Assembly (NCBI RefSeq): GCF_003019035.1
Contig: NZ_CP027447.1
DNA length: 64,000 nucleotides
Reading direction: 5' to 3' (one strand)
Source: Escherichia coli
GTDB taxonomy: Bacteria; Pseudomonadota; Gammaproteobacteria; Enterobacterales; Enterobacteriaceae
In this document: piece after piece, positions 1 to 64,000 of the stretch
How the letters are laid out: the number at the start of each line of letters is the position of its first letter
Numbering within the stretch: position 1 is the stretch's first letter
The notes under the pieces: generated by a model
The model's database searches: none
The model's input: only the letters and a program-made list of their open reading frames with translations
What the model was told of the DNA's origin: nothing
Translations under genes and position numbers: made by a program

Positions 1-350
1 ATGAAAAAATAGACTCACTCTCCACCAGACTGGAGAAGAAATCCCGTATTCAGCCGCCTGAGCCTGATGAGGAGGTTAAGAAGCTGCGGGCGGAAGTGAC
101 AGCATTAGCGGTTGAGGCGGAATCTGCCATCGCCGTTCGATTGTCCAGCGCTTTTGAGACGCTGTGTGCATATTGTGCTGAAAACATGATTGATACCCCC
201 AGAGACTTCATGGCAGGCCTGGTCTGTCAACTGGAAAGCACAGCGCGTAGCCTGCGCTCCACATTTGACCTGCCGGACGAGCCAACAGGCAATGCAGCGC
301 CTTCATGGCTGACTGAGCCGACGCCACAGATTAACGGGCTGGAGGCATAA
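1..350 (+). CDS. hypothetical phage early protein, 5' end outside window
   Basis: Open frame runs from position 3 with no upstream stop to TAA at 348-350; it ends 3 nt before the transposase start. Does not resemble Mu Ner. Confidence 0.45.
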   Translation, partial: EKIDSLSTRLEKKSRIQPPEPDEEVKKLRAEVTALAVEAESAIAVRLSSAFETLCAYCAENMIDTPRDFMAGLVCQLESTARSLRSTFDLPDEPTGNAAPSWLTEPTPQINGLEA

Positions 351-353
351 CCA

Positions 354-2135
354 ATGAATGCTGCCCTGACTGAACGACTGGTTTATGTCGCCCGCGCGGC
401 ACGTGACGCGGGGCATGGTAAACGCGGTGCAATATACGACGCTGCCTGTGCTGAACTTGGCATGTCCCGCGCCACTCTGCTGCGCAGGCTGAAGGAGGTC
501 TCTGTGACTGATAAACGCAAAAAACGCGCCGATGCCGGGCGCAGCGCTCTGACCCGCGACGAAGCCGCGCTGATATCTGCCACACTGCGTGAGGCCACCC
601 GCAAGAACGGTAAGCGTCTCTATTCCATCGCAGATGCAGTGGAAACCCTGCGGGCTAACGGCTTTATCTCCGCAGGCAGAACAGATGAAACCACCGGTGA
701 GTTTTTCCCGTTGTCCGAAGATGCCATCAGTCGTGCCCTGCGTAACTATGGCCTGCACCCGGAACAACTGGATGCCCCTGCACCGCATACCGAAGTGGCC
801 AGTCTGCATCCCAATCATGTCTGGCAGATTGACGCCTCACTCTGCACGCTTTACTACCTGAGCAATGGACATAAAGGGCTGCAGGTGATGGACAGCGCGA
901 AGTTCTACAAGAACAAGCCCGCTAACCTTGCCCGTATCGCCAGTGACCGCGTGTGGAGTTACGAGATTACCGACCATGCCAGCGGCTGGATTTACGTTGA
1001 GTATGTGACGGGCGCGGAATCCGGTGAGAACCTGTGTTCTGTGCTTATCAACGCCATGCAGGAGCGCGGTGGCGCAGACGTGCTGCACGGCGTGCCGAAA
1101 ATACTCTATCTCGACCCTGGCTCGGCAAACACCGCGGGTATGACGAAAAACATGTGCCGCTCACTGGGCATCGACCTGATAGCGCACAGGCCGCATAACG
1201 CCCGCGCCACCGGACAGGTGGAAAAGGCGCGTGACATTATCGAACGCAAGCTGGAGCCGGGTCTGAAGTTCCGGCCGGTTCACAGTCTGGAAGAACTCAA
1301 CGCGCTGGCCGCGAAATGGCGCAGCCACTTTAACGCCACGGCTGTTCACAGCCGCCACGGTAAAACCCGCACGGATATCTGGCTGAAGATTACTGCTGAG
1401 CAGCTGAAAAAAGCGCCTTCCGTTGAAGTATGCCGTGAACTGGCTGTGGCGACACCAGAACTCCGCAAAGTCACGCCAAAACTTCGTGTCTCGTTCCGGG
1501 GCACTGAATTTGACGTATCAACGGTACCGGGCGTACTGGTTGGTGAAAAACTGATGATTACCCGTAACCCATGGCGCAGCGATGTGGCACAGGTGGTTCT
1601 GACCGGTGAGGACGGCCACGAGACGTTCTTCCTGGTCGAAGAGGTCAGAAAGAACGAGTTTGGCTTTGCTGAAGGCGCGGCGGTATTTGGCGAAAGTTAC
1701 AAAGCCCTGCCGGAAACCCCGGCACAGATGGCGGCAAAAGAAACCGAAGCGCTGGTTACCGGTACAGACAACGCCGCAGATGCAGCCGCCGCACGCAAGG
1801 CGAAGGCGCTGCCGTTCGGCGGGCGGCTTGACCCGTATAAACATATCGACGACACCACACTTCCGGCCTATATGCCGAAGCGTGGTCAGGCCTCTGACGT
1901 ACGCGGGCCGCGCACTGAACAACGTCCCATGACTCATGTGGAGGCCGCGAAAGCCCTGCGCGATAAGTTCAGCGCCGACGGCCTTACCTGGACGCCGGAA
2001 CATTACCGCCAGTTAACGGCACAGTACCCGGACGGCGTACCGGAAGCTGCACTGGATGAAGTCATGGCCACGCTGACCACGCCGGCCCGCAGCAGCGTTA
2101 TCAGCAGCGTTATCAGCATTGTTAACGGCAACTGA
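354..2135 (+). CDS. Mu-like DDE transposase (A-like, integrase-core family)
   Basis: 593 aa ORF, ATG at 354 with GGAGG upstream; integrase-core-like segment (HVWQIDAS...); sits directly upstream of a B-like ATPase as in Mu A-B. Confidence 0.8.
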   Translation: MNAALTERLVYVARAARDAGHGKRGAIYDAACAELGMSRATLLRRLKEVSVTDKRKKRADAGRSALTRDEAALISATLREATRKNGKRLYSIADAVETLRANGFISAGRTDETTGEFFPLSEDAISRALRNYGLHPEQLDAPAPHTEVASLHPNHVWQIDASLCTLYYLSNGHKGLQVMDSAKFYKNKPANLARIASDRVWSYEITDHASGWIYVEYVTGAESGENLCSVLINAMQERGGADVLHGVPKILYLDPGSANTAGMTKNMCRSLGIDLIAHRPHNARATGQVEKARDIIERKLEPGLKFRPVHSLEELNALAAKWRSHFNATAVHSRHGKTRTDIWLKITAEQLKKAPSVEVCRELAVATPELRKVTPKLRVSFRGTEFDVSTVPGVLVGEKLMITRNPWRSDVAQVVLTGEDGHETFFLVEEVRKNEFGFAEGAAVFGESYKALPETPAQMAAKETEALVTGTDNAADAAAARKAKALPFGGRLDPYKHIDDTTLPAYMPKRGQASDVRGPRTEQRPMTHVEAAKALRDKFSADGLTWTPEHYRQLTAQYPDGVPEAALDEVMATLTTPARSSVISSVISIVNGN

Positions 2136-2145
2136 GGAGGAAAAC

Positions 2146-3312
2146 ATGCTGGTACTGAAGCAGCAACTGAAAGAGGCCCGTATCCCACAGGCGGTGGTGG
2201 CGAGAGCTGTCGATGTTTCTGAGGCCACGCTGGCCCAGATTGTGAATCATAACGCGTGGCCCCGCACCCGCCCCGGAGAAGTGCGCCGGCGTCTTGCGTC
2301 CTGGCTGGAAAGTCAGGGGATTGATACAACGAAGAGTTTTGATGCTGTACAGGGCGCGGCCACGCCCCGTACAGCGGGTACCACAGATAAAACGAGCCTC
2401 AGTGAGGAAGAGAATATGTTACTCAAAAAACAGGTGTTATTTCCAGCAACCAAAAAAGCGTTTGGTCTTTTCCGTGACCCGTTCGCCGACGAAGCCATGC
2501 AGGGTTCTGATGATGTGTTCACCACCCCGGACATTCGCTACGTGCGTGAGGCGCTGTACCAGACAGCCCGTCATGGTGGGTTTATGGCCGTCATCGGTGA
2601 GTCCGGTGCGGGTAAATCCACGCTGCGCCGCGACCTGACTGAACGTATCAACCGCGAGAATGCGCCGGTAATTGTTATCGAGCCATACATCATCGCTATG
2701 GAAGACAACGATGTGAAAGGGAAAACCCTGAAGGCAGCAGCTATTGCCGAAGCCATTATCAGTACCATCGCACCACTGGAAAGCATCAGACGCAGTCAGG
2801 ACGCCCGCTTTCGCCAGTTGCATCGCGTCCTGAAAGACAGCAGCCAGGCGGGGTTCAGCCACGTTCTGGTGATTGAGGAGGCTCACAGTCTGCCCATTCC
2901 GACACTGAAACACCTCAAACGCTTTTTTGAGCTGGAGTCCGGTTTCAAAAAACTGCTGTCCATCGTGCTGATTGGTCAGCCGGAACTGGCGACAAAACTG
3001 TCTGAACGCAATATGGAAGTCCGTGAAGTCGTTCAGCGCTGTGAGGTGGTCGAACTTCTGCCTCTGGACAATAACCTTGAAGAGTTTCTGACGTTCAAAC
3101 TGCAACGGGCCGGTAAACAACTGACGGACATTATGGACGCCAGTGCAGTGGATGCCATACGTGCCCGCCTGAGCAATCCGGGAAGTCATCGTAAAAATAT
3201 GGTCAGCCTGCTGTATCCGCTGGCCGTCAGTAACCTGGTGATAGCCGCCATGAATCTGGCCGCTGAAATCGGGGTTCCACAGGTCAACGCTGACGTTGTC
3301 AAAGGGGTTTAA
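2146..3312 (+). CDS. Mu B-like AAA+ transposition ATPase
   Basis: ATG 2146 preceded by GAGGAGG; Walker A GESGAGKST, Walker B-like VLVIEEAHSL; N-terminal HTH-like segment; overlaps A stop. Track ORF starts at TTG 2119, but the ATG at 2146 has the better RBS. Confidence 0.8.
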   Translation: MLVLKQQLKEARIPQAVVARAVDVSEATLAQIVNHNAWPRTRPGEVRRRLASWLESQGIDTTKSFDAVQGAATPRTAGTTDKTSLSEEENMLLKKQVLFPATKKAFGLFRDPFADEAMQGSDDVFTTPDIRYVREALYQTARHGGFMAVIGESGAGKSTLRRDLTERINRENAPVIVIEPYIIAMEDNDVKGKTLKAAAIAEAIISTIAPLESIRRSQDARFRQLHRVLKDSSQAGFSHVLVIEEAHSLPIPTLKHLKRFFELESGFKKLLSIVLIGQPELATKLSERNMEVREVVQRCEVVELLPLDNNLEEFLTFKLQRAGKQLTDIMDASAVDAIRARLSNPGSHRKNMVSLLYPLAVSNLVIAAMNLAAEIGVPQVNADVVKGV

Positions 3313-3314
3313 TA

Positions 3315-3584
3315 ATGAAATCCACCACAGGTATCAACCAGCAAATCAGCAAAGTGCAGTCAGCCATTATGGCGCTTAAGGCGACGAACACGGATGTACA
3401 AAGCATCACCATCAGGGGTAACAAACCTGTCATCCGCGTTTCCCGGAGTGCGCATTGCATGCGCATGCTTGAGCAGGGAAAGGCCTGTTATCTGTATACC
3501 GGACATGACCACAGGGGATATTTCCGTCAGGGCGTTTTCGAACTGCACGGCTGTCGCGTCGTGTGGCCGGAATCTTTGTGGTAA
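3315..3584 (+). CDS. hypothetical small protein (89 aa) between B and gam
   Basis: ATG 3315 with AAAGGGG RBS, 2 nt after B stop; no recognisable motif. Confidence 0.5.
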   Translation: MKSTTGINQQISKVQSAIMALKATNTDVQSITIRGNKPVIRVSRSAHCMRMLEQGKACYLYTGHDHRGYFRQGVFELHGCRVVWPESLW

Positions 3585-3611
3585 TCAGCACAACTGGAGA
3601 AATCATAAAAT

Positions 3612-4142
3612 ATGGCAAAAAGTACAAAAGGGGCAAAACGTATCAAGTCCGCAGCGGCACTCTGGGTACCAGGGACACGCGAAGAGGTCATTGAGGGCAT
3701 CAGACTGCTCGGTGACGCACAACGTGAACTGGTCAGGGCTGAAACAGAAATGAATGACGCCATTGGCGATATCACCGCACGTTATGCCCCGCTCACCGAG
3801 AGCCTGAAAAAACGCATGGCCGAACTGCAGTCCGGTATTCAGACATGGTGTGAGGCACACCGTGATGAACTGACCGGCAACGGGAAGGTGAAGTTCGCTA
3901 ACCTCACCACCGGCGAGGTGCAGTGGCGAAACCGTCCGCCATCAGTCAGTATCCGTGGAGCGGATAATGTTATTGAACTACTGAGACGTCTGGGGCTTGA
4001 GCGCTTTATTCGTGTAAAAGAGGAAATAAATAAAGATGCCATTCTGAATGAAAAAGAGGCCGTGAAAAATATTCCCGGTATTACCATAAAAAGTGATATT
4101 GAGGATTTTTCAATAATTCCTTTTGAGCAGGATGTGCAGTAA
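3612..4142 (+). CDS. gam: Gam-like host-nuclease inhibitor (Mu Gam / Ku-like DNA end-binding)
   Basis: 176 aa; N-terminus MAK...KRIKSAAA, ETEMNDAI, and C-terminal EDFSIIPFEQ closely match recalled phage Mu Gam. Confidence 0.88.
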   Translation: MAKSTKGAKRIKSAAALWVPGTREEVIEGIRLLGDAQRELVRAETEMNDAIGDITARYAPLTESLKKRMAELQSGIQTWCEAHRDELTGNGKVKFANLTTGEVQWRNRPPSVSIRGADNVIELLRRLGLERFIRVKEEINKDAILNEKEAVKNIPGITIKSDIEDFSIIPFEQDVQ

Positions 4143-4184
4143 ACACACCACGTTAATTATTTAATAAAAATATTTTCTTTTTTA

Positions 4185-4221
4185 TTCCGGCGTCAGCGCC
4201 GTGGGCTTCTGCACGCCGGAA
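4185..4221 (+). promoter_or_regulatory. inverted repeat / hairpin in AT-rich intergenic region after gam
   Basis: ttccggcgt (4185-4193) pairs with acgccggaa (4213-4221), preceded by a T-rich tract; may be a gam terminator or an operator for the next operon. Confidence 0.3.
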
Positions 4222-4239
4222 ACAGAGGAGAATTAAATT

Positions 4240-4434
4240 ATGATATTTAAATGTATTCAGTGCGAGAGGGATATAACAGCCCTGCGTTTTCACAGCGCCA
4301 TCGCCGTGATGTCCGGTAAATACCACATCCCTGCGGTACGCGTCACCCTGGTCTGCCCGTACTGCAGCCAGCATTTTTCGGCGGACGTGCCCGTCATGGA
4401 ATTCTCCCGCCCTGACAGGGAGGACGCGCAATGA
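4240..4434 (+). CDS. small zinc-ribbon protein (64 aa; CxxC...CxxC)
   Basis: ATG 4240 with GAGGAG RBS; Cys pairs CIQC and CPYC about 30 residues apart. Confidence 0.55.
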   Translation: MIFKCIQCERDITALRFHSAIAVMSGKYHIPAVRVTLVCPYCSQHFSADVPVMEFSRPDREDAQ

Positions 4435-4703
4435 TTACCCCACAGGAAGCACGACAGCGCACCCGAACCCTTGTTGAACACTATGTCAACGAGTGTGAAT
4501 GCCGCGACCTCACCGATGTGAAGCACGTCCTGACGGCGCTAATCAGCATGGCCGCTCAGGCCATTGTGGCGACCAACGGAAAGGCGGCTGCCCTGCAGGT
4601 ACTGGTGAACACACTCACCCACACGGCAGAGCATGAGGTGCCGTACCGGATGGAAACCACTGCAGAAGGCGGCCTGCACATCACCGTCAGCCGGAAGCAC
4701 TGA
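4431..4703 (+). CDS. hypothetical protein (90 aa)
   Basis: ATGA start/stop overlap with the preceding gene, GGGAGG RBS; no recognised domain. Confidence 0.5.
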   Translation: MITPQEARQRTRTLVEHYVNECECRDLTDVKHVLTALISMAAQAIVATNGKAAALQVLVNTLTHTAEHEVPYRMETTAEGGLHITVSRKH

Positions 4704-4712
4704 GGGCGCGGC

Positions 4713-5009
4713 ATGACACGAAACACCGAACTCACCCGCACCGCCCTCTACCGTCTGGCCCTGCACCGTTTCGGGCCGGACGCACAGGCCCTGAAACTGA
4801 CAGAAGAGGCCGCTGAACTGGCGGCCAGTGCTGCCCGCAATCTGAACGGACAGGGCAACGAAAGTGACCTCGCGGCAGAGCTGGCAGACGTGGAAATCAT
4901 GACAGAGCAATTGCGCCTTCAGGGGATGGACCGGCTGATTGACTTCCACAAACAGAAAAAACTGGAACGTCTGGCTGCACGACTGGGCGTGATTTACACG
5001 AACGAGTAA
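4713..5009 (+). CDS. MazG-like nucleotide pyrophosphohydrolase-domain protein (putative)
   Basis: 98 aa; EEAAELA and ELADVEI motifs resemble the EExxE and ExxD helices of small MazG/NTP-PPase proteins; GAGGG RBS. Confidence 0.45.
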   Translation: MTRNTELTRTALYRLALHRFGPDAQALKLTEEAAELAASAARNLNGQGNESDLAAELADVEIMTEQLRLQGMDRLIDFHKQKKLERLAARLGVIYTNE

Positions 5010-5023
5010 CCGGGAGGCATTCA

Positions 5024-5239
5024 ATGGCTGACATACTCAGGGAAATCACCGCATGGATACTGATTCTTACTGGCCTGGCGACATGCCTCAGTGCGGGGGC
5101 AGCCCTGGCTGCCCTGCTGATGCACATAACAACACAGTGGTTATGGGAAAAGCTTAAAGCAGCATACAGCCTGAAAGAGCTGTCCGACGCTGTCCGGGCA
5201 TGGAAACGGCAGAAAAATACCGGAGATACAGAACAATGA
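5024..5239 (+). CDS. small membrane protein (71 aa, one predicted TM helix)
   Basis: ATG 5024 with GGGAGG RBS; hydrophobic segment ITAWILILTGLATCLSAGAALAALLM; ATGA overlap with the next gene. Confidence 0.5.
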   Translation: MADILREITAWILILTGLATCLSAGAALAALLMHITTQWLWEKLKAAYSLKELSDAVRAWKRQKNTGDTEQ

Positions 5240-5919
5240 CAGACCAGAATAAACACATTGAGAAACTGAAAAAGTTGCTGGCGCTGGCCGCATCCGGCAA
5301 CCCGCACGAGGCCGCTCTGGCACTGCGCCGAGCCCGTAAACTGATGGATGTTCACGGCATCACACATTCCGACATTGCTATGAGTGATATTGATGAAACC
5401 ATCAGTCATTACTGGCCGACAGGCAGTCTCCGTCCACCGCGCTACATGCTGGGCCTGATGAACATCATCCGCGAGGCATTTGGTGTTAACTCCATCATTC
5501 ACCCCGGCACGCATCCGTCTGTGGGGTTCTACGGTAACCGGGAACGAGCGGCACTGGCTGCGTACACCTGGGAAGTGCTGGTCCGCCAGCTGAAAAAGGC
5601 GCGTCAGCAGTATATCAGCGCACAGAACAAAAGAATAAAAAACGCCACCCGTACCAGCCGTGGAGACCAGTTTGCTGAAGGCTGGGTACTGGCCGTTATC
5701 AGTGAAATACAGTCCTTTGCCCTGACCGATGATGAGCGTGAACTGATGCAACAGTGGCTGGAACATAAATACCCGCAAACGCAAACCACCAGGGCGCGTA
5801 AACCGGGAAGAAGCCGCAATGGCGACGCCTCGCGCTATGCGGGGTTTCGTGAAGGGCAGAACGTCAGACTGCACCGCCCGGTCAGTGGGCAGGAACAACA
5901 GAAACTGGAGGCCAGATGA
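5236..5919 (+). CDS. DUF2786-like phage protein (227 aa)
   Basis: N-terminal motif KLKKLLALAASGNPHEAALALRRARKLM is typical of the DUF2786 family; GGAGA RBS. Confidence 0.55.
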   Translation: MTDQNKHIEKLKKLLALAASGNPHEAALALRRARKLMDVHGITHSDIAMSDIDETISHYWPTGSLRPPRYMLGLMNIIREAFGVNSIIHPGTHPSVGFYGNRERAALAAYTWEVLVRQLKKARQQYISAQNKRIKNATRTSRGDQFAEGWVLAVISEIQSFALTDDERELMQQWLEHKYPQTQTTRARKPGRSRNGDASRYAGFREGQNVRLHRPVSGQEQQKLEAR

Positions 5920-6146
5920 TTACGCTATCAGGTAACAGCCGGAAATTAAAAGCCTGCCGAATATCTGCCAGATACCTTTTTGCCCGCGCCTTTTTTAAGA
6001 ACGTCAGGCCGGGGATCACAATTGGTGTTATTGCCGGACGCGAACAGGTTGAAAAATACATGTCAGGTGCATGGTGGGATAACGACCCTGTCATTGCTGC
6101 CCGTAATATTCATATCAGTTGGGGGGATATTCAGAATGACGGCTGA
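5916..6146 (+). CDS. hypothetical protein (76 aa)
   Basis: ATGA overlap with DUF2786 gene stop, GGAG RBS 5 nt upstream; no domain recognised. Confidence 0.4.
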   Translation: MITLSGNSRKLKACRISARYLFARAFFKNVRPGITIGVIAGREQVEKYMSGAWWDNDPVIAARNIHISWGDIQNDG

Positions 6147-6351
6147 ATCTGTTGTATGTGCCCTGTTCTGGTATTGTTTTGTCGGTTGGTGTACTGCTGA
6201 ACTGCACCGCCGTTCAGGGTTTTATTCACGTTACAGTGGTGCCGGCTACTGGATTAGCTGGTCGGTGATGTTCCTGTGCTGGCCTGTGGCGCTTCCTTTA
6301 TATGTCGGTTATATCGGTGGCGCAGGTAAAAGGAGCAACGATGATGACTAA
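6136..6351 (+). CDS. small membrane protein (71 aa, two predicted TM helices)
   Basis: ATG 6136 preceded by GGGGGG; two hydrophobic, W/C-rich helices; 3' end overlaps gemA start. Confidence 0.45.
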   Translation: MTAESVVCALFWYCFVGWCTAELHRRSGFYSRYSGAGYWISWSVMFLCWPVALPLYVGYIGGAGKRSNDDD

Positions 6352-6793
6352 ACAACGTCTTATCCAGCTCATTCATATTGCCCGTAATGAACTGGGTATG
6401 GATGAAGACACCTACCGCCAGATGTTACAGGGGCTGACCGGTAAAGCCTCAACCAAAGGAATGGATACCACACAACTAAACTGCGTGCTGGAATCCATGA
6501 AAAGGAAAGGCTTTCGCGTTAAGCCTGCCGGAAAAGCCAGCTCCGGTTTACCGCTGGATAACCATCCGCAGTCCAGGAAAATCCGTGCGCTATGGCTTGA
6601 AATGGCTGCTGCCGGCATTGTTCGTGACCGTTCAGAAAATGCATTAGCGCGGTGGATCAAGCGGGAAACGGGCATCAGCGCCCTGCGCTGGCTCAATACT
6701 GAACAGGCAAGCAGTGTTATTGAGAAACTGAAGAAGTGGCAGCACAGAGCTGCGGGAGTAAAACATGAGCGACCTGAATCAGTTTCGAAGTAA
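6341..6793 (+). CDS. gemA: GemA-like protein (Mu gp16 family)
   Basis: ATG 6341 with AAAGGAG RBS; N-terminus MMTKQRLIQLIHIARNELGMDEDTYRQ matches the GemA family; 3' end overlaps mor by 29 nt. Confidence 0.8.
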   Translation: MMTKQRLIQLIHIARNELGMDEDTYRQMLQGLTGKASTKGMDTTQLNCVLESMKRKGFRVKPAGKASSGLPLDNHPQSRKIRALWLEMAAAGIVRDRSENALARWIKRETGISALRWLNTEQASSVIEKLKKWQHRAAGVKHERPESVSK

Positions 6794-7163
6794 AGGGCCG
6801 GAACTCCTGGTGGAGCTGGCACAGCATACCTCTGAGACCGTTCGCGAGATTATTGATATTGAGCCCGCAATTGCCGACCAGATTGGTCAGGCCGTCGCGA
6901 ACCGAATGATGCAGGTCTGGGGCGGGCAAAACGTTTATTTCCCGATGGGCATGGTATGGAAGGTCAGTCAGCGCGACCGGGAAATCTTCAGGGAGTTTAA
7001 CGGACGCAACCACCACGAACTGGCCCGCAAGTTTGGTGTTTCGCTTCAGTGGGTCTACAGCGTGGTTAAGCGGGTCAGAAAAGAAGAACTGGATCGGATG
7101 CAGGGCAGGTTGTTTGATGAAGATCTGCCAGAGGAGACGAAAGACGTTAACAAATCCAGATAA
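6765..7163 (+). CDS. mor: Mor-like middle-operon transcriptional activator
   Basis: 132 aa; GGQNVYFP motif and C-terminal HTH resemble Mu Mor; GGGAG RBS. Confidence 0.82.
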   Translation: MSDLNQFRSKGPELLVELAQHTSETVREIIDIEPAIADQIGQAVANRMMQVWGGQNVYFPMGMVWKVSQRDREIFREFNGRNHHELARKFGVSLQWVYSVVKRVRKEELDRMQGRLFDEDLPEETKDVNKSR

Positions 7164-7205
7164 TTCCTGCTTGTTAAAGTCCTTTCAAAAATCTCCTTAT
7201 TGTAT

Positions 7206-7240
7206 AAAAGCACGGTAGACCCCTTACCGTGCTTTTTTTA
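7206..7240 (+). terminator. rho-independent terminator after mor
   Basis: Stem agcacggta / taccgtgct with 7-nt loop, followed by a T7 run (7234-7240). Confidence 0.6.
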
Positions 7241-7277
7241 TGCTCTCTCTTTAGTATTCAGGATGCAGGGAGAAAAT

Positions 7278-7910
7278 ATGTTTGACGTTTCGTTGTTAAA
7301 TCTGCCATGGGCAACACTGGTGACCCTGACCAGTGGCTATATTGGGTATTTTATTGCGAATGTGGGACTGAAGGATCACCACAAGCCCATTGAGGTGACT
7401 TTTTCTTCGCTGATTTTTGGCCTGACAGCAATGATGGCTTACCAGGCTGTTATGTGGGCAGGTCTGAATGCCTGGCTGGCAACACCACCAGCACTTCTGT
7501 GTGCCGTTACATGCGGTGCGTGGTGGCGCAGGTACGGTCGCAAATGGATGTACAGATTACTGTGGAATAATGATATTTCATGGTCTGACGATACCAGCTC
7601 AGCATGGCAGGCAATGTTTGATCAAACAGGCTTCAGCGTTACCGAGGTCAGAGTGATTCTTCGCGATGGTTCCGGTATGATGTCACGGCTGCCAGGGAAC
7701 TTTGAAGAGTGGCCTAACGGTCCGTTTACCCTGGGGAATAAAGGCGATATGGTTCTTTACGTCACGCACAGCAGCCCTTCAGGCAGTAACGAATGGGAAG
7801 AGTATAAAGGCGTGGTTGATAAGTACTGGGGAGCTCTGGCAACCTATATTCCAGCAGATCAGATTGCCAGAGTGGAGATCAGGCGCGTTCGTGCAACGAA
7901 CGATGAATGA
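7278..7910 (+). CDS. orphan membrane protein (211 aa; three N-terminal TM helices plus about 125-aa soluble C-terminal domain), function unknown
   Basis: ATG 7278 with AGGGAGA RBS 6 nt upstream; hydrophobic helices at roughly residues 8-30, 40-63 and 67-83; sits where Mu carries late activator C; no family recognised. Confidence 0.6.
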   Translation: MFDVSLLNLPWATLVTLTSGYIGYFIANVGLKDHHKPIEVTFSSLIFGLTAMMAYQAVMWAGLNAWLATPPALLCAVTCGAWWRRYGRKWMYRLLWNNDISWSDDTSSAWQAMFDQTGFSVTEVRVILRDGSGMMSRLPGNFEEWPNGPFTLGNKGDMVLYVTHSSPSGSNEWEEYKGVVDKYWGALATYIPADQIARVEIRRVRATNDE

Positions 7911-8295
7911 TGTTTATTTTTTCCCTGGGGCAGGGGCTGCCGGCATAGTGGTTTTATTGGCAGAGGAAGACGATTCTCCTTTTCTACCGGAATCGCGCTC
8001 GAACGTCACGATGTGCTTGCTTTTGGGCTTTTCTGAGTAATCCAGGCTATCATGCTTATTGTTTTGAGTAGTCATTGGAATCATCCTTTTTGTTGCGGGT
8101 CATGTTTCAGCAAACTCGATTCTAAGTTGCCAGGAAGGATGATTTCAATGCCCGACTTATCTATCGTATAGCGGAAAAGAATTTCAGTTCTGTTCACCAG
8201 AACCCATGTTAACCCACTCCAATTCGTTATTTATCTCACGGATCCCCCTTCATTTATCTCATGTCTGATCAAATCAATAATCATCATGAATGTTT

Positions 8296-8312
8296 TGTTT
8301 ATAATTGGTTGA
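8296..8312 (+). promoter_or_regulatory. putative PhoP box upstream of slyB
   Basis: TGTTTA-N5-GGTTGA direct repeat about 125 bp upstream of slyB ATG; slyB is recalled as PhoP-activated. Confidence 0.35.
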
Positions 8313-8435
8313 TCCTACTTTCATTATGATTTGCTCATATTTGGTAGAACATGTAACCATGGATTCACATATGCCATATACTTTGACCATGAGGGATGCT
8401 TGCGTGGCGTTTCATGGTGAACAGGAGATTTTTCA

Positions 8436-8903
8436 ATGATTAAACGCGTATTGGTTGTTTCAATGGTAGGTCTGTCTCTTGTCGGTTGTGTTAATAACGA
8501 CACCCTGTCAGGGGATGTTTATACCGCTTCTGAAGCGAAACAAGTACAGAATGTCAGCTATGGCACCATCGTTAACGTACGTCCGGTACAGATTCAGGGC
8601 GGTGATGATTCCAACGTTATCGGTGCAATTGGCGGTGCTGTTCTTGGTGGTTTCCTGGGGAATACTGTTGGCGGCGGAACCGGGCGTTCTCTGGCTACTG
8701 CAGCAGGCGCTGTTGCAGGTGGCGTAGCCGGTCAGGGCGTACAGAGTGCAATGAACAAAACGCAGGGTGTCGAGCTGGAAATTCGTAAAGACGATGGTAA
8801 TACCATCATGGTGGTACAGAAACAAGGCAACACTCGTTTCTCTCCGGGCCAACGTGTCGTACTGGCCAGCAATGGCAGTCAGGTGACCGTTTCCCCGCGC
8901 TAA
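8436..8903 (+). CDS. slyB: outer membrane lipoprotein SlyB
   Basis: 155 aa; lipobox LVGC and Gly-rich core match E. coli SlyB. Confidence 0.95.
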   Translation: MIKRVLVVSMVGLSLVGCVNNDTLSGDVYTASEAKQVQNVSYGTIVNVRPVQIQGGDDSNVIGAIGGAVLGGFLGNTVGGGTGRSLATAAGAVAGGVAGQGVQSAMNKTQGVELEIRKDDGNTIMVVQKQGNTRFSPGQRVVLASNGSQVTVSPR

Positions 8904-8949
8904 ATAAGTTTGCGTGTGGTCAGGTTACTGACCACACGCCCCCTTCATT

Positions 8950-9390
8950 TCACCCTTTGGCCTGTAACTCAATGATATTATGCTCAAGTTTTGCGATGAG
9001 CTTAATCAGTTGTTCCAGTTCCTCTGCGGAGATGCCATGTAAAATTTCCGCGCGGGTTTTGTTAATAACAGCTTCCATTTCGCTGATCAGCGGCTCTGCC
9101 TTTTCCGTCAGTTTAATACGTTTAGCCCGACGATCGCTGGCACAAGTTTGACGCGAAATTAACCCTTTTTCTTCCAGTTGGTCCAGAGTACGGACCAGTG
9201 ATGGCTGCTCGATGCCAATCGCTTTTGCCAGTTGAATTTGCGACTGGTCTGGAGGTAACTGATGGATATTGTGTAACGTAACCCAATGGGTTTGTGTTAA
9301 CTCCAGCGGTTTCAGGCGATGGTCTATCAGAGCACGCCATATGCGCACCAACCGTGCCAGATCAGAACCTAGTGGCGATTCCAATTTCAT
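8950..9390 (-). CDS. slyA: MarR-family transcriptional regulator SlyA
   Basis: Translation matches SlyA; the annotated start may be the TTG 6 nt inside (9384). Confidence 0.93.
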
Positions 9391-9584
9391 CTCCTTATAA
9401 TTAGCTTGCTAAGATATTATGCGGCTTTTAGAATAGTGTGCAGCAATTGTATTGCTAAAACAAATGTATTGCTGCATTTGGTTACCGTCAGACATATTTT
9501 TCAGAAATTGCGCGTAAATTTTTCGCACTTAAAGAATATTTATTAATCTAACGCAATATATTCGGTCGTAAAGGAATCTACTTT

Positions 9585-9821
9585 GTGAAGTTTATGCTCA
9601 ATGCAACAGGATTGCCCTTACAAGATCTGGTGTTCGGTGCGTCCGTATACTTTCCTCCGTTTTTCAAAGCCTTCGCGTTTGGATTCATCATCTGGCTTGT
9701 CGTACACCGCCTGCTTCGTGGCTGGATCTACGCCGGTGACATCTGGCATCCCTTGTTAATGGATTTATCGCTGTTTGCGATTTGCGTTTGCCTTGCCCTG
9801 GCAATACTGATTGCGTGGTAA
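9585..9821 (+). CDS. ydhI: DUF1656 inner membrane protein YdhI
   Basis: 78 aa hydrophobic protein, upstream of ydhJK as in K-12. Confidence 0.85.
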
Positions 9822-9823
9822 CT

Positions 9824-10681
9824 ATGTCAATTAAAACAATTAAGTATTTCTCAACAATCATTGTAGCGGTAGTTGCGGTTCTTGCCGGATGGTGGCTGTG
9901 GAATTATTACATGCAATCTCCGTGGACACGCGACGGGAAAATACGCGCAGAACAGGTTTCTATCACCCCTCAGGTGTCGGGACGTATTGTTGAGCTGAAT
10001 ATAAAAGACAACCAACTGGTTAACGCGGGGGATCTTCTGCTCACGATCGATAAAACGCCCTTTCAGATCGCCGAGCTGAACGCACAGGCTCAGCTGGCGA
10101 AAGCGCAATCTGACCTCGCAAAAGCCAATAACGAAGCGAATCGTCGTCGTCATCTCTCACAAAATTTTATTTCTGCCGAAGAACTCGATACCGCTAACCT
10201 CAATGTTAAAGCGATGCAGGCCAGTGTTGATGCCGCACAGGCGACGCTGAAACAGGCACAATGGCAACTGGCGCAAACGGAAATTCGCGCCCCGGTGAGT
10301 GGATGGGTGACTAACCTCACTACCCGCATCGGCGATTACGCTGACACCGGGAAACCGCTGTTTGCCCTTGTCGACAGCCACTCGTTTTACGTCATTGGTT
10401 ATTTTGAAGAAACCAAGTTGCGCCATATCCGCGAAGGTGCACCAGCACAAATTACCCTCTATAGTGATAACAAAACGTTACAGGGTCACGTTTCCAGTAT
10501 CGGTCGGGCGATTTATGATCAGAGCGTTGAAAGTGACTCAAGCCTTATTCCGGATGTGAAACCTAACGTCCCCTGGGTTCGACTCGCCCAACGCGTTCCC
10601 GTCCGCTTTGCGCTGGATAAAGTCCCAGGCGATGTCACGCTGGTGTCGGGCACCACCTGTAGCATTGCCGTAGGTCAATAA
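9824..10681 (+). CDS. ydhJ: HlyD-family membrane fusion protein YdhJ
   Basis: ATG at 9824 (MSIKTIKYF...), N-terminal TM then coiled-coil region. Confidence 0.88.
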
Positions 10682-12693
10682 TGAACGCATCGTCATGGTC
10701 CTTGCGCAATTTGCCCTGGTTCAGGGCCACGCTGGCGCAATGGCGTTATGCGTTACGCAATACCATTGCCATGTGTCTGGCGCTGACGGTTGCCTATTAT
10801 TTGAATCTTGATGAACCCTATTGGGCGATGACCTCGGCTGCCGTGGTTAGCTTTCCCACCGTTGGCGGTGTCATCAGCAAAAGCCTCGGACGCATCGCTG
10901 GCAGTTTGCTCGGAGCCATTGCGGCACTGCTTCTTGCCGGACATACACTTAATGAGCCGTGGTTTTTTCTTTTGAGCATGGCGGCGTGGCTTGGCTTTTG
11001 TACCTGGGCCTGTGCGCACTTCACGAATAATGTCGCGTATGCATTTCAACTGGCGGGCTACACGGCTGCCATCATCGCCTTTCCGATGGTTAATATTACT
11101 GAGGCCAGCCAGCTGTGGGATATCGCTCAGGCGCGCGTTTGCGAGGTGATTGTCGGTATTTTGTGCGGCGGCATGATGATGATGATCCTGCCGAGCAGTT
11201 CCGATGCTACAGCCCTTTTAACCGCATTGAAAAACATGCACGCCCGATTGCTGGAACATGCCAGTTTACTCTGGCAGCCTGAAACAACCGATGCCATTCG
11301 TGCAGCACATGAAGGGGTGATTGGGCAGATACTGACCATGAATTTGCTCCGTATCCAGGCTTTCTGGAGCCACTATCGTTTTCGCCAGCAAAACGCGCGC
11401 CTTAATGCGCTGCTCCACCAGCAATTACGTATGACCAGTGTCATCTCCAGCCTGCGACGTATGTTGCTCAACTGGCCCTCACCGCCAGGTGCCACACGAG
11501 AAATTCTCGAACAGTTGCTGACGGCGCTCGCCAGTTCGCAAACAGATGTTTACACCGTCGCACGTATTATCGCCCCGCTACGCCCGACCAACGTCGCCGA
11601 CTATCGGCACGTCGCCTTCTGGCAGCGACTACGTTATTTTTGCCGCCTTTATCTGCAAAGTAGTCAGGAATTACATCGTCTGCAAAGCGGTGTAGATGAT
11701 CATACCAGACTCCCACGGACATCCGGCCTGGCTCGTCATACCGATAACGCCGAAGCTATGTGGAGCGGGCTGCGTACATTTTGTACGTTGATGATGATTG
11801 GCGCATGGAGTATTGCTTCGCAATGGGATGCCGGTGCCAATGCATTAACGCTGGCAGCAATTAGCTGCGTACTCTACTCCGCCGTCGCAGCACCGTTTAA
11901 GTCGTTGTCACTGCTGATGCGTACGCTGGTGTTACTTTCGCTATTCAGCTTTGTGGTCAAATTTGGCCTGATGGTCCAGATTTGCGATCTGTGGCAATTT
12001 TTACTGTTTCTCTTTCCACTGCTGGCGACGATGCAGCTTCTTAAATTGCAGATGCCCAAATTTGCCGCACTGTGGGGGCAACTGATTGTTTTTATGGGTT
12101 CGTTTATCGCTGTCACTAATCCCCCAGTGTATGATTTTGCTGATTTTCTTAACGATAATCTGGCAAAAATCGTTGGCGTTGCGCTGGCGTGGTTAGCGTT
12201 CGCCATTCTGCGTCCAGGATCGGATGCTCGTAAAAGTCGCCGTCATATTCGCGCGCTGCGCCGGGATTTTGTCGATCAACTAAGCCGCCATCCATCACTG
12301 AGTGAAAGCGAATTTGAATCGCTCACTTATCATCACGTCAGTCAGTTGAGTAACAGCCAGGATGCGATGGCTCGCCGTTGGTTATTACGCTGGGGTGTAG
12401 TGCTGCTGAACTGTTCTCATGTTGTCTGGCAATTGCGCGACTGGGAATCGCGTTCCGATCCGTTATCGCGAGTACGGGATAACTGTATTTCACTGTTGCG
12501 CGGAGTGATGAGTGAGCGTGGCGTTCAGCAAAAATCACTGGCGGCCACACTTGAAGAATTACAGCGAATTTGCGACAGCCTTGCCCGTCATCATCAACCT
12601 GCCGCCCGTGAGCTGGCGGCAATTGTCTGGCGGCTGTACTGCTCGCTTTCGCAACTTGAGCAAGCACCGCCGCAAGGTACGCTGGCCTCTTAA
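10681..12693 (+). CDS. ydhK: FUSC-family efflux protein YdhK
   Basis: 670 aa multi-TM protein following ydhJ. Confidence 0.88.
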
Positions 12694-13215
12694 TTACTTA
12701 ATTACACCACAGGCATAGCGTTCACCGCCACCGCCCAGCGGTTTAGGTTGATCGGACATATTATCCCCGCCAACGTGGACCATCAGCGCTTTGCCTTTGA
12801 TTTCATCCAGTGATTTCAGACGAGGCGCGATGACGGCATCGGTAGCTTTGCCATCATTATTGACGACCAGTGCAGGCAGATCGCCTAAATGCCCGGCACC
12901 TTCTGGCCCTTCATGTTTACCGGTATTTTGTGGATCAAGATGCCCGCCTGCGGATTCCGCGGCGCTGGCTTTGCCATCTTTGGTGGCTGGCTGGCAGCTT
13001 CCTTTGGCATGAATATGGAAGCCATGTTCACCGGGAGGTAATGCTTTCAGATCGGGTGAGAACTCCAGACCTTTATCGGTTTCAGTAATGGTAACGCTAC
13101 CAATTGACTGCCCAACCCCTTGCGACGTGACGAGGTTCATCTCGACTTTTTCACTGGCAGCTTGTGCGCCGGTCGCAACAACCAGCGCCAGAATGGCCAG
13201 ACTAAAACGTTTCAT
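12694..13215 (-). CDS. sodC: periplasmic Cu/Zn superoxide dismutase
   Basis: Start MKRFSLAILALV (signal peptide); His-rich Cu/Zn SOD motifs; track ORF extends 17 codons upstream. Confidence 0.92.
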   Translation of the reverse strand: MKRFSLAILALVVATGAQAASEKVEMNLVTSQGVGQSIGSVTITETDKGLEFSPDLKALPPGEHGFHIHAKGSCQPATKDGKASAAESAGGHLDPQNTGKHEGPEGAGHLGDLPALVVNNDGKATDAVIAPRLKSLDEIKGKALMVHVGGDNMSDQPKPLGGGGERYACGVIK

Positions 13216-13295
13216 AGGACCTCCGTTCATTGTGCATTCCTGAATAAGTGTAAACCAGTGACACATTTTTGAACGGCGGCTATTCCTAAAAGTGC

Positions 13296-14192
13296 TTACG
13301 GTACGTCGTAACCCAATGCCGCTTTACGGATACGGAACCATTGTTGACGGGTCATTTTCAGTGTTTCAGCTTCGACAGCTGCCCGTACGCGCTCAATTTT
13401 ACCTGAGCCGATAATTGGCAGCGGCTGCGACGGTAAACGTAATACCCAGGCGTAAACCACCTGTTCAATCGAGCCCGCGTTTAACTCCTCCGCCACCACA
13501 GCCAGTTCATCACGCAGCGGCTGGAAATAATCATCATTAAACAGACGACCACCACCAAGGCAGGACCACGCCATCGGACGAACACGCAGTTGTTGCAGTT
13601 GGTCGAGCGTGCCATCCAGCAGTAACGGCTGATGCACCGGGGATATTTCCACCTGATTAGTGGCAAGGGTAAACGGCAGGCGTGATTGCAACAGGGCAAA
13701 TTGCGCGGGCGTGAAGTTGGATACACCAAAATGGCGCACTTTGCCGCTCTGATGCAGATGTTTAAACGCGTCCGCCACTTCATCGGCATCCATTAACGGG
13801 TCTGGTCGGTGGATTAACAGCAGATCCAGATGATCGGTCGCGAGATTAATTAGCGACTGTTCGGCGCTCTTAATGATGTGATCGCGGTCAGTGATGTAAT
13901 GACCAATGACGTTTTCTTCACGCGCGGTCGTCGCGATACCGCATTTACTGACGATTTCCATCCGTTCACGCAGGTGAGGAGCCAGTTTCAGCGCCTCGCC
14001 AAACGCCGCTTCGCACTGATAGCCACCATAAATATCAGCATGGTCCACGGTGGTCACGCCGAGATCCAGATGCTCTTCAATAAAACTGACCAGCTGGCGG
14101 GCGGACATATTCCAGTCCATCAATCGCCAGTAGCCCATCACAAAACGGGAAAACTCCGGGCCTTGCGGCGCAATAGTAATACGCTGAACCAT
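13296..14192 (-). CDS. ydhF: aldo-keto reductase family oxidoreductase YdhF
   Basis: 298 aa AKR-like protein. Confidence 0.9.
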   Translation of the reverse strand: MVQRITIAPQGPEFSRFVMGYWRLMDWNMSARQLVSFIEEHLDLGVTTVDHADIYGGYQCEAAFGEALKLAPHLRERMEIVSKCGIATTAREENVIGHYITDRDHIIKSAEQSLINLATDHLDLLLIHRPDPLMDADEVADAFKHLHQSGKVRHFGVSNFTPAQFALLQSRLPFTLATNQVEISPVHQPLLLDGTLDQLQQLRVRPMAWSCLGGGRLFNDDYFQPLRDELAVVAEELNAGSIEQVVYAWVLRLPSQPLPIIGSGKIERVRAAVEAETLKMTRQQWFRIRKAALGYDVP

Positions 14193-14240
14193 AATCGCTT
14201 CCTCTTATCAGATATGAGAGGAGTATACGCAAGATTAGGC

Positions 14241-14480
14241 TCAAAAGAGTGATGGTTGCTCCGGTTCGTCTGATGACGCTGGCTTATTTGCGCGTAATTT
14301 GCGCATTAATCGCTGCCGACAAAGGCGCAGCACCTCTTGTTTTTCGCCATCGCTCATTTTATTCCAGTTAAAACGCTCATCCCGACTACGAAAACAGCCG
14401 CGACAAAACCCGCGTTCGTCAGACTGGCAAATTCCCCGGCACGGGCTCTGGACGGGAAAGAACTCTAATTGCTCCGCCAC
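14241..14480 (-). CDS. ydhL: DUF1289 Cys-rich protein YdhL
   Basis: Approx. 79 aa from a GTG start (VAEQLEFFPVQSPCRGICQ...); Cys-rich motif. Confidence 0.7.
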   Translation of the reverse strand: MAEQLEFFPVQSPCRGICQSDERGFCRGCFRSRDERFNWNKMSDGEKQEVLRLCRQRLMRKLRANKPASSDEPEQPSLF

Positions 14481-14582
14481 TTCGCCCTCCTCAAATAAGA
14501 TTATTACCATTATTGAAGCTGTTAATGCCCAAAGTAGCAACTTTGCTTGCACTAGACCGACTGGTCTACTACACTCCAACGC

Positions 14583-15182
14583 ATGAACAAACACACCGAA
14601 CATGATACTCGCGAACATCTCCTGGCGACGGGCGAGCAACTTTGCCTGCAACGTGGATTCACCGGGATGGGGCTAAGCGAACTCCTAAAAACTGCTGAAG
14701 TGCCGAAAGGGTCCTTCTATCACTACTTTCGCTCTAAAGAAGCGTTTGGCGTTGCCATGCTTGAGCGCCATTACGCCGCATATCACCAGCGACTGACTGA
14801 GTTGCTGCAATCCGGCGAAGGTAACTACCGCGACCGCATACTGGCTTATTACCAGCAAACACTGAACCAGTTTTGCCAACATGGAACCATCAGTGGTTGC
14901 CTGACAGTAAAACTCTCTGCCGAAGTGTGCGATCTGTCAGAAGATATGCGTAGCGCGATGGATAAAGGCGCTCGCGGCGTGATCGCCCTGCTCTCGCAGG
15001 CGCTGGAAAATGGCCGTGATAGCCATTGTTTAACCTTTTGTGGCGAACCGCTGCAACAGGCACAAGTGCTTTACGCACTATGGCTGGGTGCGAATCTGCA
15101 GGCCAAAATTTCGCGCAATTCCGAGCCACTGGAAAACGCGCTGGCACATGTAAAAACTATTATTGCGACGCCTGCCGTTTAG
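14583..15182 (+). CDS. nemR: TetR-family repressor NemR
   Basis: 199 aa TetR-like N-terminal HTH, directly upstream of nemA. Confidence 0.92.
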   Translation: MNKHTEHDTREHLLATGEQLCLQRGFTGMGLSELLKTAEVPKGSFYHYFRSKEAFGVAMLERHYAAYHQRLTELLQSGEGNYRDRILAYYQQTLNQFCQHGTISGCLTVKLSAEVCDLSEDMRSAMDKGARGVIALLSQALENGRDSHCLTFCGEPLQQAQVLYALWLGANLQAKISRNSEPLENALAHVKTIIATPAV

Positions 15183-15218
15183 CAGGCATTTTTTATCACC
15201 AGACGACCGGGAGCCTTT

Positions 15219-16316
15219 ATGTCATCTGAAAAACTGTATTCCCCACTGAAAGTGGGCGCAATAACTGCGGCAAACCGTATTTTTATGGCACCGCTGACGC
15301 GTCTGCGCAGTATTGAACCGGGTGACATCCCTACCCCGTTGATGGCGGAATACTATCGCCAACGTGCCAGTGCCGGTTTGATTATTAGCGAAGCCACGCA
15401 AATTTCTGCCCAGGCAAAAGGATATGCAGGTGCGCCTGGCATCCATAGTCCGGAACAAATTGCCGCATGGAAAAAAATTACCGCTGGCGTTCATGCTGAA
15501 AATGGTCATATGGCCGTACAGCTGTGGCACACCGGACGCATTTCTCACGCCAGCCTGCAACCTGGCGGTCAGGCACCGGTAGCGCCTTCAGCACTTAGCG
15601 CGGGAACTCGTACTTCTCTGCGCGATGAAAATGGTCAGGCGATCCGTGTTGAAACATCCATGCCGCGTGCGCTTGAACTGGAAGAGATTCCGGGTATCGT
15701 CAATGATTTCCGTCGGACCATTGCTAACGCGCGTGAAGCCGGTTTTGATCTGGTAGAGCTCCACTCTGCTCACGGTTATTTGCTACATCAGTTCCTTTCC
15801 CCTTCTTCAAACCATCGTACCGATCAGTACGGCGGCAGCGTGGAAAATCGCGCACGTCTGGTGCTGGAAGTGGTCGATGCAGGGATTGAAGAATGGGGTG
15901 CCGATCGCATTGGCATTCGCGTTTCGCCAATCGGTACTTTCCAGAACACAGATAACGGCCCGAATGAAGAAGCCGATGCACTGTATCTGATTGAACAACT
16001 GGGTAAACGCGGCATTGCTTATCTGCATATGTCAGAACCAGATTGGGCGGGGGGTGAACCGTATACTGATGCGTTCCGCGAAAAAGTACGCGCCCGTTTC
16101 CACGGTCCGATTATCGGCGCAGGTGCATACACGGTAGAAAAAGCCGAAACGCTGATCGGCAAAGGGTTAATTGATGCGGTGGCATTTGGTCGTGACTGGA
16201 TTGCAAACCCGGATCTGGTCGCCCGCTTGCAGCGCAAAGCTGAGCTTAACCCACAGCGTGCCGAAAGTTTTTACGGTGGCGGCGCGGAAGGCTACACGGA
16301 TTACCCGACGCTGTAA
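15219..16316 (+). CDS. nemA: N-ethylmaleimide reductase (Old Yellow Enzyme family)
   Basis: 365 aa OYE-family flavoprotein. Confidence 0.93.
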
Positions 16317-16396
16317 TCCAACATTGCGAGCGGCGCAAAGCCGCCGCTATACTAAAACAACATTTTGAATCTGTTAGCCATTTTGAGGATATAAAG

Positions 16397-16804
16397 ATGC
16401 GTCTTCTTCATACCATGCTGCGCGTTGGCGATCTGCAACGCTCCATCGATTTTTATACCAAAGTACTGGGCATGAAACTGCTGCGTACCAGCGAAAACCC
16501 GGAATACAAATACTCACTGGCGTTTGTTGGCTACGGCCCGGAAACCGAAGAAGCGGTGATTGAACTGACCTACAACTGGGGCGTGGATAAATACGAACTC
16601 GGCACTGCTTATGGTCACATCGCGCTTAGCGTTGATAACGCCGCTGAAGCGTGCGAAAAAATCCGTCAAAACGGGGGTAACGTGACCCGTGAAGCGGGTC
16701 CGGTAAAAGGCGGTACTACGGTTATCGCGTTTGTGGAAGATCCGGACGGTTACAAAATTGAGTTAATCGAAGAGAAAGACGCCGGTCGCGGTCTGGGCAA
16801 CTAA
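16397..16804 (+). CDS. gloA: glyoxalase I (lactoylglutathione lyase)
   Basis: 135 aa; [21 protein letters not shown] matches GloA. Confidence 0.95.
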
Positions 16805-16906
16805 TCTCCTGCCGGGCGTGAACTCCTCGCGCCCGCATCTTTACTGCATCGACAAGTAATATTTGTCATAATGCGCGCTGCAATTTATCCGTATTAAGAG
16901 AATCAG

Positions 16907-17554
16907 ATGTCCGATAACGCTCAACTTACCGGTCTGTGCGACCGTTTTCGTGGTTTTTATCCTGTTGTGATCGATGTTGAAACAGCCGGATTTAACGCCA
17001 AAACCGATGCGCTGCTTGAGATTGCCGCCATCACCCTGAAAATGGATGAACAAGGCTGGCTGATGCCGGACACCACATTACATTTCCACGTCGAACCATT
17101 TGTCGGCGCAAATTTGCAGCCAGAGGCCCTCGCCTTCAACGGTATTGACCCGAACGATCCCGATCGCGGCGCGGTCAGCGAATACGAGGCGCTGCACGAA
17201 ATTTTTAAAGTTGTACGTAAAGGCATTAAAGCGAGCGGCTGTAACCGCGCCATTATGGTGGCGCACAACGCCAATTTCGATCACAGCTTTATGATGGCCG
17301 CCGCAGAACGCGCCTCACTGAAACGTAACCCGTTCCACCCTTTCGCCACTTTTGACACTGCTGCACTGGCCGGGCTGGCACTCGGACAAACCGTATTGTC
17401 AAAGGCTTGCCAGACCGCTGGCATGGACTTCGACAGCACCCAGGCGCACTCCGCGTTGTACGACACCGAACGCACTGCTGTGCTGTTTTGTGAAATCGTC
17501 AACCGCTGGAAACGTCTGGGAGGCTGGCCGCTACCTGCCGCCGAAGAGGTGTAA
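16907..17554 (+). CDS. rnt: ribonuclease T
   Basis: 215 aa DEDD exonuclease ([10 protein letters not shown]). Confidence 0.95.
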
Positions 17555-17646
17555 TCGAGTCGATGCCTGATGACATGCAATGATTCAGGCATCTATAGTG
17601 AGGCTATTCCACGCATCATGCATGATATTCACGGGGAATAGCGTTA

Positions 17647-20600
17647 ATGGCAGATAATCTAAACCCTTCATCGCCCCTGCCGGACGTGTTTTCACCGGCG
17701 ACCCGCGACTGGTTTCTTCGCGCCTTTAAACAGCCGACCGCTGTCCAGTCGCAAACCTGGCATGTGGCGGCGCGAGGCGAACATGCGCTGGTGATTGCAC
17801 CGACTGGCTCCGGGAAAACGCTGGCAGCATTTCTCTACGCCCTCGATCAGCTCTTCCGCGAAGGCGGCGAAGATACCCGCGAGGCGCATAAGCGTAAAAC
17901 CTCACGCATTCTCTATATTTCACCGATCAAAGCTCTGGGCACCGACGTTCAGCGCAACTTGCAGATCCCGTTACAGGGTATTGCCGATGAACGGCGGCGG
18001 CGCGGCGAAACGGAAGTCAATCTTCGCGTGGCGATCCGTACTGGCGATACGCCTGCACAGGAACGCAGCAAACTCACCCGTAATCCGCCGGATATTCTGA
18101 TCACCACACCCGAATCACTCTATCTGATGCTGACCTCCCGCGCGCGCGAAACGCTACGCGGCGTCGAAACGGTAATTATTGATGAAGTCCACGCGGTAGC
18201 GGGCAGTAAACGTGGTGCGCATCTGGCGTTAAGTCTGGAGCGGCTCGATGCGCTGCTCCACACCTCAGCACAGCGAATTGGCCTTTCTGCCACTGTACGC
18301 TCAGCCAGCGATGTGGCAGCATTTCTTGGTGGCGATCGCCCGGTTACGGTAGTCAACCCGCCCGCAATGCGCCATCCGCAGATACGGATTGTCGTACCGG
18401 TCGCCAATATGGATGATGTCTCATCGGTCGCCAGCGGCACCGGCGAAGACAGCCATGCCAGCCGGGAAGGCTCCATCTGGCCATATATTGAAACGGGTAT
18501 CCTTGATGAAGTTTTGCGCCATCGCTCGACCATTGTCTTTACTAATTCGCGGGGGCTGGCGGAAAAACTGACGGCACGATTGAATGAGCTTTACGCCGCT
18601 CGCTTACAGCGTTCCCCGTCTATCGCCGTTGATGCGGCCCATTTCGAGTCGACCTCCGGCGCAACCTCTAACCGTGTACAAAGTAGCGACATTTTTATTG
18701 CCCGCTCACACCACGGCTCCGTCTCTAAAGAACAACGAGCAATCACCGAACAGGCGCTGAAATCGGGTGAATTACGCTGCGTGGTCGCAACCTCCAGTCT
18801 CGAACTGGGGATTGATATGGGCGCGGTGGATCTGGTGATTCAGGTGGCGACGCCGCTTTCTGTTGCCAGTGGGTTACAACGCATTGGACGTGCCGGACAT
18901 CAGGTTGGCGGTGTATCTAAAGGGCTTTTTTTCCCCCGAACCCGGCGTGACTTAGTCGATTCCGCAGTCATTGTAGAGTGTATGTTCGCAGGCAGGCTGG
19001 AAAACCTGACACCACCGCATAATCCACTCGACGTCCTTGCGCAGCAAACCGTTGCCGCCGCGGCGATGGATGCATTACAGGTAGACGAATGGTACTCCCG
19101 CGTACGCCGTGCCGCACCGTGGAAAGATCTGCCAGGACGTGTTTTTGACGCCACGCTGGATATGCTTTCCGGGCGCTATCCCTCTGGCGATTTTTCTGCT
19201 TTTCGCCCCAAACTAGTCTGGAACAGGGAGACCGGGATATTGACCGCCCGACCTGGCGCTCAATTGTTGGCGGTTACCAGCGGCGGCACCATTCCGGATC
19301 GTGGCATGTATAGCGTGTTATTACCCGAAGGTGAAGAACAGGCCGGTTCGCGGCGGGTGGGTGAACTGGATGAGGAGATGGTATATGAGTCACGGGTGAA
19401 CGATATTATCACTCTTGGCGCAACCTCATGGCGGATCCAGCAAATCACCCGCGATCAGGTGATTGTGACTCCTGCTCCAGGTCGTTCTGCCCGCCTTCCC
19501 TTCTGGCGTGGTGAAGGTAACGGACGTCCGGCAGAATTAGGCGAGATGATCGGCGATTTTCTCCATTTACTGGCGGATGGCGCGTTCTTTTCCGGGACTA
19601 TTCCCCCGTGGTTGGCAGAAGAAAATACGATCGCCAATATTCAGGGGTTGATTGACGAGCAGCGCAACGCGACGGGTATCGTTCCAGGTAGTCGTCATCT
19701 TGTCCTCGAACGGTGCCGTGATGAAATTGGTGACTGGCGTATTATTTTGCACTCTCCCTATGGAAGACGGGTGCATGAACCCTGGGCGCTGGCGATTGCC
19801 GGGCGAATACATGCACTATGGGGCGCTGACGCGTCTGTGGTTGCCAGTGATGACGGCATTGTTGCGCGCATTCCTGACACCGATGGTAAATTGCCTGATG
19901 CCGCGATTTTTTTGTTTGAACCAGAAAAGTTGCTGCAAATTGTCCGCGAGGCGGTAGGCAGCTCGGCACTTTTCGCCGCCCGTTTTCGCGAATGCGCCGC
20001 GCGGGCATTATTAATGCCGGGCCGCACGCCGGGCCATCGCACCCCGCTCTGGCAACAACGACTGCGCGCCAGTCAGTTGCTGGAAATCGCTCAGGGATAT
20101 CCGGATTTTCCGGTCATTCTCGAAACCCTACGCGAATGTCTGCAAGATGTTTATGATCTTCCCGCGCTGGAACGTTTGATGCGTCGCCTGAACGGTGGCG
20201 AAATTCAAATATCCGATGTAACGACCACTACGCCCTCGCCTTTCGCCGCCAGTTTATTGTTCGGCTATGTCGCGGAATTTATGTACCAGAGCGACGCCCC
20301 GCTGGCAGAGCGCCGGGCATCCGTACTGTCGCTGGACAGCGAGTTACTGCGCAATCTACTCGGACAGGTCGAACCGGGGGAATTACTCGACCCGCAGGTC
20401 ATTCGCCAGGTGGAAGAAGAGTTGCAACGACTGGCTCCTGGCAGAAGAGCGAAAGGTGAAGAAGGATTGTTCGACCTGCTGCGCGAACTGGGGCCAATGA
20501 CCGTTGAAGACCTGGCGCAACGGCATACAGGCAGCAGTGAAGAGATTGCGTCGTATCTGGAAAATCTTCTTGCAGTAAAACGAATCTTCCCGACGATGAT

Positions 20601-22263
20601 TAGCGGGCAGGAGCGTCTTGCCTGTATGGATGATGCCGCCAGGCTGCGCGATGCCCTCGGCGTACGACTACCAGAGTCACTGCCAGAGATTTATTTGCAC
20701 CGAGTCAGTTACCCGCTTCGCGACCTCTTTCTGCGCTATCTCCGGGCTCATGCTCTGGTCACGGCTGAACAACTGGCTCATGAGTTTAGTCTCGGTATTG
20801 CCATTGTCGAAGAGCAACTTCAGCAACTGCGCGAACAGGGTCTGGTGATGAATCTGCAACAAGACATCTGGGTGAGCGATGAAGTATTTCGTCGTCTGCG
20901 TTTGCGCTCGCTGCAAGCCGCCAGAGAAGCGACACGTCCCGTTGCGGCCACGACCTATGCGCGATTGCTGCTGGAACGTCAGGGCGTATTACCCGCCACC
21001 GATGGTAGCCCGGCACTCTTTGCCTCAACATCGCCAGGCGTTTATGAGGGCGTGGATGGCGTGATGCGGGTGATCGAACAGCTTGCTGGCGTTGGTTTAC
21101 CCGCCTCACTCTGGGAAAGCCAGATCCTGCCTGCCCGCGTACGCGACTATTCGCCAGAAATGCTCGATGAATTACTGGCAACCGGAGCGGTTATCTGGTC
21201 GGGGCAAAAAAAGCTGGGTGAAGATGACGGCCTGGTGGCACTGCATCTACAGGAATATGCCGCAGAATCGTTCACTCCCGCCGAAGCGGATCAGGCGAAT
21301 CGTTCGGCGCTGCAGCAAGCGATAGTCGCTGTTCTGGCTAACGGAGGAGCCTGGTTTGCACAACAAATCAGCCAACGGATACGCGATAAAATCGGCGAAT
21401 CGGTTGATCCCTCGGCACTGCAAGAGGCGTTATGGGCGCTGGTCTGGCAAGGCGTCATCACCAGCGATATTTGGGCACCGTTACGCGCCCTCACCCGCAG
21501 CAGTTCCAACGCACGCACCTCAACTCGCCGCAGTCACCGGGCTCGTCGTGGGCGTCCTGTCTATGCGCAACCCGTCTCGCCGCTGGTATCTTACAACACA
21601 CCAAAGCTGGCCGGACGCTGGTCGTTATTGCAGGTGGAGCCACTAAACGATACCGAAAGGATGCTGGCGCTGGCGGAAAATATGCTCGACCGCTACGGCA
21701 TCATCAGTCGTCAGGCGGTGATAGCCGAAAATATCCCTGGCGGTTTTCCATCGATGCAAACGCTTTGTCGAAGTATGGAAGACTCCGGGCGAATTATGCG
21801 GGGTCGTTTTGTAGAAGGTCTGGGTGGCGCGCAATTCGCTGAACGTCTGACTATTGACCGATTGCGTGACCTGGCGACACAAACCGCGCAAACGCGCCAC
21901 TATACACCAGTGGCGCTCTCCGCCAACGATCCGGCTAATGTGTGGGGAAATCTTCTGCCCTGGCCTGCACATCCGGCAACGCTGGTTCCAACGCGTCGGG
22001 CGGGTGCGCTGGTGGTCGTTTCTGGCGGCAAATTGTTACTTTATCTGGCGCAAGGTGGCAAAAAAATGCTGGTCTGGCAGGAAAAAGAGGAATTACTCGC
22101 CCCAGAGGTTTTCCACGCGCTGACTACCGCACTGCGTCGCGAACCACGGCTGCGCTTTACGCTGACAGAAGTGAATGATCTACCAGTCCGACAAACGCCG
22201 ATGTTTACGCTGCTGCGTGAGGCGGGATTTTCAAGTTCGCCACAAGGGCTGGATTGGGGATAG
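17647..22263 (+). CDS. lhr: large ATP-dependent helicase Lhr
   Basis: 1538 aa; Walker A APTGSGKT, DEVH box. Confidence 0.95.
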   Translation: MADNLNPSSPLPDVFSPATRDWFLRAFKQPTAVQSQTWHVAARGEHALVIAPTGSGKTLAAFLYALDQLFREGGEDTREAHKRKTSRILYISPIKALGTDVQRNLQIPLQGIADERRRRGETEVNLRVAIRTGDTPAQERSKLTRNPPDILITTPESLYLMLTSRARETLRGVETVIIDEVHAVAGSKRGAHLALSLERLDALLHTSAQRIGLSATVRSASDVAAFLGGDRPVTVVNPPAMRHPQIRIVVPVANMDDVSSVASGTGEDSHASREGSIWPYIETGILDEVLRHRSTIVFTNSRGLAEKLTARLNELYAARLQRSPSIAVDAAHFESTSGATSNRVQSSDIFIARSHHGSVSKEQRAITEQALKSGELRCVVATSSLELGIDMGAVDLVIQVATPLSVASGLQRIGRAGHQVGGVSKGLFFPRTRRDLVDSAVIVECMFAGRLENLTPPHNPLDVLAQQTVAAAAMDALQVDEWYSRVRRAAPWKDLPGRVFDATLDMLSGRYPSGDFSAFRPKLVWNRETGILTARPGAQLLAVTSGGTIPDRGMYSVLLPEGEEQAGSRRVGELDEEMVYESRVNDIITLGATSWRIQQITRDQVIVTPAPGRSARLPFWRGEGNGRPAELGEMIGDFLHLLADGAFFSGTIPPWLAEENTIANIQGLIDEQRNATGIVPGSRHLVLERCRDEIGDWRIILHSPYGRRVHEPWALAIAGRIHALWGADASVVASDDGIVARIPDTDGKLPDAAIFLFEPEKLLQIVREAVGSSALFAARFRECAARALLMPGRTPGHRTPLWQQRLRASQLLEIAQGYPDFPVILETLRECLQDVYDLPALERLMRRLNGGEIQISDVTTTTPSPFAASLLFGYVAEFMYQSDAPLAERRASVLSLDSELLRNLLGQVEPGELLDPQVIRQVEEELQRLAPGRRAKGEEGLFDLLRELGPMTVEDLAQRHTGSSEEIASYLENLLAVKRIFPTMISGQERLACMDDAARLRDALGVRLPESLPEIYLHRVSYPLRDLFLRYLRAHALVTAEQLAHEFSLGIAIVEEQLQQLREQGLVMNLQQDIWVSDEVFRRLRLRSLQAAREATRPVAATTYARLLLERQGVLPATDGSPALFASTSPGVYEGVDGVMRVIEQLAGVGLPASLWESQILPARVRDYSPEMLDELLATGAVIWSGQKKLGEDDGLVALHLQEYAAESFTPAEADQANRSALQQAIVAVLANGGAWFAQQISQRIRDKIGESVDPSALQEALWALVWQGVITSDIWAPLRALTRSSSNARTSTRRSHRARRGRPVYAQPVSPLVSYNTPKLAGRWSLLQVEPLNDTERMLALAENMLDRYGIISRQAVIAENIPGGFPSMQTLCRSMEDSGRIMRGRFVEGLGGAQFAERLTIDRLRDLATQTAQTRHYTPVALSANDPANVWGNLLPWPAHPATLVPTRRAGALVVVSGGKLLLYLAQGGKKMLVWQEKEELLAPEVFHALTTALRREPRLRFTLTEVNDLPVRQTPMFTLLREAGFSSSPQGLDWG

Positions 22264-22313
22264 ATAAAGAACTGACGGATGCCCGTTCGCATCCGTCAGT
22301 ATTGCAGGACGGA

Positions 22314-22661
22314 TTATTCCGCGTCCGGCTCTTCAGACTTGTATTTAGCGGCAGTTTCTTTGATCAGCTGCTGCAGTTCGCCACGCTGATACATTTCGAT
22401 CACGATATCACAACCGCCGACCAGCTCGCCGTCAACCCACAGTTGCGGGAAAGTCGGCCAGTTAGCATATTTCGGCAGTTCCGCACGAATGTCCGGATTC
22501 TGCAGGATATCAACATAGGCAAAACGTTCGCCACATGCGGCAAGCGCCTGGACTGCCTGGGCAGAGAAACCGCAGCTCGGCAGTTTCGGTGAACCTTTCA
22601 TGTACAGCAGGATCGGGTTTTCAGCAATCTGGCGTTGGATTTTTTCGATAGTGGTGCTCAT
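22314..22661 (-). CDS. grxD: monothiol glutaredoxin Grx4
   Basis: 115 aa; CGFS active site. Confidence 0.95.
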   Translation of the reverse strand: MSTTIEKIQRQIAENPILLYMKGSPKLPSCGFSAQAVQALAACGERFAYVDILQNPDIRAELPKYANWPTFPQLWVDGELVGGCDIVIEMYQRGELQQLIKETAAKYKSEEPDAE

Positions 22662-22995
22662 TGTCTTGCTTCCTCAAACTTCTTTACGGCAGTAATCTGA
22701 CATTGTAGCGGGTCAGTGCGGCATCGGAAAATAACATTTTCATCACGCTTTTGCTATTTTATCCCTTTGTTCTATTTGTTGCATTTCAAATATTCGTTTC
22801 TTCCCTTATGCACGGCAAACTGGCGTGTTTATAACCATTTTTAGCTTTCACTGCTGCATTTTTTTGCGCTCGCCGACGAAACGTATTTTTTAACAATAAA
22901 AGCTATTAACTTTCTCTTCTTCTATGCATTAGAATCATCAAGTTTTGTAAATCAGACGCAGGCATGATAGACCTGCCTTAACAGAGGGACGCTCA

Positions 22996-23823
22996 GTGGC
23001 GCGGATAAACCGTATTTCGATCACGCTCTGTGCTTTACTTTTTACCACCCTGCCTTTAACGCCTATGGCCCATGCTTCAAAGCAAGCCAGGGAGAGTTCT
23101 GCTACCACTCATATCACCAAAAAAGCAGATAAAAAGAAAAGCACGGCAACCACCAAAAAGACCCAGAAAGCCAGCCAGAAAACAGCGAAAAAAGCCGCCA
23201 GTAAAAGTACGATCAAAAGCAAAACCGCTTCTTCCGTTAAAAAATCTTCCATTACCGCTTCTAAAAACGCCAAAACTCGCAGCAAACACGCCGTCAATAA
23301 AACGGCCTCAGCCAACTTTACCGAAAAGTGTACCAAACGTAAGGGCTATAAATCGCATTGTGTGAAAGTCAAAACTGCCGCGTCAGGAACCCTTGCCGAC
23401 GCGCACAAAGCGAAGGTGCAAAAAGCCACGAAAGTGGCAATGAATAAACTGATGCAGCAAATTGGTAAGCCATATCGTTGGGGCGGCAGCTCACCGCGTA
23501 CCGGTTTTGATTGCAGCGGCCTGGTTTATTACGCTTATAAAGATTTGGTGAAAATTCGTATTCCGCGTACGGCGAATGAAATGTATCACCTGCGAGATGC
23601 AGCGCCAATCGAACGTAGTGAACTGAAAAACGGCGACCTGGTCTTTTTCCGTACTCAGGGACGCGGTACAGCCGATCATGTCGGCGTATATGTCGGCAAC
23701 GGCAAATTTATTCAGTCACCGCGTACGGGTCAGGAAATTCAAATCACTTCTCTCAGTGAAGACTACTGGCAGCGCCACTATGTTGGCGCTCGCCGGGTAA
23801 TGACCCCAAAAACACTTCGCTAA
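22996..23823 (+). CDS. mepH: NlpC/P60 peptidoglycan endopeptidase MepH (YdhO)
   Basis: Signal peptide, K/T/A-rich linker, C-terminal NlpC/P60 domain (GFDCSGLV...H). Confidence 0.9.
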   Translation: MARINRISITLCALLFTTLPLTPMAHASKQARESSATTHITKKADKKKSTATTKKTQKASQKTAKKAASKSTIKSKTASSVKKSSITASKNAKTRSKHAVNKTASANFTEKCTKRKGYKSHCVKVKTAASGTLADAHKAKVQKATKVAMNKLMQQIGKPYRWGGSSPRTGFDCSGLVYYAYKDLVKIRIPRTANEMYHLRDAAPIERSELKNGDLVFFRTQGRGTADHVGVYVGNGKFIQSPRTGQEIQITSLSEDYWQRHYVGARRVMTPKTLR

Positions 23824-23950
23824 AACTTTACCCTGTTGTTACGGCAACAGGGTAAGTTCATCTTTTGTCTCACCTTTTAATTTGCTACCCTATCCATACG
23901 CACAATAAGGCTATTGTACGTATGCAAATTAATAATAAAGGAGAGTAGCA

Positions 23951-24532
23951 ATGTCATTCGAATTACCTGCACTACCATATGCTAAAGATGCTCTGGCACC
24001 GCACATTTCTGCGGAAACCATCGAGTATCACTACGGCAAGCATCATCAGACTTATGTGACTAACCTGAACAACCTGATTAAAGGTACCGCGTTTGAAGGT
24101 AAATCACTGGAAGAGATTATTCGCAGCTCTGAAGGTGGCGTATTCAACAACGCAGCTCAGGTCTGGAACCATACTTTCTACTGGAACTGCCTGGCACCGA
24201 ACGCGGGTGGCGAACCGACTGGAAAAGTCGCTGAAGCTATCGCCGCATCTTTTGGCAGCTTTGCCGATTTCAAAGCTCAGTTTACTGATGCAGCGATCAA
24301 AAACTTTGGTTCTGGCTGGACCTGGCTGGTGAAAAACAGCGATGGCAAGCTGGCTATCGTTTCAACCTCTAACGCGGGTACTCCACTGACCACCGATGCA
24401 ACTCCGCTGCTGACCGTTGATGTCTGGGAACACGCTTATTACATCGACTATCGCAATGCACGTCCTGGCTATCTGGAGCACTTCTGGGCGCTGGTGAACT
24501 GGGAATTCGTAGCGAAAAATCTCGCTGCATAA
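23951..24532 (+). CDS. sodB: Fe superoxide dismutase
   Basis: 193 aa; [20 protein letters not shown] matches SodB. Confidence 0.96.
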
Positions 24533-24540
24533 TAACTGAT

Positions 24541-24625
24541 GGCAAATGCAGCATTGCCTGATGCGCTTCGCTTACCATGCCAACACGGATGAGTCGTTAA
24601 CACCGCATCCGGCAAGATAAATCGC
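24541..24625. repeat. REP-like palindromic element downstream of sodB
   Basis: gcctgatgcgcttcgc ... ccgcatccggcaag resembles REP consensus halves. Confidence 0.4.
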
Positions 24626-24643
24626 ACGTTGCCAGCAACTGTA

Positions 24644-24672
24644 ACGCAGAAGGTTATCCTTCTGCGTTTTTG
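24644..24672 (+). terminator. intrinsic terminator between sodB and ydhP
   Basis: gcagaagg / ccttctgc stem followed by a T-rich run. Confidence 0.55.
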
Positions 24673-24677
24673 TTTAA

Positions 24678-25847
24678 TTAGCTGTTGGCAACGCAAACTG
24701 TTTCAGGTTGTTTTCTGGCTGACATAAACACCAGCAATAATGCCAGTCCCGCGACAATCGCCCCCATCACCGGCACAAAGCTGTATCCCAGCCCAGCAGA
24801 AATTACCGCACCACCAGCAGCTGCTCCCAGCGCATTTCCAAGATTAAAGGCACCAATATTGACTGATGAAGACAGACCTGGCGCTTCACTGGCGACACGC
24901 ATCACGCGCATCTGTAACGGCGGTACGACCGCAAAGGTTGCAGCGCCCCACACCACCATGCTAATAGCTGCGCCGAACTCATTGCGGGCCAGGAACGGGA
25001 TTGCCAGCATAATCACCATCAGCAGCAACAAAAAGCCTTTCAACGTGCCGTTAACTGAACGATCTGCCAGTTTGCCGCCGAGATAGTTACCGATAGAGAA
25101 TCCGACACCAATCAGCACCAGCATTGCTGTGACGAACACCGGTGTTGCGTGGGTAATACTTTGCAGTACCGGAGAGATATAGGTGTAGAGGGTAAACATT
25201 GCACCAGCTCCCAGTACCGTCGTCAGCAATGCAGACCGCACCTGCGGACGCATTAATACCGCCAGCTCTTTTTTCACTTCAGGTCGTGCCCCTGCACCAC
25301 CTTTAGGTAATGAGAAGAACAGACTTACCATTGAAATCACGCCCAGCCCCGCCGTTGCCAGAAATGACATCCGCCAGCCGATGGTTTCACCCAACCAGGT
25401 CGCCGCCGGCACGCCACCGATATTTGCCAGGGTTAACCCCATAAACATAGTGGCAACTGCGCTGGCCTGTTTATGTTTTGGCACCACGCTTGCGGCCACG
25501 ACTGAACCCAAACCAAAAAATGCTCCGTGATTCAGGCTGGTCAAAATGCGAGAAAGCATCAGGGTCATATAATCCGGCGCGATGGCGGAAAGTACGTTGC
25601 CGAGCGTGAAAATCGCCATCAGGAAAATCAACGCACTGCGGCGGGCACGATGAGAAAGTAGAAGCGTCATCAGCGGCGCGCCCACCATTACGCCAACTGC
25701 ATAGGCACTGATTAACATTCCGGCAGCGGGAATCGAGACATCTACACCGCGCGCAATGACGGGCAACAAGCCCATTGGCGAGAACTCCGTTGTCCCGATA
25801 CCAAACGCGCCAATCGCCAGCGCCAGCAACGGATAGTTAATTTTCAT
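24678..25847 (-). CDS. ydhP: MFS transporter YdhP
   Basis: 389 aa, 12-TM MFS-like. Confidence 0.9.
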   Translation of the reverse strand: MKINYPLLALAIGAFGIGTTEFSPMGLLPVIARGVDVSIPAAGMLISAYAVGVMVGAPLMTLLLSHRARRSALIFLMAIFTLGNVLSAIAPDYMTLMLSRILTSLNHGAFFGLGSVVAASVVPKHKQASAVATMFMGLTLANIGGVPAATWLGETIGWRMSFLATAGLGVISMVSLFFSLPKGGAGARPEVKKELAVLMRPQVRSALLTTVLGAGAMFTLYTYISPVLQSITHATPVFVTAMLVLIGVGFSIGNYLGGKLADRSVNGTLKGFLLLLMVIMLAIPFLARNEFGAAISMVVWGAATFAVVPPLQMRVMRVASEAPGLSSSVNIGAFNLGNALGAAAGGAVISAGLGYSFVPVMGAIVAGLALLLVFMSARKQPETVCVANS

Positions 25848-26012
25848 GCCTTATCTCCACCTCTTCGCGTCATTACGCGATATTCATTAAAGTGGCGAAA
25901 GCATGACAGCAATCACAAAAAAATGAAAATAACAAAAAGAGAAAACACTTTTGCCATTTTGCTAACAAACAGGAAGGAGATGCGAGGGAGAGCGCGCTCC
26001 CTCGAGAGGAAA

Positions 26013-26102
26013 TCAGTGCAGCGCGGCAGTCAAACCCACGGCCACGATCAAACCGAGGACGATAATCGTTGTTACCAGTGAAAATTTAAGGTCGGTGCTC
26101 AT
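26013..26102 (-). CDS. ynhF: small membrane protein YnhF (29 aa)
   Basis: Minus-strand translation MSTDLKFSLVTTIIVLGLIVAVGLTAALH; below the track length cut-off, found by hand. Confidence 0.6.
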   Translation of the reverse strand: MSTDLKFSLVTTIIVLGLIVAVGLTAALH

Positions 26103-26400
26103 CAAGTTTTCTCCTTTTTTATTACCACACAAAAAGTGATATTACGCATTTTTACACACTGTGATGAAAAAATCTCCCGTCATTTATAATGATAAGTGTT
26201 TTTACCACTTCCCCTTTTCGTCAAGATCGGCCAAAATTCCACGCTTACACTATTTGCGTACTGGCCATTGACCCCTTCCTGACGCTCCGTGTCGTTTTTC
26301 CGGCGTACCGCAACACTTTTGTTGTGCGTAAGGTGTGTAAAGGCAAACGTTTACCTTGCGATTTTGCAGGAGCTGAAGTTAGGGTCTGGAGTGAAATGGA

Positions 26401-27426
26401 ATGGCAACAATAAAAGATGTAGCGAAACGAGCAAACGTTTCCACTACAACTGTGTCACACGTGATCAACAAAACACGTTTCGTCGCTGAAGAAACGCGCA
26501 ACGCCGTGTGGGCAGCGATTAAAGAATTACACTACTCCCCTAGCGCGGTGGCGCGTAGCCTGAAGGTTAACCACACTAAGTCTATCGGTTTGCTGGCGAC
26601 CAGCAGCGAAGCGGCCTATTTTGCCGAGATCATTGAAGCGGTTGAAAAAAATTGCTTCCAGAAAGGTTACACCCTGATTCTGGGTAATGCGTGGAACAAT
26701 CTTGAGAAACAGCGGGCTTATCTGTCGATGATGGCGCAAAAACGCGTCGATGGTCTGCTGGTGATGTGTTCTGAGTACCCAGAGCCGTTGCTGGCGATGC
26801 TGGAAGAGTATCGCCATATCCCAATGGTGGTAATGGACTGGGGTGAAGCAAAAGCTGACTTCACCGATGCGGTCATTGATAACGCGTTCGAAGGCGGCTA
26901 CATGGCCGGGCGTTATCTGATTGAACGCGGTCACCGCGAAATCGGCGTTATCCCCGGCCCGCTGGAACGTAACACTGGCGCAGGCCGCCTTGCCGGTTTT
27001 ATGAAGGCGATGGAAGAAGCGATGATCAAGGTGCCGGAAAGCTGGATTGTACAGGGTGACTTTGAACCTGAATCCGGTTATCGCGCCATGCAGCAAATAC
27101 TGTCGCAGCCGCATCGCCCTACTGCCGTCTTCTGTGGTGGCGATATCATGGCAATGGGCGCACTTTGTGCTGCTGATGAAATGGGTCTGCGCGTGCCGCA
27201 GGATGTTTCGCTGATCGGTTATGATAACGTGCGCAACGCCCGCTATTTTACGCCGGCGCTGACCACGATCCATCAGCCAAAAGATTCGCTGGGTGAAACA
27301 GCGTTCAACATGCTGTTGGATCGTATCGTCAACAAACGTGAAGAACCGCAGTCCATTGAAGTGCATCCGCGCTTGATTGAACGCCGCTCCGTGGCTGACG
27401 GCCCGTTCCGCGACTATCGTCGTTAA
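26401..27426 (+). CDS. purR: purine repressor (LacI family)
   Basis: 341 aa; N-terminus [23 protein letters not shown]. Confidence 0.96.
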
Positions 27427-28355
27427 TCACCCGTTGCGGGAGTCTCTTCCGGCTCCCGCAGCCACTCCTTATTCAGCGTCTCACTATCGCCGAGATACTC
27501 AAGCAACCAGGTTAACGCAGGCGACATATCATTTTGCTGCCATGTCAGACAACATGCCGAATCCGGAAAGGGGTTTTCCAGTTCTAATGCTACCCACTTC
27601 CCCTCATTAAGCCACGGTTTGGCGAAATGTGTTGGCACCATCCCTATGCATAATCCTGCCGAGATACAGGTTGCCGATGATTCCCAGTCAGGCACGACAA
27701 GTCTTTTTTGGTTATCCAGCAACCAGGTAATACGTTTAGGTAGCGTTCGCGAGGTGTCTTCGCGCACCAATGACGGCCAGTTGCGCAACGTATCATCGCT
27801 GAACGGGCCATCCATCAACGCCAGCGGGTGGTGACTGGCAACAACGCAACTCCAGCTTAGCATCCCCATATCCCGGAAGGCATAACGACCACCTACCGGA
27901 ATCGCGCGTGTTGCGCCAATCGCCAGTTCCACGCGCCCGTCGGAAAGCGCATCCCAGACACCATTGAACACTTCCTGAAAGACAAGAAGTTCGACATCAT
28001 CAAAATGGCGATAAAAATCAACGATCATCTGCCGTGTACGTTCTGGCCTGACAATATTATCCACTGCGATAGCTAACTGACCGCGCCAGCCGTTCGCTAT
28101 CTGCTGACATTGCTGCCGGGTGATCTGCATTTTTTTGACAACAGAGCGCCCTTCTTTGAGAAACCACGCCCCGGCAGCGGTCAGTTCCACATCACGGTGA
28201 CGTCGTTCAAACAGCGGCACCGCCAGCCACTCTTCCAGCTGACGCACGGTATAGCTGACCGCAGAAGGAACGCGATGCAACTCCTGTGCCGCAGCGCTAA
28301 AACTACCATTACGCGCTACCGCATCAACAACTTCGAGTGAATATTCTGACCACAT
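27423..28355 (-). CDS. punR: LysR-family regulator PunR (YdhB)
   Basis: 310 aa LysR-type, divergent from punC. Confidence 0.9.
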
Positions 28356-28467
28356 AGTCTGCCTGCAAAATTTTTGAAACCAGTCATCAAATATTACCGT
28401 TTCACAACACTAATTTCACTCCCTACACTTTGCGGCGGTGTTTAATTGAGAGATTTAGAGAATATAC

Positions 28468-29679
28468 ATGCAACCTGGGAAAAGATTTTTAGTCTGGCTG
28501 GCGGGTTTGAGCGTACTCGGTTTTCTGGCAACCGATATGTATCTGCCTGCTTTCGCCGCCATACAGGCCGACCTGCAAACGCCTGCGTCTGCTGTCAGTG
28601 CCAGCCTTAGTCTGTTCCTTGCCGGTTTTGCCGCAGCCCAGCTTCTGTGGGGGCCGCTCTCCGACCGTTATGGTCGTAAACCGGTATTATTCATCGGCCT
28701 GACAATTTTTGCGTTAGGTAGTCTGGGGATGCTGTGGGTAGAAAACGCCGCTACGCTGCTGGTATTGCGTTTTGTACAGGCTGTAGGTGTCTGCGCCGCG
28801 GCGGTTATCTGGCAAGCGTTAGTGACGGATTATTATCCTTCACAGAAAGTTAACCGTATTTTTGCGACCATCATGCCGCTGGTGGGTCTATCTCCGGCAC
28901 TGGCTCCTCTGTTAGGAAGCTGGCTGCTGGTCCATTTTTCCTGGCAGGCGATTTTCGCCACCCTGTTTGCCATTACCGTGGTGCTGATTCTGCCTATTTT
29001 CTGGCTCAAACCCACGACGAAGGCCCGTAACAATAGTCAGGATGGTCTGACCTTTACCGACCTGCTACGTTCTAAAACCTATCGCGGCAACGTGCTGATA
29101 TATGCGGCCTGTTCAGCCAGTTTTTTTGCATGGCTGACCGGCTCACCGTTCATCCTTAGTGAAATGGGCTACAGCCCGGCAGTTATTGGTTTAAGTTATG
29201 TCCCGCAAACTATCGCGTTTCTGATTGGTGGTTATGGCTGTCGCGCCGCGCTGCAGAAATGGCAAGGCAAGCAGTTATTACCGTGGTTGCTGGTACTGTT
29301 TGCTGTCAGCGTCATTGCGACCTGGGCTGCGGGCTTCATTAGCCATGTGTCGCTGGTCGAAATCCTGATCCCATTCTGTGTGATGGCGATTGCCAACGGT
29401 GCGATCTACCCGATTGTTGTCGCCCAGGCGCTGCGTCCCTTCCCACATGCAACTGGTCGCGCCGCAGCGTTGCAGAACACTCTGCAACTGGGTCTGTGCT
29501 TCCTCGCAAGTCTGGTAGTTTCCTGGCTTATCAGTATCAGCACGCCATTGCTCACCACCACCAGCGTGATGTTATCAACAGTAGTGCTGGTCGCTCTGGG
29601 TTACATGATGCAACGTTGTGAAGAAGTTGGCTGCCAGAATCATGGCAATGCCGAAGTCGCTCATAGCGAATCACACTGA
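28468..29679 (+). CDS. punC: MFS purine nucleoside transporter PunC (YdhC)
   Basis: 403 aa, 12-TM MFS. Confidence 0.9.
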
Positions 29680-29969
29680 TCTATATCGATATACTTATAC
29701 TTAGGCTGCTAACAAAATTTTGTTGTATGATTGAAATTAGCGGCCTATACTAATTTCGAGTTGTTAAAGCTACGATAAATATTATGTTTTTACGGGGACA
29801 GGATCGTTCCCGACTCACTATGGATGGTCATTTCGGCAAGGGTTCCTCCTTTCCCTCTGTTCTACGTCGGATTATAGACTCGCGGTTTTTTCTGCGAGAT
29901 TTCTCACAAAGCCCAAAAAGCGTCTACGCTGTTTTAAGGTTCTGATCACCGACCAGTGATGGAGAAACT

Positions 29970-31118
29970 ATGAGTTCATCGTGTATAGAAGAAGTCAGTG
30001 TACCGGATGACAACTGGTACCGTATCGCCAACGAATTACTTAGCCGTGCCGGTATAGCCATTAACGGTTCTGCCCCGGCGGATATTCGTGTCAAAAACCC
30101 CGATTTTTTTAAACGCGTTCTGCAGGAAGGATCGTTGGGGTTAGGCGAAAGTTATATGGATGGCTGGTGGGAATGTGACCGACTGGATATGTTTTTTAGC
30201 AAAGTCTTACGCGCAGGTCTCGAGAACCAACTCCCCCATCATTTCAAAGACACGCTGCGTATTGCCGGCGCTCGTCTCTTCAATCTGCAGAGTAAAAAAC
30301 GTGCCTGGATAGTCGGCAAAGAGCATTACGATTTGGGTAATGACTTGTTCAGCCGCATGCTTGATCCCTTCATGCAATATTCCTGTGCTTACTGGAAAGA
30401 TGCCGATAATCTGGAATCTGCCCAGCAGGCGAAGCTCAAAATGATTTGTGAAAAATTGCAGTTAAAACCAGGGATGCGCGTACTGGATATTGGCTGTGGC
30501 TGGGGCGGACTGGCGCACTACATGGCGTCTAATTATGACGTAAGCGTGGTCGGCGTAACCATTTCTGCCGAACAGCAAAAAATGGCTCAGGAACGCTGTG
30601 AAGGCCTGGATGTCACCATTTTGCTGCAAGATTATCGTGACCTGAACGACCAGTTTGACCGTATTGTTTCTGTGGGGATGTTCGAACACGTCGGACCGAA
30701 AAATTACGATACCTATTTTGCGGTGGTGGATCGTAATTTGAAACCGGAAGGTATATTCCTGCTCCATACCATCGGTTCGAAAAAAACCGATCTGAATGTT
30801 GATCCCTGGATTAATAAATATATTTTTCCGAACGGTTGCCTGCCCTCTGTACGCCAGATTGCTCAGTCCAGCGAACCCCACTTTGTGATGGAAGACTGGC
30901 ATAACTTCGGTGCTGATTACGATACTACGTTGATGGCGTGGTATGAACGTTTCCTCGCCGCATGGCCAGAAATTGCGGATAACTACAGTGAACGCTTTAA
31001 ACGGATGTTTACCTATTATCTGAATGCCTGTGCAGGTGCTTTCCGCGCACGTGATATTCAGCTCTGGCAGGTGGTGTTCTCTCGCGGAGTCGAAAACGGC
31101 CTTCGAGTCGCTCGCTAG
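29970..31118 (+). CDS. cfa: cyclopropane-fatty-acyl-phospholipid synthase
   Basis: 382 aa; SAM-binding motif VLDIGCGWGG. Confidence 0.95.
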   Translation: MSSSCIEEVSVPDDNWYRIANELLSRAGIAINGSAPADIRVKNPDFFKRVLQEGSLGLGESYMDGWWECDRLDMFFSKVLRAGLENQLPHHFKDTLRIAGARLFNLQSKKRAWIVGKEHYDLGNDLFSRMLDPFMQYSCAYWKDADNLESAQQAKLKMICEKLQLKPGMRVLDIGCGWGGLAHYMASNYDVSVVGVTISAEQQKMAQERCEGLDVTILLQDYRDLNDQFDRIVSVGMFEHVGPKNYDTYFAVVDRNLKPEGIFLLHTIGSKKTDLNVDPWINKYIFPNGCLPSVRQIAQSSEPHFVMEDWHNFGADYDTTLMAWYERFLAAWPEIADNYSERFKRMFTYYLNACAGAFRARDIQLWQVVFSRGVENGLRVAR

Positions 31119-31157
31119 AGGCTATTCTATCGCCCCCGCTCCGGGGGCGATTTCAGA

Positions 31158-31799
31158 TCAGGCTTCTGTACCTGGTTGATTCATGGCATTTTCTCGTGCC
31201 GCCAGCACACGTTCTACCGTATCAACCACTGCCTGAGTTTGTGGATCGATTTCAATGTTGACGCGTGCGCCAAGTTTTTTCTTCCCAAGAGTCGTGCGTT
31301 CCAGTGTTTCCGGAATTAAATGGACGCAAAAACGCGTTGGCGTGACTTCGCCGACGGTCAGGCTAATACCGTCGATGCCAATAAATCCTTTGTACAGGAT
31401 ATATTTCATCAACTGACTATCCTGGACTTTAAACCAGATCTGACGATTATTTTCCGAGGTTAATATTTTCGCTACTTCAGCGGTGGTCATAATATGACCT
31501 GACATTAAGTGTCCGCCAATTTCATCGCTGAATTTCGCCGCTCGCTCAACGTTTACCCAATCCCCCACTTTTAAATCGCCAAGATTAGTAATGCGTAACG
31601 TTTCTTTCATCAGGTCAAAACTGACATGGTTGCCGTTAATTTCCGTCACGGTCAGGCAGCAACCGTTATGCGCCACGGAAGCACCGGTTTCCAGACCGTC
31701 CAGCATGTGGTCGGGTAACTCCACCACATGCGTGCGAAAATTTGGTTTCTCGTCAATCGACACCAGTTTTGCGGTGCCCTGTACAATCCCCGTAAACAT
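31158..31799 (-). CDS. ribC: riboflavin synthase alpha chain
   Basis: 213 aa; [11 protein letters not shown], lumazine-binding repeats. Confidence 0.95.
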
Positions 31800-31992
31800 A
31801 CTTACAACTCCTGAAATCAGTTAAGACATTCTGTTCAGCACAATAGCAGGTGGCAAACGCCCTTACCAGTGAAGGGGTAAGAATGGCTATTTTTTCACTG
31901 GAGAATTAATAAATCCTCGCTACAATAGACTGAATTTCCCCTGCTTCTTCTTTTTGCTGCCCATTCAGGCGGCTTTTTAGTCTCTCATATAA

Positions 31993-33387
<1,395 letters not shown>

Positions 33388-33396
33388 TAAAGACAA

Positions 33397-33430
33397 GGCG
33401 CAACCTTCACGGGTTGCGCCTGTGTTTTTA
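33397..33430. terminator. hairpin terminator between convergent mdtK and ydhQ
   Basis: ggcgcaacc / ggttgcgcc stem followed by tgtgttttt. Confidence 0.6.
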
Positions 33431-34684
33431 CGCAGGCTGGAGCGTTGCGCCAATCCCGTCTTCGTCTGGCTGTAGTTTCAGTGCGTTACACAGAGTTTGC
33501 CGACTGGCATCTGTTATCTCAACGTGTATATCACCAGTAACTTCCCCTTTCACATTGATGAAGTCAGGTGAAATTTCTTTCGCACTGGTTTGCAGGCAAA
33601 TCGCTCCCTCTCCGCGCAGGCGTTTCACTTTAAGTTGCACATGCGTTGCCGCACCAGTGATTAGCCACAGTTTTCCGCCATTTAGATTGATGTTACCAAC
33701 ACTGAAAGTGACACTGTCACCTTTTACCGTACTGCCGTCGAGAATCAATACACCGCCCTGCTGTACAGTAATCGTTGATTGTTGCAGATCTGCGCCATAG
33801 CCAATAATCATTGAAGCGCCGTCCAGTAATGCAACACTACCGGTCAGTTCAACCGGTGCGCGATCTTCCTCTACGACAAAATTTTCGTCCGCGCTGGTGG
33901 GTGACAACAGGATCACTGTCCCACCTTGTATTACCGCATTTTCCAGCGTACCGGCATGCACTTCAGCCCGACCACCCACATTAACGGACAGGTTTTGCGT
34001 CTTACCGGAACTGTAGAGCTGAAGACCATCCGTCCCCAGACGATAGATGGCTCCATTCTCAACAATAGTGTCAGAGTCTTCACCACCGAGATTATTCATG
34101 GTGCCACCAGCAAGCAACGTATCATTGGCTTTCCCCGCCAGCATAAAAACGCCACCCTGATTAATCTCACAATTGCTGGCTTCCCCACCTGGATACACCA
34201 ACAATTCACCACCTTCATCTACCACGACCGCTGAGGTTGTCCCATTGACCAACAGGCCACCCTCTTGATCGAGAATAATTTTTTCCGCGCGATGGCCTTC
34301 CAGTACACGCAGGTTACCGCCATTTTCCAGCAACAAACCGCAGGCATAACCTTTATCAACGCTGAATTCACCTTCGGGATGGCGGCCATTAACCGTAGCG
34401 AGCGTAGAGAGACTAATTGCGCCTCCCTCGGACTGAACAATATCTGTAGCAATGGCACCGTCGCTGACCGATAGCGTGCCATTGTTGCCGTACTGTGTGC
34501 ATTTGGCGATCCCACCGGTTGCCACTTTCAACCAGCCAGCCCCCGTGACCACGGTATTTTCGGCTCTTCCGCCAGCCTCAACAATTAACTCGCCTTCAGT
34601 AAGTTGCGTCGCGCCAATGACCTCGCCGGTCTTAACAATTTGCACGTTCCCGTCGCTCATCAAGTTTTTCGCATCAGATCCCAT
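33428..34684 (-). CDS. ydhQ: autotransporter-adhesin-related protein YdhQ
   Basis: 418 aa Gly/Thr-rich beta-helix-like repeats. Confidence 0.88.
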   Translation of the reverse strand: MGSDAKNLMSDGNVQIVKTGEVIGATQLTEGELIVEAGGRAENTVVTGAGWLKVATGGIAKCTQYGNNGTLSVSDGAIATDIVQSEGGAISLSTLATVNGRHPEGEFSVDKGYACGLLLENGGNLRVLEGHRAEKIILDQEGGLLVNGTTSAVVVDEGGELLVYPGGEASNCEINQGGVFMLAGKANDTLLAGGTMNNLGGEDSDTIVENGAIYRLGTDGLQLYSSGKTQNLSVNVGGRAEVHAGTLENAVIQGGTVILLSPTSADENFVVEEDRAPVELTGSVALLDGASMIIGYGADLQQSTITVQQGGVLILDGSTVKGDSVTFSVGNINLNGGKLWLITGAATHVQLKVKRLRGEGAICLQTSAKEISPDFINVKGEVTGDIHVEITDASRQTLCNALKLQPDEDGIGATLQPA

Positions 34685-34991
34685 GATTTATTCCTTTGCT
34701 GCATCTGTGTGCCTTTATTGCTACCTAAGTGTAAAGGCTACGAAGGATTTATCCACGACAGATTTGAGATGGTGGCAAACAACTCTGTTTAAACTCTGAT
34801 ACACGGATTATTGGGTTGTATCAGATGTAAATGCGATCCTGAATAAAAATCGCCCTTGCAAATCAACAAAATATAGCCAATTTGCTTAAAAGCTCTGCAA
34901 ACGGTCGAAATAGCGCAGAAAATTACGTTTTGCCTCTTGCCACCTTCCCACTCTGCCGCTAATATTCGTCCCCGTTGTCACCTACAACGTT

Positions 34992-35068
34992 GCGTTCATA
35001 GCTCAGTTGGTTAGAGCACCACCTTGACATGGTGGGGGTCGTTGGTTCGAGTCCAATTGAACGCACCA
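34992..35068 (+). tRNA. valV: tRNA-Val (anticodon GAC)
   Basis: 77-nt cloverleaf GCGTTCATAGCTCAGTTGGTTAGAGC...TTCGAGTCC...ACGCACCA. Confidence 0.93.
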
Positions 35069-35072
35069 TCCT

Positions 35073-35149
35073 GCGTCCGTAGCTCAGTTGGTTAGAGCAC
35101 CACCTTGACATGGTGGGGGTCGGTGGTTCGAGTCCACTCGGACGCACCA
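35073..35149 (+). tRNA. valW: tRNA-Val (anticodon GAC)
   Basis: Second near-identical 77-nt tRNA 4 nt downstream, ending CCA. Confidence 0.93.
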
Positions 35150-35257
35150 GATTTTCTTAATCTGGTCTTCTCATTTTTTCCCTCTGTTTCTTCTCTGTAT
35201 CCAATACGTTAAAAGATTTACACTGTATTCGTATGCGTTATCAGAAGGAGAATCGCT

Positions 35258-35563
35258 ATGGCAACTTTGTTACAACTTCATTTTTCTTTCAATGGCCCAT
35301 TTGGCGACGCAATGGCTGAGCAGCTTAAACCGCTTGCTGAGTCGATTAATCAGGAACCTGGTTTTCTGTGGAAGGTATGGACAGAAAGTGAAAAGAACCA
35401 CGAAGCCGGTGGGATCTACCTTTTTACTGATGAAAAAAGCGCCCTTGCCTATCTGGAAAAACATACTGCCCGACTGAAAAATCTCGGCGTTAAGGAAGTT
35501 GTCGCCAAAGTTTTCGATGTCAATGAGCCACTGAGTCAAATCAATCAGGCAAAACTCGCCTGA
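35258..35563 (+). CDS. ydhR: putative monooxygenase YdhR
   Basis: 101 aa. Confidence 0.88.
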
Positions 35564-35688
35564 CAGAATTTAATCAAGGGCGGTTAGCGCCCTTTTCATC
35601 CCTGTCTGAAATTTCTCAAATTCTAAAAATCTCAACCAAACTTATCTGATAACACTAAATTCGAAAGAATGCTTACAGGTAAGTAACA

Positions 35689-37293
35689 ATGAAAAAAATT
35701 GCTATTGTGGGTGCCGGGCCTACGGGGATCTACACCTTATTCTCGCTTCTACAGCAACAAACGCCACTTTCTATTTCTATCTTCGAGCAGGCTGATGAAG
35801 CCGGTGTCGGGATGCCATACAGTGATGAGGAAAACTCAAAACTGATGCTGGCAAATATTGCCAGTATTGAAATACCGCCGATTTATTGTACGTATCTCGA
35901 ATGGCTACAAAAGCAAGAAGCCAGCCATCTCCAACGTTATGGCGTTAAAAAAGAAACTTTGCACGATCGTCAGTTTTTACCGCGAATTCTGCTGGGCGAA
36001 TATTTCCGCGATCAATTTTTACGATTAGTAGACCAGGCACGACAGCAAAAATTTGCAGTGGCTGTTTATGAATCATGCCAGGTTACCGATCTGCAAATTA
36101 CAAATGCTGGCGTCATGATCGCTACAAATCAGGATTTACCCAGCGAGACGTTTGATTTAGCGGTGATTGCCACGGGTCACGTCTGGCCTGATGAAGAAGA
36201 AGCAACCAGAACGTATTTTCCCAGCCCGTGGTCAGGCCTGATGGAAGCAAAGGTCGATGCGTGTAACGTGGGTATTATGGGAACATCCTTGAGCGGACTG
36301 GATGCGGCAATGGCAGTGGCTATTCAGCATGGTTCGTTCATTGAAGATGATAAACAACACGTCGTTTTTCACCGCGATAACGCAAGTGAAAAGCTAAATA
36401 TTACGTTAATGTCGCGCACGGGTATTTTACCCGAAGCCGATTTCTATTGCCCTATTCCCTACGAGCCCTTACACATCGTCACTGATCAGGCATTAAATGC
36501 TGAGATTCAAAAAGGCGAATATGGCCTTTTGGATCGGGTATTTAGATTGATAGTAGAGGAAATCAAGTTTGCTGATCCAGGCTGGAGCCAACGCATAGCC
36601 TTAAAGAGCCTGAATGTCGATTCCTTTGCTCAAGCCTGGTTTGCCGAGCGCAAACAACGCGACCCATTTGACTGGGCAGAAAAAAATCTCCAGGAAGTCG
36701 AACGCAATAAACGAGAAAAACATACTGTTCCCTGGCGTTATGTCATTCTGCGCCTGCATGAAGCTGTACAGGAAATTGTTCCACATCTGAATGAACACGA
36801 CCATAAACGGTTCAGTAAAGGCCTTGCCCGGGTTTTCATCGATAATTATGCGGCAATCCCTTCAGAGTCTATTCGTCGACTACTGGCCTTACGTGAAGCG
36901 GGAATCATTCATATACTCGCCCTCGGTGAAGACTACGAAATGGAAATTAATGAGTCGCGCACCGTCCTGAAAACGGAAGACAATAGCTACTCGTTTGACG
37001 TTTTTATTGATGCCCGCGGGCAGCGTCCGCTTAAAGTGAAAGATATTCCTTTCCCTGGACTACGCGAACAAGTACAGAAAACAGGGGATGAAATACCGGA
37101 TGTTGGCGAAGATTATACGTTACAGCAACCCGAAGATATTCGTGGGCGCGTAGCGTTCGGCGCGTTGCCCTGGTTGATGCACGACCAGCCTTTCGTTCAG
37201 GGACTTACGGCATGTGCAGAAATTGGTGAGGCGATGGCTCGAGCGGCCGTAAAGCCTGCGTCCCGTGCACGTCGGCGTCTTTCGTTTGATTAA
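35689..37293 (+). CDS. ydhS: FAD/NAD(P)-binding protein YdhS
   Basis: 534 aa; N-terminal Rossmann GAGPTG motif. Confidence 0.9.
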   Translation: MKKIAIVGAGPTGIYTLFSLLQQQTPLSISIFEQADEAGVGMPYSDEENSKLMLANIASIEIPPIYCTYLEWLQKQEASHLQRYGVKKETLHDRQFLPRILLGEYFRDQFLRLVDQARQQKFAVAVYESCQVTDLQITNAGVMIATNQDLPSETFDLAVIATGHVWPDEEEATRTYFPSPWSGLMEAKVDACNVGIMGTSLSGLDAAMAVAIQHGSFIEDDKQHVVFHRDNASEKLNITLMSRTGILPEADFYCPIPYEPLHIVTDQALNAEIQKGEYGLLDRVFRLIVEEIKFADPGWSQRIALKSLNVDSFAQAWFAERKQRDPFDWAEKNLQEVERNKREKHTVPWRYVILRLHEAVQEIVPHLNEHDHKRFSKGLARVFIDNYAAIPSESIRRLLALREAGIIHILALGEDYEMEINESRTVLKTEDNSYSFDVFIDARGQRPLKVKDIPFPGLREQVQKTGDEIPDVGEDYTLQQPEDIRGRVAFGALPWLMHDQPFVQGLTACAEIGEAMARAAVKPASRARRRLSFD

Positions 37294-37304
37294 AGGTAAA
37301 GCTA

Positions 37305-38117
37305 TCAGCACTCAACAAACTGATGCTGTTCATTAAGACGATAGCGGACTCCGGCTCGAATATTGTTTTCACCTTCAATGGCGACGGCGAAGCGAACTCT
37401 TTCGCCGTCATGATATGCCAGTGCGGCGCTTCCTCCTGGCCCGAGAATAATTGAGTCGACCACGCCCGTGCTCACTACCGTTGAATTTTCACCGCTGGCA
37501 ATGATGTGTACATTGTCGCCGCTGTTGGCAATTCTGGCGTTTGCGCCAAAGCTGGCGATTTGCACCAGGTCACCATTACTGGCGACATGACATCGTTCAC
37601 CCAATGTACAAACGCGTACTCGCATTCCGGTATTCGCAATCCGACTGCTATCTCCAGCGCTGCTTATCCGCGAAGAATTGCCGGTTACAGCAACCCGTGC
37701 GCGTTCACCGGAGCTGCCAATGTGACTGTTAAAGCCGACACTTCCAATCCGCACGCTATAACCCATACTGGCAATTTGCGCGGCATACCCAGCAGTTGCG
37801 ATTCTGGCATTATCCTCACAACAGCCGATGCGAGCATGATCGTCGCTGCGGGCAAACTGACTGCAAAATGGTCTCTCTCCGGGATCTGTGGCCAGTTTTT
37901 GCATAGAAGAAACTTCCTGATGCGCGAAGTTTTCATCCGCCAGCCATTTTTTCCACGCATACTCAACCAGACTCTCCGCCCAGTCCGTATATCCTTCCTC
38001 AATCAGTGCATGATGAATATCGGCATAACTACCGCCACGTGGGAAATGGCGCAGAAACCAGCGATACATCACCGCTCCGATACGCCATTCTCGCAGGTCT
38101 GCTCGTGTAATGATCAT
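37305..38117 (-). CDS. ydhT: YdhT (FNR-regulated ydhYVWXUT operon)
   Basis: 270 aa. Confidence 0.88.
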   Translation of the reverse strand: MIITRADLREWRIGAVMYRWFLRHFPRGGSYADIHHALIEEGYTDWAESLVEYAWKKWLADENFAHQEVSSMQKLATDPGERPFCSQFARSDDHARIGCCEDNARIATAGYAAQIASMGYSVRIGSVGFNSHIGSSGERARVAVTGNSSRISSAGDSSRIANTGMRVRVCTLGERCHVASNGDLVQIASFGANARIANSGDNVHIIASGENSTVVSTGVVDSIILGPGGSAALAYHDGERVRFAVAIEGENNIRAGVRYRLNEQHQFVEC

Positions 38118-38120
38118 TCG

Positions 38121-38906
38121 TTAGTGCCGGTGATAGCCATCGACCATGCTTTTAAAGGTTTCGTGTGGCGTACGCCCCGTGGTGCAAAGATAAAGATGAC
38201 CGAAGATAAAAAAGAGGCTTATAAATGCCAGAGCAAAATGCGCCTGCAATAACCAGTATCTTACGCCAGGAAACATATCTCCCACGGCTTGCGGATAGAG
38301 ACACAGCAGCCCCGTCAATAGTAACAACGGCAGCAATCCATACATGACACCAACATAGGCGACCTGCTGTAAGGGATTAAATTTAGACTGTGTTGTTGCC
38401 GGGAAAGGATGTTCTTCCCCCTGCATAATACCAAACAAATAAAATCGCGTTTGTTTTGCCGCTCGCTCCAGCCAACCCTGACGACGAATGCGATAGTGGT
38501 GACCATTACCCCCAACGGCATTGATCAGAACAAAGCCGAGCCAGCATGCCAGTAACAAAAATCCGCAAACTTCATGCACCGCAACCAGACTTTTAACCGC
38601 AGTTGCGCCCACCAGCGCAAAGTGATTTATCAGCCCACTTGCCAGCAACAATACAAAGAGTAACGCATTCGACCAGTGCCATAATCTGACCGCTTTGCTG
38701 TAAAGATAAACCTTCTCACCATGGTCGGTGGCTGATTTCTTCACGCCACGAGCACGAAGCAAGGCATGCAGCCCCAGCACCAACCACATCCCTACCAGCA
38801 ATAGTCCGGCAATGATCAACCACACCGGCCAAAATTGGGGAGTGAACTGTGGCACATAGTTCGCCAACTGGCTCTGAAACTGTTCAGCATGTTGCGACGG
38901 GTTCAT
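38121..38906 (-). CDS. ydhU: PhsC-like membrane cytochrome b YdhU
   Basis: 261 aa multi-TM. Confidence 0.88.
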   Translation of the reverse strand: MNPSQHAEQFQSQLANYVPQFTPQFWPVWLIIAGLLLVGMWLVLGLHALLRARGVKKSATDHGEKVYLYSKAVRLWHWSNALLFVLLLASGLINHFALVGATAVKSLVAVHEVCGFLLLACWLGFVLINAVGGNGHHYRIRRQGWLERAAKQTRFYLFGIMQGEEHPFPATTQSKFNPLQQVAYVGVMYGLLPLLLLTGLLCLYPQAVGDMFPGVRYWLLQAHFALAFISLFFIFGHLYLCTTGRTPHETFKSMVDGYHRH

Positions 38907-39571
38907 ACATTTTCCTTTTTAATCAAATGTTGACCGAACCGGCGATACAGGTGCGGTTTCCCGGCACCAGGTAGCTGATATTGATAGTATTTATTTTCCT
39001 GCAACCACGCCTGAATTTCTGGGCTATCTTCGCGACCAAAGATCAAGGCGTGTTCCGGGCAGGCGCTGACGCAAATGGGCGGAAAGCCTTTTGCCAGTCG
39101 GGACTCAGCGCAGAAATCACATTTATCTGCCACTTTAGTGACAGGGTTAAGGTAGCGAACCTGGTAAGGACAAGCGCCAATGCAATAACTGCAGCCGATG
39201 CACTGCGATTTTTCTACCCGTACGATCCCCTGCTCATCACGCCACGATGCCGCTGTCGGACAAACGTCGATGCACGGAGCATCTTCGCAGTGCTGACATG
39301 ACTGGCGAAAAAAGTGATACTGCGTTTCGTTGTCGTTATCGGTGACTGGAATGTGTGCTATCGATAAACGGCTTCCCTGAGCGGGGACGTGATTGGTTTT
39401 ACGGCATGCGCGGGCGCAAATATTACAGCCATTGCACCGTGACTCGTCATGAATCATGGCATACCGAACTTTCTTTTCTTGCCTCGTGTTCGCTAACAGA
39501 GAAGACGCAGAACCAGTAAAAAAGATTACTGTTCCCATCCCCAGAACAAATTTGCGTCGAGTGAAGGACAT
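38903..39571 (-). CDS. ydhX: ferredoxin-like 4Fe-4S protein YdhX with Tat signal
   Basis: Start at MSFTRRKFVLG (twin-arginine motif); several CxxCxxCxxxCP motifs. Confidence 0.85.
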   Translation of the reverse strand: MSFTRRKFVLGMGTVIFFTGSASSLLANTRQEKKVRYAMIHDESRCNGCNICARACRKTNHVPAQGSRLSIAHIPVTDNDNETQYHFFRQSCQHCEDAPCIDVCPTAASWRDEQGIVRVEKSQCIGCSYCIGACPYQVRYLNPVTKVADKCDFCAESRLAKGFPPICVSACPEHALIFGREDSPEIQAWLQENKYYQYQLPGAGKPHLYRRFGQHLIKKENV

Positions 39572-39634
39572 CTGATTATCCCCTAATGCAGTGGCTGCAA
39601 CTGTCCACCCTATCCATGACATCTCCCTGAAATT

Positions 39635-40282
39635 TCAGGGGTTCTGAAACTGCTCTACCTCGAACCATTCGCATAAGCCATACGCCTTGCCATAGTTCAT
39701 AAATCGCTCGCTAAACAAGTACAACACCGCCGTCGATGACTCCACCTGCCGTATATCGGCATATTCAGGTGCAACATCCATCGCGGCGATCGCGGCTTCA
39801 ATCTGCGCTTCCTGGAAGTAATATGGCGCTTGCATCAGCATGGCGACTTTGTAAGGACGAGGATACGTCTGGCACTCAAAACGAACGGCGTGTGCAATAG
39901 CGCGACAAATGTCCTGCTCCACAACTTGCAAAGACATCGCCGCGTAGTTTTCACTCATGGCCTGCGTTGAGTAATAGTAATCATCCTGGCTTCCCGTCAT
40001 ACACGCGATATCCGCGTAGTCTCCGTTCTGCTTAATGTTTTCCAGCAAAACTGACAGTTCCTCTTCTGCAACCGAATAGGGCGGCGAGAGAAACACGGCG
40101 CGCGCCACCAACTGCCCAGCCGCAGAATGCTGGCGAATGAACTCTGCCAGGATTTCAGCAGGTTCTGGTTCGGTTACCGTATCAACGGGGTGACGCATCC
40201 CCTGCAACCATTGCCGCTTCGCCTCGTCAATTTCGCTGACTTCCGCTAACGGCAATTCATCCTGATGATTCATCTCACCCAT
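39635..40282 (-). CDS. ydhW: YdhW
   Basis: 215 aa. Confidence 0.88.
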   Translation of the reverse strand: MGEMNHQDELPLAEVSEIDEAKRQWLQGMRHPVDTVTEPEPAEILAEFIRQHSAAGQLVARAVFLSPPYSVAEEELSVLLENIKQNGDYADIACMTGSQDDYYYSTQAMSENYAAMSLQVVEQDICRAIAHAVRFECQTYPRPYKVAMLMQAPYYFQEAQIEAAIAAMDVAPEYADIRQVESSTAVLYLFSERFMNYGKAYGLCEWFEVEQFQNP

Positions 40283-40285
40283 TCC

Positions 40286-43035
<2,750 letters not shown>

Positions 43036-43491
43036 TTATTTCGCATCCTCTTCGCAAACACAGTGCTGACAATTCAGCAGACTGATATTAAGCATTCAAC
43101 TAATACGCTGCTGACTCTGTCCCCAACACCAGATATTTTCCCTAACCCGATAGTGTATGAGAAAAGATTTAACGCTGATAAACTAATCCTTTATGGTTAG
43201 GAGAAAAAAATAATGTGATTATTCTGAACTCTTAACATTGATCGTTATCAATTAAAATCACAAAGCAAGAAATTATAAGTGAACTGATATTTATTATCAT
43301 TTGAAATAAATTTAACTTAAACGACAATTATTTGTGACGTTCATTGCAGAAAATAAAAATAACATTATCGTTATAAATTAAAATACATACCGAAATTCGT
43401 ATAATTTCAGCAGTTGTTATTTAGAATGATTAACTCGACCGCAACTGAAGCAAGAATATCAGGATGAAGCTTATCGCCTCATCCTGAATGG

Positions 43492-43701
43492 TCATTTTAC
43501 CAGTGCGTTAATGACGGTTTCCATCGCCTGCTTTTCCAGCTCACTGCGCTGAATGCGTTTATTGGCTAATGCTGTACGTAATACGCCCGCGATAACAATA
43601 TGCTTTGGTTCCTGCCCCAGATCGCGCATTTCCAACACAACTTTACCGACAACTCTGCACATTTCTCGGTACAGTTCATCCTCTTTTGTCCGATTTCCCA
43701 T
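43492..43701 (-). CDS. fumD: fumarase D (YdhZ)
   Basis: 69 aa. Confidence 0.85.
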   Translation of the reverse strand: MGNRTKEDELYREMCRVVGKVVLEMRDLGQEPKHIVIAGVLRTALANKRIQRSELEKQAMETVINALVK

Positions 43702-44257
43702 TCTTTATACCTATTTATCATGCCAACTATCAGCATATATCAATCTAACCAATTAGACAAAAATCAAACAAAATCAGACAAATAACGCGATAAATTATTT
43801 TAACTGTAGCAATTGAGCGATGATGTATTTATACACCGGATGAACTTTCACTTATCTTCACAGTGACAACCCCGGCACCAGACGTTGCGCAAACAGCGAA
43901 GTTTTTGCGTAACCTTTTCCCTGGAACGTTAAATCTTTGATAACAATTTATTGTCTAACAAGTTGTATATTTTTTGAAACGCTGTTTTTGTTTTCCTTTT
44001 GGATTAATTTCAGCGTATAATGCGCGCCAATTGACTCTTGAATGGTTTCAGCACTTTGGACTGTAGAACTCAACGACTCAAAAACAGGCACTCACGTTGG
44101 GCTGAGACACAAGCACACATTCCTCTGCACGCTTTTTCGATGTCACCTATCCTTAGAGCGAGGCACCACCACTTTCGTAATACCGGATTCGCTTTCCGGC
44201 AGTGCGCCCAGAAAGCAAGTTTCTCCCATCCTTCTCAACTTAAAGACTAAGACTGTC

Positions 44258-45670
44258 ATGAAAAAGACCAAAATTGTTTGCACCATCGGACCGAAAACCG
44301 AATCTGAAGAGATGTTAGCTAAAATGCTGGACGCTGGCATGAACGTTATGCGTCTGAACTTCTCTCATGGTGACTATGCAGAACACGGTCAGCGCATTCA
44401 GAATCTGCGCAACGTGATGAGCAAAACTGGTAAAACCGCCGCTATCCTGCTTGATACCAAAGGTCCGGAAATCCGCACCATGAAACTGGAAGGCGGTAAC
44501 GACGTTTCTCTGAAAGCGGGTCAGACCTTTACTTTCACTACTGATAAATCTGTTATCGGCAACAGCGAAATGGTTGCGGTAACGTATGAAGGTTTCACAA
44601 CTGACCTGTCTGTTGGCAACACCGTACTGGTTGACGATGGTCTGATCGGTATGGAAGTTACTGCCATTGAAGGTAACAAAGTTATCTGTAAAGTGCTGAA
44701 CAACGGCGACCTGGGTGAAAACAAAGGTGTGAACCTGCCTGGCGTTTCCATTGCCCTGCCAGCACTGGCTGAAAAAGACAAACAGGACCTGATCTTTGGT
44801 TGCGAACAAGGCGTAGACTTTGTCGCTGCTTCCTTTATTCGTAAGCGTTCTGACGTTATCGAAATCCGTGAGCACCTGAAAGCGCACGGCGGCGAAAACA
44901 TCCACATCATCTCCAAAATCGAAAACCAGGAAGGCCTCAACAACTTCGACGAAATCCTCGAAGCCTCTGACGGCATCATGGTTGCGCGTGGCGACCTGGG
45001 TGTAGAAATCCCGGTAGAAGAAGTTATCTTCGCCCAGAAGATGATGATCGAAAAATGTATCCGTGCACGTAAAGTCGTTATCACTGCGACCCAGATGCTG
45101 GATTCCATGATCAAAAACCCACGCCCGACTCGCGCAGAAGCCGGTGACGTTGCAAACGCCATCCTCGACGGTACTGACGCAGTGATGCTGTCTGGTGAAT
45201 CCGCAAAAGGTAAATACCCGCTGGAAGCGGTTTCTATCATGGCGACCATCTGCGAACGTACCGACCGCGTGATGAACAGCCGTCTCGAGTACAACAATGA
45301 CAACCGTAAACTGCGCATTACCGAAGCGGTATGCCGTGGTGCCGTTGAAACTGCTGAAAAACTGGATGCTCCGCTGATCGTGGTTGCTACCCAGGGCGGT
45401 AAATCTGCTCGCGCAGTACGTAAATACTTCCCGGATGCCACCATCCTGGCACTGACCACCAACGAAAAAACGGCTCATCAGTTGGTACTGAGCAAAGGCG
45501 TTGTGCCGCAGCTGGTTAAAGAGATCACTTCTACTGATGATTTCTACCGTCTGGGTAAAGAACTGGCTCTGCAGAGCGGTCTGGCACACAAAGGCGACGT
45601 CGTAGTTATGGTTTCTGGTGCACTGGTACCGAGCGGCACTACTAACACCGCATCTGTTCACGTCCTGTAA
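44258..45670 (+). CDS. pykF: pyruvate kinase I
   Basis: 470 aa from [20 protein letters not shown]; track ORF starts 72 codons upstream in the leader. Confidence 0.96.
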
Positions 45671-45700
45671 TATTGCTTTTGTGAATTAATTTGTATATCG

Positions 45701-45728
45701 AAGCGCCCAGATGGGCGCTTTTTTTATT
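45701..45728 (+). terminator. pykF intrinsic terminator
   Basis: aagcgcccagatgggcgctt hairpin followed by T8. Confidence 0.8.
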
Positions 45729-45968
45729 TAATCGATAACCAGAAGCAATAAAAAATCAAATCGGATTTCACTATATAATCTCACTTTATCTAAGATGAAT
45801 CCGATGGAAGCATCCTGTTTTCTCTCAATTTTTTTATCTAAAACCCAGCGTTCGATGCTTCTTTGAGCGAACGATCAAAAATAAGTGCCTTCCCATCAAA
45901 AAAATATTCTCAACATAAAAAACTTTGTGTAATACTTGTAACGCTACATGGAGATTAACTCAATCTAG

Positions 45969-46217
<249 letters not shown>

Positions 46218-46235
46218 TAGTACCTGTGAAGTGAA

Positions 46236-46266
46236 AAATGGCGCACATTGTGCGCCATTTTTTTTG
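46236..46266 (+). terminator. lpp intrinsic terminator
   Basis: aatggcgcaca / tgtgcgccatt stem followed by T8. Confidence 0.85.
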
Positions 46267-46280
46267 TCTGCTATTTACCA

Positions 46281-47285
46281 CTACTGCGTCGCGCGTAACA
46301 TATTCCCTTGCTCTGGTTCACCATTCTGCGCTGACTCTACTGAAGGCGCATTGCTGGCTGTGGGAGTTGCTCCACTGCTCACCGCAACCGGATACCCTGC
46401 CCGACGATACAACGCTTTATCGACTAACTTCTGATCTACACCCTTATTGTCTTTAAATTGCGTAAAGCCTGCTGGCAGTGTGTATGGCATTGTCTGAACG
46501 TTCTGCTGTTCTTCTGCTGATAGTGGTCGATGTACTTCAACATAACGCATCCCGTTCGGTTCCACGGAATATTTCACCGGTTCGTTGATCACTTTCACCG
46601 GCGTTCCCGTCCGCACGCTGGAGAACAAGGCTTTAATATCCGGCGCATTCATGCGAATACAGCCCGAACTGACGCGCAAACCGACGCTGTCCGGCGCACT
46701 GGTGCCATGAATGAGGTATTCGCCATTACCATGCGCGAGGCGCAGTGCGTAACGTCCTAGTGGGTTATTTGGCCCGGCAGGAACGACTGGCGGTAATTTA
46801 ATGCCACGCTCCAGCGAACGCTGACGAATGCCCGCCGTAGGCGTCCAGGTTGGGTTAGGGATTTTCTGCCCCACACGCGTTTCCATCACCGGCGTTTCCA
46901 GCCCCTGCAAACCAATACCAATCGGATAAACCTGCACGATATTTTCTCCCGGCGGATAATAATAAAGGCGCAGCTCTGCAAGGTTAACGATAATCCCCTG
47001 ACGCGGCGCATCAGGTAATAACAGTTGCGAAGGAATAGTTATCGTCGTACCGGGTTTTGGCACCGGAGCGATAGTGTTATTAGCTTCAAGGATCAACATT
47101 GCCGCAGTATCAAAACGTCGGGCGATGGCCTGAAGGTTTTTATCCCCTTCTTGCACCGTATACGTTTGATTTTGCCCAACCAGTCGGCTTCCGGTTGGAG
47201 GTAGCGGATAATCAACCGCCCAGGCTGCCTGGATGGCGCTAAAAGCGCCGATAAGCGTGAGTGTAAGCAAAGACGCGCGTTTCAT
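46281..47285 (-). CDS. ldtE: L,D-transpeptidase LdtE (YnhG)
   Basis: 334 aa; YkuD domain with HGT and SGCIRM catalytic motifs. Confidence 0.92.
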
Positions 47286-47433
47286 TGTAAACCTCCTGTA
47301 TTTGCCGGAGACTCACGCTGAAACGTCGGATGGTGCTTATGTTCACCTGAAACCAAAACACTCCTGTGCAGGTCAGTGTAAACATTGACCATCCGGCAAT
47401 GTGAGCCAACCGGATGAAAGCTGTCCCTTTAGT

Positions 47434-47850
47434 TTAGCTAAGTGCAGCGGCTTTGGCGCGAATTGCGCGAATCATCGCTTCCAGACCTTGTGAACGAGAT
47501 GGGGTGAGATGTTGGGTGAGCGCCATTTTTTCAAACCACGGACGCACATCGAAATTGACAATATCCTGCGGCGTCATCTGATCGTAGAGAATAAAGACGA
47601 CCGCAATAAGCCCTTTCACAATCGCCGCATCGCTGTCGCCCTGCAATTCAATAATTCCCTGCGCATTCTGGCGCATGACAATCCACACCTGACTCTGGCA
47701 GCCCTGAATGCTATTTTGTGAGCTTCTGTCTTCGGCGCGTAATTCTGGCAGACGCTGGCCCAGCTCAATAATGTAGAGATATTTCTCTTCCCAGTTGGCG
47801 CAGCGTAAAAAATTACGCAGCAATTTTTCTTTATCCGGCAATAAAGCCAT
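47434..47850 (-). CDS. sufE: cysteine desulfuration protein SufE
   Basis: 138 aa. Confidence 0.95.
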
Positions 47851-47862
47851 AGTGCCTCCCTG

Positions 47863-49083
47863 TTATCCCAGCAAACGGTGAATACGTTGCAGGCCGGTCA
47901 CCAGACGATCCATTTCTTCATGGGTGTTATACATGGCCAGCGACGCCCGACACATAGCAGGAACGTTGTAATAGGCCATCAATGGCATTGCGCAGTGATG
48001 TCCGGTACGCACAGCAATGCCGTAGTTATCGAGAAAACTGCCAACATCATAGGCGTGGTGTTTACCGAGATTAAAAGCAATAACGCCAAGCCTGTTCTGC
48101 GGGCCATAGAGAGTGAGATCCGGTACAGATTCCAGCTGTGATAACGCGTAGTGCATCAGATTCTGTTCATACTCGGCTATGTTATTAAGCCCCAGCGCCG
48201 ACACATACTCCAGCGCCGCGCCAAGACCAATGATGCCTCCGGTATTGGGTGTGCCGGCTTCAAACCGCCATGGTGCTTTGGTCCAGGTAGTCCCTTCACT
48301 CAGGCTGACGGTGGCGATCATAGAACCGCCCCCTTCCCACGGCGGCATCTCCTGCAACAAGGCTTCTTTGACATAAAGAATGCCAATTCCGGTAGGGCCA
48401 TACAGTTTATGCCCGGAAAACACGTAAAAATCGCAATCCAGCGCCTGAACATCCACCGGATGATGCATCACCGCCTGAGCGCCATCCACCAGCACTTTTG
48501 CGCCATGTTGATGCGCAAGTGTGATCATTTCCGCCAGCGGATTTTCCGTTCCCAGCACGTTGGAGACATGAGTAATTGCCAGCAGGCGAGTTTTCTCATC
48601 GAACAGATTAGGTAGCATCTCCAGTTGCAGCGTACCGTCGGGGTTGAGAGGGATCACACGCAGCTCTGCGCCAACGCGTGCACAAAGCATCTGCCAGGGG
48701 ACAATGTTAGCGTGGTGCTCCATCTGACTGATGATGATGTTATCGCCCGCCCGCACATTGCTGTTACCCCAGCTATTGGCGACCAGATTGATCCCTTCCG
48801 TCGTGCCGCGGACGAACACCAGCTCTTCCGCCGAACGGGCATTAATAAACAGCGATGCCCGCTTGCGCACGTTCTCCATTTTCTCGGTCGCCTGGGCGCT
48901 TAAGGTATGAATACCGCGATGCACCGCCGCGTAGCCATGACGATAAAACTCGGCCTCGGCGTCAATCACCTGGCTCGGTTTCTGTGCACTGGCGGCGCTG
49001 TCGAGATAAGCCAGCGGCAAACCGTTTACCTCACGCGAAAGCACCGGAAAGTCGGCCCGCACTTTGTCGACGGAATAAGTCAT
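47863..49083 (-). CDS. sufS: cysteine desulfurase SufS
   Basis: 406 aa PLP-dependent. Confidence 0.95.
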
Positions 49084-50351
49084 CTTGCACCTCCTGGCAG
49101 CCGTTGACCGATTCGGGCCAGCACCTGCTGTTTAAGCCCCTCATCACGCAGTGCTTCCGTCAGTTCAGCAGCAAAGGCGTAAATGATCATCTGCTGGGCA
49201 TCCTGCTGATTGATCCCGCGCGAGCGCAGATAGAACATCTGTTCATCATCAATACGCCCCACCGTCGCGCCGTGGCTGCATTTCACATCATCTGCATAGA
49301 TTTCCAGCTGCGGTTTCGTATCCACTTCCGCCAGTTTGCCCATCAGCAGATTATTGTTGGTCATCTGACCATCCGTTTTGATGGCGTGCTGCGCGACGTT
49401 GATCAAACCGTTAAATACCGCGCGGCCTTTGTCGCTGACGATAGTTTTATGCAACTGTCGACTGTTACAAAAACCTTTATTGTGTTCCAGCCAGGTACGG
49501 GTATCACACACCTCGTTTTTCACCGGCATCGCCAGGCTATTGATCCGCAGCGTGCTGTTTTCGCCATTGAGTTGCGTACTGGTGTTGTGTCGTAACACTG
49601 CGCCACCCAGCAGGAAACTGTGGCTAAATGCGGTGGCATCGTCAGCCAGCAACAAATCGTTATGGGCAAAGTGGTGACTGACCGGGTTTTCAAACGCCAG
49701 CTTGATATGCTGCAAGTGGGCGTTCGCTGCGACGTTGATAGTGAACCGTGCGCCGGTGAAGTGACGAGCATCATTAAGGCTGACAAAATGTTCGATCACC
49801 GTTGCTTCGGCACCTTCCGCCAGATCCAGATGATGTCGGTAATGGGCAGTATTCACCTCTTCACCTGCCACGCCCTGGGTGATATGCATTAACAGCAATG
49901 GCTTTACCGGCCGTTGACCGCGCTTCACGGCGATATGCGTCACGCTATGCGCCAGGCTTTCCGTCAAATGCAGAAACACTTCCGCCTGAATAGCGTCGGG
50001 TAACCCCTGACGGTCGTCGTTAATGCTCACTTCATATCCGCTGCCTTCAGTTGCATCGCTCAGTGCTGACACGTAACGTCCATCGACAAATACCAGCCGC
50101 ACAGCGTCTAACGTTAACGCTAAGGCATCACGCTGCTGTGGGGATATTTCTCCCGCAATGCTGACAAACTGGCTATTGGTCAGCTCTTCCAGCGGCGTAT
50201 ATTTCCAGTTTTCATGTTTACGTGTCGGCAGTCCGGTACGCAGCAATTGTTGTAAATGCTGCTGTGCTTGCGGGGAGCGTTTTGCACCCTCGGCTTCAAA
50301 CAAATGATGCCACTGTTGCAGCGCGTTACTGCTGTTCGGTAAGCCAGCCAT
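49080..50351 (-). CDS. sufD: Fe-S cluster assembly protein SufD
   Basis: Start [14 protein letters not shown]; overlaps sufC 3' end. Confidence 0.93.
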
Positions 50352-51072
50352 AACCCTGCTCCTCCAGTTGTTTGACCAACGTGAAATCACCGGATTTCAC
50401 AATTCGTCCCTGATACAGCACATGGACGTAATCAGGCTTGATGTAGTCGAGAATGCGTTGGTAGTGCGTAACAATGATGAATGAACGCTTGCCGTCACGC
50501 AGCGAGTTCACGCCATCGGCAACCACTTTTAATGCGTCAATATCCAGCCCGGAGTCCGACTCATCAAGAATGCATAACTCCGGTTCCAGCACCGCCATTT
50601 GCAAAATATCGTTGCGCTTTTTCTCGCCGCCGGAAAAACCAACGTTTACCGAACGGGTTAATAAATCTTCCGGCATCTTCAGGAGAGCGATTTTCTCCTC
50701 CATCAAATCCTGAAAATCAAAGCGGTCGAGCGTTTCCTGGCCGCGATAGCTGCGCACCGCATTAAGTGCCGTTTGCAGGAAAAACTGGTTACTGACGCCG
50801 GGAATTTCCACCGGATACTGGAAGGCCATAAAGATGCCTTCACCTGCACGATCTTCCGGCGACAGCGCAAGCAAATCTTTGCCTTTGAACTCAACCGTGC
50901 CGCCCGTCACCTCATAATCTTCTCGCCCGGCAAGCGTTGCCGATAAGGTACTTTTGCCAGAACCGTTTGGCCCCATAATGGCGTGAACTTCGCCGGGACG
51001 AACGTCGAGGCTTAATCCACGCAGGATAGCTTTATCTTCCACGCTGACGTGTAAATCTTTAATACTTAACAT
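50326..51072 (-). CDS. sufC: Fe-S cluster assembly ATPase SufC
   Basis: 248 aa ABC ATPase (GPNGSGKST). Confidence 0.96.
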   Translation of the reverse strand: MLSIKDLHVSVEDKAILRGLSLDVRPGEVHAIMGPNGSGKSTLSATLAGREDYEVTGGTVEFKGKDLLALSPEDRAGEGIFMAFQYPVEIPGVSNQFFLQTALNAVRSYRGQETLDRFDFQDLMEEKIALLKMPEDLLTRSVNVGFSGGEKKRNDILQMAVLEPELCILDESDSGLDIDALKVVADGVNSLRDGKRSFIIVTHYQRILDYIKPDYVHVLYQGRIVKSGDFTLVKQLEEQGYGWLTEQQ

Positions 51073-51081
51073 GTTTATTCC

Positions 51082-52569
51082 TTATCCGACGCTGTGTTCA
51101 AGACTGATGGCGAGGAGTTTTTGTGCTTCAACGGCAAATTCCAGCGGCAGTTCTGAGAACACGTCTTTGCAGAAACCGTTAACAATCATCGAGATGGCGT
51201 CTTCTTCGCTGATCCCGCGTTGCAGGCAGTAAAACAGTTGATCTTCACCAATACGTGATGTCGTTGCCTCGTGCTCCAGTTGTGCGCTGTTATTGCGACA
51301 TTCGACATACGGGAAGGTATGCGCCCCACAATTAGCGCCAATCAGCATTGAGTCGCACTGAGTGAAATTGCGCGCATTGGTTGCCGTCGGCATGATTTTC
51401 ACTAAGCCGCGATAACTGTTCTGACTATGTCCGGCAGAGATCCCTTTCGAGATAATGGTCGATTTGGTGTTTTTACCGATGTGGATCATCTTGGTGCCGG
51501 TATCCGCTTGCTGATGACCGCTGGTCAGTGCCACTGAGTAAAACTCACCAATGGAGTTATCGCCGCGCAAAATGCAGCTGGGATATTTCCACGTAATCGC
51601 TGACCCGGTTTCTGATTGCGTCCATGACATTTTGCTGTTTTCGCCTTCGCACAAAGCACGCTTGGTGACGAAGTTGAGAATACCGCCGGTGTTGTTATCG
51701 CCAGGGAACCAGTTTTGTACCGTGGAATATTTCACCTCGGCGTTTTTATGGATGATGACTTCCACCACCGCCGCGTGTAACTGATAGCTGTCACGCACCG
51801 GAGCGGAACAGCCTTCAATGTAGCTGACATAGCTGTCTTCGTCGGCCACCAGAATGGTGCGCTCAAACTGCCCTGTTTTTTCCGCGTTAATGCGAAAATA
51901 GGTGGAAAGTTCCATCGGGCAGCGCACGCCTTTAGGCACATAAATAAACGTACCGTCAGAGGCTACCGCCGCATTAAGTGCGGCAAAGAAGTTGTCATTC
52001 CCCGGCACCACGGTGCCGAGATATTTACGCACCAGTTCCGGGTGATCGTGGATCGCCTCGCCAAAGGAACAGAAAATAATTCCCTGCTCCGCCAGTTTTT
52101 CGCGATAAGTGGTGGCAACCGAAACAGAGTCGAAAATGGCATCCACCGCCACCTCTTTGCCTTCCCGCACGGGAACGCCCAACTGCTCAAACGCCGCCTC
52201 CACCTCTTTACTTAAAAAGGCGTTCGCGCCAGTTTGCTGCACCGCGCCGGGTTCAGACGCGCAGTTGTCGTCACAATTACCGCACGATGGTGCTGAGTAG
52301 TAGCTGTAATCCTGATAATTCAGCTTGTCGTAGTGCGCTTTCAACCAGTGCGGTTCTTCCATCTCCAGCCATGCGCGATAGGCGTTGAGACGAAACTCCA
52401 GCATCCACTCCGGCTCATTACGCTTCGCCGAAATTGCGCGCACCACCTCTTCGTTTATTCCCTTTGCCAGCTCATCGGTGGCTAACTGGGTGAAGAATCC
52501 TTCTTTATAATTCAGCGGGCCGCCGGTCCAGGTTTTGACATCGTCAGTTGCTTCAGTATTACGAGACAT
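51082..52569 (-). CDS. sufB: Fe-S cluster scaffold SufB
   Basis: Start [14 protein letters not shown]; track ORF extends 13 codons further upstream. Confidence 0.95.
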
Positions 52570-52577
52570 AGTACCGC

Positions 52578-52946
52578 CTATACCCCAAAGCTTTCGCCAC
52601 AGCCACATTCATTCTGGGCTTTAGGGTTGTGAAATTTGAATATCTGATTAAGTCCTTCACGAACGAAATCGACTTCCGTGCCATCAATAAACGGCATCGC
52701 TTGCAGCGGGACAAACAGCTTCGCGCCGTCGTGTTCAAACAGCAGATCGTCTTTGTCCGGCTCGCTAACACTGTCGAGCACATAGCCAAAGCCCGCGCAG
52801 CCCGTTTGCTTCACGCCTAAGCGCACGCCGACCATACCCGGCTGCTTTGCCACCAGCTCGCGGATGTGGACAGCGGCTGCGGGTGTCAGCGTTAAGCCCT
52901 GCCAGGCGAAATCCTGTGGATTAAAGGTTCCTGAATGCATGTCCAT
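52578..52946 (-). CDS. sufA: Fe-S cluster A-type carrier SufA
   Basis: 122 aa, C-terminal CGCGESF. Confidence 0.95.
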
Positions 52947-53224
52947 CGATTTACCTCACTTCATCGCTTTCAGCGTATAACAGCATGTTAGTGATAATGA
53001 TTATCAGTTCAACCCAGCAAACGCAGGGGCTTTACCGTAAAACATGCTTTTTTCCTGCTTTTAATAAGCATAGACCCTGATGTGTGGGTTAACAGGCACG
53101 CTAAGAATTAGGTATCTCATTGTTAGATAATGATTATTATCTAAGGAGCATTAAGGCTGTGATGAAAAAGAAAAAGTTGTATTGAAAATGACTATTTAAG
53201 AGATAGGTAAAAAAGTGCAGCGTT

Positions 53225-53295
53225 CAGAAATAAGAAAACCCTTAAGTCTGTGCGACACAGGCTTAAGGGTTTCTACCCCATCCGGCGCTTATCTC
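53225..53295 (-). ncRNA. rydB: candidate small RNA (RydB position) ending in a minus-strand intrinsic terminator
   Basis: 16-bp near-perfect hairpin (53237-53271) followed, on the minus strand, by a U-rich tract; RydB is recalled to lie between sufA and ydiH. Boundaries are approximate and the sequence identity is not verified. Confidence 0.3.
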
Positions 53296-53494
53296 CGGCA
53301 CTCTCAGTGGCTTAGCTCTTGAAGGGGCGATAAGAATAATCTCATAAAGCTAACCCGCCGTTTTAACACAAACTGCGATTAGTATTATTTTTGAACAATA
53401 TCAGGCGGGTAGATAAGCAGTATTAAGAAGGTCATCGAACCTGGACGGAGGTTAATCCAGGTCGATTTGGCGAAATTGCGGCATTAAGTCAGGA

Positions 53495-53683
53495 TCAATG
53501 CACGCCCAGACGCCAGGCAAAGTAGATTTCTTCTTTTAATTCAGCAGAAGAGAGAGTAAGCAGGTCAGCAAATTCAAGTTCTAGTTGTTTCAGACGTTTG
53601 AGATATTGGGCAGGTGAAAGATTGCTCTGGTCACGGCGTAAAAATTCAATGGCCAGCTGGGTGGGATCAAGTTGAGTAGACAT
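53495..53683 (-). CDS. ydiH: small protein YdiH (62 aa)
   Basis: Start MSTQLDPTQLAIEFLRR; track ORF extends upstream. Confidence 0.8.
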   Translation of the reverse strand: MSTQLDPTQLAIEFLRRDQSNLSPAQYLKRLKQLELEFADLLTLSSAELKEEIYFAWRLGVH

Positions 53684-53782
53684 AGCATCCTCGCTTTTAG
53701 ACAAGACCTGCACAGTATACCACCGTTTACTGTGCAGATAATGACCAAAAGCAATATGCGTCACACTTTTCTGGTGACAACG

Positions 53783-54193
53783 TCACAAAATGGCGGTCGT
53801 TAATCGTGACGAACAGCACAAACGCCCTTTCTCATCGAAGATTTCAATCTGCCAGACCTGGTGACGCGAACCGAGATGCAACGGTTTGCATACGCCGCGC
53901 ACCCGCCCTTCTCGTGCCGAGCGGACGTGGTTAGCATTGATTTCCAGACCAACCACCTTTTGCTCACCTTCGGTACATAAATAGCCGGCAACGGAACCGA
54001 TACTTTCGGCCAGCACCACAGACGCGCCTCCATGCAGCAACCCGAAAGGCTGCTTTGTCCGGGAGTCTACTGGCATTGTCGCTTCAAGGGTGTCATCACC
54101 AATATGTTCAAAGCGAATATCCAGCAACCCCACCATGTTTCCTTCACCCATAGCATTCAATGCTTCCAGGGTGATTTTTCGTTTCCATATCAT
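53783..54193 (-). CDS. menI: 1,4-dihydroxy-2-naphthoyl-CoA thioesterase (hotdog fold)
   Basis: 136 aa PaaI-like. Confidence 0.92.
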   Translation of the reverse strand: MIWKRKITLEALNAMGEGNMVGLLDIRFEHIGDDTLEATMPVDSRTKQPFGLLHGGASVVLAESIGSVAGYLCTEGEQKVVGLEINANHVRSAREGRVRGVCKPLHLGSRHQVWQIEIFDEKGRLCCSSRLTTAIL

Positions 54194-57100
54194 TTAATAA
54201 TCTCCAGTAAAGCCTGCACAGGATGGCGTACCCCCGTGCCTTCGACCCGTTTTACCTGGCTACGGCAGGAATATCCGGTCGCCAGACAGCGATTACGCGG
54301 CAGTCGCTGCATCGCCTGATGCCAGGATAACTCATAGATCCCGAGCGAATTTTTATGGTTTTTCGCTTCATGTCCGTAAGTCCCTGCCATGCCGCAGCAA
54401 CCCACGCTGACATTTTCCAGTTTCGCGCCAAAACGGGCAAATATCGCGGCCCATTGTGCTGGCGCGCCCGGCAAAGCGGTAACTTCGGTACAGTGACCAA
54501 AGAAATACCATGATTCACCGCTGACTGTAGCCACTGGCTGTGAGTCAAGTGCGCTTGCCAGCCATTCATTCGCCAGTAAGACGTTAAACTCGCCACGTTC
54601 CTCGCCCAGCGCCAGTTTATATTCATCGCGATAACAAAGTACCAGCGCCGGATCGACGCCCACCATTGGCATCCCCAGCTTCGCCATACGGTTGAGGAAA
54701 TCCGCCGTCTTTTTCGCCGTCTTCGCAAAACGATTAAGAAAGCCTTTGATATGCTGGGCTTTGCCATTTGGCGAAAATGGCAGTAACACAGGCTGGAAAC
54801 CTAATTTTTCAACCAGACGGACAAAATCCGCCACCACTTGCGCATCGTAATAGCTGGTAAAGGGGTCCTGCACCACCAACACCGTGCGCGCTTTCTGCTC
54901 TGCATTGAGAGCTTCAAGCTGTTCCAGCGTCATATTCGCCGAGCGATGCCCCACCATTTGTTGTTGTAGCGAGGGGACTGACAGCAGTGGCAAATCAACC
55001 ATGCCGATATGTTTTTCCGAGAGTTTGCGCACCAGCGGCTGGTTAATGAAGAAGTTAAAGGTTTTCGGCGCGCGTGCCATCAGCGGTGCGTAGCTCTCGA
55101 CCGTAGCAACGAGGTGGTCGCGAAGCGGGCGTAAATAACGGGTGTGATAGAGCTGCAGAAAACGAGAGCGAAACTCCGGCACATCAATTTTGATGGGGCA
55201 CTGGGTCGAACACGCTTTACAGGCCAGACAGCCCGACATAGCCTCTTTGACTTCGTGTGAGAAGTCGTATTCGCCTTTATTCGCATGCCAGCTATTGCGC
55301 GTGCGGGCAATTAACGTCCGTAAACTGACGCCGGATTCAGGCAGTTCTTGTTCCAGTTTGAGTGGGTCAACGCCGCGATCCGCCAACAAGCGCAGCCATT
55401 CACGCACCAGCGTTGCGCGCCCTTTCGGTGAATGAATCCGGTTCTGGGTGATCTTCATCGACGGACACATCGGACTACGGGCATCAAAGTTGAAGCATAA
55501 ACCGTTGCCGTTACACTCCATCGCACCGCGCCACTGCTGGCGTACCGCAATGGGGATCTGCCGATCAAATGTACCGCGCTTCACCGCGTCCACTTTCATC
55601 ATCGGCGCATCGAGACCTTCTGGCGGGCAAATCTTCCCTGGGTTGAGTCGGTTATGCGGGTCAAATGCCGCTTTCACTTTGCGCAGTTCTGCAAAAAGTT
55701 CCTCACCGAAAAACGCCGGGCTGTATTCAGCGCGAAAACCTTTGCCGTGCTCGCCCCACAACAAACCACCGTATTTCGCAGTCAGCGCCACCACGTCATC
55801 AGAGATTTGCTTCATCAAAATCTCTTGTTGTGGATCGCACATATCCAGTGCCGGACGGACGTGCAAGACACCTGCGTCGACGTGACCGAACATACCGTAG
55901 CTTAAGCCGTGGCTGTCGAGCAGCGCGCGAAATTCAGCAATATAATCGGCCAGATGTTCCGGCGGTACGCAGGTATCCTCAGCAAACGGAATTGGCTTAG
56001 CGGCACCTTTGGCATTGCCAAGCAGACCAACGGCTTTTTTGCGCATCGCATAGATACGTTCAACGCCCGCCAGTTCGCGGCACACCTGCCAGCCAATCAC
56101 ACCTGCCTGTTGGCTGGCAATCAGCTCATCAAGCCGCACACAGAGTGCATTAACTCGCTCGTCAATCAGCGCCTCATCATCACCAGCAAATTCCACAATG
56201 TTCAGCCCGAGCATTTCTTTGTCAGGTACATCGGTAATCAACTCGCTGACGGAATGCCAGACAATATCTTCCCGCGCCAGATTCAGCACTTTTGAGTCCA
56301 CCGTCTCTACCGAAAGCGCCCGCGCCTCAACCATAAACGGCGCATTACGCAGCGCAGAGTCAAAAGAGTCATATTTGACATTCACCAAACGGCGCACTTT
56401 AGGCAAGGGCGTAATATCCAGCCGCGCTTCGGTAATAAAGGCCAGCGTCCCTTCTGAACCCGTCAGAATGCGCGTCAGGTCGAACTCGGTCATCTCATCG
56501 TTAAAGACATGACGCAGATCGTAACCGGTAAGAAAGCGGTTAAGCTTGGGGAAGTTGTCGATGATTAACTGGCGTTGCTGACGGCAACGTTGATAAACCG
56601 TGTTATAAATTCGCCCGATTGTGGTATTGGATTTACCCAGCGTTTCCGCCAGTTCGACGGGTAAAGGTTGCGTATCGAGAATATCGCCCCCCAACAACAC
56701 CGCGCGTACGCCAAGTACGTGATCTGACGTTTTGCCATAGACCAGCGATCCCTGACCGGATGCATCGGTATTGATCATCCCGCCGAGCGTTGCCCGGTTG
56801 CTGGTGGAAAGTTCTGGCGCAAAAAAGTAGCCAAAGGGTTTCAGGTACTGATTGAGTTGGTCTTTAATCACCCCGGCCTCAACGCGCACCCAGCCCTCTT
56901 CAGGGTTAATTTCGATGATGCGGTTCATATGGCGGGACATATCAACAATAATCCCCTGGTTGAGCGCCTGACCGTTAGTGCCGGTACCGCCGCCGCGGGG
57001 GGTAAAGATCAACGATGAATAGCGTTCCTGCGCGGCAAGACGGGCGATCATCGCTACATCTGCGGTTGAACGCGGAAATACCACCGCATCGGGGAGAAGT

Positions 57101-57246
57101 TGGTAAATACTGTTGTCGGTCGACATTGTCAGACGATCGGCATAACTTGTCGCCGTATCGCCAGTAAAACCCTGTTGCTCCAGCTCTTGCAAAAAATTAA
57201 GCACCAATTGAACGACGCCAGGTGCCTGGGAAATCTGTGGAATCAT
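54190..57246 (-). CDS. ydiJ: FAD-linked oxidoreductase with C-terminal Fe-S domain YdiJ
   Basis: 1018 aa. Confidence 0.93.
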   Translation of the reverse strand: MIPQISQAPGVVQLVLNFLQELEQQGFTGDTATSYADRLTMSTDNSIYQLLPDAVVFPRSTADVAMIARLAAQERYSSLIFTPRGGGTGTNGQALNQGIIVDMSRHMNRIIEINPEEGWVRVEAGVIKDQLNQYLKPFGYFFAPELSTSNRATLGGMINTDASGQGSLVYGKTSDHVLGVRAVLLGGDILDTQPLPVELAETLGKSNTTIGRIYNTVYQRCRQQRQLIIDNFPKLNRFLTGYDLRHVFNDEMTEFDLTRILTGSEGTLAFITEARLDITPLPKVRRLVNVKYDSFDSALRNAPFMVEARALSVETVDSKVLNLAREDIVWHSVSELITDVPDKEMLGLNIVEFAGDDEALIDERVNALCVRLDELIASQQAGVIGWQVCRELAGVERIYAMRKKAVGLLGNAKGAAKPIPFAEDTCVPPEHLADYIAEFRALLDSHGLSYGMFGHVDAGVLHVRPALDMCDPQQEILMKQISDDVVALTAKYGGLLWGEHGKGFRAEYSPAFFGEELFAELRKVKAAFDPHNRLNPGKICPPEGLDAPMMKVDAVKRGTFDRQIPIAVRQQWRGAMECNGNGLCFNFDARSPMCPSMKITQNRIHSPKGRATLVREWLRLLADRGVDPLKLEQELPESGVSLRTLIARTRNSWHANKGEYDFSHEVKEAMSGCLACKACSTQCPIKIDVPEFRSRFLQLYHTRYLRPLRDHLVATVESYAPLMARAPKTFNFFINQPLVRKLSEKHIGMVDLPLLSVPSLQQQMVGHRSANMTLEQLEALNAEQKARTVLVVQDPFTSYYDAQVVADFVRLVEKLGFQPVLLPFSPNGKAQHIKGFLNRFAKTAKKTADFLNRMAKLGMPMVGVDPALVLCYRDEYKLALGEERGEFNVLLANEWLASALDSQPVATVSGESWYFFGHCTEVTALPGAPAQWAAIFARFGAKLENVSVGCCGMAGTYGHEAKNHKNSLGIYELSWHQAMQRLPRNRCLATGYSCRSQVKRVEGTGVRHPVQALLEIIK

Positions 57247-57321
57247 TATATTGACCCTTTCCTGCGGTCTGTGATGTAGGTCGATACACTGTTCTTTCAG
57301 GCTGCTAATAGCGCACTGAAA

Positions 57322-57462
57322 GGTGATGTTTGTTTACTCTATGGATTTCGAGTTGCAGGAAGGCGGCAAGCGAGTGAACTCCAGGAGCTTACAAAAGTAA
57401 GTGACTGGGGTGAACGAACGTAGCCGCAGCACATGCAATTTGAAATACGACGAGTAAATCGT
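57322..57462. repeat. ERIC (IRU) enterobacterial repetitive intergenic consensus element
   Basis: Contains aagtaagtgactggggtgaacg (ERIC2 primer-like) and gtgaactccaggagcttaca (ERIC1R complement-like) in the ydiJ/ydiK divergent intergenic region. Confidence 0.7.
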
Positions 57463-57632
57463 TTGCGTGTTGCCTGAGTTGTTGTACCACATTTTTTTCT
57501 AACACGCCCATCAGAATTAAGGGCAGAATCGGCCTGTTAAAAACCGCTGAAATTGCTCATCATTATGCAGGTGAGTTTCGCGTGTTCACGTCGCGTCGAC
57601 GATTTGACGCACAAAAAAGGTGAAAAGTAGTT

Positions 57633-58745
57633 ATGGTAAATGTTCGTCAGCCCAGGGATGTCGCACAAATTCTGCTTTCGGTGCTGTTTTTAGCCATCAT
57701 GATTGTGGCATGTCTGTGGATTGTACAACCCTTTATTCTCGGCTTTGCATGGGCTGGTACGGTGGTTATCGCCACCTGGCCGGTATTGTTACGTTTGCAA
57801 AAGATCATGTTTGGTCGCCGCTCTCTCGCCGTTCTGGTGATGACGCTGTTATTAGTGATGGTGTTTATCATCCCTATTGCCTTGCTGGTTAACAGTATCG
57901 TCGACGGCAGCGGTCCGCTAATTAAAGCCATTTCCAGCGGTGACATGACGTTACCCGATCTGGCGTGGCTTAATACCATTCCGGTGATTGGCGCGAAGCT
58001 GTATGCAGGCTGGCACAACTTGCTGGATATGGGGGGTACGGCGATCATGGCGAAAGTCCGTCCTTATATTGGCACCACCACCACCTGGTTCGTTGGGCAG
58101 GCGGCGCATATCGGGCGCTTTATGGTGCATTGTGCGCTGATGCTTCTCTTCAGTGCCCTGCTGTACTGGCGCGGTGAACAGGTGGCACAAGGCATTCGCC
58201 ATTTTGCAACCCGTCTGGCAGGCGTTCGCGGAGATGCCGCCGTACTGCTGGCGGCACAGGCTATCCGCGCGGTGGCGCTGGGTGTGGTGGTGACGGCGTT
58301 AGTACAGGCTGTGCTTGGCGGTATCGGCCTCGCCGTATCCGGCGTGCCTTATGCAACTTTGCTCACGGTGTTAATGATCCTCTCCTGCCTTGTCCAGCTT
58401 GGACCGTTGCCGGTACTGATTCCGGCGATTATCTGGCTCTACTGGACTGGCGATACCACCTGGGGAACGGTATTGTTAGTTTGGAGCGGTGTGGTTGGCA
58501 CGCTGGATAACGTCATCCGCCCAATGTTAATTCGCATGGGTGCCGATTTACCGCTGATCCTGATTCTCTCTGGCGTTATTGGTGGTTTGATTGCTTTCGG
58601 GATGATCGGCCTGTTTATTGGTCCGGTTCTGTTAGCCGTTTCCTGGCGTCTTTTTGCCGCGTGGGTGGAAGAAGTCCCACCGCCGACGGACCAACCGGAA
58701 GAAATTCTCGAAGAACTTGGCGAAATCGAGAAATCGAATAAGTAA
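57633..58745 (+). CDS. ydiK: AI-2E-family membrane protein YdiK
   Basis: 370 aa multi-TM. Confidence 0.92.
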   Translation: MVNVRQPRDVAQILLSVLFLAIMIVACLWIVQPFILGFAWAGTVVIATWPVLLRLQKIMFGRRSLAVLVMTLLLVMVFIIPIALLVNSIVDGSGPLIKAISSGDMTLPDLAWLNTIPVIGAKLYAGWHNLLDMGGTAIMAKVRPYIGTTTTWFVGQAAHIGRFMVHCALMLLFSALLYWRGEQVAQGIRHFATRLAGVRGDAAVLLAAQAIRAVALGVVVTALVQAVLGGIGLAVSGVPYATLLTVLMILSCLVQLGPLPVLIPAIIWLYWTGDTTWGTVLLVWSGVVGTLDNVIRPMLIRMGADLPLILILSGVIGGLIAFGMIGLFIGPVLLAVSWRLFAAWVEEVPPPTDQPEEILEELGEIEKSNK

Positions 58746-58930
58746 TTTCTCATCAGGCGGCTCTGCCGCCTGATTGTTAACCCCTGCTAATTGATATTTG
58801 CTTGCTCTTCCCCATATTTTCCTGCTTACCGCCATTCAGCTGGTAGTACCTGTCGCAAATTCTTTACAGTTTTTAAACTAATGAGACGAATCTGATCGAC
58901 GCAAAAAGTCCGTATGCCTACTATTAGCTC

Positions 58931-59036
58931 ACGGTTATAAATCAACATATTGATTTATAAGCATGGAAATCCCCTGAGTGAAACAACGAATTGCTGTGTG
59001 TAGTCTTTGCCCATCTCCCACGATGGGCTTTTTTTT
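58931..59036 (+). ncRNA. rprA: small regulatory RNA RprA
   Basis: acggttataaatcaacatattgatttataagcatggaaatcccctgagtg...cccatctcccacgatgggcttttttt matches recalled RprA including its terminator. Confidence 0.88.
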
Positions 59037-59173
59037 AACATTTTTCCGCTTCGCTACCTCGCCCCTCACGCTTTCCAATAATGTTGCACAAGATACTGTG
59101 ACTCTCTTCAAGCCGTCAGCAGGCTGATAATGTTATTTATATTTTATTGTTTATTTCATGCAGCCATTACACG

Positions 59174-59530
59174 ATGAACGCTTATGAACTCCAGGCACTT
59201 CGCCATATTTTTGCCATGACTATTGATGAATGCGCGACCTGGATTGCCCAGACCGGTAACAGTGAAAGCTGGCGTCAGTGGGAAAATGGCAAATGCGCCA
59301 TTCCTGATTGTGTAGTCGAGCAACTGTTGGCTATGCGTCAGCAACGAAAAAAACATCTTCATGCCATCATAGAGAAAATAAATAACCGCATCGGCAACAA
59401 CACCATGCGTTTTTTCCCCGACTTAACCGAGTTTCAACAAGTCTACCCTGATGGCAATTTTATTGACTGGAAGATCTATCAATCGGTAGCCGCTGAATTA
59501 TATGCACACGATCTGGAGCGGCTTTGTTAA
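59174..59530 (+). CDS. ydiL: YdiL (DUF1870)
   Basis: 118 aa from MNAYELQALRHIF. Confidence 0.88.
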   Translation: MNAYELQALRHIFAMTIDECATWIAQTGNSESWRQWENGKCAIPDCVVEQLLAMRQQRKKHLHAIIEKINNRIGNNTMRFFPDLTEFQQVYPDGNFIDWKIYQSVAAELYAHDLERLC

Positions 59531-59629
59531 TTTCCCCACAGAAAGGAATTGTCGTTGTTACAACAATAATGAACGGATACTGACACAACATCGCTACACT
59601 TTTTAAAGCACCTTTGCTAAGTAGAACCT

Positions 59630-60844
59630 ATGAAAAATCCCTATTACCCTACCGCACTGGGGTTGTATTTTAATTACCTGGTGCATGGTATGGGCGTCAT
59701 TTTGATGAGCCTGAATATGGCCTCGCTGGAGACGCTTTGGCAGACTAATGCCGCGGGCGTCTCGATAGTTATCTCATCACTGGGCATTGGTCGATTAAGT
59801 GTCTTGCTTTTTGCAGGATTATTATCCGATCGCTTTGGTCGCCGCCCTTTTATCATGCTCGGGATGTGCTGCTATATGGCCTTCTTTTTTGGCATCCTGC
59901 ACACCAATAACATCATTATCGCTTATGTTTTTGGCTTTCTGGCGGGAATGGCAAACAGTTTTCTCGATGCAGGCACCTATCCCAGTTTGATGGAAGCTTT
60001 TCCACGCTCACCGGGTACAGCCAATATTTTAATTAAAGCATTTGTTTCCAGCGGACAATTTTTATTACCGCTAATTATCAGCCTGTTAGTGTGGGCTGAA
60101 CTGTGGTTCGGTTGGTCCTTTATGATTGCCGCAGGCATTATGTTTATTAACGCTCTGTTTTTATACCGTTGTACGTTCCCACCCCATCCGGGTCGTCACT
60201 TACCTGTCATAAAGAAAACCACCAGCTCTACGGAACATCGCTGTTCAATTATCAATTTAGCCAGTTATTCCCTATATGGCTATATCTCAATGGCAACGTT
60301 TTATCTGGTTAGCCAGTGGCTGGCACAATACGGACAGTTTGTCGCTGGAATGTCATACACTATGTCGATCAAACTACTCAGTATCTACACCGTGGGTTCG
60401 CTGCTTTGTGTATTTATTACCGCTCCACTCATTCGTAATACCGTTCGCCCAACAACATTACTGATGCTGTACACCTTTATCTCATTTATCGCCCTGCTCA
60501 CCGTCTGCCTGCATCCCACATTTTATGTGGTGATAATATTTGCTTTCGTCATCGGTTTTACCTCCGCAGGCGGTGTTGTACAAATTGGCCTGACGTTAAT
60601 GGCGGAACGTTTTCCCTACGCTAAAGGAAAAGCAACGGGGATCTATTACAGTGCGGGCAGCATTGCAACATTTACCATTCCGTTGATTACGGCTCATCTT
60701 TCGCAAAGAAGTATTGCCGATATTATGTGGTTCGATACCGCCATCGCTGCCATCGGCTTTATACTGGCACTGTTTATTGGCTTACGCAGTCGCAAAGAAA
60801 CGCGGCATCACTCGCTAAAGGAAAATGTCGCTCCGGGTGGGTAA
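59630..60844 (+). CDS. ydiM: MFS transporter YdiM
   Basis: 404 aa 12-TM. Confidence 0.9.
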   Translation: MKNPYYPTALGLYFNYLVHGMGVILMSLNMASLETLWQTNAAGVSIVISSLGIGRLSVLLFAGLLSDRFGRRPFIMLGMCCYMAFFFGILHTNNIIIAYVFGFLAGMANSFLDAGTYPSLMEAFPRSPGTANILIKAFVSSGQFLLPLIISLLVWAELWFGWSFMIAAGIMFINALFLYRCTFPPHPGRHLPVIKKTTSSTEHRCSIINLASYSLYGYISMATFYLVSQWLAQYGQFVAGMSYTMSIKLLSIYTVGSLLCVFITAPLIRNTVRPTTLLMLYTFISFIALLTVCLHPTFYVVIIFAFVIGFTSAGGVVQIGLTLMAERFPYAKGKATGIYYSAGSIATFTIPLITAHLSQRSIADIMWFDTAIAAIGFILALFIGLRSRKETRHHSLKENVAPGG

Positions 60845-61070
60845 TGCAATATTCTTTTCAGGTCATGCAAGATCTTACGGATAAATAACTCTGTCTGCGC
60901 TAACTAAGGAAAATCGCGATCAAAAACAAACTATGACATGCAATATTCCTGGAAACATAAACTTTATGCCATGTACCCAGGGAAAATCATCTTCAGTATA
61001 GTAATTATGTAAACCGTCGGAGAACAATACGTACGGTAACGAAATTATCTTTCAGCAAGGAGCTGTGAAA

Positions 61071-62336
61071 ATGTCTCAAAATAAGGCTTTCAGCACGCCA
61101 TTTATCCTGGCTGTTCTTTGTATTTACTTCAGCTATTTCCTGCACGGTATTAGTGTTATTACGCTTGCCCAAAATATGACATCTCTGGCAGAAAAGTTTT
61201 CCACTGACAACGCGGGCATTGCCTATTTAATTTCCGGTATCGGTTTGGGGCGATTGATCAGTATTTTATTCTTCGGTGTGATCTCCGATAAGTTTGGTCG
61301 TCGGGCGGTGATATTAATGGCAGTAATAATGTATCTGCTATTCTTCTTTGGTATCCCTGCTTGCCCGAATTTAACTCTCGCCTACTGTCTGGCAGTGTGC
61401 GTAGGTATCGCTAACTCAGCGCTGGATACGGGTGGCTACCCCGCGCTCATGGAATGCTTTCCGAAAGCCTCTGGTTCGGCGGTCATACTGGTTAAAGCGA
61501 TGGTGTCATTCGGGCAAATGTTCTACCCAATGCTGGTGAGCTATATGTTGCTCAATAACATCTGGTACGGCTATGGGCTGATTATTCCGGGTATTCTGTT
61601 TGTACTGATCACACTGATGCTGTTGAAAAGCAAATTCCCCAGCCAGTTGGTGGACGCCAGCGTAGCTAATGAATTACCGCAAATGAACAGCAAACCGTTA
61701 GTCTGGCTGGAAGGTGTTTCATCAGTACTGTTCGGTGTAGCCGCATTCTCGACCTTTTATGTGATTGTGGTGTGGATGCCCAAATATGCGATGGCTTTTG
61801 CTGGTATGTCAGAAGCTGAGGCATTAAAAACCATCTCTTATTACAGTATGGGTTCGCTGGTCTGTGTCTTTATTTTTGCCGCACTGCTGAAAAAAATGGT
61901 CCGGCCCATCTGGGCTAATGTATTTAACTCTGCACTGGCAACAATAACAGCTGCCATTATCTACCTGTACCCTTCTCCATTGGTGTGTAATGCCGGAGCC
62001 TTTGTTATCGGTTTCTCAGCAGCTGGCGGCATTTTACAGCTCGGCGTTTCGGTCATGTCAGAGTTTTTCCCCAAAAGCAAAGCCAAAGTCACCAGTATAT
62101 ATATGATGATGGGTGGACTGGCTAACTTTGTTATTCCGCTGATTACCGGTTATCTGTCGAACATCGGCCTGCAATATATCATTGTTCTCGATTTTACTTT
62201 CGCGCTGCTGGCCCTGATTACCGCAATTATTGTTTTTATCCGCTATTACCGCGTTTTCATTATTCCTGAAAATGATGTGCGGTTTGGCGAACATAAATTT
62301 AGCACCCGGTTAAACACAATTAAGCATAGAGGTTAA
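61071..62336 (+). CDS. ydiN: MFS transporter YdiN
   Basis: Start [11 protein letters not shown]; paralogous to ydiM. Confidence 0.9.
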
Positions 62337-62347
62337 AGGAGTTAATT

Positions 62348-63214
62348 ATGGATGTTACCGCAAAATACGAATTGATTGGGTTGATGGCCTATCCCATCCG
62401 CCACAGTTTATCGCCTGAAATGCAGAATAAAGCCTTAGAAAAAGCGGGATTGCCATTTACCTATATGGCCTTTGAAGTGGATAACGATACTTTTCCCGCA
62501 GCAATTGAAGGATTAAAAGCCCTCAAAATGCGTGGAACTGGTGTGTCGATGCCGAACAAACAACTGGCGTGTGAATATGTTGATGAATTAACGCCAGCGG
62601 CCAAACTGGTGGGTGCCATCAACACCATCGTTAATGATGATGGCTATCTGCGTGGCTATAACACCGACGGCACGGGTCATATTCGCGCCATTAAAGAGAG
62701 CGGTTTTGATATCAAAGGCAAAACGATGGTGCTATTAGGGGCCGGTGGTGCCTCAACGGCAATTGGCGCGCAGGGGGCAATTGAAGGTTTAAAAGAAATT
62801 AAACTCTTTAACCGTCGGGATGAGTTCTTCGATAAAGCCCTCGCCTTCGCGCAGCGGGTTAACGAAAACACCGATTGCGTCGTGACAGTCACCGATCTCG
62901 CCGATCAGCAAGCCTTTGCTGAAGCCCTGGCTTCCGCCGACATTTTAACCAATGGCACCAAAGTGGGTATGAAACCCCTTGAGAATGAATCATTGGTTAA
63001 TGATATCAGTCTGTTACATCCGGGACTTCTGGTCACTGAATGCGTGTATAACCCGCATATGACGAAGTTATTGCAGCAGGCGCAACAAGCGGGTTGCAAA
63101 ACGATTGATGGATACGGCATGTTGTTGTGGCAAGGGGCTGAACAGTTCACGTTATGGACTGGCAAAGATTTCCCTCTGGAATATGTTAAACAGGTCATGG
63201 GGTTCGGTGCCTGA
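62348..63214 (+). CDS. ydiB: quinate/shikimate dehydrogenase
   Basis: 288 aa AroE paralog ([10 protein letters not shown] Rossmann motif). Confidence 0.93.
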
Positions 63215-63244
63215 CAGGCTGACCGCGTGCAGAAAGGGTAAAAA

Positions 63245-64000
63245 ATGAAAACCGTAACTGTAAAAGATCTCGTCATTGGTACGGGCGCACCTAAAATCAT
63301 CGTCTCGCTGATGGCGAAAGATATCGCCAGCGTGAAATCCGAAGCTCTCGCCTATCGTGAAGCGGACTTTGATATTCTGGAATGGCGTGTGGACCACTAT
63401 GCCGACCTCTCCAATGTGGAGTCTGTCATGGCGGCAGCAAAAATTCTCCGTGAAACCATGCCAGAAAAACCGCTGCTGTTTACCTTCCGCAGTGCCAAAG
63501 AAGGCGGCGAGCAGGCGATTTCCACCGAGGCTTATATTGCACTCAATCGTGCAGCCATCGACAGTGGCCTGGTTGATATGATCGATCTGGAGTTATTTAC
63601 CGGCGATGATCAGGTTAAAGAAACCGTCGCCTACGCCCACGCGCATGATGTGAAAGTTGTCATGTCCAACCATGACTTCCATAAAACGCCGGAAGCCGAA
63701 GAAATCATTGCCCGTCTGCGCAAAATGCAGTCCTTCGACGCCGATATTCCTAAGATTGCGCTGATGCCGCAAAGTACCAGCGATGTGCTGACGTTGCTTG
63801 CCGCGACCCTGGAGATGCAGGAGCAGTATGCCGATCGTCCAATCATCACGATGTCGATGGCAAAAACTGGCGTAATTTCTCGTCTGGCTGGTGAAGTATT
63901 TGGGTCGGCGGCAACTTTTGGTGCGGTAAAAAAAGCCTCTGCGCCAGGGCAAATCTCGGTAAATGATTTGCGTACGGTATTAACTATTTTACATCAGGCA
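63245..64000 (+). CDS. aroD: 3-dehydroquinate dehydratase type I (3' end truncated by window)
   Basis: [26 protein letters not shown]...; open to the window end. Confidence 0.93.

What the first reader, a model, noticed from the sequence alone, without database searches (positions are those of the whole stretch)
5236..5919. DUF2786-like protein with basic C-terminal tail
The N-terminal motif (KLKKLLALAASGNPHEAALALRRARKLM) is characteristic of a widespread phage and plasmid domain of unknown function. Here it is fused to about 150 residues ending in an Arg/Lys-rich tail and is translationally coupled on both sides. Function is unknown; it is a candidate host-interaction protein.
Basis: partly seen in the sequence, partly recalled or inferred. 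Interest (0 to 1): 0.4.

Follow-up and report, generated by a model that had tools for sequence, protein, structure and literature searches.

The report
Uncharacterised DUF2786–DUF7168 phage replication-module protein
This is a real, well-conserved early gene of a Mu-like (BcepMu-type) prophage; it belongs to a large, already catalogued protein family of unknown function that sits among the DNA replication and transposition genes of phages, plasmids and integrative elements, so its identity is ordinary and only its function is open.

Summary
The ORF at 5236-5919 (+, 227 aa) is real. It matches Pfam DUF2786 (aa 8-44) and DUF7168 (aa 46-189), and PHROG 421 over its full length. All three are families of unknown function. 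It overlaps both neighbouring genes by ATGA. It lies in the early operon of a BcepMu-like transposable prophage that is 98% identical to Escherichia phage PhiKM and present in 121 of 5,426 complete E. coli genomes.

The two domains are not an ad hoc fusion. Every homologue examined has the same roughly 230-aa architecture.

It shows no homology to the Mu early proteins tested (gp11, gp12), and Mu itself lacks it. No experimental data were found for any member.

Context is consistent. In Mu-like phages it sits between Gam or DUF3164 and GemA/Mor. In virulent phages it sits beside SSB, primase and polymerase genes. In an ICE it follows DnaB-ParB.

Best guess (0.4): an accessory DNA replication/transposition factor acting through a conserved basic helical surface. 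The family is already known; interest is modest.

The parts
5236..5919 (+). CDS of the DUF2786+DUF7168 protein (227 aa plus stop); PHROG 421
   Evidence: ORF list and sequence. Pfam hits. PHROG 421 over the full length, E 1.4e-77. 98.7% aa identity to the PhiKM hypothetical protein XRL29416.1. PGAP names it 'DUF2786 domain-containing protein' in E. coli genomes.
5222..5239 (+). Ribosome-binding site GGAG (5222-5225) and the ATGA start/stop overlap with the upstream 71-aa gene (5236-5239)
   Evidence: Read directly from the sequence.
5257..5367 (+). DUF2786 domain (aa 8-44): two-helix hairpin (H3-18, H23-40). This is the most conserved part of the family, with E25, A29 and M37 invariant
   Evidence: Pfam PF10979. 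AlphaFold secondary structure, pLDDT 97-98. Conservation.
5371..5802 (+). DUF7168 domain (aa 46-189)
   Evidence: Pfam PF23771, E 2.9e-26, 92 bits against a cutoff of 25.5.
5389..5622 (+). KH-like beta-alpha-beta-beta-alpha core (aa 52-129: E52-57, loop 58-68, H69-82, E85-89, E95-101, H102-129). It has no GXXG loop, and its sheet and loops are the most variable part of the family
5584..5661 (+). Conserved basic segment (aa 117-142: R117, K121, R123, K132, R133, K135, R139, R142) spanning the end of helix 102-129, the loop and the start of helix 136-157. This is the proposed binding surface
   Evidence: Column statistics on 111 homologues. Its role as a binding surface is inferred.
5803..5916 (+). 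C-terminal region beyond the Pfam domain (aa 190-227): structured helix 196-207 with invariant G203 and near-invariant G207, then an Arg-rich end with conserved L212, V216 and G218
   Evidence: AlphaFold pLDDT ~97 up to residue 210 and ~70 afterwards. Conservation. Tail charge statistics.
5907..5919 (+). GGAGG (5907-5911) and the ATGA stop/start overlap (5916-5919) with the downstream 76-aa gene (PHROG 3681)
   Evidence: Sequence. PHROG hit for the downstream ORF.
354..7236 (+). Context: the early operon of the BcepMu-like prophage. It holds the transposase (354-2135), MuB/ExeA-like ATPase (2119-3312), Gam (3612-4142), MazG-like protein (4713-5009), a 71-aa ORF (5024-5239), the DUF2786/DUF7168 gene, a 76-aa ORF (5916-6146), GemA (6302-6793), Mor (6765-7163) and a terminator-like hairpin (7206-7236)
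   Evidence: Pfam, PHROG and NCBIfam hits. PhiKM annotation. Terminator scan.

Best explanation
The gene encodes a bona fide member of the DUF2786+DUF7168 family (PHROG 421). It is expressed as part of the early transposition/replication operon of a BcepMu-like transposable prophage.

I think it is most likely an accessory factor of the mobile element's DNA replication, transposition or maintenance machinery. It would act early after entry or induction.

The proposed mechanism is binding of nucleic acid, or of an acidic replisome or recombination partner. The binding surface would be the conserved basic surface built from three elements: the N-terminal hairpin (K10, K12, K13), the two long helices with their connecting loop (R117, R123, K132, R133, K135, R139, R142), and R188. 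The KH-like sheet would serve as a scaffold rather than a canonical KH nucleic-acid cleft.

Shown: family membership, the fixed architecture, a confident compact fold, the pattern of conservation, and the conserved gene neighbourhood.

Inferred: that neighbourhood reflects function, that the basic surface is the active surface, and what it binds.
For: Membership:
- Pfam DUF2786 and DUF7168 both score above their cutoffs.
- PHROG 421 matches over the full length. Homologues from virulent phages, plasmids and an ICE fall in the same PHROG.

Fold and conservation:
- AlphaFold gives pLDDT 94.4 and pTM 0.86.
- The family is basic, with median pI 9.6, and the basic residues listed above are conserved.
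- The hairpin and helices 102-157 are the most conserved regions (entropy 1.4-2.0 bits). The KH-like sheet and loops are the least conserved (3.1-3.75 bits, with insertions after residue 92).

Context:
- Of 79 IMG/VR loci, 71 have a MuB-like ATPase upstream, 72 have Gam or DUF3164 upstream, and 72 have GemA downstream.
- The same order is seen in B3, JBD24, and Desulfuromonas and Xanthomonas prophages.
- In the virulent phages PaMx74 and Mallos the homologue lies between exonuclease, MazG and a Gp2.5-like SSB on one side and DNA polymerase and helicase on the other.
- In 51-kb phage contigs it lies after DnaG primase, dUTPase and ThyA, and 35 bp upstream of a Pol III alpha gene.
- In another phage it is followed within about 1 kb by an SNF2 helicase gene, with an AAA_24 ATPase gene further downstream.
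- In a SPI-7-type ICE the order is ParA..DnaB-ParB-[this family]..DUF2857..TopB..SSB.
- In pCAR1 it lies about 2 kb downstream of mobI and near xseAB and ParB-like genes.

Selection: 11 synonymous against 3 non-synonymous changes relative to PhiKM.
Against: - No experiment exists on any family member.
- Guilt by association is weak evidence in compact phage operons, which also carry host-takeover and anti-defence genes.
- The canonical KH binding elements (alpha1 and GXXG) are absent and that region is variable, so the fold does not by itself argue for nucleic-acid binding.
- Mu replicative transposition needs no such phage factor, and Mu lacks the gene. Any role must therefore be accessory or lineage-specific.
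Confidence: 0.4

Rival explanations
1. Host-interaction, takeover or anti-defence protein. The conserved N-terminal DUF2786 hairpin would dock onto a conserved host protein, such as a chaperone, protease, nuclease or immune sensor, and neutralise or redirect it early in infection or after plasmid entry.
For: - The gene is located in an early operon alongside Gam, a known host-nuclease inhibitor.
- The family is present on conjugative plasmids within long runs of small co-directional genes.
- The hairpin is the most conserved element.
- From general knowledge: KH-like domains without GXXG often mediate protein-protein contacts.
- One DUF2786 protein appears, with a low score, in a mycobacterial ClpC1 co-IP list (PMC10433963).
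Against: - It matches none of the families of known function in the four libraries searched; PADLOC, which models defence rather than anti-defence proteins, gave no hit.
- It is absent from the supplementary tables of the plasmid leading-region anti-defence survey (PMC11541004).
- Its fixed architecture and 30-40% identity from E. coli to Desulfuromonas, at a syntenic position in 72 of 79 loci, are unlike the patchy, fast-evolving pattern typical of anti-defence genes.
- In virulent phages and ICEs it is embedded in replication genes.
- The ClpC1 listing concerns a different DUF2786 protein and was not validated.
Confidence: 0.2
2. RNA-binding regulator of the early transcript. The KH-like core and Arg-rich C-terminus would bind RNA to promote antitermination, stability or translation of the long early operon.
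For: - The top structural neighbours are RNA- or ssDNA-binding type I KH domains.
- This member has an arginine-rich C-terminus.
- The gene lies inside a ~7-kb polycistronic operon with overlapping genes.
Against: - The GXXG loop and alpha1 of KH are missing, and the equivalent cleft is the least conserved region.
- The tail's basic charge is not conserved across the family; net charge ranges from -5 to +8.
- The family occurs in plasmids, ICEs and virulent phages with quite different transcription programmes.
Confidence: 0.1
3. Sequence-independent DNA-architectural or partition-associated protein. A small basic protein would coat, bend or bridge the element's DNA, for example by assisting transpososome, ParB or nucleoid interactions.
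For: - The family is basic, with median pI 9.6.
- The gene is adjacent to ParB in a SPI-7-type ICE.
- It is close to H-NS and ParAB genes on Acinetobacter plasmids and to ParB-like genes on pCAR1.
Against: - No recognisable DNA-binding motif (HTH, RHH or HU-like) appears in the Pfam or structure searches.
- ICEHin1056, of the related ICEHin1056/SPI-7 group and with the same ParA-DnaB-ParB backbone, lacks the gene, so it is not an obligate ParB partner.
Confidence: 0.1

Closest known systems
Pfam DUF2786 (PF10979) + DUF7168 (PF23771) proteins = PHROG 421, e.g. Pseudomonas phage B3 ORF5, JBD24 gp17, PaMx74 gp65, and the Escherichia phage PhiKM hypothetical protein XRL29416.1
   Same: Same two domains, same ~225-240 aa length, and alignable end to end. 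Same position in Mu-like early operons. 98.7% identical to the PhiKM protein.
   Different: Nothing substantive; this protein is a member. Its C-terminus is more basic than the family median (net +7 against +3).
Type I KH (K-homology) nucleic-acid-binding domains (e.g. SF1, MEX3C, BICC1, KSRP, PCBP2)
   Different: Helix alpha1 and the GXXG loop are replaced by a variable 11-residue loop (58-68). The cleft-forming elements are the least conserved parts of the family. There is no sequence similarity and Foldseek gives E>0.1. The resemblance is in fold topology only.
Characterised or named early proteins of phage Mu (Gam, GemA, Mor, Kil, gp11, gp12)
   Same: Same operon and the same interval between gam and gemA. 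Gam, GemA and Mor homologues flank it in the window.
   Different: No homology. hhalign gives 0.1% and 0.9% probability against Mu gp11 and gp12. No DUF2786 or DUF7168 hit appears in any Mu ORF of that interval, so Mu lacks the family.
DciA / DnaA domain I type helicase operators (recalled from memory, not tested)
   Same: As I recall them, they are small basic proteins with a KH-like domain, a long helix and a basic tail, encoded in replication contexts and acting on DnaB. The present family lies two genes downstream of an ICE-borne dnaB, immediately after parB, and among primase and polymerase genes.
   Different: The profile search against all PDB sequences finds nothing. The KH topology here resembles type I rather than the type II-like fold I recall for those proteins. 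Mu-like phages encode no helicase. This is a lead only.

Membership tests
Pfam DUF2786 (PF10979) | Match to the family HMM above its gathering score | tested here: met
   aa 8-44, E 4.4e-11, 43.0 bits against a cutoff of 23.9. All 111 aligned homologues also match.
Pfam DUF7168 (PF23771) | Match to the family HMM above its gathering score, located C-terminal to DUF2786 | tested here: met
   aa 46-189, covering profile positions 2-139 of 140, E 2.9e-26, 92.2 bits against a cutoff of 25.5.
PHROG 421 (phage protein family, unknown function) | Full-length match to the PHROG profile | tested here: met
   aa 1-226 on profile positions 3-240 of 241, E 1.4e-77. Homologues from PaMx74, uncultured phages, pCAR1, an Acinetobacter plasmid and a Klebsiella ICE match the same PHROG.
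DUF2786+DUF7168 family | Fixed single architecture of about 215-250 aa with no additional domains | tested here: met
   143 of the 150 best representatives are 210-250 aa long. Nearly all full-length listed homologues carry both Pfam domains.
Type I KH domain | beta-alpha-alpha-beta-beta-alpha fold | tested here: inconclusive
Type I KH domain | GXXG loop between alpha1 and alpha2, with a conserved nucleic-acid cleft | tested here: not met
   The residue 58-68 loop, HYWPTGSLRPP, has no GXXG. The loop, beta2 and the variable loop have the highest entropy in the family (3.1-3.75 bits), and insertions occur after residue 92.
Characterised Mu early proteins | Detectable sequence or profile homology to a Mu early gene product | tested here: not met
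   hhalign gives 0.1% probability against gp11 and 0.9% against gp12. No DUF2786 or DUF7168 hit in Mu gp7-gp14.
Known anti-phage defence system proteins (PADLOC) | Match to a PADLOC model | tested here: not met
   No hit at E<=0.01.
Proteins with a solved structure | Sequence or profile similarity to any PDB chain | tested here: not met
   phmmer finds only chance hits at E 0.6-1.3. The profile search finds only a de novo designed helical protein at E 0.026.
DciA/DnaA-domain-I-like helicase operators | Binding to and loading or activation of a replicative DnaB helicase | not testable with these tools
   Needs biochemistry or multimer modelling with interface scores. Only neighbourhood is available: the gene lies after dnaB-parB in an ICE.

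The most novel reading that the evidence does not exclude
The DUF2786+DUF7168 family may be a previously unrecognised, broadly shared accessory component of mobile-element replication. For example, it could be an adaptor or operator that connects incoming or transposing DNA structures to the replicative helicase, primosome or SSB. This would be functionally analogous to small KH-like basic helicase operators such as DciA. It would be used alike by non-Mu transposable phages, virulent phages with their own polymerases, SPI-7-type ICEs and conjugative plasmids. Its absence from phage Mu itself would explain why it was never characterised.
Probability: 0.12. Interest if true: 0.6.

Novelty: already known. 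Interest (0 to 1): 0.3.

Why it matters
The gene itself is already in the databases. PGAP annotates it as a 'DUF2786 domain-containing protein', and both Pfam and PHROG have models for it. The finding therefore adds no new kind of element.

What is worth keeping is the picture that emerges from the survey:
- A single, rigidly conserved ~230-aa protein is a near-constant resident of the transposition/replication operon of non-Mu transposable phages (72 of 79 loci).
- The same family recurs in the replication modules of virulent phages, in the DnaB-ParB module of an ICE, and in plasmid backbones.
- Yet no member has an assigned function or a solved structure.

Because the model phage Mu lacks it, classical Mu genetics never touched it. 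A deletion and biochemistry study in PhiKM, B3 or JBD24 would be cheap and could assign a function to more than 2,000 sequence clusters.

Tried and rejected
- **Mu early proteins.** No homology: no Pfam hit in Mu gp7-gp14, and hhalign against gp11 and gp12 was negative.
- **Other annotation libraries.** NCBIfam and PADLOC gave no hit.
- **PDB by sequence.** Neither the single sequence nor the profile found a relative.
- **BFVD viral structures.** Thirty-one significant matches, all uncharacterised or labelled DUF2786/DUF7168.
- **AFDB50.** The library was not available.
- **Literature.** Searches for DUF2786, DUF7168, PF10979, phrog_421 and DUF3164 returned only incidental listings. The supplements of two plasmid leading-region or host-range papers held nothing useful: no hit in one, and a single uninformative table row for DUF2786 in the other. 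The ClpC1 interactome paper merely lists a different DUF2786 protein.
- **A tempting experimental link, rejected.** ICEHin1056 orf4, the gene after parB, has a 100,000-fold transfer defect (PMC3739013). It turned out to be a DUF2857 protein, and ICEHin1056 has no DUF2786 gene. That phenotype does not apply to this family.
- **'Plasmid leading region'.** I could not establish this. On the Acinetobacter plasmid the gene lies in a 30-kb block of co-directional small genes between rep and the relaxase. On pCAR1 it is ~2 kb downstream of mobI. This is suggestive only.
- **Weak recurrent Pfam hits across 111 members.** Only noise, e.g. Spore_III_AB in 10 members at E>0.02.
- **The search for related loci with the 111-sequence alignment.** This failed because no stretch was conserved enough. 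A 10-sequence sub-alignment worked.
- **Second AlphaFold job.** I did not use it for linker-fused dimer or partner tests. The tool returns no interface metrics, so a result would not have been interpretable.

Full report
**Observation**

The window carries an ORF on the + strand from ATG 5236 to TGA 5917-5919, encoding 227 aa.

- The start overlaps the stop of the upstream 71-aa ORF in ATGA (5236-5239). The stop overlaps the start of the downstream 76-aa ORF in ATGA (5916-5919).
- GGAG lies 10 nt upstream of the start, and GGAGG lies 4 nt upstream of the downstream start.
- An in-frame ATG at 5200 exists, but the 5236 start is better supported. The PhiKM annotation uses it, and 87 of 111 homologues begin at the aligned Met.
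- Residues 181-227 contain 11 K/R against 4 D/E.

The description is therefore correct. One adjustment is that the portion after the DUF2786 motif is 183 residues rather than ~150.

**Identity**

- Pfam gives DUF2786 (aa 8-44, E 4.4e-11) and DUF7168 (aa 46-189, E 2.9e-26), both above their gathering scores.
- PHROGs gives a full-length match to phrog_421, 'unknown function' (E 1.4e-77).
- NCBIfam and PADLOC give nothing.
- An exhaustive HMMER scan of 1.84 billion representative proteins finds 2,230 clusters at E<=1e-3 and 1,129 at E<=1e-10. Of the 150 best, 143 are 210-250 aa long, and most align from about residue 5 to about residue 220.
- In the word-indexed search, nearly all full-length listed homologues carry both Pfam domains. 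Sources name them only 'DUF2786 domain-containing protein' or 'hypothetical protein'.

The two domains are thus one fixed architecture, not a fusion peculiar to this phage.

**Where it sits**

The first ~8.3 kb of the window is the end of a BcepMu-like (genus Bcepmuvirus) transposable prophage. It is 98% identical to Escherichia phage PhiKM.

The gene order is:
- DDE transposase (354-2135)
- MuB/ExeA-like ATPase (2119-3312)
- Gam (3612-4142)
- small ORFs
- a MazG-like protein (4713-5009)
- a 71-aa ORF
- the DUF2786/DUF7168 gene
- small ORFs, including the 76-aa ORF (5916-6146)
- GemA (6302-6793)
- Mor (6765-7163)
- a strong terminator-like hairpin (7206-7236)

This order is supported. Homology to other E. 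coli genomes stops at ~8272, just upstream of slyB. The segment is present in 121 of 5,426 complete E. coli genomes, where PGAP already calls the gene 'DUF2786 domain-containing protein'.

**Structure**

An AlphaFold2 model built with a 111-sequence alignment is very confident (mean pLDDT 94.4, pTM 0.86). Its elements are:
- a two-helix hairpin (H3-18, H23-40), which is the DUF2786 part
- a short helix
- a beta-alpha-beta-beta-alpha unit (E52-57, loop 58-68, H69-82, E85-89, E95-101, H102-129)
- two further helices (136-157, 165-178)
- a C-terminal helix (196-207)

Only residues ~211-227 drop to pLDDT ~70. It contains invariant G203 and near-invariant G207.

Structure comparisons gave the following:
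- No PDB chain is related by sequence or profile.
- Foldseek against the PDB gives nothing better than E 0.1.
- In BFVD, 31 viral proteins match at E<1e-3. All are uncharacterised or labelled DUF2786/DUF7168. They come from very different phages: Sinorhizobium phiM12, Delftia PhiW-14, Serratia MTx, Gordonia Ghobes, Mycobacterium Hawkeye and Bacillus SP-15.

**Is it a KH domain?**

I do not file it as one. Helix alpha1 and the GXXG loop that define the KH nucleic-acid cleft are replaced by an 11-residue loop (HYWPTGSLRPP). Beta1, that loop, beta2 and the variable loop are the least conserved parts of the family (3.1-3.75 bits of column entropy), and most insertions fall after residue 92.

The most conserved parts are the N-terminal hairpin (1.4-1.6 bits) and helices 102-157 (2.0 bits).

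Conserved residues include:
- invariant E25, A29, M37 and G203
- conserved basic positions K10, K12, K13, R117, R123, K132, R133, K135, 139, R142 and R188

The family is basic, with median pI 9.6; this member has pI 10.1. The strong positive charge of this protein's C-terminus is not a family constant (net +7 here, median +3, range -5 to +8).

**Context across mobile elements**

Transposable phages:
- In 79 IMG/VR loci recovered with a 10-sequence sub-alignment, 71 have a MuB-like ATPase and 65 a transposase upstream.
- 72 have exactly one of Gam (37) or DUF3164 (35) upstream.
- 44 have the MazG-like gene.
- 72 have GemA and 61 have Mor downstream.
- The same order holds in Pseudomonas phages B3 (ORF5) and JBD24 (gp17), and in Desulfuromonas and Xanthomonas prophages.

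Phage Mu itself lacks the family. No DUF2786 or DUF7168 hit appears in its gam-gemA interval, and hhalign gives <1% probability against gp11 and gp12.

Outside transposable phages the homologue, still PHROG 421 over its full length, sits in replication, recombination or maintenance modules:
- In the virulent siphoviruses PaMx74 and Mallos it lies between exonuclease, MazG and a Gp2.5-like SSB on one side and DNA polymerase and helicase on the other.
- In 51-kb phage contigs it follows DnaG primase, dUTPase and ThyA, and lies 35 bp upstream of a Pol III alpha gene, which is followed by a RecA-like gene.
- In another phage it is followed within about 1 kb by an SNF2 helicase gene, with an AAA_24 ATPase gene further downstream.
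- In a SPI-7-type ICE of Klebsiella michiganensis the order is ParA..DnaB-ParB-[it]..DUF2857..AcaB-TopB..SSB.
- On pCAR1 it is ~2 kb downstream of mobI and near xseAB and ParB-like genes.
- On Acinetobacter conjugative plasmids it lies near H-NS, thermonuclease and ParAB genes.

tblastn finds the family in 175 of 50,697 phage records and 280 of 72,556 plasmid records.

**Mechanism**

No experiment bears on any member. Literature searches returned only incidental mentions.

ICEHin1056 orf4, the gene after parB, has a 100,000-fold transfer defect (PMC3739013). That gene is a DUF2857 protein, and ICEHin1056 has no DUF2786 gene.

On the available evidence I commit, at about 0.4, to the following. 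The protein is an accessory factor of the element's DNA replication, transposition or maintenance module. It acts through the conserved basic helical surface (hairpin plus helices 102-157 and their loop) on nucleic acid or on an acidic replisome or recombination partner. The KH-like sheet serves as a scaffold.

- Shown: membership, fold confidence, conservation pattern and synteny.
- Inferred: that synteny reflects function, which surface is active, and the ligand.

Rivals:
- a host-protein-binding takeover or anti-defence factor (0.2)
- an RNA-binding regulator of the early transcript (0.1)
- a DNA-architectural or partition-associated protein (0.1)

The remainder is 'something else'.

A speculative, untested analogy comes from my memory of DciA and DnaA domain I. 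These are small KH-like basic helicase operators, and the analogy is recorded as the most novel reading (~0.12).

**Novelty and verdict**

The gene is an already catalogued member of a known but uncharacterised family, so novelty is 'already known' and interest is modest (0.3).

The useful residue is the cross-element synteny. It singles out this family as a cheap, high-yield target for functional work, and classical Mu genetics could not have reached it because Mu lacks the gene.

Noticed in passing
window 7206-7910: A strong terminator-like hairpin (13-bp stem plus a T run, 7206-7236) closes the operon after Mor. Beyond it lies an ORF (probable start ATG 7278, end 7910) that matches phrog_12870 (unknown function) and has a hydrophobic N-terminal half. 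It has no Pfam, NCBIfam or PADLOC hit. It looks like a moron at the extreme prophage end and could be a superinfection-exclusion or lysogenic-conversion gene.
   Followed up: partly
window ~8272-8436: Homology to the same prophage in other E. coli genomes stops at ~8272, about 160 bp upstream of the slyB start (8436). The transposable prophage is therefore inserted in the slyB upstream region and might affect slyB expression.
   Followed up: partly
loci L019-L097 (IMG/VR), upstream of the DUF2786/DUF7168 gene: Gam (37 loci) and DUF3164 (35 loci) are mutually exclusive at the same operon position and never occur together. This suggests that DUF3164 replaces Gam, or is functionally analogous to it, in many transposable phages.
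   Followed up: partly
window 4713-5009; L011 5081-5659; L012 5160-5699: A short MazG-like NTP pyrophosphohydrolase (98 aa, matching only the C-terminal half of phrog_2245) lies two genes upstream. A MazG-like gene accompanies the DUF2786/DUF7168 gene in 44 of 79 Mu-like loci and in the virulent phages PaMx74 and Mallos.
   Followed up: partly
L071 6078-6983, L079 6108-6995, L087 6105-6998: Three of the four IMG/VR loci without Mu-like markers share a ~300-aa ORF directly upstream of the DUF2786/DUF7168 gene (31-51% identity to each other). The L079 and L087 copies gave no Pfam hit and L087 no PHROG hit; L071 was not scanned. It may be a lineage-specific partner.
   Followed up: partly
L100 5479-18695 (Klebsiella michiganensis chromosome) and L102 (ICEHin1056): The SPI-7-type ICE replication/maintenance module carries the DUF2786/DUF7168 gene plus a 141-aa ORF inserted between ParB and DUF2857. 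ICEHin1056 has ParB directly followed by DUF2857. The gene is therefore an optional insert in this ICE backbone.
   Followed up: yes
window 4240-4434: A 64-aa ORF (phrog_3401) with two CxxC pairs (CIQC...CPYC) looks like a small zinc-ribbon protein. Mu gp13, in the equivalent interval, also gives weak zinc-ribbon hits.
   Followed up: no
window 4897-5898 (- strand): A 333-aa antisense ORF spans the DUF2786/DUF7168 gene. It is probably a spurious open frame opposite real genes; the corresponding stretch of the near-identical PhiKM record is annotated only with the forward-strand genes.
   Followed up: no

Follow-up and report, generated by a model that had tools for sequence, protein, structure and literature searches.

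A predicted membrane-hairpin gene next to gemA in a BcepMu-like Escherichia coli prophage

What is encoded by a 71-codon hydrophobic open reading frame (ORF) that runs into the start of gemA in an Escherichia coli prophage? A preliminary description of the locus read it as a two-transmembrane microprotein of a Mu-like early region, coregulated with GemA and Mor and possibly a host-killing factor of the Kil type. The answer depends on whether the ORF is a gene in its own right, on how it is expressed, and on whether its relatives and neighbors point to killing or to some other role at the membrane.

The early region and the product of the target gene

The window, by which we mean the whole 64-kb stretch of E. 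coli DNA analyzed, begins inside a prophage whose early genes lie on the plus strand (Table 1). An rve-type transposase, an ExeA/B-like ATPase, Gam, GemA, and Mor are all encoded here, as expected from the description of this DNA as a Mu-like early region, and the window DNA is 97% identical to that of Escherichia phage PhiKM, a Bcepmuvirus. The host element is a BcepMu-like transposable prophage. BcepMu has mor and gemA at one end of its genome, as genes 1 and 2, and here too they lie at the end of the element. Matches to the window in other E. coli genomes end at about position 8271 (...TGATCA), with flanking genes that differ from genome to genome, and this boundary fits the pattern expected of the end of a transposable phage. 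The host gene slyB comes next, at 8436. The prophage region is present in 636 of 5426 complete E. coli genomes (about 12%).

Table 1. Features of the prophage early region, with positions in the window
Feature	Position	Strand	Remarks
rve-type transposase	354-2135	+	
ExeA/B-like ATPase	2119-3312	+	
89-aa ORF	3315-3584	+	Directly after the B-like gene
Gam	3612-4142	+	Followed by several small ORFs
MazG-like ORF	4713-5009	+	
Second microprotein, 71 aa	5024-5239	+	phrog_3958, E 1.7e-41; hydrophobic segment at residues ~8-33
DUF2786/DUF7168 gene	5236-5919	+	Member of the target gene's operon
76-aa ORF	5916-6146	+	phrog_3681 (unknown function); not hydrophobic; found in part of the relatives only
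Single-gene cassette	6118-6375		DNA identity to PhiKM 30-58% in 50-nt windows
Shine-Dalgarno-like G-rich run GGGGGGA	6121-6127	+	8 nt 5′ of the target ATG; sequence reading
Target gene	ATG 6136 to TAA 6349-6351	+	71 codons; predicted two-helix inner-membrane protein
gemA Shine-Dalgarno sequence AAGGAG	6330-6335	+	Within target codons K65-R66-S67; sequence reading
gemA	6344-6793	+	Pfam GemA, E 1.4e-40; alternative in-frame start at 6341
mor (Mor transcription activator family)	6765-7163	+	E 1.1e-43; last gene of the early operon
Strong intrinsic-terminator-like hairpin	7206-7243	+	13-bp stem plus T run, directly 3′ of mor

The product of the target gene (the translation of 6136-6351) is 71 aa long: MTAESVVCALFWYCFVGWCTAELHRRSGFYSRYSGAGYWISWSVMFLCWPVALPLYVGYIGGAGKRSNDDD. 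It contains 5 Trp, 4 Cys, 6 Tyr, and 4 Phe residues. Two hydrophobic segments are evident, and with its Trp and Cys content the product matches its description as a two-transmembrane microprotein. Segment 1 (residues ~5 to 21; mean Kyte-Doolittle value of 1.65) is marginal, with a 19-mer Kyte-Doolittle value below 1.6 and a best 19-mer Wimley-White octanol value of −5.8 kcal/mol. Segment 2 (residues ~38 to 60) is robust, its best 19-mer reaching −14.2 kcal/mol on the same scale. An AlphaFold2 model computed with 36 sequences is a two-helix hairpin (helices at residues 3 to 27 and 34 to 67), although its confidence is low (pLDDT of 66.6). We predict with good confidence that the product is a membrane hairpin. 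The loop between the helices is basic across the family (mean K+R of 2.8 versus mean D+E of 0.9), while the N terminus carries no positive charge. The basic loop suggests that the loop is cytoplasmic and that both termini are outside. This predicted topology is uncertain, because the PhiKM-type allele is basic in its C-terminal tail as well as in the loop. The window-type tail has 2 K/R against 3 D/E residues and the PhiKM-type tail is basic, and since the gemA ribosome-binding site dictates the sequence of both, the tail is uninformative for topology.

A longer version of the target ORF beginning at TTG 5980 (123 aa) was considered and rejected. Its extra stretch lies wholly within the conserved 76-aa ORF, in another frame, and ATG 6136 is backed by RefSeq and by all relatives. 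At the position of the G-rich run that precedes this ATG, the PhiKM allele reads GGGGAGGT.

The target gene is closely packed between its neighbors. Its 5′ end and the 3′ end of the 76-aa ORF overlap by 11 nt, and its stop codon lies 8 to 11 nt beyond the gemA start codons at 6344 and 6341, in line with the overlap first reported for this locus. The start used by RefSeq for gemA in strain IAI39 is the equivalent of 6344. Since the gemA Shine-Dalgarno sequence falls within target codons 65 to 67, the tail KRSNDDD is dual coded with the gemA translation start, and conservation of this tail should therefore not count as a protein feature. The PhiKM allele ends in LKKRR, from an equivalent A-rich Shine-Dalgarno context, and the C-terminal tails of other alleles also change with their Shine-Dalgarno context.

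No sigma-70-like promoter was found on the plus strand within positions 4000 to 8500 in a simple scan. The strong hairpin downstream of mor is probably where the early transcript with the target gene ends. Given the overlaps, the lack of a plus-strand promoter in the scanned interval, and a terminator only past mor, cotranscription and translational coupling with gemA-mor are the natural reading, and the coregulation with GemA and Mor proposed in the preliminary description is retained on these sequence grounds. Coexpression of the target gene with gemA and mor is likely, and the target gene would most simply be part of a long early transcript.

The second, single-span microprotein noted upstream (5024-5239) is also intact and has one hydrophobic segment; the preliminary description is correct in all its descriptive points. 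The stop codon of this second ORF and the start codon of the DUF2786 gene share the sequence ATGA. This ORF is accessory, being found in only a subset of the relatives, and its dN/dS ratio is 0.38 to 0.39 when compared with a 70%-identical variant.

Selection on the target gene and its relatives

The same ORF is annotated in RefSeq as a hypothetical protein, for example, WP_000123379.1 of strain IAI39. That protein is 99% identical to the window product, differing only in having D58 in place of G58, and is equal to it in length and in position before gemA. The target product matches phrog_6436 (PHROGs v4; unknown function) with an E value of 5.1e-14 (residues 1 to 57 on profile positions 1 to 57 of 68), and the PhiKM allele matches the same profile over its full length with an E value of 2.2e-45. 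By these profile matches, the target is a member of phrog_6436 and is already catalogued.

None of the 48 related loci in IMG/VR has a disrupted ORF, and 31 distinct DNA sequences, the window included, were available for comparison. Nei-Gojobori dN/dS ratios were calculated for 391 pairs over codons 5 to 67, which lie outside both overlaps. The median ratio in frame was 0.115 (interquartile range, 0.09 to 0.18), versus medians of 1.23 and 1.80 for the same region in the other two frames. Variable sites numbered 28, 22, and 49 at the first, second, and third codon positions, respectively. Conservation among Mu-like prophages, which had been suggested as a check, is thus evident both in the intact viral loci and in the low ratio. 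The target is almost certainly a genuine gene that evolves under purifying selection.

Among 5.8 billion protein clusters searched, 26 relatives were found at 68 to 97% identity. Four of these are shorter fragments, and the full-length members are 64 to 71 aa long, mostly 71. The named records among them are all from Enterobacterales (Escherichia, Citrobacter, Klebsiella, Salmonella, Enterobacter, Kluyvera, and Prodigiosinella), and one family member is named "Prophage membrane protein" in UniRef. The family has few members: when 1.84 billion representatives were searched exhaustively with a profile, 17 proteins were returned at an E value of ≤0.001. Several of the 17 matches are fragments or spurious multipass proteins.

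Intact members are 60 to 72 aa long. In the wider family alignment, W49 and P50 are invariant, and G17, H24, G28, and P54 are at least 90% conserved. L10, W12, and W42 are frequent, and the first helix carries the motif G17xxx(A/S)21. All of the named residues from L10 to P54 except position 21 (L10, W12, G17, H24, G28, W42, W49, P50, and P54) are kept in members with as little as 27 to 40% identity.

Searches for better-characterized relatives returned little. Pfam, NCBIfam, and PADLOC searches with the target and 13 relatives had no meaningful outcome, their best matches being to unrelated membrane families with E values above 0.03. A PDB profile search produced only insignificant matches, to chemokine-receptor helices, and Foldseek with the AlphaFold2 model (pLDDT of 66.6) gave no match to BFVD with an E value below 0.9. 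Neither the target gene nor WP_000123379.1 was found in the literature on BcepMu, GemA, E. coli prophages, and small membrane proteins of Mu-like early regions.

Homologs also occur on chromosomes. They share with the target its length and the ELHRR...G and FWP motifs but differ from it in lying outside prophages, with no gemA nearby. One of them (P0031, 67 aa; E value of 6.6e-14 with a profile of close phage members only) is encoded between genes for an alginate lyase and a heparinase II/III-type lyase, and genes for a KdgM porin and a sodium/solute symporter adjoin. Three others (P0039, P0049, and P0052; 60 to 71 aa) are encoded 18 nt 3′ of a TonB-family gene, together with a heme-type TonB-dependent receptor; P0039 matches the phage-members-only profile with an E value of 1.7e-4. 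The two named records of this TonB-linked group are from Kluyvera and Pseudocitrobacter. Ratios of dN/dS among the three are 0.3 to 0.5, indicating moderate purifying selection. The presence of stable chromosomal copies argues against intrinsic lethality of the protein.

The position immediately upstream of gemA

In 47 of the 48 loci anchored on the family, gemA begins 8 to 11 nt before the end of the ORF; in the remaining locus, a 91-aa ORF is inserted between the target homolog and gemA. A survey anchored on GemA gave a corresponding picture. A family member is present at the gemA start wherever GemA is at least 67% identical, with two exceptions. One is the 91-aa ORF insertion, and the other is lineage L120, which has lost an internal part of the gene in frame and retains an ORF of 30 codons (MMMEYFVPGAFWYGFVGFAGLPGNGDDIDD), its end still lying over the gemA start. 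Degenerate remnants of the gene are found in four further loci (L175, L176, L178, and L182). The upstream neighbor of target homologs varies, being either the 76-aa ORF or, directly, the DUF2786 gene. In lineages at 85 to 90% identity, the microprotein is conserved as much as GemA and more than the upstream genes.

A sliding comparison with PhiKM showed that the region from 4700 to 7100 is 94 to 100% identical at the DNA level on both sides of a short cassette holding the target gene (Table 1). The PhiKM protein in this position is 68 aa long and 39% identical to the window product. An allele so divergent, set within flanks so similar, indicates that a single small gene was exchanged as a cassette, although the swap may be ordinary phage mosaicism without functional meaning. 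All 636 E. coli genomes with the prophage region encode one of these two very different alleles. The window type is present in 206 of the 5426 complete genomes and the PhiKM type in 464, so that at least 34 genomes carry both (206 + 464 > 636), and clonal structure confounds any allele-pairing comparison.

At GemA identities of 63 to 66%, the same slot is filled differently. Some phages have an unrelated small envelope protein there, either a putative lipoprotein of 64 to 72 aa (phrog_16556; LLVSAC lipobox) or a one-helix protein of 103 aa (phrog_14094), and others have a very divergent member of the family or degenerate remnants of it. In ten more distant GemA-bearing phages (Mu, BcepMu, one phage each of Microcystis, Shewanella, Rhizobium, and Rhodobacter, and two each of Vibrio and Pseudomonas), the gene before gemA is not hydrophobic. 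The pairing of a hairpin with gemA is therefore clade specific and not general to GemA, and the idea that GemA generally has a membrane partner was rejected for the same reason. Within the clade, the gene is strictly syntenic with gemA and is both replaceable and deletable.

What the product might do

Killing of the host, the role first suggested for the product, would have the hairpin insert in the inner membrane early in lytic growth and there poison something essential to the cell, such as division or membrane potential. The target product is a small, aromatic-rich, hydrophobic protein encoded in the early operon of a Mu-like phage and would be expressed only in the lytic state, and membrane-anchored phage division inhibitors, such as SPO1 gp56, do exist. 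Mu Kil (gp5; phrog_2743, "Kil protein for bacterial septation inhibition") is likewise about 70 aa long and an early-operon product of a transposable phage. Mu Kil is not homologous to the target and is not hydrophobic but soluble-like (maximum Kyte-Doolittle value of 0.72). Although Mu Kil itself matches Kil PHROGs, the target matches none of the three (2743, 6381, and 2679), and a tblastn search of all phage records, including Mu, at an E value of ≤10 gave no Mu match for the target. The positions differ as well: kil directly follows gene B in Mu, while here the target is found 2.8 kb, or eight genes, downstream of the B-like gene; the positional analog of kil is the ORF at 3315-3584. The C terminus of that ORF product (ELHGCRVVW) can be aligned with that of Kil (RLNGCQIIW) with a pairwise E value of 0.006 over 22 residues, which is too weak for homology. 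The purifying selection on homologs in chromosomal operons and the in-frame loss of most of the gene in the L120 phage lineage also count against a killer. On these grounds the Kil-like reading is not supported; we consider it unlikely, and the product is probably not a killer of the host.

The close linkage to gemA could have other causes. If the ORF were a translational-coupling leader, what would matter is that ribosomes finish at 6351, and the peptide would be incidental. The gemA Shine-Dalgarno sequence and start codon do lie within the last eight codons of the target, the abutment or overlap with the gemA start is kept in nearly all relatives, and the L120 ORF lost the middle of the protein while still ending over the gemA start. 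But a leader alone would have no need for 71 hydrophobic codons, and it would not account for a dN/dS ratio of 0.115 on codons outside both overlaps, for specific residues conserved between alleles only 27 to 40% identical, or for homologs with no gemA nearby; such a role is improbable. A product acting as a membrane partner or anchor of GemA, made in fixed proportion with it for a joint complex, would explain the strict adjacency and coupling in the clade, the near-equal conservation of the microprotein and GemA relative to the upstream genes, and the filling of the slot by another envelope protein where the family is absent. Yet GemA remains 96 to 100% identical while its neighbor is swapped for a 39%-identical allele, so the two proteins show no coadaptation, and both the nonhydrophobic upstream genes of the ten distant phages and the near-complete loss of the gene in L120 are at odds with such a complex. 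We give a GemA partner as little credence as a leader.

A protein of about 70 aa with two predicted hydrophobic helices also recalls lysis-timing proteins, namely, class II holins, pinholins, or antiholin-like proteins. Phage 21 S has 71 aa and two membrane helices, and the first helix of the phage 21 pinholin is releasable; helix 1 of the target, with its weak hydrophobicity and its many Gly, Ala, Ser, Thr, and Cys residues, is superficially like it. The genomic location, charge pattern, and lack of homology set the target apart from this group. Its place is within the early operon, upstream of mor and between the DUF2786 gene and gemA, and not in a lysis cassette; BcepMu-type phages keep a cluster of holin, endolysin, and Rz/Rz1 genes elsewhere. 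The C-terminal tail is acidic in the window type but basic in the PhiKM type, its sequence being dictated in both by the gemA ribosome-binding site, and tblastn at an E value of ≤10 against 50,697 phage records matched three related Mu-like phages and one weak metagenomic sequence but no known holin. A role in lysis timing is very improbable.

We therefore favor the reading in which the target gene encodes a conserved yet dispensable accessory protein that acts on the envelope. In this proposal, the product would be an inner-membrane helical hairpin with a short acidic N terminus; a first, marginally hydrophobic helix carrying a G17xxxA21 packing motif; a basic loop (LHRRSGFYSRYSG) that probably faces the cytoplasm; and a second, strongly hydrophobic helix with a conserved WPxxLP motif, followed by the tail set by the gemA ribosome-binding site. 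Transcription within the long early operon would confine its synthesis to lytic growth, with none in the repressed lysogen, judging from the simple promoter scan, and its translation would be coupled to that of the genes on both sides. The slot 5′ of gemA would hold alternative alleles of this gene or unrelated small envelope proteins. The product may act on a component of the host inner membrane, altering the envelope during lytic development, possibly for exclusion of competing phages or protection against reentry. Taken as a whole, with a BcepMu-like prophage gene encoding an inner-membrane hairpin made early as a dispensable envelope-acting accessory, this account is plausible, at somewhat less than an even chance.

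An envelope-directed accessory function, or one of the exclusion type, is itself a tentative assignment by analogy. It is suggested by the predicted envelope targeting and early expression, the allelic turnover within a constant backbone, and the replacement by nonhomologous envelope proteins, one of them a lipoprotein. The products of T4 imm and sp and of T5 llp, which are small envelope proteins synthesized early in infection, block superinfection (PMC11436027; PMC9586334; bioRxiv 10.64898/2026.03.26.714494). Like these proteins, the target product is small, phage encoded, envelope targeted, and early, its location and timing being predicted, and the slot lipoprotein of related phages recalls T5 Llp. 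Unlike them, it belongs to a temperate transposable phage and not to a virulent T phage, and it has no sequence similarity to them. Neither tblastn on phage records nor profile searches gave a match between the target and named exclusion or defense proteins. Position, size, envelope targeting, and allelic turnover would be equally expected of other membrane-directed functions.

A more specific proposal can be drawn from the chromosomal relatives encoded directly after a TonB paralog together with a TonB-dependent receptor, which hint at TonB as a target. In enterobacterial BcepMu-like phages, the slot before gemA might be a dedicated, fast-exchanging position for small envelope proteins that decide competition between phages or between phage and bacteriocin, with the two-helix family shutting TonB/ExbBD-type, TonB-dependent entry during lytic growth. 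We regard this extension as speculative and improbable. Microcin immunity proteins are small two-helix proteins tied to TonB-dependent uptake, and a reading of the target as one of these was considered and rejected: among the ten of 17 profile matches inspected, there was no recognized immunity protein and no functional name.

The ORF was already known as a RefSeq hypothetical protein and a PHROG entry, and small membrane proteins in phage early regions are a familiar kind. New here are the selection on the peptide, the dual-coded tail, the swap of a single-gene cassette, the variable slot for envelope proteins, and the chromosomal relatives. Should the gene prove to lack a phenotype, its product would join the other conserved hypothetical proteins, and either way the Kil label does not apply to it in annotation. 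If exclusion or envelope remodeling is its true role, the target would represent a new family among the few small phage membrane proteins with a known target, and that role would account for the exchange of a 250-bp gene between otherwise identical prophages.

A possible Kil analogue and other small early ORFs

The preliminary description had raised a Kil-like or membrane-targeting role for the two-helix membrane protein encoded directly upstream of gemA (6136-6351). In Mu, the host-killing protein Kil occupies the place right after B, and in the window prophage the same place is held by an 89-aa ORF. The C terminus of this ORF (ELHGCRVVW) bears a faint likeness to that of Mu Kil (RLNGCQIIW); a pairwise BLASTP comparison gave E 0.006 over 22 residues. 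Should a Kil analogue exist in this prophage, the 89-aa ORF is the better candidate.

Features of the window, viral loci and loci of chromosomal homologues
Feature	Location	Strand	Remarks
89-aa ORF	window 3315-3584	+	directly 3′ of B-like ATPase gene; phrog_2041 member
MazG-like ORF, 98 aa	window 4713-5009	+	phrog_2245 (pyrophosphohydrolase family)
210-aa protein gene	window 7278-7910	+	phrog_12870, E 1e-133; terminator 7206-7243 upstream
Prophage end	window ~8271		sequence ...TGATCA; then slyB 8436-8903
In-frame internal deletion	L120 1430-1510		30-codon ORF left, end still over gemA start
Degenerate remnants of two-helix gene	L175, L176, L178, L182, around 1350-1500		
67-aa two-helix-family copy	L005 4001-4204		between alginate lyase and heparinase II/III-type lyase genes; outside prophage
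60-71-aa two-helix-family copies	L010-L012; L061-L063 5001-5216		outside prophages

The one-helix micro-protein encoded at 5024-5239 (+) is a mosaic too. Compared with its counterparts in three loci (L027, L030 and L033), it diverges by about 50% over the N-terminal membrane half and is nearly identical over the C-terminal half (WLWEKLKAAYSLKELSDAVRAW...); many relatives lack the gene. The MazG-like product aligns only with the C-terminal half of its phrog (positions 113-211 of 218) and had no match in Pfam; perhaps it is a minimal or a truncated version.

Prophage end and the gene beyond mor

The window opens within the prophage and covers one of its ends, placed where matches in other E. coli genomes break off. 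The host genes beyond that point differ by genome (kefF, a helicase gene, a Bug-family gene and others), which fits random, transposition-type insertion. The 210-aa protein gene has the post-mor terminator on one side and the prophage end on the other, so it is probably cargo with a transcript of its own. In its product, three hydrophobic segments lie toward the N terminus and the C-terminal half is soluble; neither Pfam nor PADLOC gave a match. The gene was found in only some relatives; others carry a 69%-identical variant.

Variation, loss and relatives of the two-helix gene

Codon 58 (6307-6309) is GGT (Gly) in the window allele and encodes Asp in most close relatives; Asp58 is found in strain IAI39 and in at least 13 viral loci. 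This single nonsynonymous difference falls where the second helix ends. The L120 deletion and the four degenerate remnants are natural loss-of-function variants; the gene is dispensable, at least in some phage lineages.

Outside prophages, the 60- to 71-aa copies lie 18 nt 3′ of a TonB-family gene and a heme-type TonB-dependent receptor, the named records being Kluyvera and Pseudocitrobacter. These TonB-linked copies show dN/dS values of 0.3-0.5.

The position before gemA in other phages

Where the phage GemA shows 63-66% identity, the position before gemA is occupied by one of two proteins unrelated to the two-helix family. One is a 64- to 72-aa putative lipoprotein with an LLVSAC lipobox (phrog_16556); the other is a 103-aa one-helix protein that belongs to phrog_14094 and matches DUF6440 weakly. 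In all of these IMG/VR loci (L172-L174, L177, L179-L181, L183, L185, L187, L123 and L125), the ORF terminates where gemA begins, near position 1500 of the locus. The position before gemA in this clade seems to be reserved for small envelope proteins.

Follow-up and report, generated by a model that had tools for sequence, protein, structure and literature searches.

A gene for a 210-residue inner-membrane protein and a tiny convergent gene together form a conserved two-gene cassette, self-contained and optional, at positions 7240–8160 of the 64,000-nucleotide stretch of Escherichia coli DNA analysed here (GCF_003019035.1, NZ_CP027447.1; hereafter, the window). The cassette was previously undescribed; what is new is that the large gene is paired with a convergent gene for a tiny proline-rich product and that the membrane protein is predicted to contain an Sm-like barrel. 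A role at the membrane, in defence or as a toxin-antidote module, is possible. Based on its anatomy and context, we tentatively propose, with a probability of roughly 0.35, that the large protein is an effector of the inner membrane, either conditionally toxic or excluding, with its small proline-rich partner as the gate. The original prediction had described the large gene as orphan, single and lone; this description does not hold, as the convergent 53-residue reading frame is a conserved partner.

The window starts inside a prophage, and the comparison strain AR_0085 carries the identical sequence within a whole prophage of about 37.6 kb. The early operon of the AR_0085 prophage runs outward through a ner-like gene, a DDE transposase, an ExeA-type B gene, gam, gemA and mor; past the repressor, the opposite strand carries the genes for tail, head and lysis. 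We take this arrangement of early and late genes to be of the BcepMu type, unlike that of Mu, and the prophage is a complete-type BcepMu-like transposable element, the late genes of which lie beyond the repressor and outside the window. With such a layout, no C, lysis or head genes are expected 3' of mor. Thus, the genes for C, lysis and morphogenesis are indeed missing downstream, as had been noticed earlier, but their absence does not mark an odd boundary or a deletion, given that the repressor lies between the late genes and this part of the phage; nor does the large gene occupy the slot of the Mu late activator C. The suggestion that the large gene replaces C, or belongs to the remnant of a truncated prophage, has a negligible probability and can be regarded as refuted. 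A replacement of C finds agreement only in the position after mor, and the gene product is a membrane protein for which Pfam detected no Mor/C DNA-binding domain or helix-turn-helix, either in the protein itself or in 74 homologs. A remnant is contradicted by the complete prophage of AR_0085, in which the late genes diverge from the early operon, and by the terminus with terminal repeats that follows right after the cassette.

The identity between the window and AR_0085 stops at 8271–8272, where the phage ends. The terminal ATTTATCTCA repeats (Table 1) are conserved in four genera, and the AR_0085 element has inverted G(A/C)GATAAAT sequences at both ends and a flanking 5-bp target duplication. 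Host DNA beyond the terminus is the upstream region of slyB, with slyB itself at 8436. The large gene is the last large gene before the phage end, with 360 bp between the two, and it does follow mor and an intrinsic terminator, as originally described. PF08765 marks the mor-equivalent gene in related loci, and the terminator hairpin is kept with compensatory changes in the loci of Serratia, Citrobacter, Salmonella, Proteus and Klebsiella. A second, terminator-like hairpin just inside the phage end is possibly an insulator against read-in from host DNA. An Rfam scan of positions 6700–8500 detected no known RNA.

Table 1. Features of the cassette and its surroundings in the window
Feature	Positions	Strand	Evidence
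mor, Mor-family activator, last gene of the early operon; context of the cassette, not a member	6765..7163	+	ORF; RefSeq 'Mor transcription activator family protein' in the identical locus L001
Intrinsic terminator, 13-bp hairpin and T-run, closing the early operon about 40 nt before the large-gene start	7206..7239	+	Terminator scan
Shine-Dalgarno sequence AGGGAGA, 4 nt before the ATG	7267..7273	+	Read from the sequence
Large cassette gene, 210-aa inner-membrane protein, PHROG 12870, distant DUF6338 relative	7278..7910	+	ORF, profile and homolog searches, AF2
Three predicted TM helices, residues ~11-27, 37-60 and 65-85	7308..7532	+	Hydropathy, charge, AF2 secondary structure, conserved columns
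Predicted cytoplasmic C-terminal domain, residues ~105-205, helix then Sm/LSm-like small beta-barrel	7590..7892	+	
Small cassette gene, 53 aa (MTTQNNKHDSLDYSEKPKS...MPAAPAPGKK)	7914..8075	-	ORF; RefSeq 162-nt CDS WP_001571575.1
16-nt inverted repeat, arms 8073-8088 and 8135-8150, 94% complementarity	8073..8150	.	Repeat search
Sigma-70-like promoter of the small gene, TTGAAA, 18 nt, TAGAAT, 10/12 matches	8119..8148	-	Promoter scan
Terminator-like hairpin, just inside the phage end, upstream of the small-gene promoter	8186..8204	-	Terminator scan
Phage terminus, two direct ATTTATCTCA repeats (8229-8238, 8252-8261), end ...TGATCA at 8271	8229..8271	+	Alignment with AR_0085; repeat search

The large gene starts with the ATG at 7278, behind the ribosome-binding site proposed for it earlier, and ends with the stop codon at 7908–7910. 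Its three N-terminal transmembrane helices and soluble C-terminal part of about 125 residues, also proposed earlier, are borne out by hydropathy and the AlphaFold2 (AF2) model. The Kyte-Doolittle peaks agree with three helices, and in the model the third (residues 65–97) runs on into the cytoplasm up to residue 97. Basic clusters follow the first helix (KDHHK) and the third (RRYGRK), and these positions place the C-terminal 125 residues in the cytoplasm, so that the predicted topology is one with the N-terminus out and the C-terminus in. Conserved residues include GYxGY in the first helix and HH in the first cytoplasmic loop, and the C-terminal domain has the conserved motifs SxSD, SAW, PNGP, GDxxLYVTH, WG and TYIPA, in which no catalytic motif was recognised. 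H34, H35, D104, D157 and H164 are among the conserved positions.

No sigma-70 promoter upstream of the large gene passed the promoter scan; the weak sigma-70-like elements TAGACC and TATGCT, separated by 17 nt at 7216–7244, have 8 of 12 matches and stay below the scan threshold. A Mor-dependent promoter, with the hairpin at 7206–7236 doubling as a Mor site, was also considered and fails the promoter scan. In every phage context, the large gene and the phage operon upstream of it are read in the same direction. Since it lies behind the early-operon terminator, has no promoter detected by the scan and runs in the direction of the operon, it might be expressed mainly in lytic growth and not in the lysogen.

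These features bring to mind a helper of the lytic cycle, acting in the timing of lysis or in the remodelling or depolarisation of the membrane, which would be expressed by read-through and silenced in the lysogen by the small gene. Consistent with such a helper are the lack of a strong promoter of its own in the scan and the orientation shared with the upstream operon, which is the early operon here and the head or tail operon in three other phage loci (L066, L069 and L071). Three transmembrane helices with the N-terminus out and the C-terminus in are also the topology of class I holins, which the large protein shares. However, about 80% of the near-identical E. coli prophages do without the gene and have nonetheless transposed to many sites, the phage already has a holin, a transglycosylase and spanin-region genes, as seen in the AR_0085 prophage, and the cassette lives in non-phage islands too. 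We consider a lytic helper to be improbable. A class I holin proper was rejected, because the protein, while fitting in topology, has 210 residues with a folded domain, and its gene is far from the holin and transglycosylase genes and absent from most sister prophages.

Profile searches assign the large protein to PHROG 12870 over its full length (E-value 6.3e-134, residues 1–210 against profile positions 1–210 of 210). A search of 5.8 billion proteins gave 72 close relatives, and among 1.84 billion representatives 392 clusters matched at an E-value of 0.001 or below; nearly all of the 150 clusters listed are full length, at about 200–215 residues. The full-length PHROG match and the homolog clusters identify a genuine gene and not a chance reading frame. 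Copies of the large gene that are cut short occur frequently in the databases (P0056, P0061 and P0065). A Pfam scan of the E. coli protein gave no match even at E-values up to 10, and DUF6338 (PF19865) is matched by 9 of 74 homologs at an E-value of 0.001 or below and by 20 of 74 at 0.1 or below. Judged by these sequence matches, the family looks like a sister or outlying branch of DUF6338. Both DUF6338 and PHROG 12870 lack an assigned function, so that membership in them explains nothing.

Other searches by sequence revealed no homology to housekeeping proteins or to structural and lysis proteins, which the original prediction had named as a finding that would refute it. NCBIfam gave only noise for the large protein and nothing for four of the small proteins, and a sequence-profile search of the PDB with the large protein gave nothing. 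PADLOC matched none of 11 family members to a defence family, its sole match being to a desaturase model at an E-value of 0.015. By tblastn, one distant match was obtained among 50,697 phage records, on a record that looks like a plasmid, and the search of plasmids gave one full-length match and several remnants; a genome scan with a narrower alignment gave 11 loci. Literature searches on DUF6338, the RefSeq accessions and defence by Mu-like prophages returned nothing on the large gene. DUF6338 itself has a single passing mention in the literature, outside title and abstract.

AF2 modelling with the 74 homologs gave a pLDDT of 94 and a pTM of 0.80. In the model, the C-terminal domain consists of an N-terminal helix and a small barrel made of a strongly bent five-stranded sheet, and structural superposition assigns this modelled barrel to the Sm/LSm-like small beta-barrels. 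The structure search that had been suggested earlier for this domain led to a small Sm-like barrel, with the top Foldseek matches in the PDB being without significance (E-values of at least 0.1). Against AFDB50, Foldseek retrieved family members only, nearly all of them 'uncharacterized'; one bears the name of an S-2TM-beta effector and three that of DUF421.

Three transmembrane helices followed by an Sm-like beta domain would also suit a lysogenic-conversion protein that acts in host physiology as an ion or solute channel or as a stress sensor, built around an Sm-like ring and loosely resembling MscS, the middle domain of which is classed by SCOP as an Sm-like fold. The large protein gave neither a structural nor a sequence match that would assign it to the MscS-like channels, and such membership was rejected; we regard a channel or sensor of this kind as very unlikely.

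The small gene is convergent with the large gene, and the two stops are 4 nt apart. An extended form of the reading frame starts at 8084, and the conserved ribosome-binding site and ATG context fix the start at 8075. Its product, a hypothetical protein in RefSeq, is hydrophilic; proline makes up about 15% of the residues, serine 12% and lysine 10%, and the proline-rich C-terminus ends in Lys-Lys. AF2 left the small protein unstructured and it is probably disordered. The sigma-70-like promoter of the small gene is conserved in the Klebsiella, Serratia, Citrobacter and Salmonella loci. One arm of the inverted repeat covers the -35 hexamer of this promoter and the other covers the ribosome-binding site and ATG of the small gene, and the repeat is kept with compensatory changes in several other enterobacterial genera examined.

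A convergent small reading frame is also present beside the homolog in Klebsiella, Serratia, Proteus, Citrobacter and Salmonella. At 36–45% identity of the large protein, it is found in Bradyrhizobium, Afipia, Mesorhizobium, Cypionkella, Aurantiacibacter and other Alphaproteobacteria. Looser counterparts with a proline tail come after the gene of Allosphingosinicella and after the one carried by a plasmid-like element of Synechococcus. When a proline tail is defined as at least three prolines in the last 12 residues, a convergent small proline-tailed reading frame occurs at 25 of 30 loci (a few duplicates included); in shuffled downstream regions, such frames numbered 1.1 on average and never more than 5. 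The distances from stop to stop are mostly between -19 and +13 nt. The small proteins can be aligned; an N-terminal MT/S-x-K/N is common, a motif of the type (D/N)(Y/F)(S/T)(E/P)xPK appears as DYSENPKG in the enterics and as a repeated N[YH]xPxT in the Alphaproteobacteria, and the tails are of the kind PAAPAPGKK, PPAPLGKK or PPPSPKKK. For the lysines of the tail, E. coli uses AAA codons and Bradyrhizobium AAG codons, which points to conservation at the protein level. A small-protein HMM built from 24 sequences gave 57 matches in a six-frame translation of 903 kb, all 57 of them convergent with and adjoining the large gene and none elsewhere; the test is partly circular, yet off-target matches were absent. 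At three loci (L057, L062 and L072) a recognisable partner beside the large gene is missing. A third conserved gene of the cassette was looked for and rejected, since the candidate, a neighbouring gene for 156–160 residues, is common only to two Bradyrhizobiaceae loci.

The conserved pair with abutting 3' ends invites comparison with an addiction module that stabilises the mobile element and has no part in phage defence, in which the large protein would be a stable membrane toxin and either the small protein or the convergent transcript a labile antidote. Convergent toxin and antitoxin genes overlapping at their 3' ends are known from prophages in the type I systems of Bacillus, and a small partner that looks disordered would be labile to proteases. 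Such a module would also be at home on the plasmid-like replicon with YoeB and ParA and in islands rich in toxin-antitoxin genes, where the pair occurs. On the other hand, a transposable prophage that is unable to excise has little need of addiction, and the small partner is without a DNA-binding domain. We therefore think it unlikely that stabilisation of the element is the whole role of the pair.

Of 5,426 complete E. coli genomes, 641 have the gemA-mor segment, which in most cases is 95–99% identical, and only 131 have the large gene, so that about four-fifths of the near-identical prophages, with 95–98% identity over gemA-mor, are without it. In two prophages that lack the gene, L016 and L017, of which one lies next to ycaL and the other inside flgE, mor is the last gene and the phage end (...TCTAATCA) follows about 165 bp past the mor stop, with similarity to the window resuming only in the last 40 bp. 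Where present, homologs occupy the same slot, after mor and near the end, in Mu-like prophages of Klebsiella (65% identity), Serratia (56%) and Proteus (67%) that are inserted at different host sites. In other phages the pair is inserted between the genes for the head-tail adaptor and for head closure (L066), behind those for portal and head morphogenesis (L071) or behind the distal tail gene (L069). It further adjoins a cI-like helix-turn-helix repressor in an element with integrase, ParB and primase, lies in a resolvase/DUF6538 island, directly adjoins AbiEii with RelB/ParE nearby, adjoins Peptidase_M78 and DUF4411, and is found on a plasmid-like 20-kb record with RepA, ParA and YoeB. Thus, the pair is a mobile accessory cassette, shared between unrelated phages, integrative elements and islands. 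It has the optional presence at variable prophage loci (131 against 641 genomes, with differing insertion points) that is expected of a superinfection-exclusion or defence moron, and, as in toxin-antitoxin systems, its two adjacent genes co-occur on mobile elements. The expectations of an accessory gene at the prophage boundary and of its recurrence at variable loci, both voiced in the original prediction, are thereby upheld, the latter in Mu-like prophages at different host sites as well as in unrelated phages and islands. The accessory nature of the genes is well supported, and a function in defence is plausible from their context.

One form that a defence could take is a non-toxic superinfection exclusion, in which the membrane protein blocks the entry of phage DNA and the small protein is a mere modulator or co-factor. 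Known superinfection exclusion proteins such as HK97 gp15, P22 SieA and T4 Imm block DNA entry and are without recognisable domains. The large protein is likewise an inner-membrane protein, and the cassette is carried as cargo at the prophage end and in moron positions within head and tail clusters. Nevertheless, we find a simple exclusion protein rather unlikely, because the known ones act singly and here a partner gene is kept across phyla, because chromosomal islands and a plasmid-like element, and not phages alone, carry the cassette, and because a simple plug would have no need of so large and conserved a cytoplasmic domain, in which H, D and G residues are invariant.

We favour a gated effector over these alternatives, and suggest that it could act as follows. 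Sm-like barrels usually form rings. The large protein would assemble via its ring-prone barrel and then perturb the inner membrane or block something there; a ring of subunits with three transmembrane helices each would place 18–21 helices in the membrane, an assembly of the type with which Cap15/OptE cause membrane damage. The small gene would gate the large protein, its product acting as a ligand or antidote of the barrel domain, or through convergent transcription, or in both ways. Incoming phages would thereby be excluded or their infection aborted, and behaviour like that of a toxin and its antidote would arise as a side effect. Small beta-barrel domains have ligands of the type PxxPx(K/R), to which the tail of the small protein presumably bears a resemblance, and in a low-confidence AF2 model of a fusion of the two proteins (pTM 0.42) the last 12 or so residues of the small protein have pLDDT values of 56–65, against 30–38 elsewhere, which is a weak hint that the tail may dock. 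The convergent order of the cassette is atypical of protein toxin-antitoxin pairs and counts against the gated effector that we favour. So do the three loci at which a recognisable partner is missing, the negative PADLOC result for 11 family members, and the failure of the scan to detect a promoter for the large gene behind the early-operon terminator. In its most specific form, the proposal is that of an undescribed two-gene anti-phage system, acting by abortive infection or exclusion and carried by phages, plasmids and islands of Proteobacteria and Cyanobacteria, in which the disordered proline-rich protein binds the Sm/SH3-like barrel of the three-helix protein and so controls a membrane-damaging oligomer, gating by a protein ligand taking the place of the cyclic-nucleotide gating of Cap15/OptE; taken as a whole, this version is doubtful.

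If the cassette does act in defence or as a toxin-antidote pair, it would be a compact two-gene addition of about 0.9 kb to the immunity carried by phages, and an easily testable one. It would also provide a function for PHROG 12870 and the neighbourhood of DUF6338, and an example of a membrane effector under the control of a short linear-motif protein and not of a nucleotide signal. Whatever the function, the roughly 640 sequenced E. coli genomes with such a prophage include natural sisters that have the cassette and others that lack it, and thus offer ready-made isogenic comparisons. The clone of positions 7160–8100 that had been suggested for a phage-resistance assay would cut off the small-gene promoter at 8119–8148, and separating the large gene from the promoter of its partner could give a misleading toxicity or 'defence' phenotype.

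Among known systems, the exclusion morons HK97 gp15, P22 SieA/SieB, T4 Imm and phi80/T1 Cor are small membrane proteins with optional presence at prophage ends or in late operons. The cassette is similarly positioned at a prophage end and inside head and tail operons, but it has no sequence relationship to these morons (no named PHROG and no Pfam match), and whereas they are single genes, the large gene has a conserved partner and encodes a large conserved cytoplasmic domain. In txpA/RatA and bsrG/SR4 of Bacillus prophages, a membrane-protein gene and a convergent unit abut or overlap at their 3' ends. The cassette shares with them the convergent units with abutting or overlapping 3' ends and the location on prophages. 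It differs from them in that their toxins have 30–60 residues and their antitoxins are non-coding RNAs, whereas the membrane protein of the cassette contains a folded domain within its 210 residues and the small unit shows conservation at the protein level.

The YetF/DUF421 proteins of the spore inner membrane have three N-terminal transmembrane helices and an oligomerising soluble domain in about 200–230 residues (PMC10126465), and the large protein is like them in its three N-terminal helices and soluble domain. However, the soluble part of YetF consists of two alpha/beta subdomains (PDB 3C6F; PMC10126465) and that of the large protein is predicted to be a beta-barrel, and membership was rejected on this account; 3C6F is not among the top structural matches and DUF421 was not listed in the Pfam scans of the family.

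Close architectural analogues are Cap15/OptE of CBASS and Panoptes, which are inner-membrane proteins of about 200 residues with transmembrane helices and a compact cytoplasmic beta-barrel (PMC12657218). S-2TM-beta effectors are encoded in defence islands, where they oligomerise and damage the membrane (PMC12657218). One relative of the family in AFDB, A0A2E2SZZ5 (26% identity, TM-score 0.83), is the one that is named as an S-2TM-beta effector. Membership of the large protein in this group was rejected, as it has three transmembrane helices and not two; the Pfam family S_2TMBeta is listed for none of the 74 members, Cap15 structures are not among the top structural matches, and no CD-NTase or mCpol cyclase was seen within 6–10 kb at the loci with Pfam-annotated neighbours. 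The large protein thus resembles the S-2TM-beta effectors, as an analogue in architecture only, in having transmembrane helices fused to a cytoplasmic barrel, and the two differ in the partner, which is a small proline-rich protein in the cassette and a second-messenger synthase in the S-2TM-beta systems.

The BcepMu-like prophage family appears to be an active and widespread transposable phage of E. coli; it is present in 641 of the 5,426 complete E. coli genomes (~12%), with up to three copies per genome and at many differing insertion sites, one of which lies inside flgE. At its ends, the transposable prophage has two G(A/C)GATAAAT repeats in inverted orientation. In strain AR_0085, which carries the same prophage as the window, the element is inserted in a P2-like prophage, in its lysB region, and is bordered on both sides by a 5-bp duplication (ATTAT). 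In the window, only ~165 bp (8272-8436) separate the prophage end from the downstream start codon of slyB, and the insertion may alter slyB regulation.

Features of the prophage and of loci with homologs of the large cassette gene
Feature	Position	Strand	Remarks
Early-region ORF, 98 aa	window 4713-5009		counterpart in L017 (sister E. coli prophage without the cassette) annotated as nucleoside triphosphate pyrophosphohydrolase (MazG-like) family protein
Extra ORF, 95 aa	L012 7690-7977		Serratia marcescens; between mor and cassette of a Mu-like prophage
Gene, 156-160 aa	L003 10802-11272; L030 10806-11288	as small ORF	Bradyrhizobium, Afipia; directly upstream of small ORF
Inverted repeat, 16 nt, CATTGAAATCATCCTT / AAGGATGATTCCAATG	window 8073-8150	read on minus	flanks the small gene's promoter on both sides
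Terminator-like hairpin	window 8186-8204	minus	just within phage end, upstream of the small gene's promoter
Prophage ends with G(A/C)GATAAAT repeats	window 8229-8271; L002 ~6360-6420; L001 (locus identical to the window's) ~13120-13175

In the semi-essential early region, the 98-aa ORF is a candidate for a nucleotide-pool or anti-defence function. The end region is able to hold further cargo, as seen from the extra 95-aa ORF of the Serratia prophage, for which a Pfam search returned no match. The Bradyrhizobium and Afipia loci carry a gene of 156-160 aa (52% identity between the two proteins, neither with a Pfam match), arranged with the small ORF as if in a single operon; it did not turn up in any further context examined. 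A further homolog of the large gene lies on the 20-kb record of Synechococcus 'phage' Ssp-JY41 (L008, PP438431.1). With genes for RepA, ParA, a primase, an integrase and a YoeB toxin, and no virion genes among its annotations, this record resembles a plasmid more than a phage. Downstream of this homolog are four small tandem ORFs on the minus strand, all with C-termini of the form PPPKK, PPPPKR or PPPPKPKR.

The terminator-like hairpin could act as an insulator of the cassette against read-in transcription from the host. Of the two arms of the inverted repeat, the upstream one contains the -35 hexamer and the downstream one includes the RBS and ATG of the small gene. In Klebsiella, Serratia, Citrobacter and Salmonella the repeat is kept, with changes that are compensatory. 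In transcripts entering from outside the element, the repeat could sequester the RBS, akin to the fold-back protection described for IS10; alternatively, it could serve as an operator.

Follow-up and report, generated by a model that had tools for sequence, protein, structure and literature searches.

The minus-strand open reading frame (ORF) at 7914-8075 of the window (the whole stretch of 64,000 nucleotides that was analysed) is, judged by comparison with its relatives, a genuine protein-coding gene, and the plus-strand frame lying over it reads as its antisense mirror, a non-gene. We favour, with moderate confidence, an interpretation in which this gene encodes a disordered micro-protein, has its own promoter, and forms with the convergent membrane-protein gene a mobile two-gene cassette in which it would have a modulator or conflict role. 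The three frames concerned are the following.

7278-7910, plus strand: partner gene, encoding a 210-aa inner-membrane protein, a distant DUF6338 relative
7903-8040, plus strand: mirror (shadow) ORF of 45 codons with its stop at 8038-8040, read as a non-gene
7914-8075, minus strand: small protein gene, 53 aa, MTTQNNKHDSLDYSEKPKSKHIVTFERDSGRKGESSSSANKTTMPAAPAPGKK, called from a RefSeq CDS, a PHROG match, synteny and codon-position divergence

The initial annotation had described the two small ORFs as mutually exclusive candidates, with either one a possible partner for the membrane protein. Both are indeed present: the plus-strand one has 45 aa and an ATG at 7903 inside the overlap with the membrane-gene stop, and the minus-strand one has 53 aa, a hydrophilic product and an AAGGA ribosome-binding site 8 nt before the ATG at 8075. 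The proposed partnership is supported for the minus ORF, which accompanies the membrane gene in 22 of 24 loci, and not for the plus ORF, whose start and frame are not conserved in relatives. Neither length is informative by itself: in 5000 mononucleotide shuffles of 7911-8271, an ATG-initiated ORF reached 53 aa or more in 20% of cases and 45 aa or more in 34%, so that both lengths are reachable by chance and the verdict rests on comparison. The conservation of the minus ORF and of its signals exceeds chance.

The product of the minus ORF begins MTTQNNKHDSLDYSEKPKSK and ends PAAPAPGKK; it is hydrophilic, is predicted to be disordered and carries neither a leader nor a signal sequence. An in-frame ATG at 8084 would give a 56-aa alternative, and that ATG lies within the Shine-Dalgarno sequence. 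The protein corresponds to WP_001571575.1, a RefSeq CDS in other genomes whose label is 'hypothetical' only, and it matches phrog_15726 of PHROG over its full length (E=1e-41). No match was found in Pfam, NCBIfam or PADLOC, nor by tblastn against sequenced phages, and a word-indexed protein search returned relatives of at least 79% identity only; a literature search on the accessions, PHROG ids, Mu-like satellites and morons yielded nothing relevant. Orthologues of 41-62 aa, all starting with ATG and keeping position and orientation, were found at more than 20 loci in two proteobacterial classes. They are syntenic in E. coli variants, Salmonella, Klebsiella, Citrobacter, Serratia and Proteus, and alpha-proteobacterial and further orthologues occupy the same place in Devosia, Afipia, Bradyrhizobium, Pseudochrobactrum and others. 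Two motifs, an N-terminal aromatic one (D[YF]SE.PK) and a proline-rich C-terminal tail (PxxP..KK) ending in Lys or Arg, persist at loci whose DNA no longer aligns. The enteric proteins range from basic to strongly acidic. Polyproline ribosome stalling was considered as a conserved feature and, in the case of the enteric branch, set aside because consecutive prolines are missing from the E. coli tail.

The pattern of substitutions is of the coding type. Divergence at codon positions 1, 2 and 3 of the minus frame amounts to 0.063, 0.025 and 0.176 among ungapped close variants and to 0.43, 0.32 and 0.61 across enteric genera, that is, in the order 3 > 1 > 2, the third positions being shared with the mirror frame. 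Furthermore, one variant has 5 changes in 261 bases; 4 of them fall within the minus ORF, all third-position and synonymous, and the small protein is therefore identical. The check that had been suggested at the outset, conservation and codon substitution across homologous loci, thus came out for the minus ORF, whose frame, start and length are kept, and against the plus ORF.

The plus ORF starts at the ATG 7903-7905 within ATGAATGA (7903-7910), the last three bases of which are the TGA stop of the membrane gene; its translation starts MNDVYFFPGAGAAGIVVLLAEEDD. As the third codon positions of the two ORFs coincide on opposite strands (x mod 3 = 0), each mirrors the other. Counting synonymous and non-synonymous changes to choose the frame was tried and does not discriminate, because the third positions are common to both frames: in L005, a variant 89% identical to this locus, there are 11 synonymous and 5 non-synonymous changes in the minus frame, and 9 and 7 in the plus frame. 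Small ORF pairs in mirror frames cannot be separated by such counts; they can be separated by start-codon conservation, by the order of divergence between positions 1 and 2, and by expression signals. The hydrophobic core noted in the plus ORF gives it no support, its Gly/Ala/Val stretch being the antisense reading of the Pro/Ala codons of the minus ORF. It is highly improbable, in our judgement, that the plus ORF is translated by coupling to the membrane gene at the overlap, to give a small hydrophobic peptide. The overlap motif is there and the frame is open for 45 codons, as are plus frames antisense to the small gene at several other loci. However, ATG 7903 is ATA in L005, L002 has no plus start at this point and L003 lacks the ORF; in other genera the plus frames give unrelated sequences of 31-115 aa starting with TTG, GTG or ATG, so that neither peptide, length nor start codon is conserved among loci. 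Moreover, when read in the plus frame, position 1 is the least variable (0.025) and position 2 more so (0.063), which is atypical of coding, synonymous-type third-position changes run past the plus ORF stop as far as 8075, and no Shine-Dalgarno sequence is found upstream of the ATG at 7903.

Two expression signals precede the small gene.

8084-8088, minus strand: Shine-Dalgarno sequence AAGGA, 8 nt upstream of the ATG at 8075, AAGGAT being invariant in 8 enteric loci
8119-8148, minus strand: predicted sigma-70-type promoter, agreeing with the consensus at 10 of 12 positions and conserved in alignments

The predicted promoter consists of a -35 TTGAAA (8148-8143), an 18-nt spacer and a -10 TAGAAT (8124-8119), with a predicted start at about 8112. 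The same hexamers and spacing stand at the equivalent place in Salmonella and Klebsiella, and TTGAAA-17/18-TAGAAT together with the Shine-Dalgarno sequence is kept in E. coli, Salmonella, Klebsiella and Serratia, with diverging flanks; the Proteus/L003 subgroup has a different region upstream of the small gene.

The locus lies in a BcepMu-like transposable prophage inserted upstream of slyB, of which the following features delimit it.

6765-7163, plus strand: mor (Mor transcription activator), the last early-operon gene; Pfam PF08765, E=1e-43
7206-7236, plus strand: strong intrinsic terminator after mor, with a 13-bp stem followed by T7
8229-8271, strand not assigned: right prophage end, with a terminal CA at 8270-8271 (5'-TG on the minus strand)

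The prophage transposase is 98% identical to that of phage PhiKM and 68% to that of BcepMu, and, as in Bcepmuvirus members, a Mu-type early operon (transposase A, B, Gam, GemA, Mor) is combined with a divergent late module. A miniature Mu-like satellite devoid of late genes was also considered and rejected, since the late module is found left of the repressor on the other strand. The same prophage stands next to unrelated host genes (kefF, yodD, gudD, xylR, rhaS, tnaB) in different genomes; similarity to the copies at many other chromosomal sites ends at 8271, and the ends of copies from different genera can be aligned. The right end contains two direct GAGATAAAT repeats (8260-8252 and 8237-8229), presumably transposase-binding sites. 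The two-gene locus occupies the last slot for cargo, bounded on one side by mor and on the other by the phage end (8271), and the terminator at 7206-7236 separates it from the early operon. A hairpin with a T-run follows mor in other E. coli variants, Klebsiella and Proteus, with differing stem sequences, and in Salmonella the post-mor hairpin has a shorter T-run, unflagged by the terminator scan. We examined whether the 7206-7236 hairpin could be a Mor-binding dyad, centred about -43 from a weak -10, and preferred the terminator, because the stem sequence varies among genera and the structure and T-run persist. BcepMu and PhiKM carry nothing in this slot, and KP12 has another gene there; about 120 complete E. 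coli genomes have the cassette, among them ST131 isolates and ABU 83972, the last with the identical locus. As with phage morons, the cassette follows a terminator, its slot is vacant or filled otherwise in sister phages, and the small gene has a predicted promoter of its own. However, it comprises two convergent genes instead of one, and its expression in the lysogen is a prediction from sequence.

The partner protein is modelled with three transmembrane helices (11-27, 37-60 and 65-97) and a small cytoplasmic beta-barrel (about 119-205), a C-terminal domain whose model superposes on Sm-fold proteins closely enough to be called Sm/LSm-like. The E. coli protein itself does not match Pfam DUF6338 (PF19865) at E<=1; 17 of 31 relatives give weak DUF6338 matches (best 8.5e-6), and the precomputed matches on homologues are mostly 'faint', so that it is a distant relative of this family and not a scored member. 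Sub-threshold matches to Cpta_toxin occur in only 3 of the 31 relatives (E=0.037), and neither protein of the pair matches a defence model of PADLOC-DB 2.0 at E<=1. A structural search with the membrane-protein model found no MscS-like or defence-effector match; in BFVD it gave one significant match, to an uncharacterised protein, and a weak resemblance of the transmembrane part to three-TM holins (E 0.02-0.5). About 40 nt separate the upstream terminator from the start of the membrane gene, for which our scan identified no promoter.

The stops of the two genes lie 3 nt apart on opposite strands, which makes the genes convergent, and at other loci this distance ranges from -11 to +13 nt. With 3' ends abutting in this way no room is left for a terminator (indeed the stretch from 7914 to the hairpin at 7236-7206 yielded none on the minus strand), so that overlap of the two transcripts is unavoidable. 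Of 24 membrane-gene loci, 22 have a convergent small ORF abutting the gene, as against 26 of 120 other genes of the same loci, and when the proline tail was also required, the figures became 20/24 and 2/120, counts that come from phylogenetically non-independent loci. These counts support the view that the small gene constantly accompanies the membrane gene. The two genes stay side by side in genomic surroundings that have nothing else in common and in two proteobacterial classes, with membrane proteins about 31-46% identical, and the convergent geometry of the pair is retained over large evolutionary distances. In Pseudochrobactrum, an unrelated prophage carries this pair between its head genes, and elsewhere the neighbours of the pair are ThsA/ThsB (Thoeris), a tape-measure gene, a resolvase, or an IS element and an integrase. 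On the evidence of these neighbourhoods, the pair travels as a unit among prophages and islands, of the defence or mobile type, in gamma- and alpha-proteobacteria. These are positions in which conflict genes are kept by phages and defence islands, and the two-gene cassette to which the small gene belongs is widely dispersed and uncharacterised. The membrane-protein family has about 530 representatives, nearly always with a proline-tailed micro-protein, which makes the cassette a candidate exclusion or abortive-infection module.

We consider it probable that the small protein acts as a modulator of its membrane partner and that the two make up a cassette of the conflict or toxin-like kind. The predicted promoter of the small gene lies just inside the prophage end and reads inward; in the proposed scheme, the product of the gene would be a cognate modulator that may bind the cytoplasmic barrel through linear motifs, as a labile antitoxin, an immunity factor or a regulator. 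The cassette would act in phage-phage or phage-host conflict, by superinfection exclusion or abortive infection. The overlap of the transcripts could add mutual antisense or transcriptional interference, setting lytic-phase phage transcription against the small gene. The 'regulator or antitoxin-like' role suggested in the initial annotation fits this scheme and, like it, is something we infer. Two observations bear on its manner. When the membrane protein was fused through a linker to the small protein and modelled with AlphaFold2, the small protein had a pLDDT of 32-43 and did not dock, so that direct binding has no computational support. In Candidatus Pantoea persica, the small gene and the -10 element are deleted and the membrane ORF is intact, which argues against an indispensable antitoxin and against obligatory neutralisation. 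A bolder form of the proposal, which we find possible but rather doubtful, sees here an undescribed two-component conflict family in which a disordered, labile or hard-to-translate micro-protein restrains a ring-forming, holin-like membrane effector, and its loss triggers the effector. Such a family would extend over prophages and defence islands across Proteobacteria and serve in abortive infection, superinfection exclusion or as a toxin-antitoxin system, the trigger being loss of the micro-protein during infection or translation shut-off.

The closest described locus, by the retrieved protein sequences and the published description, is that of Pseudomonas stutzeri ATCC 14405, where a DUF6338 gene is followed by three proline-rich small proteins detected by mass spectrometry, co-directional with it and called an operon, and reported not to be conserved beyond P. 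stutzeri (Anal Chem 2023, PMC10433244). Two of these sequences could be retrieved (MVSS...APPPPKK and MTKK...APPPPPKKGG), and an exact-sequence look-up of the P. stutzeri small proteins returned nothing on record. The likeness lies in a DUF6338-type membrane protein flanked by very small hydrophilic proteins, and the tandem triplet recurs in Sphingobium and in one metagenomic contig. However, the small gene is convergent here and in 22/24 loci and co-directional in P. stutzeri, so that the convergent geometry is not universal, and the E. coli membrane protein does not reach the Pfam DUF6338 score. The cassette gives meaning to these three orphan small proteins found by proteomics, and their detection is independent evidence, at the protein level, for small proteins of this kind.

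Three other explanations of the minus-strand unit were weighed against the favoured one. Its product could be an RNA, a convergent antisense controlling the 3' end of the membrane mRNA, on the model of the type I toxin-antitoxin pairs txpA/RatA or bsrG/SR4, with the peptide incidental or secondary (a dual-function RNA). The stops lying 3 nt apart here and within -11 to +13 nt elsewhere, the missing minus-strand terminator, and hence the forced overlap of the transcripts, as well as the persistence of the convergent geometry over large distances, all speak for an antisense RNA. Yet the minus frame diverges in the coding manner, its protein motifs are retained where the DNA cannot be aligned, the Shine-Dalgarno sequence and ATG are conserved, and no Rfam family matches; furthermore, the P. 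stutzeri relatives were seen as peptides and their genes lie on the DUF6338 strand, so that antisense pairing cannot be the common denominator. We therefore consider this explanation unlikely. The roles could also be reversed, the small proline-rich proteins being the effectors (antimicrobial-peptide-like toxins, intracellular or released, or bacteriocin-like) and the membrane protein an immunity or export factor. The authors of the P. stutzeri study raise antimicrobial roles and mention DUF6338 in biosynthetic clusters (PMC10433244). The tandem triplication in Sphingobium, in the metagenomic contig and in P. stutzeri also resembles multi-copy peptide precursor genes. However, a leader or signal sequence is lacking in the small protein, and no maturation or export genes are found nearby; the cationic PRP-repeat peptides are unlike the enteric small proteins, whose character ranges between basic and strongly acidic and whose E. 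coli versions have no consecutive prolines. This reversal is, in our view, quite unlikely.

We attach a similarly low probability to the proposition that two independent cargo genes share the slot and that the function of the small protein is unrelated to the membrane protein. Separate promoters on opposite strands, the membrane gene standing alone in Ca. Pantoea persica and the fused model without docking would all agree with it, but two independent genes would not be expected to stay together in unrelated contexts of two classes at about 31-46% membrane-protein identity, nor to show the 20/24 versus 2/120 enrichment.

Set beside known toxin-antitoxin and effector systems, the cassette shares with the type I pairs txpA/RatA and bsrG/SR4 the convergent geometry, the 3' overlap and the location on a mobile element, and with CptA/CptB the combination of a membrane protein and a small, probably labile partner. 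However, its membrane protein, with 210 aa and a folded domain on the cytoplasmic side, is no peptide of <60 aa, and the small partner is a conserved protein, not an RNA as in type I. The pair thus falls outside type I, having a 210-aa folded-domain membrane protein and an antisense unit with a conserved coding frame, and outside type II, its genes being convergent with separate promoters and its small protein having no domain match and being modelled as disordered. N-terminal transmembrane helices followed by a compact cytoplasmic beta-barrel recall Cap15 of CBASS, and some of the pair loci lie in a defence-island neighbourhood; yet neither structure nor sequence matches Cap15-type effectors or three-TM holins significantly, the barrel is Sm-like, and no nucleotide-signalling genes are adjacent.

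Finally, the region between the phage end and the small gene contains two further structures.

8073-8150, minus strand: inverted repeat, pairing in 8 enteric sequences and in the minimum free energy (MFE) fold
8186-8204, minus strand: candidate terminator-like hairpin, GGTTCTGGTGAACAGAACT followed by GAAATTCTTT, from a consensus scan and also in the fold

The 5' arm of the inverted repeat, CATTGAAATCATCCTT (8150-8135), covers the -35 and spacer, and its 3' arm, AAGGATGATTCCAATG (8088-8073), covers the Shine-Dalgarno sequence and the ATG. Over the 8 enteric sequences 84.8% of cells are paired, a share that falls to 26-50% once the partner is slid; one pair covaries (CG in 4 sequences, UA in 4), and the MFE fold of 8215-8060 contains the helix. 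A transcript entering from outside would contain both arms, and their pairing would mask the ribosome site; a transcript from the small gene's own promoter would have no 5' arm. This role is deduced from the arrangement of the arms, and a DNA operator is an alternative reading. The arrangement recalls the fold-back inhibition of IS10/Tn10, in which sequence upstream of the gene's own start is likewise complementary to the ribosome-binding site and only read-in transcripts hide the start. However, the fold-back here is deduced from covariation and folding, the protected gene is not a transposase, and an operator could account for the repeat. The hairpin at 8186-8204, between the phage end and the promoter, may insulate the small gene against read-in host transcription.

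At the 3′ end of the membrane-protein gene two small ORFs lie on opposite strands, and the sequence bears out both of them, as well as the AAGGA ribosome-binding site that the initial annotation had assigned to the minus-strand one. The elements concerned are the following.

7206-7236: strong intrinsic terminator, directly after mor
7278-7910, plus strand: membrane gene, 210 aa
7903-8040, plus strand: ORF of 45 codons, its ATG (7903) within ATGAATGA
8075 to 7914-7916, minus strand: ORF of 53 aa, ATG to stop
8 nt 5′ of ATG 8075, minus strand: Shine-Dalgarno (SD) sequence AAGGA
8150-8135 (−35/spacer) with 8088-8073 (SD/ATG), minus strand: inverted repeat, 16 nt
8148-8119, minus strand: sigma-70-type promoter (TTGAAA, 18-nt spacer, TAGAAT), 44 nt 5′ of the start
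8204-8186: terminator-like hairpin, between the promoter and the phage end
8270-8271: CA of the phage end

The ORFs are mutually antisense, and the membrane gene stop is formed by the final three bases of the same ATGAATGA that holds ATG 7903. Because the third codon positions of the two frames coincide, the Gly/Ala/Val "hydrophobic core" of the plus-strand ORF is the mirror of the C-terminal Pro/Ala codons of the minus-strand ORF and, for the same reason, counts of synonymous and non-synonymous changes fail to separate the frames. Length is of no help either: 20% of shuffles of 7911-8271 contain an ATG-ORF of 53 aa or more, and the length of the minus-strand ORF is by itself no proof of a gene.

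Both ORFs had been put forward as candidate genes, and the conservation and codon-substitution analysis proposed at that time, once run across homologous loci, favoured the minus-strand ORF and spoke against the plus-strand one. In a variant with 5 of 261 bases changed, four changes fall within the minus-strand ORF, all of them third-position and synonymous. In an E. coli variant locus 89% identical to this one (L005), its start, stop and length are all kept, and the ATG of the plus-strand ORF is replaced by ATA. Divergence at positions 1/2/3 of the minus frame is 0.063/0.025/0.176 in the close variants that align without gaps, and 0.43/0.32/0.61 when enteric genera are compared; the order of positions 1 and 2 is what coding sequence in the minus frame should show and is wrong for the plus frame. 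More distant relatives also carry a minus-strand ORF that abuts the membrane gene, is 41-62 aa long and starts with ATG; this holds for E. coli (L002, L003), for other enterics (Salmonella, Citrobacter, Klebsiella, Proteus and three Serratia loci), for alpha-proteobacteria (Bradyrhizobium, Afipia, Devosia, Pseudochrobactrum, Sphingobium and others) and for metagenomic contigs. Their products have in common a motif, D[YF]SE.PK or Y-x-P, and a tail rich in proline with Lys or Arg at its end. Mirror frames tend to be open, and the plus frames at these loci often are, yet their sequences are unrelated, they are 31-115 aa long, and they start with TTG, GTG or ATG. RefSeq has the minus-strand ORF as a CDS in the genomes that were inspected (WP_001571575.1 and variants), and its product matches phrog_15726 end to end. 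We consider it very likely that it is a real gene.

The expression signals of this small gene recur at other loci. The promoter hexamers, with 17-18-nt spacing, are also present at the homologous position of the Salmonella, Klebsiella and Serratia loci, where the flanks diverge, and the SD is invariant in 8 enteric loci. The arms of the inverted repeat show 84.8% of cells paired over 8 sequences, compared with 26-50% for slid controls, and they covary between genera: at one pair, four sequences have CG and the other four UA. For a read-in transcript, folding predicts the promoter-SD/ATG helix, and this fold-back would hide the ribosome site of the small gene from outside transcription, as in IS10. 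It is equally possible that the 8073-8150 repeat is a protein operator instead of such an RNA switch.

The association with the membrane gene was assessed on the membrane genes with enough downstream sequence, compared with the remaining ORFs of 150 aa or more in these loci. A convergent ORF of 30-100 aa ends within 15 nt of the stop in 22 of 24 membrane genes (proline-tailed in 20) and in 26 of 120 other ORFs (proline-tailed in 2); the counted loci are phylogenetically non-independent, yet they cover two classes of Proteobacteria, and their neighbourhoods are quite unlike one another. Besides the Mu-like cargo slot, the pair lies in another prophage between the head-tail connector and head-completion genes (L030, Pseudochrobactrum), and at further comparison loci directly 3′ of Thoeris ThsB/ThsA (L031), or adjoining a tape-measure gene (L035), a resolvase (L032), or an IS element and an integrase (L033). 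In Sphingobium and one metagenomic contig (L033 2008-2339, L039 2609-2977) the small gene is present in three tandem copies, with the motif QPKAPPPPPP...PPPP[SQ][KR]G. The small gene thus shows an obligate-looking companionship with the membrane gene, and the two are probably functional partners.

The membrane protein corresponds to phrog_12870 and is modelled as three TM helices and an Sm-like barrel. Its homologues are found all over Enterobacterales, in alpha-proteobacteria and in one Synechococcus phage, a profile search of 1.84 billion proteins giving about 530 representatives. No Pfam family scored on the window protein, whereas 17 of 31 relatives match DUF6338 weakly; no solved structure of a relative was found. 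Neither it nor the small protein matched a PADLOC model.

The cassette is carried by a transposable prophage of BcepMu type, roughly 38 kb long. Positions 1-8271 are its early-operon arm, with the early gene order transposase A (354-2135), B, Gam, DUF2786, GemA and Mor (6765-7163); the late genes lie on the other strand, past the left edge of the window. The transposase is 98% identical to that of Escherichia phage PhiKM and 68% to that of BcepMu. The prophage is found in about 113-121 complete E. coli genomes; it is inserted beside unrelated host genes and is therefore mobile. Here 164 bp (8272-8435) separate the phage end from slyB (8436-8903), and the insertion may affect the upstream regulatory region of that gene. 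A hairpin and T-run with different stems follow mor at the equivalent place in other E. coli variants, Klebsiella and Proteus; the Salmonella hairpin has a shorter T-run and was not flagged by the terminator scan. Only about 40 nt separate the terminator from the membrane gene, for which a promoter search found none. The stretch from this terminator to the phage end is a cargo slot, occupied in the window by the membrane gene and the small minus-strand gene, and in KP12 by a different gene. BcepMu has no annotated gene in the 364 bp from mor to its end, and PhiKM has only about 165 bp past mor. The context of the cassette is accessory, mobile and of conflict type.

The disordered micro-protein would act on the membrane protein as a modulator, an immunity factor or an antitoxin-like factor, its short linear motifs probably engaging the cytoplasmic barrel, and the cassette could serve in superinfection exclusion or abortive infection. 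As the 3′ ends abut without terminators, transcript overlap may couple small-gene expression inversely to phage early-side transcription. However, a fused AlphaFold2 model gave no docking of the small protein, and Candidatus Pantoea persica (L027 3633-3800) has lost the small gene and the promoter −10 by deletion and retains the membrane ORF with part of the 5′ arm. The failure to find a membrane gene promoter also counts against the modulator mechanism. That the small protein modulates a membrane effector is a tentative and rather doubtful proposal, in which toxicity is only hypothetical.

The cassette behaves like a moron and is similar both to membrane-toxin TA pairs and to defence effectors of the TM-plus-barrel kind, but it does not have the features by which type I and type II TA systems are defined, and it matched none of the catalogued defence models. 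The closest described case is a Pseudomonas stutzeri locus, where digest-free MS revealed three novel proline-rich small proteins directly 3′ of a DUF6338 gene, two of them (MVSSPGSGVQTNGANPPAPANVRPAMAPTAPPPPKK and MTKKIGGNPGSPVQGGVNKETTSQRPSAPPSAPPPPPKKGG) with 98-100% coverage (PMC10433244). The authors viewed them as not conserved outside P. stutzeri (PMC10433244), and the locus was not recognised as a family. In style these proteins match the partners from alpha-proteobacteria (e.g. ...TTNERPSTPPPSPKKK), and their number matches the tandem triplets of Sphingobium and the metagenomic contig. By analogy, their detection supports the translation of such small ORFs. The orientation differs: in P. 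stutzeri the small genes and the DUF6338 gene share one strand (PMC10433244), and the common denominator is therefore the protein and not the antisense pairing. The small gene is already in databases as "hypothetical"; its family-level pairing and distribution appear to be undescribed.

Several minor observations were made on these loci. In E. coli NZ_CP100530.1 (L008), a 2-nt deletion at about 1523-1524 (window 7883-7884) shifts the frame of the membrane gene over its last codons, and the small protein is identical despite this. The Symbiopectobacterium and Arsenophonus membrane proteins have the same C-terminus as that of Ca. Pantoea persica. The homologue of Synechococcus phage Ssp-JY41 (PP438431.1, 1-744; L023), 29% identical, is the first gene of a 20-kb record and lies at the record end. 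Between mor and the terminator, L003 (9673-9915), L002 (9672-9914) and a further comparison locus, L018 (2690-2977), carry another variable cargo gene of this slot, of 80-95 aa with a proline-rich C-terminus (e.g. ...NPPPPPPKC), which had no PADLOC or NCBIfam match. Finally, roughly 200 further E. coli records contain a match of about 89% identity to the 145-bp phage-end piece 8118-8262, many of them large plasmids of poultry isolates, with no annotation beneath the match; in the one inspected, NZ_CP065153.1, it is a solitary phage-end remnant adjoining IS1 and IS3 fragments.

Follow-up and report, generated by a model that had tools for sequence, protein, structure and literature searches.

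The long hairpin that lies between ydiH and sufA in a 64,000-nucleotide stretch of Escherichia coli DNA (contig NZ_CP027447.1; hereafter, the window) is probably the Rho-independent terminator of the small RNA gene rydB, serving also as a backstop for transcription that reads through from ydiH, and appears to be removed from the RNA afterwards. Its anatomy, its orientation, its covariation and its invariable linkage to rydB make a conserved Rho-independent terminator the best reading of this hairpin, and the abundant mature RydB, of about 61 nt, is without it. The functional rydB unit extends from about 53376 to 53226 and consists of a promoter, the mature RNA of 61 nt and the terminator that the mature RNA lacks. 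The rydB locus is an already known gene, and its terminator is a known kind of element.

Identity and genomic context of rydB

The local genes ydiJ, menI, ydiH (53495-53683), sufA (52578-52946) and sufB all lie on the minus strand, with a 548-nt gap between ydiH and sufA. Of 5426 complete E. coli genomes, 5421 contain the segment spanning 52900-53800, and several match it with 100% identity. As the earlier note on this DNA had claimed, the hairpin is more than 200 nt from the end of any coding sequence: the stop codon of ydiH begins at 53495, 222 nt upstream of the hairpin region, and the start codon of sufA is at 52946, 280 nt downstream of it.

When the whole window was searched with cmscan, Rfam family RF00118 (rydB) was detected on the minus strand at 53328-53268, scoring 81.6 bits against a gathering score of 50 (E = 9e-18) and covering model positions 1-61 of 61. 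A permissive Rfam scan of 53000-53800 returned no other significant or credible family beside rydB. Two features represent the gene:

53268..53328, minus strand: mature RydB RNA, 61 nt, equal to the RF00118 match (cmscan and Term-seq 3' end)
53273..53340, minus strand: equivalent of the K-12 MG1655 rydB gene (b4430, 68 nt; NC_000913.3 1764713-1764780, pairwise alignment)

Pairwise alignment of K-12 with the window gave 100% identity across both the rydB gene and the hairpin, and the K-12 gene (RydB is also known as tpe7 and IS082) sits between ydiH and sufA, so that sequence and synteny (ydiH - rydB - sufA) are the same in the two. The earlier note had suggested RydB on the basis of its location, and had proposed to check the name by alignment to the annotated gene, by an Rfam scan and against existing transcript data. 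The name is borne out: b4430 maps here with an identical sequence, RF00118 matches over its full model, and in MG1655, whose sequence here is identical, published Term-seq and TRS studies have assigned 3' ends to rydB. The interval given for the element, 53225-53295, does contain the hairpin, but most of the RydB gene lies upstream of it and the two overlap only at 53268-53295.

The annotated K-12 feature starts 12 nt upstream of the Rfam start, within the predicted -10 hexamer, and ends 5 nt short of the 3' end mapped by Term-seq. The hairpin starts exactly at the end of this feature, and lies outside both it and the Rfam rydB model. In the PGAP annotation of a strain that is 100% identical, rydB is missing, and PGAP-annotated E. 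coli genomes omit the gene.

Coding readings of the region were rejected, as the hairpin is covered by no ORF other than one of 35 aa on the plus strand that starts with GTG, and the AUG-GGG-UAG triplets of RydB are not kept as a reading frame across orthologues. The size of RydB on Northern blots is reportedly about 60 nt, and the RNA is said to have an effect on rpoS. Persister phenotypes and effects of CRP or ppGpp have been reported in the RydB literature, its function is poorly defined, and it is classed as Hfq-independent in a published listing.

Several other structured elements were encountered in the window. The menI-ydiH intergenic region (53685-53785, minus strand) contains a very stable long hairpin, with a folding energy of -45.2 kcal/mol for 101 nt (z = -7.0), formed by an inverted repeat (53693-53720 and 53725-53752) whose 3' side abuts the ydiH ribosome-binding site, GAGGA, at 53688-53692. 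This hairpin could be a terminator, an attenuator or a translational control element for ydiH; a weak Rfam match to 'mir-1278' at the same place was discarded, as it reflects hairpin shape only. Further Rfam matches in the window are situated at 26010-26400 (minus strand), 58931-59038 (plus strand), 34992-35146 (plus strand) and 35111-35274 (minus strand). The window's matches include STnc550 (396 bits), two tRNAs, and RprA (118.5 bits), which retains its terminator in the classical way; the best-matching part of a match to 'HPnc0260 antisense RNA' overlaps the second tRNA on the opposite strand, and this match is probably driven by the tRNA sequence.

Structure and uniqueness of the hairpin

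The hairpin and the tract that follows it are positioned as follows:

53235..53273, minus strand: terminator hairpin (5' arm 53273-53256, loop 53255-53253, 3' arm 53252-53235)
53226..53238, minus strand: U-rich tract UUUUCUUAUUUCU, after the last G-C pair (read from sequence)

A repeat search recovered 53236-53252 and 53256-53272 as an inverted repeat, with 17-nt arms that are 94% complementary and a 3-nt spacer. Folded with RNAfold as minus-strand RNA, 53272-53256 pairs with 53252-53236 through 16 Watson-Crick pairs, with an internal C·A mismatch at 53261/53247 (RydB nt 68 and 82), a G·U pair that may form at the end of the stem (53273/53235) and a loop of UCG (53255-53253). The hairpin alone has a folding energy of -21.4 kcal/mol on this strand, with z = -6.2 relative to dinucleotide shuffles. 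CCC and GGG face each other close to the hairpin base and are followed by UUUUCUUA, with 6 U in 8 bases, which provides both the stable G-C-closed stem and the U-rich tract of a terminator. Within UUUUCUUAUUUCU, where 6 U likewise fall among the first 8 bases, the first three or four U also have potential pairing partners at the stem base, in the run A57-A59 (and in G56, as a G·U). One property speaks against the terminator reading: the E. coli U-tract is interrupted.

Only one hairpin with 17-nt arms, at most one mismatch and a loop of 3-8 nt was found in the 64-kb window by a custom scan, and the same scan found none of this quality in 30 dinucleotide-preserving shuffles of the window. Repeat search, RNAfold and window scan all agree with the near-perfect 16-bp minus-strand stem and U-rich tract that the earlier note had described at this place. 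A simple terminator scan did not flag the rydB hairpin; most likely, this reflects a limitation of a scan that needs an uninterrupted stem, with the internal mismatch to blame, and is no evidence against the hairpin. Across E. coli the hairpin is present at a single place per genome (median 1) in 5420 of 5426 genomes, and the variants within the species, one that changes the loop and one that breaks the stem, are uninformative.

Because the C·A on the RydB strand turns into a G·U on the other strand, the plus-strand RNA version of the hairpin is slightly more stable (-25.2 vs. -21.4 kcal/mol). Among 30 orthologues, 12 favor the sense strand and 17 the antisense strand; given the lack of a consistent bias, stability cannot decide the strand of the hairpin, so that its orientation is assigned from the presence of the T-tract on one side only and from the direction of rydB.

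The element shares with canonical Rho-independent terminators of sRNAs (e.g., that of RprA in the same window) a covarying stem-loop and a U-tract placed right after a short non-coding gene. It differs from them in that its stem is unusually long (17 bp) and AU-rich at the middle, its U-tract is interrupted, and the whole structure is absent from the mature RNA.

Conservation across the Enterobacteriaceae

With YdiH as the probe, 78 loci were gathered from the Enterobacteriaceae, one per species. The RydB core (nt 1-53) is present in Escherichia, Salmonella, most Citrobacter, Pseudenterobacter and one Leclercia MAG; among these 78 loci it was not found in Enterobacter, Lelliottia, Kluyvera, Kosakonia or Trabulsiella. 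In every one of the fetched core-bearing loci (29 of 29), a long hairpin and a T-rich tail come directly after the closing GGGG of the core. A covariance model of the core plus hairpin produced full-length matches of 93-120 bits in the window and in 29 of the 78 ydiH loci (30 of 79 sources), and with this model we detected no cores without the hairpin and no full-length matches elsewhere among the 79 sources.

Compensatory changes occur in 12 of the 18 stem pairs among 29 distinct sequences, with 91.8% of cells paired, and the number of shuffles that reached any observed covariation measure was 0 of 500. When the partners were slid by 1-3 columns, pairing over the whole modelled structure dropped from 94.8% to 29-56%. 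At five loci (L013, L016, L025, L017 and L030), stems of unrelated sequence occupy the same position (e.g., GCGAACGGUCAGCGCUG...CAGCGCUGACCGUUCG), and some of those in Citrobacter are entirely different. The length of the hairpin loop varies from 3 to 8 nt across orthologues, and the T-tract is kept on one side only: T-rich tails, mostly UUUUUU, lie 3' of the hairpin in nearly all orthologues, with weaker tails in the divergent Citrobacter versions (e.g., UUGGUUAU). These comparisons indicate that it is the structure, rather than the sequence, of the hairpin that is conserved.

Of the 29 distinct sequences, 14 lack a pair (C·A, C·C or A·C) at the mid-stem position 53261/53247, and most others have U-A or G-C there. 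This recurrent imperfection corresponds to a G·U wobble in the opposite strand and may have a bearing on processing.

Gene order around the element also varies. In many Citrobacter, an insert of about 1.8 kb separates ydiH from rydB, leaving rydB and the hairpin about 290 nt upstream of sufA; in Salmonella diarizonae, by contrast, the gene and its hairpin adjoin ydiH, and extra DNA between the hairpin and sufA places sufA 1.8 kb away. Such arrangements indicate that rydB and the hairpin move as one block. The insert in Citrobacter werkmanii (locus L008, 2757-4606) and in other Citrobacter carries a 304-aa minus-strand ORF, which is MBL-fold-like, and a divergent 324-aa LysR-type regulator, these ORF identities being judged by eye from the translations.

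The predicted rydB promoter

Two conserved elements precede the gene:

53360..53376, minus strand: conserved upstream block CGCAgTTTGTGTTAAAA (alignment of the 60 nt upstream of RydB, 30 loci)
53336..53344, minus strand: predicted extended -10 element TGaGATTAT (invariant positions in 30 loci)

The block at 53376-53360 (CGCAnTTTGTGTTAAAA) is kept even though the intervening and flanking sequences, and even the upstream gene, differ among loci, and it is possibly a -35 region, an UP element or a regulator site of the rydB promoter. In the second element, TGnGAnnnT at 53344-53336, all 30 loci share the TG as well as A and T at hexamer positions 2 and 6, respectively, and the other hexamer positions vary. 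This pattern is the signature of an extended -10 promoter and predicts that rydB starts at about 53328/53329, where the Rfam model also begins. The annotated K-12 start (53340), falling within the -10 hexamer, is probably approximate. The Cappable-seq and ROSE supplements contain no entry for the rydB locus.

A near-palindrome, ATGAGAWTATTCTYAT, at 53329-53345 on the minus strand overlaps the predicted -10 element and start site, and its counterpart in Citrobacter sp. NCU1 (locus L013, 3047-3063) is a perfect 16-mer, ATGAGAATATTCTCAT. This near-palindrome may be an operator for some regulator; because pairing is lost at loci L015 and L023, it is unlikely to function as an RNA hairpin.

The 3' end of mature RydB

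Using Term-seq, Adams et al. (2021) reported a 'primary' rydB 3' end at K-12 position 1764708 on the minus strand under three growth conditions, with scores of 2.2e6 and 4.1e6, where lpp scored 1.8e5 and 0.8e5. Converting the coordinate, and reading the printed -50/+10 sequence in a register checked against the lpp entry, both place this end at window position 53268, which is RydB nt 61, the second C of AAACCC. Measured from the helix that closes the core, the end is 8 nt downstream; it falls 5 nt within the hairpin's 5' arm and coincides with the last base of the Rfam model. An independent method, TRS (Nat Commun 2023), located the rydB terminus at 1764698-1764712 with a peak at 1764703/4, corresponding to 53263/4 in the window, and its authors counted only 2 U downstream of the terminus. 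The 3' end at 53268 fits the lengths of the Rfam model (61 nt) and of the K-12 feature (68 nt), and conflicts with a 105-nt annotation in Salmonella.

Neither the Term-seq nor the TRS tables contain a 3' end at the U-tract (K-12 1764666-1764678), and beyond the edge of the TRS interval there are no ends at 17646xx in either; termination at the hairpin was therefore not directly observed. Rapid processing would hide terminated ends at the U-tract. Classical Hfq-dependent sRNAs keep their terminator and U-tail as an Hfq-binding module. The mature RydB RNA, ending at 53268, upstream of both the loop and the U-tract, has no such module. The hairpin that the earlier note had regarded as the terminator of a small RNA has the anatomy, orientation and covariation of one, but it is not retained in the mature molecule.

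The sufA control region

Downstream of the hairpin lies a neighboring element that is outside the rydB unit:

53181..53217, minus strand, motif at 53192-53206: OxyR-like motif CTAT-N7-ATAG in the upstream control region of sufA (read from sequence)

This motif recurs 3' of the hairpin in Escherichia and in some Citrobacter, and the hairpin ends about 10-20 nt before it. The exact OxyR footprint at sufA is taken as the one reported by Lee et al. (2004). Activation of sufABCDSE by OxyR and IHF has been stated in the literature.

In Intestinirhabdus alba (locus L019, 2842-2875), there is no RydB, yet an ordinary terminator (AACCCCG...CGGGGTTTTTT) is present and is followed by an OxyR-like GAAATAGGCATTTTCTAT motif, showing that a terminator at the ydiH-sufA boundary exists independently of RydB. 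Because an OxyR-like motif lies near the hairpin and a terminator is kept without RydB, a second role for the hairpin, that of shielding the suf promoter, which is under tight control, from a highly active promoter upstream, is plausible.

Discussion

If the hairpin were part of the functional RydB, the gene would specify an sRNA of about 100-105 nt that, like classical Hfq-binding sRNAs, retains its terminator and U-tail. Such an RNA would be compatible with the view taken in the earlier note and with the 'RIT' call of RepRanger, and the annotated length of rydB in Salmonella (105 nt) and the constant association of hairpin and core could both be cited in its favor. We nevertheless regard a retained hairpin as very unlikely: the dominant 3' end in both Term-seq and TRS is at RydB nt 61-66, within the 5' arm, with none at the U-tract; the Rfam model ends at the same base and the K-12 annotation is only 68 nt long; and RydB is classed as Hfq-independent. 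The same lack of 3' ends at the U-tract could indicate instead that the hairpin is unneeded for RydB biogenesis and mainly insulates sufA from ydiH and rydB transcription, with the 3' end of RydB being made separately, e.g., by cleavage of a nascent or read-through transcript. Intestinirhabdus, in which an ordinary terminator stands before the OxyR-like site and sufA although RydB is missing, and the short distance from the hairpin end to the OxyR-like motif (about 10-20 nt) are both in line with such a role. But in Salmonella diarizonae the hairpin stays with rydB, with sufA 1.8 kb away, and no RydB core was found without a hairpin, making insulation an unlikely account of the element as a whole.

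It is also conceivable that the inverted repeat acts as DNA, either as a symmetric protein-binding site or as a dispersed palindrome such as REP, and not as an RNA structure. Its symmetry would suit a dimeric DNA-binding protein, and the comparison of stability by strand showed no consistent bias. However, the repeat is present as a single copy in 5420 of 5426 E. coli genomes, as opposed to the many copies of a REP element, and a DNA site is difficult to reconcile with a stem that has been wholly replaced in several Citrobacter with its pairing kept, with a loop of 3-8 nt and with a T-tract on one side only. We consider this possibility highly improbable.

Because the mature end lies within the 5' arm and the sequence ahead of it, UAGAAACC, is no terminator tail, the simplest model is that transcription terminates and the hairpin is then removed. 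A Rho-independent terminator is also assigned to rydB in RepRanger. According to the termination-and-removal model, a compact and highly active promoter (extended -10, 53344-53336) would start rydB transcription at about 53328, and RNA polymerase would transcribe the 53-nt conserved core and then the 17-bp hairpin and U-tract, releasing a precursor of about 100 nt at about 53232-53230 (nt 97-100). Transcription would thereby stop about 10 nt ahead of the sufABCDSE control region for OxyR, IHF, IscR and Fur. Removal of the terminator would come next, through an endonucleolytic cut within or close to the stem that may or may not be followed by 3'-to-5' trimming back to the structured core.

A single-stranded tail of 8 nt beyond the final helix is a typical leftover of 3'-to-5' exonucleases. 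A 17-bp stem would normally block these enzymes, which makes endonucleolytic cleavage within or close to the stem likely, and cuts by RNase III at C61/C62 and G90/U91 would be one geometry by which the hairpin could be removed. A stable hairpin of 17 bp normally protects a 3' end, and its efficient removal needs some further mechanism. One possibility, which we advance tentatively and judge to be less probable than not, is that the hairpin is also a conserved maturation signal, with a specific endonuclease cutting the 5' arm at or near C61/C62 to yield the abundant, Hfq-independent 61-nt RNA; RNase III would be the obvious candidate nuclease for a 17-bp stem. The tRNA leuX, the M1 RNA of rnpB and 6S RNA are stable RNAs whose terminators are removed in 3' maturation. 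RydB resembles them in being structured and abundant, in that its terminator is missing from the mature RNA, and in keeping a few unpaired nucleotides 3' of its last helix, a likeness that we offer as a mechanistic analogy. In the text of the paper reporting the RNase III cleavage map, rydB is not mentioned.

These results sharpen the gene model of rydB, in that neither the RefSeq K-12 feature nor the automated PGAP annotation describes the unit of promoter, RNA and terminator. The position of the hairpin directly ahead of the sufA control region suggests insulation of an Fe-S cluster stress operon. That a strong and conserved terminator is paired with a mature end within its own 5' arm poses a small, testable question about the making of a very abundant RNA. 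Loss of the hairpin and U-tail would fit the Hfq-independent class to which RydB has been assigned, and removal of the terminator may explain this behavior. If the hairpin does prove to be a maturation signal, RydB would be matured like a stable RNA, unlike a classical sRNA, and a highly expressed transcript would be kept from titrating Hfq.

Follow-up and report, generated by a model that had tools for sequence, protein, structure and literature searches.

A polymorphic ERIC insertion in the divergent ydiJ–ydiK spacer of Escherichia coli

The ydiJ–ydiK spacer and its repeat

The DNA under study (the window, 64 kb from Escherichia coli) contains the divergently oriented genes ydiJ and ydiK, separated by a spacer of 386 bp. 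Gene annotation was taken from the identical stretch of E. coli AR_0013, in which the ydiJ–ydiK spacer is 100% identical, and it agreed with the gene names and divergent arrangement given in an earlier reading made from the sequence without database searches (the sequence-only reading). Inside the spacer, at 57332–57458, lies an imperfect palindrome of 127 bp, intergenic and placed between the start codons of the two genes. The features of the locus are as follows.

54190–57246, minus strand: ydiJ, D-2-hydroxyglutarate dehydrogenase
57247–57273, minus strand: ancestral ydiJ-proximal block with the ydiJ ribosome-binding region, identical in all Escherichia examined
57274–57331, no strand assigned: single-copy non-ERIC piece of about 58 bp, missing from the empty site along with the ERIC
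57332–57458 (left end 57332/3), plus strand: full-length ERIC/IRU element of 127 bp, recognised by profile, paralogue alignment, copy number and RNA fold
57395–57416, plus strand: ERIC core corresponding to the ERIC2 PCR primer site, 21/22 bases matching
57458–57467, plus strand: conserved landmark ATCGTTTGCG, directly adjoining the ERIC
57459–57632, plus strand: ancestral spacer half, of near-constant length across Enterobacteriaceae
57633–58745, plus strand: ydiK, AI-2E family transporter

The ydiJ ribosome-binding sequence GGAAAGGG is found on the minus strand at 57255–57262, and the ydiJ-proximal block is conserved in Citrobacter and Salmonella as well. The ydiK control region, and judging from the geometry that of ydiJ too, presumably lies in the ancestral half. 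Scans of both alleles of the spacer for sigma-70 promoters and terminators returned nothing relevant and no consensus promoter. A literature search, TSS supplements included, found no paper on the ydiJ–ydiK spacer and no TSS or regulator data for it.

Two further observations concern ydiK. A conserved hairpin, GCGTC-N8-GACGC at 57593–57610, stands about 10 nt upstream of the ydiK Shine-Dalgarno sequence, and its stem covaries (GCGCC/GGCGT in Salmonella, GCGCC/GGCG in Pseudescherichia vulneris, GCCAGC/GCTGGC in Enterobacter); this is a possible leader structure of ydiK. Downstream of ydiK, at about 58931–59038, lies the gene of the small RNA RprA, which had an Rfam match, cut off at the 59000 limit of the search, and is annotated in both AR_0013 and K-12.

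The ERIC family has been known since 1990–91 and is the basis of ERIC-PCR typing. The sequence-only reading had recognised an ERIC/IRU element in this spacer, and four independent tests, namely a profile search, the ERIC2 primer site, RNA folding and copy number, agreed with it. Throughout, the plus strand is the orientation of both the ERIC2 primer and the ERIC profile.

The profile HMM was built from 9 other ERIC copies, with the window copy excluded; these comprised the copies at pgk–fbaA, ybhJ–ybhI and ybtP–ybtA together with copies of five other species. It matched the window at 57331–57458 over model positions 2–130 of 133, with a score of 101 bits (E 1.7e-32). Alignment of the window element with the ERICs of pgk–fbaA, ybhJ–ybhI and others extended over the whole length and was good from end to end. 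The interval proposed by the sequence-only reading, 57322–57462, encloses the element and exceeds it by about 10 bases at the left end and by 4 at the right. The ybtP–ybtA copy belongs to a plasmid-borne yersiniabactin cluster (L004 1501–1568, pH222-1).

The published ERIC2 primer, AAGTAAGTGACTGGGGTGAGCG (PMC3696847), had a single match in the 64 kb, at 57395–57416 on the plus strand with 1 mismatch, and 0 of 100 shuffled sequences were matched. The window contains one ERIC, the ydiJ–ydiK copy. When folded as RNA, its plus strand formed one long hairpin of -58.3 kcal/mol (z -7.0), while the minus strand reached -35.9 kcal/mol (z -3.9). A consensus structure derived from 10 ERIC copies comprised 34 pairs, with compensatory changes in 8 of them.

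Used as a query at a cut-off of E ≤ 1e-3, the 127-mer was located at 59,211 places in 5,425 E. coli genomes, with a median of 12 and a maximum of 19 per genome. The paralogues showed 87–89% identity to the window copy over positions 4–125. Literature values for K-12 are 19–30 ERIC copies (PMC2267715, PMC10969869). The number of places found with this query varied by lineage, being 15 in K-12-type genomes, 15–17 in O103/O111, just 3–5 in ST131-type genomes, and 5 in AR_0013, the strain identical to the window.

The properties of the window element correspond to those of the ERIC/IRU/RU-1 repeats (Sharples & Lloyd 1990, Hulton et al. 1991 and Wilson & Sharp 2006, via PMC2229807 and PMC10969869), which share with it a length of 126–127 bp, the sequence over its whole length, an imperfect palindrome forming one long stem-loop, an intergenic and dispersed multi-copy distribution, and presence/absence variation between strains. 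Correia/NEMIS and RUP elements are likewise small non-autonomous inverted-repeat MITEs with long-hairpin transcripts and insertion near genes (PMC2229807), but are unrelated to ERIC in sequence and host range. Promoters or IHF sites may be present in Correia elements (PMC2229807); none was detected in the window ERIC.

The stable fold also bears on the idea of an independent small RNA gene that coincides with the element or encloses it, as represented in Rfam by the ERIC-like families V_AS5 (RF02818, Vibrio) and Ysr49 (RF02766, Yersinia). Both models align over the whole ERIC, with matches covering 57332–57454/57497, and evidently describe ERIC-like transcribed sequences; Rfam itself holds no ERIC family. 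The scores, 38.3 bits for V_AS5 and 32.3 bits for Ysr49, lie far below the gathering thresholds of 96 and 95, respectively, and the window ERIC belongs to neither family. V_AS5 and Ysr49 themselves resemble ERIC, which accounts for the similarity, and no promoter-like or terminator-like site was seen beside the element. A small RNA gene at this place is very improbable.

A protein-coding role would have to fall to a minus-strand ORF of 52 codons at 57334–57492, which overlaps the ERIC. The reading frame stays open in K-12, E. albertii and E. whittamii alike, and ORFs have been described in ERICs (PMC2229807). Such intactness is, however, expected at this level of DNA identity, 2–3 amino-acid replacements occur in each of the three, and the ORF is missing from the short allele of the spacer. 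Neither a credible Pfam or NCBIfam family match nor, on reading the sequence upstream of the ATG, a Shine-Dalgarno sequence was seen. That it encodes a small protein is hardly to be believed, and we rate it lowest among the alternatives.

With high confidence, then, the segment 57332–57458 belongs to the non-autonomous miniature inverted-repeat elements of the ERIC (IRU) family and is an ordinary representative of them. The element class is already known, and the polymorphism, composite structure, hinge use and conservation described below leave this classification unchanged.

Occupied and empty alleles of the spacer

Of 5426 complete E. coli genomes, 4255 had a long spacer with the ERIC. In K-12 MG1655 this element is 124/127 identical to the window copy and lies in a spacer of 388 bp, which answers the comparison with K-12 that had been proposed along with the sequence-only reading. 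A short spacer of 213 bp was found in about 1169 complete genomes (~22%), including strain 536 and ST131 isolates, which we take to belong to phylogroup B2. Outside E. coli, the long form occurs in E. albertii, E. whittamii, Escherichia sp. E1V33 and a further lineage, L012, and the short form in Escherichia sp. MOD1-EC7003 and in nearly all other genera. Because both forms are found in other Escherichia, the polymorphism is either older than E. coli or has spread between species by recombination.

The direction of the change was read from 80 orthologous loci of other species (L009–L088). A spacer of about 200–213 bp is usual in Citrobacter, Enterobacter, Klebsiella, Kluyvera and others among these loci. 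The short E. coli junction, GTGATGAGAGATTAATCG, is homologous to GTGTTGTGAATTTAATCG of Citrobacter and GAGAGTTAATCG of C. amalonaticus, and the short allele has bases, AGAGATT, that are missing from the long allele. On the strength of this homology and of these additional bases, the short form is the ancestral empty site and not a deletion. The ERIC has therefore been inserted into a spacer that is otherwise conserved and measures about 213 bp, and the insertion is polymorphic within E. coli. Occupied and unoccupied orthologous sites both exist, as is characteristic of a mobile element.

The long and short alleles differ by 173 bp and not by the 127 bp of the ERIC, since the piece of about 58 bp at 57274–57331 is also missing from the empty site. 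This piece occurs once per genome, and its carriers are as numerous as those of the long allele (4255 each); accordingly, no allele with the ERIC only or with the piece only was seen. It contains a hairpin in which CTTTCAG (57294–57300) pairs with CTGAAAG (57316–57322), its minus strand folds with a z of -3.1, and a direct repeat, GTGATG, occurs at 57271–57276 and 57323–57328. One candidate origin, a degenerate, internally deleted mini-ERIC such as Enterobacter sp. JUb54 (L047) seems to have, was unsupported. The piece had no match to the ERIC profile even at E 1000, and its best local score against the ERIC arms was 11, compared with 10.6 ± 1.4 for shuffled sequences and 10.8 for random 58-mers of the window.

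In several respects the window copy departs from a typical ERIC: its ends are TT and AA, its core carries a 1-bp deletion, it is accompanied by the unrelated piece of 58 bp, and it sits between divergent genes and not downstream of a gene. Its termini, TTTACTC (57333–57339) and GAGTAAA (57452–57458), form a terminal inverted repeat. The paralogues end in TATACTC and GAGTATA instead, so that the outer TA has become TT on the left and AA on the right. The two changes are complementary and keep the terminal hairpin pair, and they are common to all Escherichia long alleles. ERICs are recognised by 5'-TA-3' at both ends together with a target-site duplication (PMC2229807 Table 1; PMC3184786). No clean target duplication could be read here, because the additional 58 bp stand between the ancestral left flank and the ERIC. 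An independent ERIC in Enterobacter genomosp. O (L053) has TA...TA ends and lies at a TA of the empty site.

The 1-bp deletion in the core (GAAC-TCCAGG) falls within GAATCCCCAGG. A 44-nt ERIC core consensus gave 0 ungapped matches in the window at up to 3 mismatches, and the ERIC1R primer likewise; these failures are attributable to the deletion and not to absence of the element. As a consequence, ERIC1R would be expected to prime the window copy poorly in ERIC-PCR.

The window allele itself is rare, with only about 12–24 of the 4255 long-allele genomes being at least 99% identical to it. It shows a 2-bp deletion (GC) around 57304–57306 in the loop of the left hairpin (CTGCT--AATAG), where K-12 and other Escherichia have CTGCTGCAATAG, and a T at 57439 where others have C.

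Recurrent insertions in one hinge

Across 80 species of Enterobacterales, nearly all of the length variation of the ydiJ–ydiK spacer was located in one hinge, equivalent to 57247–57467, between the ydiJ ribosome-binding block and the ATCGTTTGCG/TCGTTTGCG landmark. The distance from the ydiJ ATG to TCGTTTGCG ranged from 30 to 236 nt and fell into at least 10 length classes, and that from the conserved ATCACATTTTTTT block to the ydiK start was constant at 130–150 nt.

Full-length ERICs were found 0–3 bp from the landmark in four cases: Escherichia, Enterobacter sp. JUb54 (L047), Enterobacter genomosp. O (L053) and L057. The L053 copy lies in the opposite orientation, and the close relatives L052 and L054 are empty; a relative of L057, L062, is also empty. 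These are independent ERIC insertions at the same point in at least three enterobacterial lineages besides Escherichia. The L057 record is titled Chryseobacterium sp. 18061, but its ydiJ–ydiK locus is enterobacterial, with flanks nearly identical to those of Citrobacter sp. 18056 (L062); a mislabelled title or a contaminated assembly is the probable reason.

Other inserts occupy the same region. Raoultella planticola (L032) and L047 have in common a reverse-oriented element with weak similarity to ERIC arms, C. amalonaticus S646 (L024) has an interrupted ERIC immediately to the right of the landmark, and unrelated hinge inserts were observed in Kluyvera, some Citrobacter (NCU1/R56) and Salmonella arizonae/diarizonae.

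This recurrence reflects either a target preference or the circumstance that, within a compact divergent control region, the hinge alone tolerates insertions. That the inserts include various unrelated sequences speaks for insertion tolerance. A further proposal is that the hinge beside ATCGTTTGCG is a true preferred target of the ERIC mobilisation machinery and that, in Escherichia, the ERIC with its 58 bp was also exapted as a selected ydiJ leader or regulatory module. The first part draws on the at least four independent ERIC insertions within 0–3 bp of ATCGTTTGCG, in both orientations. As a whole, the proposal is improbable in our judgement.

Conservation of the insert and its possible working

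Sequence divergence was compared between E. coli and four other Escherichia lineages (L009, L010, L012 and L013). The insert differed at 1.1–5.4% of sites, while third codon positions of ydiJ and ydiK beyond 240 nt differed at 12.9–36.6% (Fisher p 2e-5 to 4e-19). Divergence of the insert was 5–25 times below that of third codon positions and 3–7 times below that of the ydiK–rprA spacer, which differs by up to 22%. Its level of conservation was close to that of the ancestral spacer half. This slow divergence suggests that the ERIC copy is not free neutral DNA.

The cause may be purifying selection, transfer of the entire spacer from species to species by homologous exchange, or a combination of the two, and the divergence profiles separate these only partly. 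The ratio of insert to third-position divergence was 0.14–0.21 in three of the comparisons, values that fit purifying selection. For L012, it was 0.04, too low, pointing to recent exchange with E. coli; the L012 spacer had 3 differences in 359 sites, compared with about 12 expected at the ratio of the other species (an estimate), which suggests recent inter-species recombination with E. coli. The L012 record is labelled E. coli SCPM-O-B-8794, yet it is 75% identical at third codon positions. Raised identity reached about 120–240 nt into both ydiJ and ydiK, and a weaker bump of identity was present also in genera without any ERIC.

The 173-bp insert could be an exapted, selected cis-regulatory part for ydiJ and/or ydiK in most Escherichia, providing a lineage-specific control that empty-site strains lack. 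Its conservation at the level of the ancestral regulatory half, the three ratios of 0.14–0.21, the low divergence relative to the ydiK–rprA spacer and the paired change of the termini from TA..TA to TT..AA all accord with such a role. Substitutions in the stem in E. albertii, however, are not compensatory, the bump of conservation runs into both coding regions, and L012 looks recombinant. The insert is moreover dispensable, as empty-site strains are successful lineages, and the predicted masking of the Shine-Dalgarno sequence, described below, is not robust. Exaptation is a possible reading, and in our view a rather unlikely one.

The geometry of the empty site allows a plainer account of how the insert might act. 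Only about 41 nt lie between the insertion point and the ydiJ start codon, so the ancestral ydiJ promoter would be expected on the ydiK side of the insertion point, or straddling it. In the long allele, the 173-bp insert would then be transcribed within a lengthened ydiJ 5' leader, where the minus-strand ERIC RNA would form a long imperfect hairpin. Such a hairpin could modestly alter the stability or processing of the leader, as ERIC RNA does in Yersinia transcripts. The element itself would encode nothing of note and would not be able to move alone. Taken together, the promoter beyond the insertion point, the insert in the ydiJ leader and the effect of the hairpin have, judged from geometry only, roughly an even chance of being correct.

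The precedent comes from Yersinia, where ERIC RNA modulates mRNA stability (De Gregorio et al. 2005, via PMC2229807, PMC3184786 and PMC10969869). The only experimentally supported function of ERIC is the orientation-dependent destabilisation, in Yersinia, of the mRNA of an upstream translated gene, involving an RNase E site (PMC2229807, PMC3184786, PMC10969869). The window ERIC belongs to the same repeat family, has the same RNA hairpin and would, if transcribed, likewise be part of an mRNA. The Yersinia mechanism nevertheless needs an ERIC close behind a translated gene; since the window ERIC is upstream of both divergent neighbours, it is not directly applicable here. The occurrence of independent insertions in both orientations also speaks against a common orientation-dependent function.

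A more specific effect was tried and rejected, namely masking of the ydiJ Shine-Dalgarno sequence by the minus-strand ERIC RNA (CCUUCCUGC). It appeared in the MFE structure of the window allele and was not robust, as it depended on the assumed 5' end and was absent in K-12, E. albertii and E. whittamii. In the short allele, the ydiJ Shine-Dalgarno sequence was predicted to be equally paired.

Beyond what the sequence-only reading had noted, the comparison brought out the insertion polymorphism, the non-ERIC companion of about 58 bp and the 1-bp deletion in the core. The repeated insertion of ERICs at one point of this spacer bears on target choice and mobilisation in the family. Being far more conserved than neutral sites, the Escherichia copy is a candidate for constraint on a MITE or for inter-species exchange. 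Were the insert indeed exapted, strains with the empty site (536 and ST131 among them) would control D-2-hydroxyglutarate dehydrogenase differently from other E. coli. At this locus, occupied and empty alleles form a clean natural pair in one species, which suits testing the effect of an ERIC on the expression of its neighbours.
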